A DNA stretch of 64,000 bases from Octopus vulgaris (taxonomy: Eukaryota), in contig OX597836.1 of NCBI GenBank assembly GCA_951406725.2, positions 8,742,001-8,806,000 of the forward strand. The letters run 5' to 3'. A program made the position numbers and the translations under genes. Below the pieces are notes generated by a model that saw nothing but the letters and a program-made list of their open reading frames with translations, ran no database searches and was not told where the DNA came from. This document shows, one piece after another, positions 1 through 64,000 of this stretch (position 1 is the first letter of the stretch; each line of letters begins with the position of its first letter).

Positions 1-29967: not shown

Positions 29968-30131
29968 TCGGTGTGTTTACGTCCCCGTAACTTAGAGGTT
30001 CGACAGGAGAGACCGATGGAATAAGCACCAGGTTTGCAAAGAATAAGTCCAGGGATCTATTTCTTTGACTAAAAGCAGTGCTCCAGCATGGTCACAGTCA
30101 ACTGAATGAAACAAGTAAAAGAATAAAAGAA
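29968..30131 (+). mobile_element. SINE group A, 3' half only
   Basis: ggtgtgtttacgtccccgtaacttag...gaaacaagtaaaagaataaaaga. Confidence 0.82.
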
Positions 30132-30136
30132 TATAC

Positions 30137-30188
<52 letters not shown>

Positions 30189-30203
30189 TTATTTATTTAT
30201 CTA

Positions 30204-30286
<83 letters not shown>

Positions 30287-30366
30287 AGAGACATAAATAG
30301 ACTGATAGATAGATAGACAGATAGATAGACAAACAGACAGATAAATAGATAGATACATGCATATAA

Positions 30367-30398
<32 letters not shown>

Positions 30399-30425
30399 AA
30401 TTTGCTTTATTTTTCATTTATATAG

Positions 30426-30479
<54 letters not shown>

Positions 30480-30729
30480 GTGTGTATATGCATGTACGTA
30501 TAAGTATATGTTTGTGTATACGCTGTCAGAAATCAAACATATCTTAGTAAATATGTCGGCAAATTCCTTTGCTTCTACGGAATCTTGATTTTTCTGTTTC
30601 AAATTTTTCGGTTTTTCCACATATTTTCTTTTGTTTTTTGTTTTATATGTTTGCCTAAGGCAACCTTTTGATAGACAGGTCAAACGACCTTGCTGCGCTC
30701 ACGGCACACACGTACCTACAGCTTCCTAT

Positions 30730-30823
<94 letters not shown>

Positions 30824-30870
30824 ATACGTACCTAATTAATTTCACTATAATATATACATATGTATTCATG

Positions 30871-30938
<68 letters not shown>

Positions 30939-31456
30939 TGTGTGAATGTGTGTGCATGTGTGTGCGTTTGTGTGTGTTTGTGTGTACAGACATTTAAACA
31001 CTCCAGATTTGTCACAGCAACTATGTACTGACATCTATGCCAAGAATGTGCAACCTTTCTTCTGTGTGTATATATATGTATATATGAATGTAAGTATGTA
31101 TGTATGTATGTATGTATGTATGTGTGTATGTGTGTATGTATGTATGTATGAATGTATGTATGTATGTATGTATGTATGTATGTGTGTATGTGTGTATGTA
31201 TGTATGTATGTATGTATGTATGTACGTAAGTATGTATGCGTGTATGTCTGTCTGTGTATGTATGTGTATGCGAGTATATATATGTATAATATATATTATA
31301 TATATATAATATATATGTATGTATGTAGACGTAATTCCACTTATACATACATACATATGTACATTGATAGATACACACACATACATGGATGTATCTTCAC
31401 ATTTCCCTATCTACCTCAAACCTCCCCTCTTTCTCCCGCTCTCTTATATATACATA

Positions 31457-31502
<46 letters not shown>

Positions 31503-32159
31503 AATATATATATGTCTATATGCATATATATAATATATATATATATATATATGTTATATGCATATATATAAGTATATATATATATATGTATGTATATATA
31601 TATATATATATATACGTATATGCATATATGTACTTTATACGCATATATATATATATGTGTATATATATATATATATATAATACATAGTGTATATGTATCT
31701 ATTCGTGTGTGTGTGTGTGTGTGGTGAGAGTGTTGTGTGTAATTAATTATCATCTTGTTCTTTCAGAGACATATGATGACACGACAAATTACCGTTCTCG
31801 TATTCATAATAGCGGGGTATAATATAAAATTTATGTGAAGTTTATTGCTTCTAACGTACGATTTGTTTCGCTCTCTGTTGGAGCTCTTCATAGCAATAAT
31901 TCATATAATAACGTAATGTAGTTACGAAAATCTTGTAGTAAAAACAGGATAAAAATCGTACAGCTTTAGAGAGAAGATCTTTTAAAGAGAGAAACATAGA
32001 GTTTATTGGTAGCTGCTCAAGATATAGCGCTAATTAGCAATACGATAGATAAACATATTTATTGCATTGCTTCTATGAAATACATCTCGCGTATGGAATT
32101 AGTCAGAGGGTGAGAAATAGCAACCATATTGTAGCAGATTGCAACATGTCCGTGTGAGC

Positions 32160-32338
<179 letters not shown>

Positions 32339-32344
32339 TCTTTT

Positions 32345-32537
32345 CTACTATTGGCACAAGCCTGAAATTTGGGTGGAGGGGGTTAATCGGCTATATCGAC
32401 CCCAGCCCTCAATTGGTACTACATTTTTCGACCCTGAAAGGATGAAAGGTGAAGTCGACTTGGGCGGAATTCGAACTCAGAACGAAAGAAATGCCGCAAA
32501 GCGTTTTGCCTTAACGATCCTGCTCGCTCGCCGCCTT
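32345..32537 (-). mobile_element. SINE group B
   Basis: ggcacaagcctgaaattt...gaaaggatgaaaggtgaagtcgac...ctcgccgcc. Confidence 0.82.
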
Positions 32538-32573
32538 AGAGACAGACAGACAGACAGATAGAGATAGATAGAT

Positions 32574-32631
<58 letters not shown>

Positions 32632-32766
32632 AAAGTATGCCATGTTGTTGGTTATGGAGTGAGATGGAGCAGAAATGATAGATATGCAATGAAAGGAGCG
32701 ATTTCAAAAGCCAATGTCAGCACACCGAACTCATTGTTAGACTGTCATTAGAGTGAAATAAATGAA

Positions 32767-32812
<46 letters not shown>

Positions 32813-32906
32813 GTAATGATAATGATGATGATGATGATGAAAAAAAGATAATAATAATAATGATGATGATGATGATGATGGAAAAAAGATAATAATGATA
32901 ATGATG

Positions 32907-32983
<77 letters not shown>

Positions 32984-33326
32984 TAACCCATGTAGAATTT
33001 ACAGAATTTTTTCTCGTTAATTCTTGTTGTTCATCTTCTTGTCATCGTTGGTGTTGTCATTTTTTTTGTTCCTTCTTTTCACTTCTTCTTCTTTTTGTTA
33101 ATTTTAGCACCCGGTCAAACGGCTCGTGCAGGAGGCTGATGATCAAAGGCTTTCCAGTCGTGGCTGTTGAGTTTTGTTTCGGATATATAGAACTCGAATG
33201 AGTTCTGCGACAGTTCTCTCTGCTTCTACGACAGAGGATTCTCTGCAGAAATAAACACTTCTTCGTCATAACTCCTACCTAAGCAGTCAAGAGAAACACG
33301 AACACCCAGCATACAATAATCTTGTC

Positions 33327-33359
<33 letters not shown>

Positions 33360-33820
33360 CAGTACTGGGAGAATAAGAAACGGAACGAAGCGAACGAATC
33401 GAATCGAACCCGACGCGAAGGCGCTGTCAGACAATAGTGTAATAAATAAAATATATGCATACATACAAACATATATGTACGTACCTACATCTACATGTAT
33501 ATATACATGCATATATAAATATATATACGTGAGTACAGGACACAACAACTAGACGTAGAACTCAACGAGAAACGAAAACGGAAAAACCATTTTTTTACAA
33601 CAGAAAAACAGAGTACAGGACATGCTACACAAGGAAAAATCCCCTATCATCAGCTGTCACTAGTTCGACTCCAGTGTGTTTCGAAGGCAAGACAGGACAC
33701 GACGCGCCAAACTAATCCTTCCTGCGAGAGAATTTAAATAAAATGACCTCGCAGAGGGGTAAAAACAAGCAAGAAAAAAATGTAACACAAACAGGACGTA
33801 AAAACGATACAAATAAAACT

Positions 33821-33894
<74 letters not shown>

Positions 33895-34134
33895 GGCGCA
33901 GGAATGGCTGTGTGGTAAGCAGGTTGCTTAGCAATCACACGAGTTCAGTCCCACTGTGTGGCAAGATAGATGGATAGATAGATAGATAGACAGACAGATA
34001 GAAGTGGATATCCACAAACACAGGCACACACATACGCCCAATAGCCATACATATATCGTAGACATCATGTTTATATGTGTGTGTGTGTCTGCATATATGT
34101 ATATATATATACACACACACACAACACACACACG

Positions 34135-34176
<42 letters not shown>

Positions 34177-34298
34177 TGCATATACACACACACATACATA
34201 TACATATACATATACATATATATAAACATATACACACATAATACACATATACACACACACATACATATATGTATATATATATATACATATATACACAC

Positions 34299-34332
<34 letters not shown>

Positions 34333-34432
34333 GCACATACATATATATATATATATACATACATATATATATATATATACACATACATACATACATATAT
34401 ATATATATATACATACATGCAAACACACACAG

Positions 34433-34466
<34 letters not shown>

Positions 34467-34471
34467 TTACA

Positions 34472-34506
<35 letters not shown>

Positions 34507-34682
34507 GAGAGTGAGTGAGTGAGAGAGCGGGGGCGGTGAGGTAGAGAGAGAGAGATAGAGAGAGGATAATAATTTATGTATTTATTTCGAAAGAGCTTAG
34601 ATATATGCTCTGCTCAAATTTTACACTGAATGCACTTGCATTTGTATGCACGCAGTGCAAACATATGTCGTATATATGTATT

Positions 34683-34714
<32 letters not shown>

Positions 34715-34921
34715 AGTGTGTGTGTGTGTCTTCATTAAATAAACACACCTGCACCCCCTAATATATACATAAACATGTGTGTATATATATATATATATAT
34801 GTATCCGTGTATGTATGTACATATGTACGTATTCATGTATGCGTTTCTACGTATGTATGTAGACATGTCTGTGTATGTACATTATATCATATATATATAT
34901 GTATATGTATATATGTATATA

Positions 34922-34969
<48 letters not shown>

Positions 34970-35663
34970 CATATATGTATATATGTATATATATATATGT
35001 GTATACATATATACATATATGTGTACAGTGTACTTAGAAAAAAATACACTCTCGGAGACATATACAAGCCGCCCCCGCATTGACTCCAACGCACAAATAA
35101 AATAAAGTCTTGACACAGCTCCTCCTGTTTTTTTAACGCAGAAAGCAGCAAAGATTCTAGCAGAGTCTTTTCGTCTTTGACACCCCTTTCCGTTTCTATT
35201 CAACCGGTTCACGTGTGCGTTTGCGCTCTTCTTGGAATATTCAGCGCTCAGTGTTCTTCCAATGGAACCTTGTTTGTTTGTTATTTTTTATTTTTTTTTA
35301 TTTTTTCGTTAGGTGATTCCTTTCGTCCGCTTATTCACTTCAGAGAAGTCTTTTAACGCTGAATTAATTGAACGGCGTGCTGCAGAAAAAAGGGTGGGAG
35401 TGGGGCAAAATTGGTAGCTTCTGATCCCTCGTTATTTTCTCCCTACCTGTTTGAATCCATTACATCGCAAGTATTGCATCATCATTTTGTACAGTTACAT
35501 CATCTTTGGGAATAGAAATTGGTCAGCAGAGTTGTTCTTCAAGTTGAGAGAGTTTGGAACATAATCAGGTGACAGGCACTTTTTATTTCAAGATGTTTTG
35601 CTTCAACTTCGACTCGACTGCTAATTGAGGTTCCTAATAAAATATCTGAATAATTTTTAGAGT

Positions 35664-35966
35664 ACATTATTTACATTATTTACATTTGACGGATATTTGT
35701 CCTCGTCTTGTTTGTTGTTAACATAACGTTTCGGCTGATATACCCTCCAGCCTTCATCAGGTGTCTTGGGGAAATTTTGATCCTGGGTTCTCATTCGAAA
35801 AATACATTAGGAATGAGAACCCAGGTTCGAAATTTCTCCAAGGCACCTGATGAAGGCTAGAGGGTACATCAGCCGAAACGTTGTGTTAACAACAAACAAG
35901 ATGAAGACAAATATCCATCTAATATAAATAATGTACATAATTCCTCATCTCTTAAATATAGAGCTG
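35664..35966. mobile_element. 303-bp hairpin insertion with two inverted hammerhead motifs (Penelope-like pLTR architecture), 13-bp TSD
   Basis: ~130-bp inverted arms; TSD taatttttagagt at 35651-35663 and 35967-35979. Confidence 0.85.
35843..35886 (+). ncRNA. Type I hammerhead ribozyme
   Basis: gcac-CTGATGA-a-ggct-agagggtacatc-agcc-GAAA-cg-TT-gtgt; a mirror copy lies on the minus strand at ~35720-35765. Confidence 0.8.
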
Positions 35967-36082
35967 TAATTTTTAGAGTTTAACTATCAAAATTCATTTC
36001 TCAGTTGGATCCAATATGAAATATTTTTCCACATTAATGTCTAATCTGATAATTTTCAATTTTCAAGAACACGGTGTCTAAA

Positions 36083-36418
36083 ATGGGGCAAAATGAGTAA
36101 TGGCTAATTCCGATGCTTTCTTCTGCAAAGTGCATGTACATATTAGTAAGAAATATACCCTCCAGCCTTCATCAGGTGTTTTGTGGAACTTTCGAACCTG
36201 AATCTTTAGATTTAGTCGTGTTTCGTTAATTGCATATCGTGTGCCATTTTTCCATGATCTTCTTTCGCTTGACCAAGATATGTTAAATTTTTGTTACATT
36301 TCTGATCTTTCTGATGTTTAAGGATCGATATCGATGAGTATGAGTCTGTTTTCAAATGTAATTCTGCAGAAATGAAGGGGTAAATTTACCTTAACTTGTC
36401 TTACTCATTTTGCCCCAT
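36083..36418. mobile_element. MITE-like element with 18-bp perfect inverted repeats
   Basis: atggggcaaaatgagtaa / ttactcattttgccccat; contains a third partial hammerhead-element copy at ~36153-36200. Confidence 0.65.
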
Positions 36419-37503
36419 CTACATTTGTCTTTCACATACCCAAAGAGAACGGAGATAATTTTCTGAAAATAGTGTTCTGAATATGTTATAGTATTTTTAA
36501 TACGTTTAGAGGTCATTTGCTCACCTGATATAGTTTTAGCAAGGTAGTGAACGTTTGTAAAATGTTTCTTCCCCACCCTAAAGTTTAAAAAAATGATGTA
36601 AATATTATTCATTGCGAACCACGCCCTATTTCCCTTAAACAAAACTGACACAGCATCCTAATGGTTTTGCAGCGGCTGGGATTTGCTTCGCATAAGGATT
36701 TTTTTTGATCAGTGGTAGAAATGGTCTTGCTGTACCCAATAGGGTAGCATTCCATTCCTTTGCTTTTTAATTCACGGTCGTGTGAAAAGGCTTATAGCAG
36801 CCAATTCTAATTTCCGTTTTTTCCCAAGTCCAGATTCATGTATCTTGTCTTAATGTATTTTAAAAGGAATGAGACAATAGGACGTGGCCCTTTCGGCGCT
36901 GACGCTTTGGCGCGGCTGACTGGGCGTTCGACCTACCTTAGCGATAGTATGCTCCGGCGCTGCGAACAACAATACACATAAGTGTACGCACACACATACA
37001 CACATACATATATATTCCCACACACACGGACGCGTGCGTACGCATGCATTCATACCAACAAATATTAACATTGAACCGAAAACAGAAAAAAAAAGAACGA
37101 AAGAAAGAAAGAAACAAAGAAAAAAGGGAAAGAAAGAAACAAAGAAGTCAAAATGAACATTACGAAAAACCATTTTTTTTCCAGTACGTGTTTAGAGACG
37201 TGACTAAATGTGGTTTCCATTTCAATTGAGACAGAAGAGGTTTACGTTATCTCCTCCAACCACCACCACCACCACCACCACCACCACTACTACTAATACT
37301 GCTACTATGGAAGTTTCCAATTAAAAAAACAAGTATTGATTTGTGTGAGCGAGAGAGAAGGGGGGAGAGGTGAGTTATGGATGGTAGAGGGGGAAGGAGG
37401 AGAGGGGAGAGTTTTAAAGGAGGGGAAGAGGAGGTGAAAGAAGGGGAGAGAACTAAGAACTAGTTTAATCAATTGTGACTATTGTTGCTCTGTGCGTGGT
37501 TGC

Positions 37504-37529
<26 letters not shown>

Positions 37530-37534
<5 letters not shown>

Positions 37535-37736
37535 ATCCAAACAAGAAAACACACAAAAAAAACACAGCAACGCGAGGACGTGGAACAAATAAAGTATTAT
37601 TGGACGCTCAGGAAAGAAGGGAAGAAGGAGGGTTTAACGTTTCGAGCGGAGCTCTTCGTCGGAAACAAAGGAGAAGGAAAGATCCAGAGAAGGGAAGACA
37701 GAGGAAAAAATATTGCTGGCGGTGCTCACGAGGTCA
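37530..37736 (-). mobile_element. Hammerhead-bearing element family H1 in (TA)n (motif 37632-37666)
   Basis: Minus strand reads gttt-CCGACGA-a-gagc-tcc-gctc-GAAA-cg-TT-aaac; both flanks are (TA)n. Confidence 0.8.
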
Positions 37737-37737
37737 C

Positions 37738-37775
<38 letters not shown>

Positions 37776-38109
37776 ATGTATATATATATACATAATTATA
37801 ATAATAAGGGTTTAGCAACAAGTTGCTTGACCACATACCGAAAATTTTAGAAATAGCAGCCAAAAGACTGCTATCTCTTTTTTGTGCGAAAAATATGTCT
37901 CCACAGATAACAATATTTGTAACTCACACATGGCAAAGAAGAAGAAACATAATGAAATCAAACAGTCTTCGATTAATTATGGACGCGTTTCTGGATCAGA
38001 ATCACAAGATTCATTTCCGATATCAACAATTTAAATTTCGATAATTATAAATCTGAAAATGCTAGGAAAAGTTACCCCTTACATTTCTGACCAAGCGCCA
38101 TCAGAACAT

Positions 38110-38177
<68 letters not shown>

Positions 38178-38208
38178 TAATAATAATAATAAGGAGGAGC
38201 TGTGTGAA

Positions 38209-38546
38209 GGCGCATGGCTGGCTCAGTGGTTAGAGCGTCGAGCTTACGATCGTGAGGTTGTGAGCTCGAATCCCGGACTGGGCTGCATGTTGTGTTCTTG
38301 AGCAAGTCACTTTATTTCACGTTGCTCCAGTTCACTCAGCTGTAGAAATGAGTTGCGACGTCACAGGTGCCAAGCTGTATCGACCTTTGTCTTTCCCTTG
38401 GATAACACTGGTAGCGTGGAGAGGGGAGGCTGGTATGCATGGGCGACTGCTGGTCTTCCATAAACAACCTTGCCCGGACTTGCGTCTAGGAGGGTAACTT
38501 TCTAGGTGCAATCCCATGGTCTGTGTCGTGATCGAAGGGGGTCTCC
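38209..38546 (+). mobile_element. tRNA-derived SINE, group C variant, inserted in (AAT)n
   Basis: tggctcagtggttagagc A box, agctcgaatccc B box, CORE-like cttgagcaagtcacttt. Confidence 0.85.
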
Positions 38547-38580
<34 letters not shown>

Positions 38581-38790
38581 AAGAAGAAGAAGAAGAAGAA
38601 GAAGAAGAAGAAGAAGAAGAAGAAGAAACCCGATGATTGCTTAACTGGCTAAAGCTTCGAAGTCACTGTGGTTTCTATTCTTGCTAACGAATAATAGATT
38701 TTTACTCTACCAAATGTATTGAGTAATCCTTGACTCCAATGTAAATTTTTTTTTTATCATAGTATAATATAAACAGCATGATATATGTAA

Positions 38791-38828
<38 letters not shown>

Positions 38829-38975
38829 CGAAAAAGCTTGAACAAGAATGGAGAAAATCATGTCTTTGATGATTGTACCGTACATTACGGAAGATCTCTC
38901 TTGTGCCAGCATATTTAGAAACAGGAATATTGTACGAAATACCAACCAAACCAATATGTCCGAAAATTCATTCTA

Positions 38976-39008
<33 letters not shown>

Positions 39009-39886
39009 CTATGGGTTTCACATGCTTTGATGAGTCGCAGAGAGAAGGGGTATTGCATCGTAAGGGCTTGGAAAGGGTCGTATTTTAGGAATAGTTTTTG
39101 TCCAAGACTTTATGACAATCTCGTAACGTCGTTTTTATATATCTTCGTTCTTTAGAATGCATTAAACAAACACTTTTATTTCCTCTACTTCTGTCCGTCC
39201 GTCCGTCTGTCAGTCCGGCTGTCACTCTTTCTCTGTCTGTCTTTCTTCCTCTCTTCCTCTTTCTCTCTTCTCTCTCTCTCTCTCTCTCTTTCATTCTCCT
39301 CCTTCTCTTCCTCTGTCTCATTACCGCCATATGGTTGTAATTCGCCTTCTCTGTAATAAGTGAGCGACAAAAAAGCGTGTGTGTATACGTGTATATATAC
39401 GTGTGTGTGTGTGTGTGTGTGTATGCATATATGTATGCATGTATATTCATGCATATATGTACACATATATACATATATATATAAGTAAGTATATATATAA
39501 GTACGTATATATATATATATATATATACACGTACATATATATATGAATATTTGCGCGTTCACATACATAAGTGTGTGTATGCATGTTTATGTATGTATAT
39601 ATATGGGTATGTCTGTGTGTGTATGTATCTGTGCATGTATATATATATATATGTATTTATATATATATATGCATATCTACATATATATGTGAGTGTATGT
39701 GTGCATATATACAAGTGTGTATATGTGTATGTATGCATGTACGTATATGTACGTACTTATATATATATATATGTATGTATGTATGTATGCATATATACAT
39801 ATATACATCACTACGTTTGTATGCACACACATACACACATACATACATATATATATATGTACGGCTGTCTGTATGTATGCGTGTTC

Positions 39887-39940
<54 letters not shown>

Positions 39941-40249
39941 GTGTCTGTGTGTGTGTGTGTGTTCAAGAGAGAAAATTACATTTTAGAATGAACCCCGAAA
40001 ACTTATTACAATTGCCACAAATGACACCATATGTGAGCCATCTGAAACTTTAGAATGCTTAGACCCTATTAAAAATCTTACCATCATTGGTCGTTTTCGT
40101 TCCGTTTTCTTCTCTTTTTCTTGTTTTTTTTTATTTTCATTTTGCTCTTTTATGTTATTTTGTATTTTATTTTATTTTATTTTATTTTATTTTATTTTTC
40201 TTCTTCTTCTTGTCATTACTGTTTCTGCCGTTGCTCTTATTTGTTGTTG

Positions 40250-40635
<386 letters not shown>

Positions 40636-40944
40636 TTTCCGATGGTGTCTGAAGCGGTTAGATGCGAATCGTTTTACTTTCGGTTTTTTCTTTGTGTTTT
40701 CGGTGTCATATATATTTTGCTTGTTTTCTGTTGGGAGTGGAGAGGGGTGGGGGGAGATGTGAACAATCTCTTGTAGCTGTTGTTGTTGTTGTTGCCATGG
40801 TTGTTGTTGTTGTTGTTGTTGTTGTTATTGTTGTTGTTGTTATTGTTGTTTTTTTATTTGTTTGTTTGTCTTTCCATTATTTGGTTGTTGTTTAACCCCG
40901 AGATTTTTACAAATATGGAATGTCTTGATGGAGATAATTGCTGG

Positions 40945-41232
40945 ATAGAGAGAAAAAGAAAGAGAAAGAAAGAGGGTGATGGAGAGAGAGAGAAGGGGAG
41001 AGAAGAGAGAGAAGGAGAGACAAAGAAGGGAGAGAGAGAAAGGGGAGAGAGAAAAAGAAAGAGGGTGATGTAGAGAGAGAAGAGAGAGAAGGGAAAAGAA
41101 GAGAGAGAGAATAGAAAGAAGGAGAGACAGAGAAGGGAGAGAGAAAAGGGAGAGAAGAGGAGAGAAGAAAGAGAGAATAGAGAGTAGGAGAAACAGAGAA
41201 GGGAGAGAGAGAAGGGAAAGAAGAGAGGAGAG

Positions 41233-41291
<59 letters not shown>

Positions 41292-41525
41292 GGGAGGGGA
41301 GCGGGAGAGAAGGAGAGAGAGAGACTGGTTAGATAAAGAAAAGAGTGAGAGACGGAACAGAGAATAACAGACACAGAGAAAGAAAGAGGAGAGAAAATGA
41401 GAGACAGGGCACAGAGAGAGGAGAGTCTTAGTAGGAGAGAGAAAGAAAGACAGAGGGACAGAACGAGAGAGAAGGAGGGAAGAAGGAGAGGGGTGGTGGA
41501 AAGAGGTAAAAAAAGGAGAGAACGA
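40945..41525. repeat. GA-rich polypurine tract
   Basis: Read directly from sequence. Confidence 0.9.
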
Positions 41526-41733
41526 GGGCTGGAGTGGTTCGTATGTTTCTCTGTTCCCATGTAGAATATCAAATGTATCATTTGATGAGTGTCAGCTTCC
41601 TGCATCACATCGCCATCATCTGACAACATCGGAGATGCTATAAATATGCCAGTCATCGCCGCCATTGCATCTTGCATCTTACACACACACTCTCTCTAAC
41701 ACACACATACATACGCACATAAGTACGCAATAC

Positions 41734-41775
<42 letters not shown>

Positions 41776-41812
41776 ATGTAAAGGGTACATAGGCAACAGA
41801 TGAAATCCAGAG

Positions 41813-42130
41813 ATTCTCACTATAAGAAAACCCTAATTAGCGCTCAAATTATTCAAACTCAGACACCGATGTCTTCACAGAGGATCAATTCCACAGAGTA
41901 AAGAATATAAGAAGGATCAAGGTGAACTGATATGGAAGCATTTATGCGGATAAACAGATTAGATATACTAAATACACTAATTTGTTTATCCGCATAGTTG
42001 ACTCCATATCGGCTCAACTTGATCCCTCTTTAGAGACATTCTTTACCCTGTGGAATTCATCCCCCGTAAAGACATCGGTGTCTGAGTTTGAATAATTTGA
42101 GCGCTACTAAGTGTCTTTTATACTGAGAAT
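41813..42130. mobile_element. ~320-bp foldback (hairpin) element
   Basis: tagcgctcaaattattcaaactcagacaccgatgtctt is perfectly inverted at ~42070-42107; pairing continues to a short loop near 41965-41976. Confidence 0.85.
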
Positions 42131-42454
42131 ATGTACGTATGTATGTATACGTGTATGTATCTGTGTATCTATGTAAATATATGTATGTATCTGTGTCTGT
42201 ATATATATATGCATGTATATTTTAATTAAATAATGGCTTCAAAACACCAATGATCCACTTCTCACTGTTATTTATTGCTCCGTTTCTTATCGTTTATATA
42301 TATATTAAACCACGGTTTTACCTTTTAAATTACCTACTACTGTTTACCTTATAACAAGGACCATACATACTGAGGTAATACCAAGAGTGCCTTTCGATAC
42401 ATCTATCCCTTAGATGGTTACATAACCTCTAACTTATATATATATTTATTCGCC

Positions 42455-42585
42455 ATCATAGATCGTTAGCCACTACACATTCTTTATTTTCTCTCCTTGT
42501 TTCTTTCTGTGTTCCTTTCTGTGGAAGAGCTTAGGCTCGAAACGTTAAAGACTTTTTCATTTCCCGAGCGTTATACTAATACATC
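42455..42585 (+). mobile_element. Hammerhead-bearing element family H2 (motif 42515-42550)
   Basis: cttt-CTGTGGA-a-gagc-ttag-gctc-GAAA-cg-TT-aaag. Confidence 0.7.
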
Positions 42586-42696
42586 TATATGTATGGATAT
42601 ATACGTGTGTGTGTGTGTGTGTGTGTGTGCGTGTGTGTGTGTGTGTGTGCGCGCGCGCGCGTGTGTGTGTGTGTGTGTGTGTTAAATCTCATATAT

Positions 42697-42900
42697 TTTA
42701 CTCATTTCAGTCATTAAACTGCAGCCATGCTGGGGCACCGCCTTCAAAAGTTTTAGTCGAACGAATCGACCCCAGTATAATATTTTTAAGCCTTGTATTT
42801 ATTCTATCAGATTCTTTCGCTGACTTGCTGAATTACGAGGACGAAAAAATACCAACACCGGATGTCAAGCGGTGGTGGGGAAGAAACAGAGGCACAAAGA
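42697..42900 (-). mobile_element. SINE group A, diverged 3' half
   Basis: ttttactcatttcagtcatt...gccatgctggggcaccgcc. Confidence 0.75.
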
Positions 42901-43383
42901 TACACATGCACACACACATTCATAACGCCACCCTTTGTTTTCTAACTCCTAATAATTTTGTTAAATTGCATTCAACAGCTGTTTCATTAAGATAAACGAA
43001 AAAAAAATTTTCAATGAGATAATTTGTAATGTTGATGTCTTTCCTAAGTTTTATCAGCAAAATACAAAATATATTCAGCTGTGGCTTGAAACCCCATCGC
43101 AGCTTCAGTTTACTTTCTACGGTATCCACCCCGCTACCCTATTGCGCACCACACCGCTGTCCAGCCCTCCTCCAAATTGCATACCCGATTATCTCTTCAT
43201 TAGTTCGTCATTTTAAAGTTTAACATTTATTATTAGATGGAGAATATTTGCCGCGATTTGTTTTGGTTATTAGTGGTGGTGGTCGTGGTGGGGACTGTAA
43301 TTGCTGTAATGGCGTTGTTGGTCGTCGTGGTTCTAATTGTGACACTTTTTGGTTTGTTTTTGGTATTTTCGTTGTTCATATTT

Positions 43384-44762
<1,379 letters not shown>

Positions 44763-45109
44763 TTTTCTTTCTCTCTTTATCTTTCTTCTTTCTCACGACA
44801 GTCTGCACCACACTGCCTTTCCATAAGTACTCCAGGACACCTTAACCCCTCCCCGGCAGATCACCGTACACCCCAAACACACATCGACACCCTCCTTCCC
44901 ATCTCTACAAGGCCACAGACACCCGTGACCCCCCCATGCATTTATTATTTCAATAGCCTCCGAAACAAACCATCTACGTCAAATAATGATCGTACGTTAT
45001 ACTAGTATAACATTACAATATGCTGCATGAATACACTACATGTTGCAAAATCGTCACACTGCATGGTAATACATCATGTTACATGGTTACACTACATTAT
45101 GTATACATA

Positions 45110-45490
45110 CTCTCTCTTTTACCTTTTTACTTGTTTCAGTCATTTGACTGCGGCCATGCTGGAGCACCGCTTTTAGTCGAGCAAATCGACCCCGGGACTT
45201 ATTCTTTGTAAGCCTAGTACTTATTCTATCGGTCTCTTTTGCCGAACCGCTAAGTTACAGGGACATAAACACACCAGCATTGGTTGTCAAGCATTCCTAG
45301 GGGGATAAACGCAGACACGCAAACATACACACACACATATATACATATATACGAAGGGCTTCTTTGAGTTTCCGCCTACCAAATCCACTCAAAAGACTTT
45401 TGCTGGTACAAGGCTATAGTAGAAGACACTTGCCCAAGATGCCACGCAGTGGTACTGAACCCGGAACCATTTGGTTGGTAAGCAAGCTGC
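45110..45490 (-). mobile_element. SINE group A, slightly 5'-truncated
   Basis: Reverse complement of 17874-18287. Confidence 0.9.
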
Positions 45491-58293: not shown

Positions 58294-58757
58294 TAACTAT
58301 TATATCATTATTATTAATGTCTGCCGCTACGTTCTGAGTTCATGTTCCGCCGAGCTCGACTTTGCCTTTCCTCCATTTTGGAGTCGATAAATTAAGTAGC
58401 TGAAGGTGCGGGAGTTTCGTGCTCATACGTACATGATTTTATGTGCTTGTGTACGCACGCGCACACGTGTGCATGTGTGTGTGTGTGTCAGTGTATATGT
58501 TTATAAGTATGTTATGTACGTACGTGAGAGACAGACAGACAGACATACAGACAGAAATACAGGCAGACCGACGGACAGAAACTGCGTGTGTTTAAATACT
58601 AACCAAGAAAGTTATATCTTTGATGTCAAAGGTGAAATGTCAGTAGGTCAAGTCGCCCCCCTCCTCCACCTCCAGTAGTATTGTATATTACATAAAGATT
58701 AAATGTTCAGTGGTATGGACGTACCACGCAAAGGTGGCGGAGGTGGGGGTGGTATTT

Positions 58758-59480
58758 CCACCATCACCACCACCACCACAACTCTAACCACTTCTGCTTC
58801 TAACATTACCAATCCTGTTGCTTGTATCATTACCATCATCTCCACTACCATCACCTGAGCCACCACCACCACCACCACCACCACCAATGCTAGTACCATG
58901 ATCACCATCAACACCATCACCACCACCACACTACCCATTAATATTGTCACCACCATTACCAACACTACAACCACCACCTCCACCACCACGACTACCACGA
59001 CCACCACTATCACCAACATTCACCACCACCATCGCCGCCGCCTCCATGACCATGACCATTACCAGCATCACCACTACTAACTACCACATCCACCACAACC
59101 ACGACCGTCATCACCACTTCCCTCTGCCACCACCACTACTACCATCGTCACTACCACTACCATTACCACCAGCGCCACCAACACCATCACCATCATAAGC
59201 AGCAACAACCACCAACACCATCACCACCACCACCAACATCATCATCACAAGCAACAACAACCATCAACACCACCTAAACCACCAACCCCACCACCACCAA
59301 CACCACCACCACCATTACAAACAACAACAACCACCAACACCTTCACCACCACCACCACCATCACCAGCAACCACAACCACCATCAGCAGCGATAAGCATC
59401 ATCACCGCCATCACCTCCACCATCACCACAATCACCACCATCGACACCACCACCACTACCACCACCATTCCCGCTACTAC
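58758..59480. repeat. Degenerate (CAC)n/(CAT)n tract
   Basis: Read directly from sequence. Confidence 0.9.
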
Positions 59481-60234
59481 AATCTGTACCTTCCCACCAA
59501 TCAATCAGGCAAGTCTACTGTAACAAAGGAATGCAATGACGTGGTTATTTGCCTCAGTCACGCTTCACTGGGTCGACAAGTGGGTTCCACTTGGTGTAAT
59601 TATTTCCTTCATCTCTTCAACAAACGACAAACATCACAATATGCCTTCACCTTTCATTGTTGTTGACGGATCGACTGAGAGAGAGAGACGATGCTTCTAG
59701 GCACCGACTCAATTAGCTAGAAATAACAGCCAAATCGACCTTCTGGTCCATATCAATCAGGCACATGCCGTCGGTAATTACTCAGGGTAGGCACTTGGTA
59801 ACGTTTATGTAGTAAAACACACAAGAAAATAAGCGAAACACAGGCGCACGACTGGGTTGAAGGCAGATTTACTTCTGCCTCTGTAATGCGTAAAGAAAAC
59901 GTTCTTGTAGGAATGCACACAGCGCGTGTACCGCAGCAGTACTATGTGTAAACTTAAATACTGAGATAGAAACGCAGAGACGAATTATGCCAACCTAATC
60001 TACAAAAGAAATAAGATATTTTGCATTTTATACATAATAATCAGAATAACCTTCATAATTTTATTGAATAAGGCGCATATATATTGCCATAAAAAGAAAA
60101 TGTTACTATCGATTCAAAAGTAGGCACTGCCTATCTTGCCTACCCAAGCGGCACATTCCTGATATCAATTCTCTTTCCATCAGCATGCTACCATACTCTC
60201 TCTTTACTCTTTTACTCTTTTACTTGTTTCAGTA

Positions 60235-60660
60235 ACTTTAGTATTGTAACTTTCTTATACGTCTAATAAACTGACCTGCCAACGTTTGTTATTCTAGATT
60301 GAAGGATAGGGCTGTAACAGCACTTTGAACACATCCTACTAGACACCGCAAGTCACGGCTGACTGGTTTGCCGAATGTAGTCAAGACGTTTGGAAGTTTG
60401 TTAAGGAATAAAAATTGTGTTAAACTGAGCAAAAACGCTGCAGAAACTTCAGAAAAAGCTATAGACTACTTATGGATTGATTTGCATGAGCCGAACATTT
60501 GTTTTTCCGCTCGCACAAGAGGTTCAAGGACGATAAAGATGGGGTGAGAGATGATGAGGGATGTGAGAGACGACGAGGGATGTGAGAGAAAAAGGGTCGC
60601 CAGAGCACGAGAACAAGTTGAAAGCATTCGCAGTTTTCTGGATAAAGATCGTCGTGTGTT
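60235..60660 (+). mobile_element. Mariner 5' portion with decayed N-terminal HTH
   Basis: CMSRTFVF..HKRFKDDKDGVRDDE...EQVESIRSFLDKDRRV resembles a mariner N-terminus; frameshifted. Confidence 0.75.
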
Positions 60661-60664
60661 TTAT

Positions 60665-60982
60665 GCTCTTTTACTTTGTTTTCAGTCATCTGACTGCGGC
60701 CATGCTGGAGCACCGCCTTTAGTCGAATCAAATCGACCCCCAGGACTTATTCTTTGTAAGCCTAGTACTTATTCGATCGGTCTCTTTTGCCGAACCGCTA
60801 AGTTACGGGGACGTAAACACACCAGCATCGGTTGTCAAGCGATGTTGGGGGGACAAACACAACATACACACACTCATACACATATATATACGACGGGCTT
60901 CTTTCAGTTTCCGTCTACCAAATCCACTCACAAGGCTTTGGTCGGCACGAGGGTATAGCAGACGACACTTGCCCAAGGTGCC
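60665..60982 (-). mobile_element. SINE group A, 5'-truncated
   Basis: Reverse complement of group A. Confidence 0.9.
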
Positions 60983-61276
60983 AGCAGATTTCATTTCAGA
61001 ATATATTATCAAAAGACACTTTCGACAGTCAATATATCAAAAAAAAAAAAAAAACTAAAAAAAAACAAGAGAATCCAGTGCATAATTTGAAGGAGATTTT
61101 GTTGTTATTTCTAACACGTCCAGCGACCATGTAAACAGCTGGGTGTGCTGTCGTCGGTGTACGTGGGTGTCGTACAAGAAAACCGAAGCCCCAAAGCACG
61201 CAACGTCACGAGGTAGATTTATCAAACCAGATGTTAGATTCCGGGTACGAGAACATTTACTATTGGTGGCAAATAA

Positions 61277-61319
61277 ATGAAATTATTATTATTACTATTA
61301 TTATTATTATTATCATCAA

Positions 61320-61361
<42 letters not shown>

Positions 61362-61580
61362 TATTACTGTTATTATTGTTGTTGTTGTTGTTATTATTAA
61401 TGTTATTATTATTATTAATATTATTATTATTATTATTATTATCATCATCATCGTCATCGTCATCATCATCTTTATCATCATTATCATCATCGTCATCGTC
61501 ATCATCATCGTTATCACCATCATCATCATCATCGTCGTCGTCGTCATAATCATCATCGTCATCATCATCATCATCAACAT
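61277..61580. repeat. (ATT)n/(CAT)n microsatellite
   Basis: Read directly from sequence. Confidence 0.92.
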
Positions 61581-61704
61581 CGCCTTCCAACGTCAGCATC
61601 ACGACCGTCGACTTAATTGCTATTATAATTATAATTAACATTAACATCATCATAATTATTAATAATAAAAACTGCATTTGCATAATTATGTGTGTCAGTG
61701 TGTC

Positions 61705-61767
<63 letters not shown>

Positions 61768-61884
61768 ATAAATATGGCTTGTACAAATAATGGAAGTAGT
61801 ACTCAATACAAAAAGAGGCAGAGTGCATTTATAGGTCAGATTTGAGAATTAGGAGCATTCCAAACCTTACGAACCTAATATTGA

Positions 61885-62028
61885 TTTCAAATTTTGGCAC
61901 AAGGCCAGCAAATTGGGAGAGGCGTAAATCGATTACATCGACCCCAGTGCGCAACTGGTACTTATTTTACCGACCCCAAAAGGATGACTGGTAAAGTTGA
62001 CTTTGGTGGAATTTGAACTCAGAACGCA
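61885..62028 (-). mobile_element. SINE group B, 5'-truncated
   Basis: tttggcacaaggccagc...atcgaccccagtgcgcaactggtactta...gaatttgaactcagaacg. Confidence 0.82.
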
Positions 62029-62084
62029 AGTGTTCAATGTGGCCACCACTTGCAGCATGGGCAACATAAATGCGATAAGAGAAT

Positions 62085-62250
62085 TCCTCCCAGACACGTA
62101 TCAGCATATCAAAAACAAGTTCTGTATGGAACTAAAGAATAAATTTGCTTTCCTTGAGGCGATTCCAGAAGATGTTGACATAGAAAGGAAATGGAAAAAC
62201 TTCGATAAAGCATTCAACCAGGCAGCCAAAGAAGTACTCAGTGGATCATG
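62085..62250 (+). mobile_element. RTE-like LINE fragment (endonuclease-RT linker)
   Basis: FCMELKNKFAFLE...DIERKWKNFDKAFNQAAKEVLSG. Confidence 0.6.
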
Positions 62251-62456
62251 ACATGTTGATACGCGCATCTGGGAGGAATTCTCTTATCGCATTGGTGTTG
62301 CCCGTGCTGCAGGTGGTGGCCACATTAAACATTTGTAAGACAGCAAATAAAAGTTGGTTGTGAGTAAATACTTGTGACTTAGCTGGAGTTTTCTTTTGCT
62401 TTTCCTTATTAAAATATTGCATAATGAAATCGGTTCATTCTTTTCGAATAACCCTG
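62250..62456 (+). mobile_element. Tc1/mariner 3' end
   Basis: IWEEFSYRIGVARAAGGGHIKHL* followed by a TIR-like end ccctg-TA. Confidence 0.72.
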
Positions 62457-62458
62457 TA

Positions 62459-63040
62459 TAAGATCACCGTATATCATCAAATACATTATCGAACGTTGAA
62501 GATCTCAGTAAATCATTGGGGGCCATCACCAACCAAAAAACTTGAGGTGTTGGAATGGACTCTCAAAACTCTAATGCACGACGCCATTCAATATAAATGG
62601 TATGCATTGAGGGGAGGCCAGTTCATGTCTGAAAAGACACAGAAAAGCCGTTTGATCAGTTTCAAGCGATTACTTAAGATTAAAACCCCTCACAAACATG
62701 GCCAGCTTTGGTTCTTCTCTGATGAGGAAAACTTCAATTAAGACCAAAAGTCTAACCAGCGAAATGACAGATGGTTAAGTGCAGATCCTTCCGATGTACC
62801 CAGGGTGATTCACACTCCGTTTCCAGAAACTGGTTATAGAAGAGGTGAATAACAAAGGTCATGTTTTGCCACCAAACATCTTTCCATAAGGTCATAGAAT
62901 TAATGCGCCTGGATAGTTGATATGCTGGAGACAGTCATTAAGCTCTGTATGGTTAAAGTGCACAGGGGAAGGCCGTACGTATTTCAATAAAACTCAGCGT
63001 CCTCTCACAAAGCCAACATAACTCAAGAATCCAAGAATGG
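62459..63040 (+). mobile_element. maT/DD37D-like transposase pseudogene fragment
   Basis: LWFFSDEENFN*DQKSNQRNDRWL...DVPRVIHT...GRPYVFQ*NSASSHKA; homologous to 21967-22353. Confidence 0.85.
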
Positions 63041-63545
63041 ATTATAATTTGATAAACCTAACGATGTTATTTAGTTTAATCATTTATTATCTTCGCCATG
63101 AACTTAACTTCCAATGAGTAACACGCGTGTAAATCTATAGCGATAAAAAATTCTTTCAAATTTTGGCACAAATCAGCCATTTTAATGTTCAACAGTTATT
63201 TTATCTCAACAACCATGAAGTGATGAAAGACAAAGTCGATCTCGGTGGGATATCAACGCGAACTGCCACAAGACATTTTGTCCGGCACTCTCTTGTCTCT
63301 TTCAGCTCGTCGTCCTAGCAACAATAATGATACTATAACATGATTTTTGTCCCTGGGTAGCAACTGTTACTCCCTATTTGCTAACCCCTAGAAAGTATGA
63401 GAAATGGCTACTATTTCCTTCAAACTTTGATTTTGTTACATTTATTTAAACCCCAAAGAATTCCTCTCAACACATGGCTACGATGCTCCCCCACGACTCC
63501 TGCTTATGATCAGAGTTGCACATATTGTCAGCCACTAGGGGACAT

Positions 63546-63900
63546 GCTGAATCTATCTGAAATGTAATGGAAAATAGCTCAGTTTCAAAATATTGATGTC
63601 CAGGCCACAAAAGCAAAGTGTGAAGGGAATAGCAGTCATTTACTTTGATTTCTAGACAGAAGCACGTAGGAAATAACACTTACCGAGCAAATACAACAAT
63701 CAACTCTGGGTATTGAGTAGAATATTTGCCATAACGATATTTCTGCTTCAGCAACTCAGAGCTGAATCTGTTTGAAATGTAATGGAAAATAGGTCAGTTT
63801 TAAAATATTGATGTCCAGGTCACAAAATCAAAGTTTGAAGGGAATAGTTAGTCATTTCTTTTCATTTCTAGATAAAAATGAATAGAAAATAACACTCATT
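63546..63900. repeat. Diverged direct repeat, ~215-bp period
   Basis: gctgaatct.t.tgaaatgtaatggaaaatag.tcagttt.aaaatattgatgtccagg at ~63546 and ~63761. Confidence 0.85.
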
Positions 63901-64000
63901 GACCAAAGACACCACAAAAAAAAAACTCGTGTTGTACAGTTTCATCGTTTCATGATTTTGACGCAAGGCCAAAACTTTTACGGGCAAAGGAAAGTCGATT

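Follow-up and report, generated by a model that had tools for sequence, protein, structure and literature searches.

How does a 303-bp near-palindrome, with a hammerhead-like motif in each of its halves, come to lie inside an older repeat of the octopus genome? The locus belongs to a 64,000-nt stretch of Octopus vulgaris DNA (contig OX597836.1 of assembly GCA_951406725.2, positions 8,742,001 to 8,806,000, forward strand), called here the window; all coordinates are counted from its first letter. An earlier note, made from the letters, had read the structure as a complete insertion of Penelope type with mirror-image hammerheads. With a probability of about 0.9, the hairpin is a single insertion in which two 5'-truncated copies of a pLTR and ORF start stand head to head, likely made by twin TPRT and likely dead. 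The features of the locus are as follows:

35,400 to 36,570, no strand: older dispersed host repeat, the target of the insertion, 70-80% identical to its paralogues
35,651 to 35,663, no strand: left copy of the target-site duplication (TSD), TAATTTTTAGAGT, identical to the right copy at 13 of 13 positions
35,664 to 35,796, minus strand: inverted, tail-less, 5'-truncated pLTR arm, ending in two 9-nt repeat units
35,720 to 35,765, minus strand: left-arm hammerhead motif of minimal type I (core start at 35,760; predicted cut after 35,725)
35,795 to 35,796, no strand: head-to-head junction, a 2-nt microhomology common to both arms, from comparison of the sequence with family copies
35,795 to 35,966, plus strand: direct, 5'-truncated pLTR arm with tail, carrying one 9-nt repeat unit
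35,797 to 35,810, plus strand: unpaired part of the direct arm, the hairpin loop
35,813 to 35,965, plus strand: relic of the first ~50 codons of a Penelope ORF with one in-frame stop, by its match to the N-terminus of protein P0003
35,842 to 35,887, plus strand: right-arm hammerhead motif of minimal type I (core at 35,847; GAAA at 35,875; predicted cut after 35,882)
35,935 to 35,966, plus strand: 32-nt PLE tail, on the direct (right) arm only
35,967 to 35,979, no strand: right copy of the TSD, TAATTTTTAGAGT, identical to the left copy at 13 of 13 positions, from paralogue comparison
36,153 to 36,200, minus strand: 48-bp piece of the Penelope family without a TSD, replacing a similar length of host repeat

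The anatomy proposed in the earlier note is borne out by measurement. The inverted arms, put there at ~130 bp, are 131 nt each (35,666-35,796 and 35,811-35,941) and 90% complementary, with 13 mismatches and 14 nt between them; the duplication is exact over its 13 bp, and the extra tail, given as ~30 bp, is 32 nt long and confined to the right arm. In 17 of the 19 host-repeat paralogues, which were fetched with the right flank, the left flank leads into a single copy of the 13-mer. Because these are empty sites, the duplication is a true TSD and the locus records one insertion event. The word "complete" is right for this event and wrong for the arms, both of which are heavily 5'-truncated. Relatives of the host repeat, at ~80% identity, number at least 40; one motif inside it lies near 35,401 and 36,084 and, inverted, near 36,404.

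To what kind of element do the arms belong? Longer copies join the hairpin unit to a coding region with an RT thumb and a GIY-YIG-type part. In locus L210, where the inverted one-tail layout extends over 2.5 kb, a natural frame of 569 aa with RT, thumb and GIY-YIG-type motifs runs into the 3' UTR, the head described below and the hammerhead unit. A Pfam scan of this frame gave RVT_1 below the cut-off (E 2.7e-6) and no GIY-YIG match; the frame has 2,989 homologues, including full-length proteins of ~830-850 aa, and a GIY-YIG match was obtained in two of the five homologues scanned (P0069 and P0073). The right arm itself reads as 51 codons with one stop; a 44-aa stretch of it shares 48% identity with the P0003 N-terminus (E 4e-8 in a set of 120 proteins). 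When the adjoining part of P0003 was used to find further loci, the unit continued into the ORF in 17 of 20. Judged by these matches, the arms represent the pLTR and the beginning of the ORF in an RT and GIY-YIG element of Penelope/Poseidon type, and the earlier reading of a Penelope-type insertion is thereby tied to a parent. Other features of EN+ Penelope-like elements are present as well: the pLTR with the ORF start is repeated at the 3' end, there is a 30-40-bp tail at one end together with an inverted 5'-truncated copy, and a TSD surrounds the whole insert. By eye, the CX2-5CxxC zinc finger is absent from the RT-EN linker of the L210, L213 and L214 frames; a linker that lacks it is a criterion for Penelope/Poseidon (PMC8557442) and points to the placement of the parent in that group. 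Two further loci, L218 (166-3612, minus strand, contig C31) and L219 (495-3941, minus strand, contig C7), carry near-intact L1/Tx1-like LINE frames of 473 and 675 aa beside a Penelope fragment and are 99.2% identical to each other over 9.6 kb.

How often has the same arrangement been formed? The earlier note had proposed copy number and recurrence of the palindrome as a check, and the family proves to be large: a 33-nt core has 2,222 exact matches, its reversed control none, and head-to-head pairs are common at many sizes. All 40 loci scored match the hairpin in both orientations, at least 40 loci measure ~300 bp, and among 29 other loci, selected by a single arm, an inverted partner lies upstream in 20. 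From 150 loci, 79 head-to-head pairs were assembled, a sample that is enriched for palindromes (22 loci come from the both-orientation set) and holds a few duplicates (L055 twice; L152/L154). Exactly one tail is present in 71 of the 79 pairs. A TSD of 11-14 bp, with a mode of 12-13 bp, flanks 47 of them, as against 4 of 120 swapped-flank controls. The 3' ends of the arms cluster at reference positions 143-150 and 172-175, 25-32 nt apart, and the gap between the arms ranges from ~0 to 950 bp. Among 25 short palindromes there are ~21 junction types (by our own reading), and the junction position of the window recurs in one other of 22 copies (L003). Copies depart from the commonest letter by 7% on average. 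Departures at CpG columns are 3.3 times as frequent as at other columns (0.247 vs 0.075), which suggests methylation of the copies. Loci L091 and L092, which lie 108 kb apart on contig C1, have in common a duplicated Penelope inverted insertion, with an extra ~2.9 kb near the junction in L091.

These pairs bear on a rival idea, in which the whole palindrome would transpose together as a non-autonomous element, either a MITE or a foldback DNA transposon. In its favour are the near-perfect inverted arms and the common outline of at least 40 loci, each ~300 bp in size; against it, 71 of 79 pairs have an asymmetric tail, most TSDs measure 11-14 bp, the distance between arms runs from ~0 to 950 bp, and the arms are continuous with an RT ORF. 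The symmetric TIRs, short fixed TSD and uniform size of a TIR DNA transposon were not found, and the outcome that the earlier note had named as fatal to its own reading failed to appear. Because the junctions vary from copy to copy, the inversion was presumably made at insertion and a MITE is effectively excluded; we give it hardly any weight. It is likely that the head-to-head inversion is made anew each time an element inserts. The arrangement expected of a non-LTR retrozyme, tandem head-to-tail hammerhead units, was also looked for; short tandems occur in a few loci only (L037, L080), and the window copy is head to head.

What mechanism would yield two arms with a single tail? In vitro, the Poseidon enzyme of the anole cuts and extends both strands, and reverse transcription starts at two internal sites that flank the tail (PMC11167929). 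By analogy with this work, the enzyme in octopus would nick both strands 12-13 bp apart in AT-rich DNA, and each nick would prime one cDNA, with priming at the distal site giving an arm with a tail and priming at the proximal site an arm without one. Both cDNAs would end early and then be joined by microhomology, which in the window would be the 2 nt at 35,795-35,796. The hammerhead, which overlaps the ORF start, would simply ride along; if it acts at all, it would do so as a dimer or with the help of protein in tandem transcripts of master copies, and not in the window hairpin. In the window copy, the part of the ORF that follows the tail, which the anole enzyme requires on its RNA (PMC11167929), is missing, and the copy is therefore likely to be dead.

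Were the two arms copied from separate templates? Of 41 scorable pairs whose tailed arm carries one 9-nt repeat unit, 15, the window among them, have two units in the tail-less arm; a few of these calls may be wrong. Repeat number shows no significant concordance between arms (p 0.22). Such discordance is in keeping with separate priming of the two cDNAs; slippage during priming could also produce it. There is also counter-evidence: the arms of one insertion share 71 rare letters, compared with 42+-7 in shuffled pairs, an excess driven by four loci with shared indels or runs of changes. Since rare letters are shared between arms, some pairs come from one template or have been homogenised, and fold-back or later conversion explains these.

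Another aspect of the family that bears on its templates is the place where the arms begin. Between the ORF stop and the hammerhead lies a tRNA-like head of ~75 nt that contains an (AAT)n run and motifs resembling A and B boxes. Its best alignment, among 30 tRNA genes of six isotypes, is to tRNA-Arg(TCG) (z 7.9), and in five loci it falls below the Rfam cut-off for tRNA. Processing of the head by RNase P was rejected by eye, as there is no acceptor stem. In a sample of 151 arms from 89 loci chosen by the ribozyme unit, 81 arms enter the head and 43 reach its first five bases; 33 of the 43 stop there and 10 continue. The stop rate per base is thus ~11% at the head boundary, compared with 0.9% inside the head and 0.3% upstream, and 28 of the 33 stops fall on head positions 1-2, which correspond to position 1 of the tRNA gene. 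Upstream UTR is attached in 4 of 30 loci chosen by the head, and pattern searches gave 2,767 copies of the head as against 316 of the adjacent upstream 36-mer, with patterns unequal in stringency. Both arms of the window stop downstream of the head.

For most short templates, the odds are about even that they begin at the head, likely at an internal Pol III promoter. The pile-up at the boundary fits a Pol III start, and it also fits fold-back at a hairpin at the same spot. The sense strand offers suggestive signs only: over ~2.7 kb, when the commonest letter of each column is taken, both halves are free of TTTT (p 0.016 and 0.026 against shuffles); the p-value rises to ~0.07 once the scarcity of TT is allowed for, and single copies carry private T runs (three in L210). 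A search of the sequence shortly downstream of the tail revealed no conserved terminator. When 47 long arms were compared with 48 head-start arms, no fixed diagnostic column separated them; three columns differ at p<0.02 uncorrected, and divergence is 9.8% in long arms and 6.7-7.8% in head-start arms. A fuller version holds that the pLTR captured a tRNA-derived promoter, that Pol III feeds both the coding element and thousands of SINE-like short copies with the ribozyme, and that a dimeric enzyme twin-primes head-to-head pairs from separate RNAs; we regard this as a rather unlikely account.

Alternatively, the second arm could be a self-primed fold-back of one cDNA, trimmed by the endonuclease at the tail site, with the pile-up at the head caused by hairpin stalling or snap-back on a long Pol II transcript. 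This explanation is a serious one, somewhat short of an even chance. A hairpin of -12 to -13 kcal/mol spans head position 1 in two of the three long copies tested, a short inverted copy of the head with a 2-nt loop precedes many head-start arms (AC in 18 of 48), and at four loci rare changes are common to both arms; palindromes of 18 and 38 bp at pLTR 5' ends have been described, with self-priming proposed (PMC3846280). It is less easily reconciled with the 9-nt repeat discordance, which the window itself displays, with the weak folding of a cDNA that ends at -7 (only ~-2.5 kcal/mol), or with the alignment of 28 of 33 stops to position 1 of the tRNA gene. Twin priming remains the preferred reading for the window.

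Do the hammerheads have any role of their own? Both arms contain a stem I, the CUGAUGA core, an additional A, a stem II of 4 bp that starts with G-C (GGCU...AGCC), and GAAACGUU. By motif reading the right-arm hammerhead is intact, with its core, stems I and II, a palindromic stem III (AACGUU) and an NUH site; in the left one the core is kept and stem I opens with a C.A mismatch. An Rfam search found no hammerhead at E<=5 over 33,000-39,000, only generic hairpin matches below the cut-off, and nothing at gathering score in five family loci; the ribozyme call therefore rests on motif reading. The "mirror-image hammerheads" of the earlier note thus stand as a motif in both arms, with the left copy mismatched and neither recognised by Rfam. 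A pattern search for hammerheads returned almost only the present Penelope family. A few hammerhead-like motifs with an unrelated stem II in L190, L192, L201 and other loci may belong to other PLE families or be due to chance (eight control hits).

A palindrome such as AACGUU without a loop III is the mark of a minimal hammerhead of the dimer type (PMC4209133). The minimal type-I hammerheads of PLEs described there have in common with those of the window the CUGANGA and GAAA core, an extra base before stem II, a first stem II pair of G-C, a palindromic 15.2-16.2 and the lack of loop III. Unlike them, the predicted ribozymes of the window lie on opposite strands, facing one another; they are unable to dimerise in cis, and a single transcript holds only one. 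The insert of 303 nt folds at -196 kcal/mol (z -29.8; none of 100 shuffles as stable), and a fold with the hammerhead stems forced is ~72 kcal/mol worse. The choice between long dsRNA and ribozyme fold that the earlier note offered to a transcript is therefore not one between equals; the ribozyme side is weak also in that a minimal hammerhead requires a second copy in the same sense.

Retention of the hairpin for a function, be it as dsRNA (a substrate for ADAR or siRNA production) or as a working ribozyme, is improbable. The fold is indeed very stable and the core is intact in both arms; across the family, the core is also slightly less changed than other non-CpG columns (0.054 vs 0.075, p 0.048 uncorrected). 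This amounts to selection on the core that is at most marginal, and core conservation among the copies of a single genome says little, since each decays once inserted. Against retention, the arms of the window have drifted 10% apart, in line with the family mean of 12%, and the motifs lie on opposite strands in a hairpin far more stable than the hammerhead. Nor is there an ADAR footprint in the templates as seen in family copies, where A>G does not exceed T>C (0.015 vs 0.020). In four runs of assembled contigs (X15, X16, X17 and X4), matches are dominated by copies of the family. Where copies lie in transcripts, the family could potentially be a large source of long dsRNA.

How does the family compare with known systems? 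As an insertion the hairpin is ordinary, a further member of a class of PLE insertions known from rotifer and fly. Pen2a_Av of Adineta vaga (PMC3846280) and Penelope of D. virilis (PMC2377424) likewise have an inverted, 5'-truncated pLTR beside a direct one, a 31-34-bp tail at one end, a TSD around the whole insert, the first codons inside the pLTR and a palindrome at the pLTR 5' end. For the rotifer, the account gives an inverted pLTR that contains the first codons, a 31-bp tail and a TSD of 8-10 bp (PMC3846280); the mode in octopus is 12-13 bp. The octopus family differs from both in its thousands of very short copies and in the tRNA-like head and (AAT)n run of its pLTR, where TATA/Inr or DPE-type (Pol II) promoters are reported (PMC3846280, PMC2377424). 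PAc, a Poseidon of Anolis carolinensis, shares a hammerhead that overlaps the ORF start, AT-rich targets, and 3' ends at two sites within the ORF, 25-32 nt apart (PMC11167929). The work on PAc is biochemistry and that on octopus sequence analysis alone; inverted pairs and a tRNA-like head are not treated in the consulted parts of PMC11167929.

A Pol III promoter followed by a hammerhead is found in the schistosome Sm-alpha (of the SINE-like repeats Sm-alpha/Sj-alpha, PMC6765202), and non-LTR retrozymes are non-coding pieces related to PLE pLTRs (bioRxiv 10.64898/2026.07.22.740005). Both form mostly tandem arrays, whereas the octopus copies are dispersed head-to-head pairs and the tRNA-like head belongs to the autonomous element itself. 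Penelope families feature in a 2026 annotation of octopus repeats, whose main text does not contain the word "hammerhead" (PMC13282606). In the literature searched, which lies outside Repbase, Dfam entries and subscription journals, we found neither a tRNA-derived head in a PLE pLTR nor twin priming reported for PLEs, a weak negative in both cases. The novelty at the level of the family is modest: a tRNA-like head, which may be a promoter, where most arms that reach it begin.

How PLEs form inverted repeats and tails is posed as an open question in PMC8557442 and PMC11167929. The hairpin is one of thousands of footprints that bear on it, and the 12-13-bp stagger, the one-tail rule and the differences between arms at a template-diagnostic repeat can be tested against the twin-priming model. 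Should the head function as a Pol III promoter, the boundary between SINE and autonomous element would be blurred, and the hammerhead would possibly process an uncapped transcript.

Is the hairpin the only trace of the family at this locus? The third fragment that the earlier note had placed at ~36,153-36,200 is present (90%). In comparison with the paralogues it lacks a TSD and has replaced an approximately equal number of host-repeat bases, and therefore is not an ordinary third insertion; we infer that templated repair is a possible origin. A short shared motif lies near its left join. Elsewhere in the window there are decayed ORF pieces, all on the minus strand, which we take to resemble the end of an RTE-type LINE (47,008-47,484), the end of an L1/Tx1-type LINE (45,868-46,266) and a Tc1/mariner transposase (21,682-22,386). 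Upstream of the host repeat, 35,130-35,385 is a low-copy stretch with single-contig depth in two runs, and within it a pyrimidine tract followed by AG near 35,312 could be a splice acceptor.
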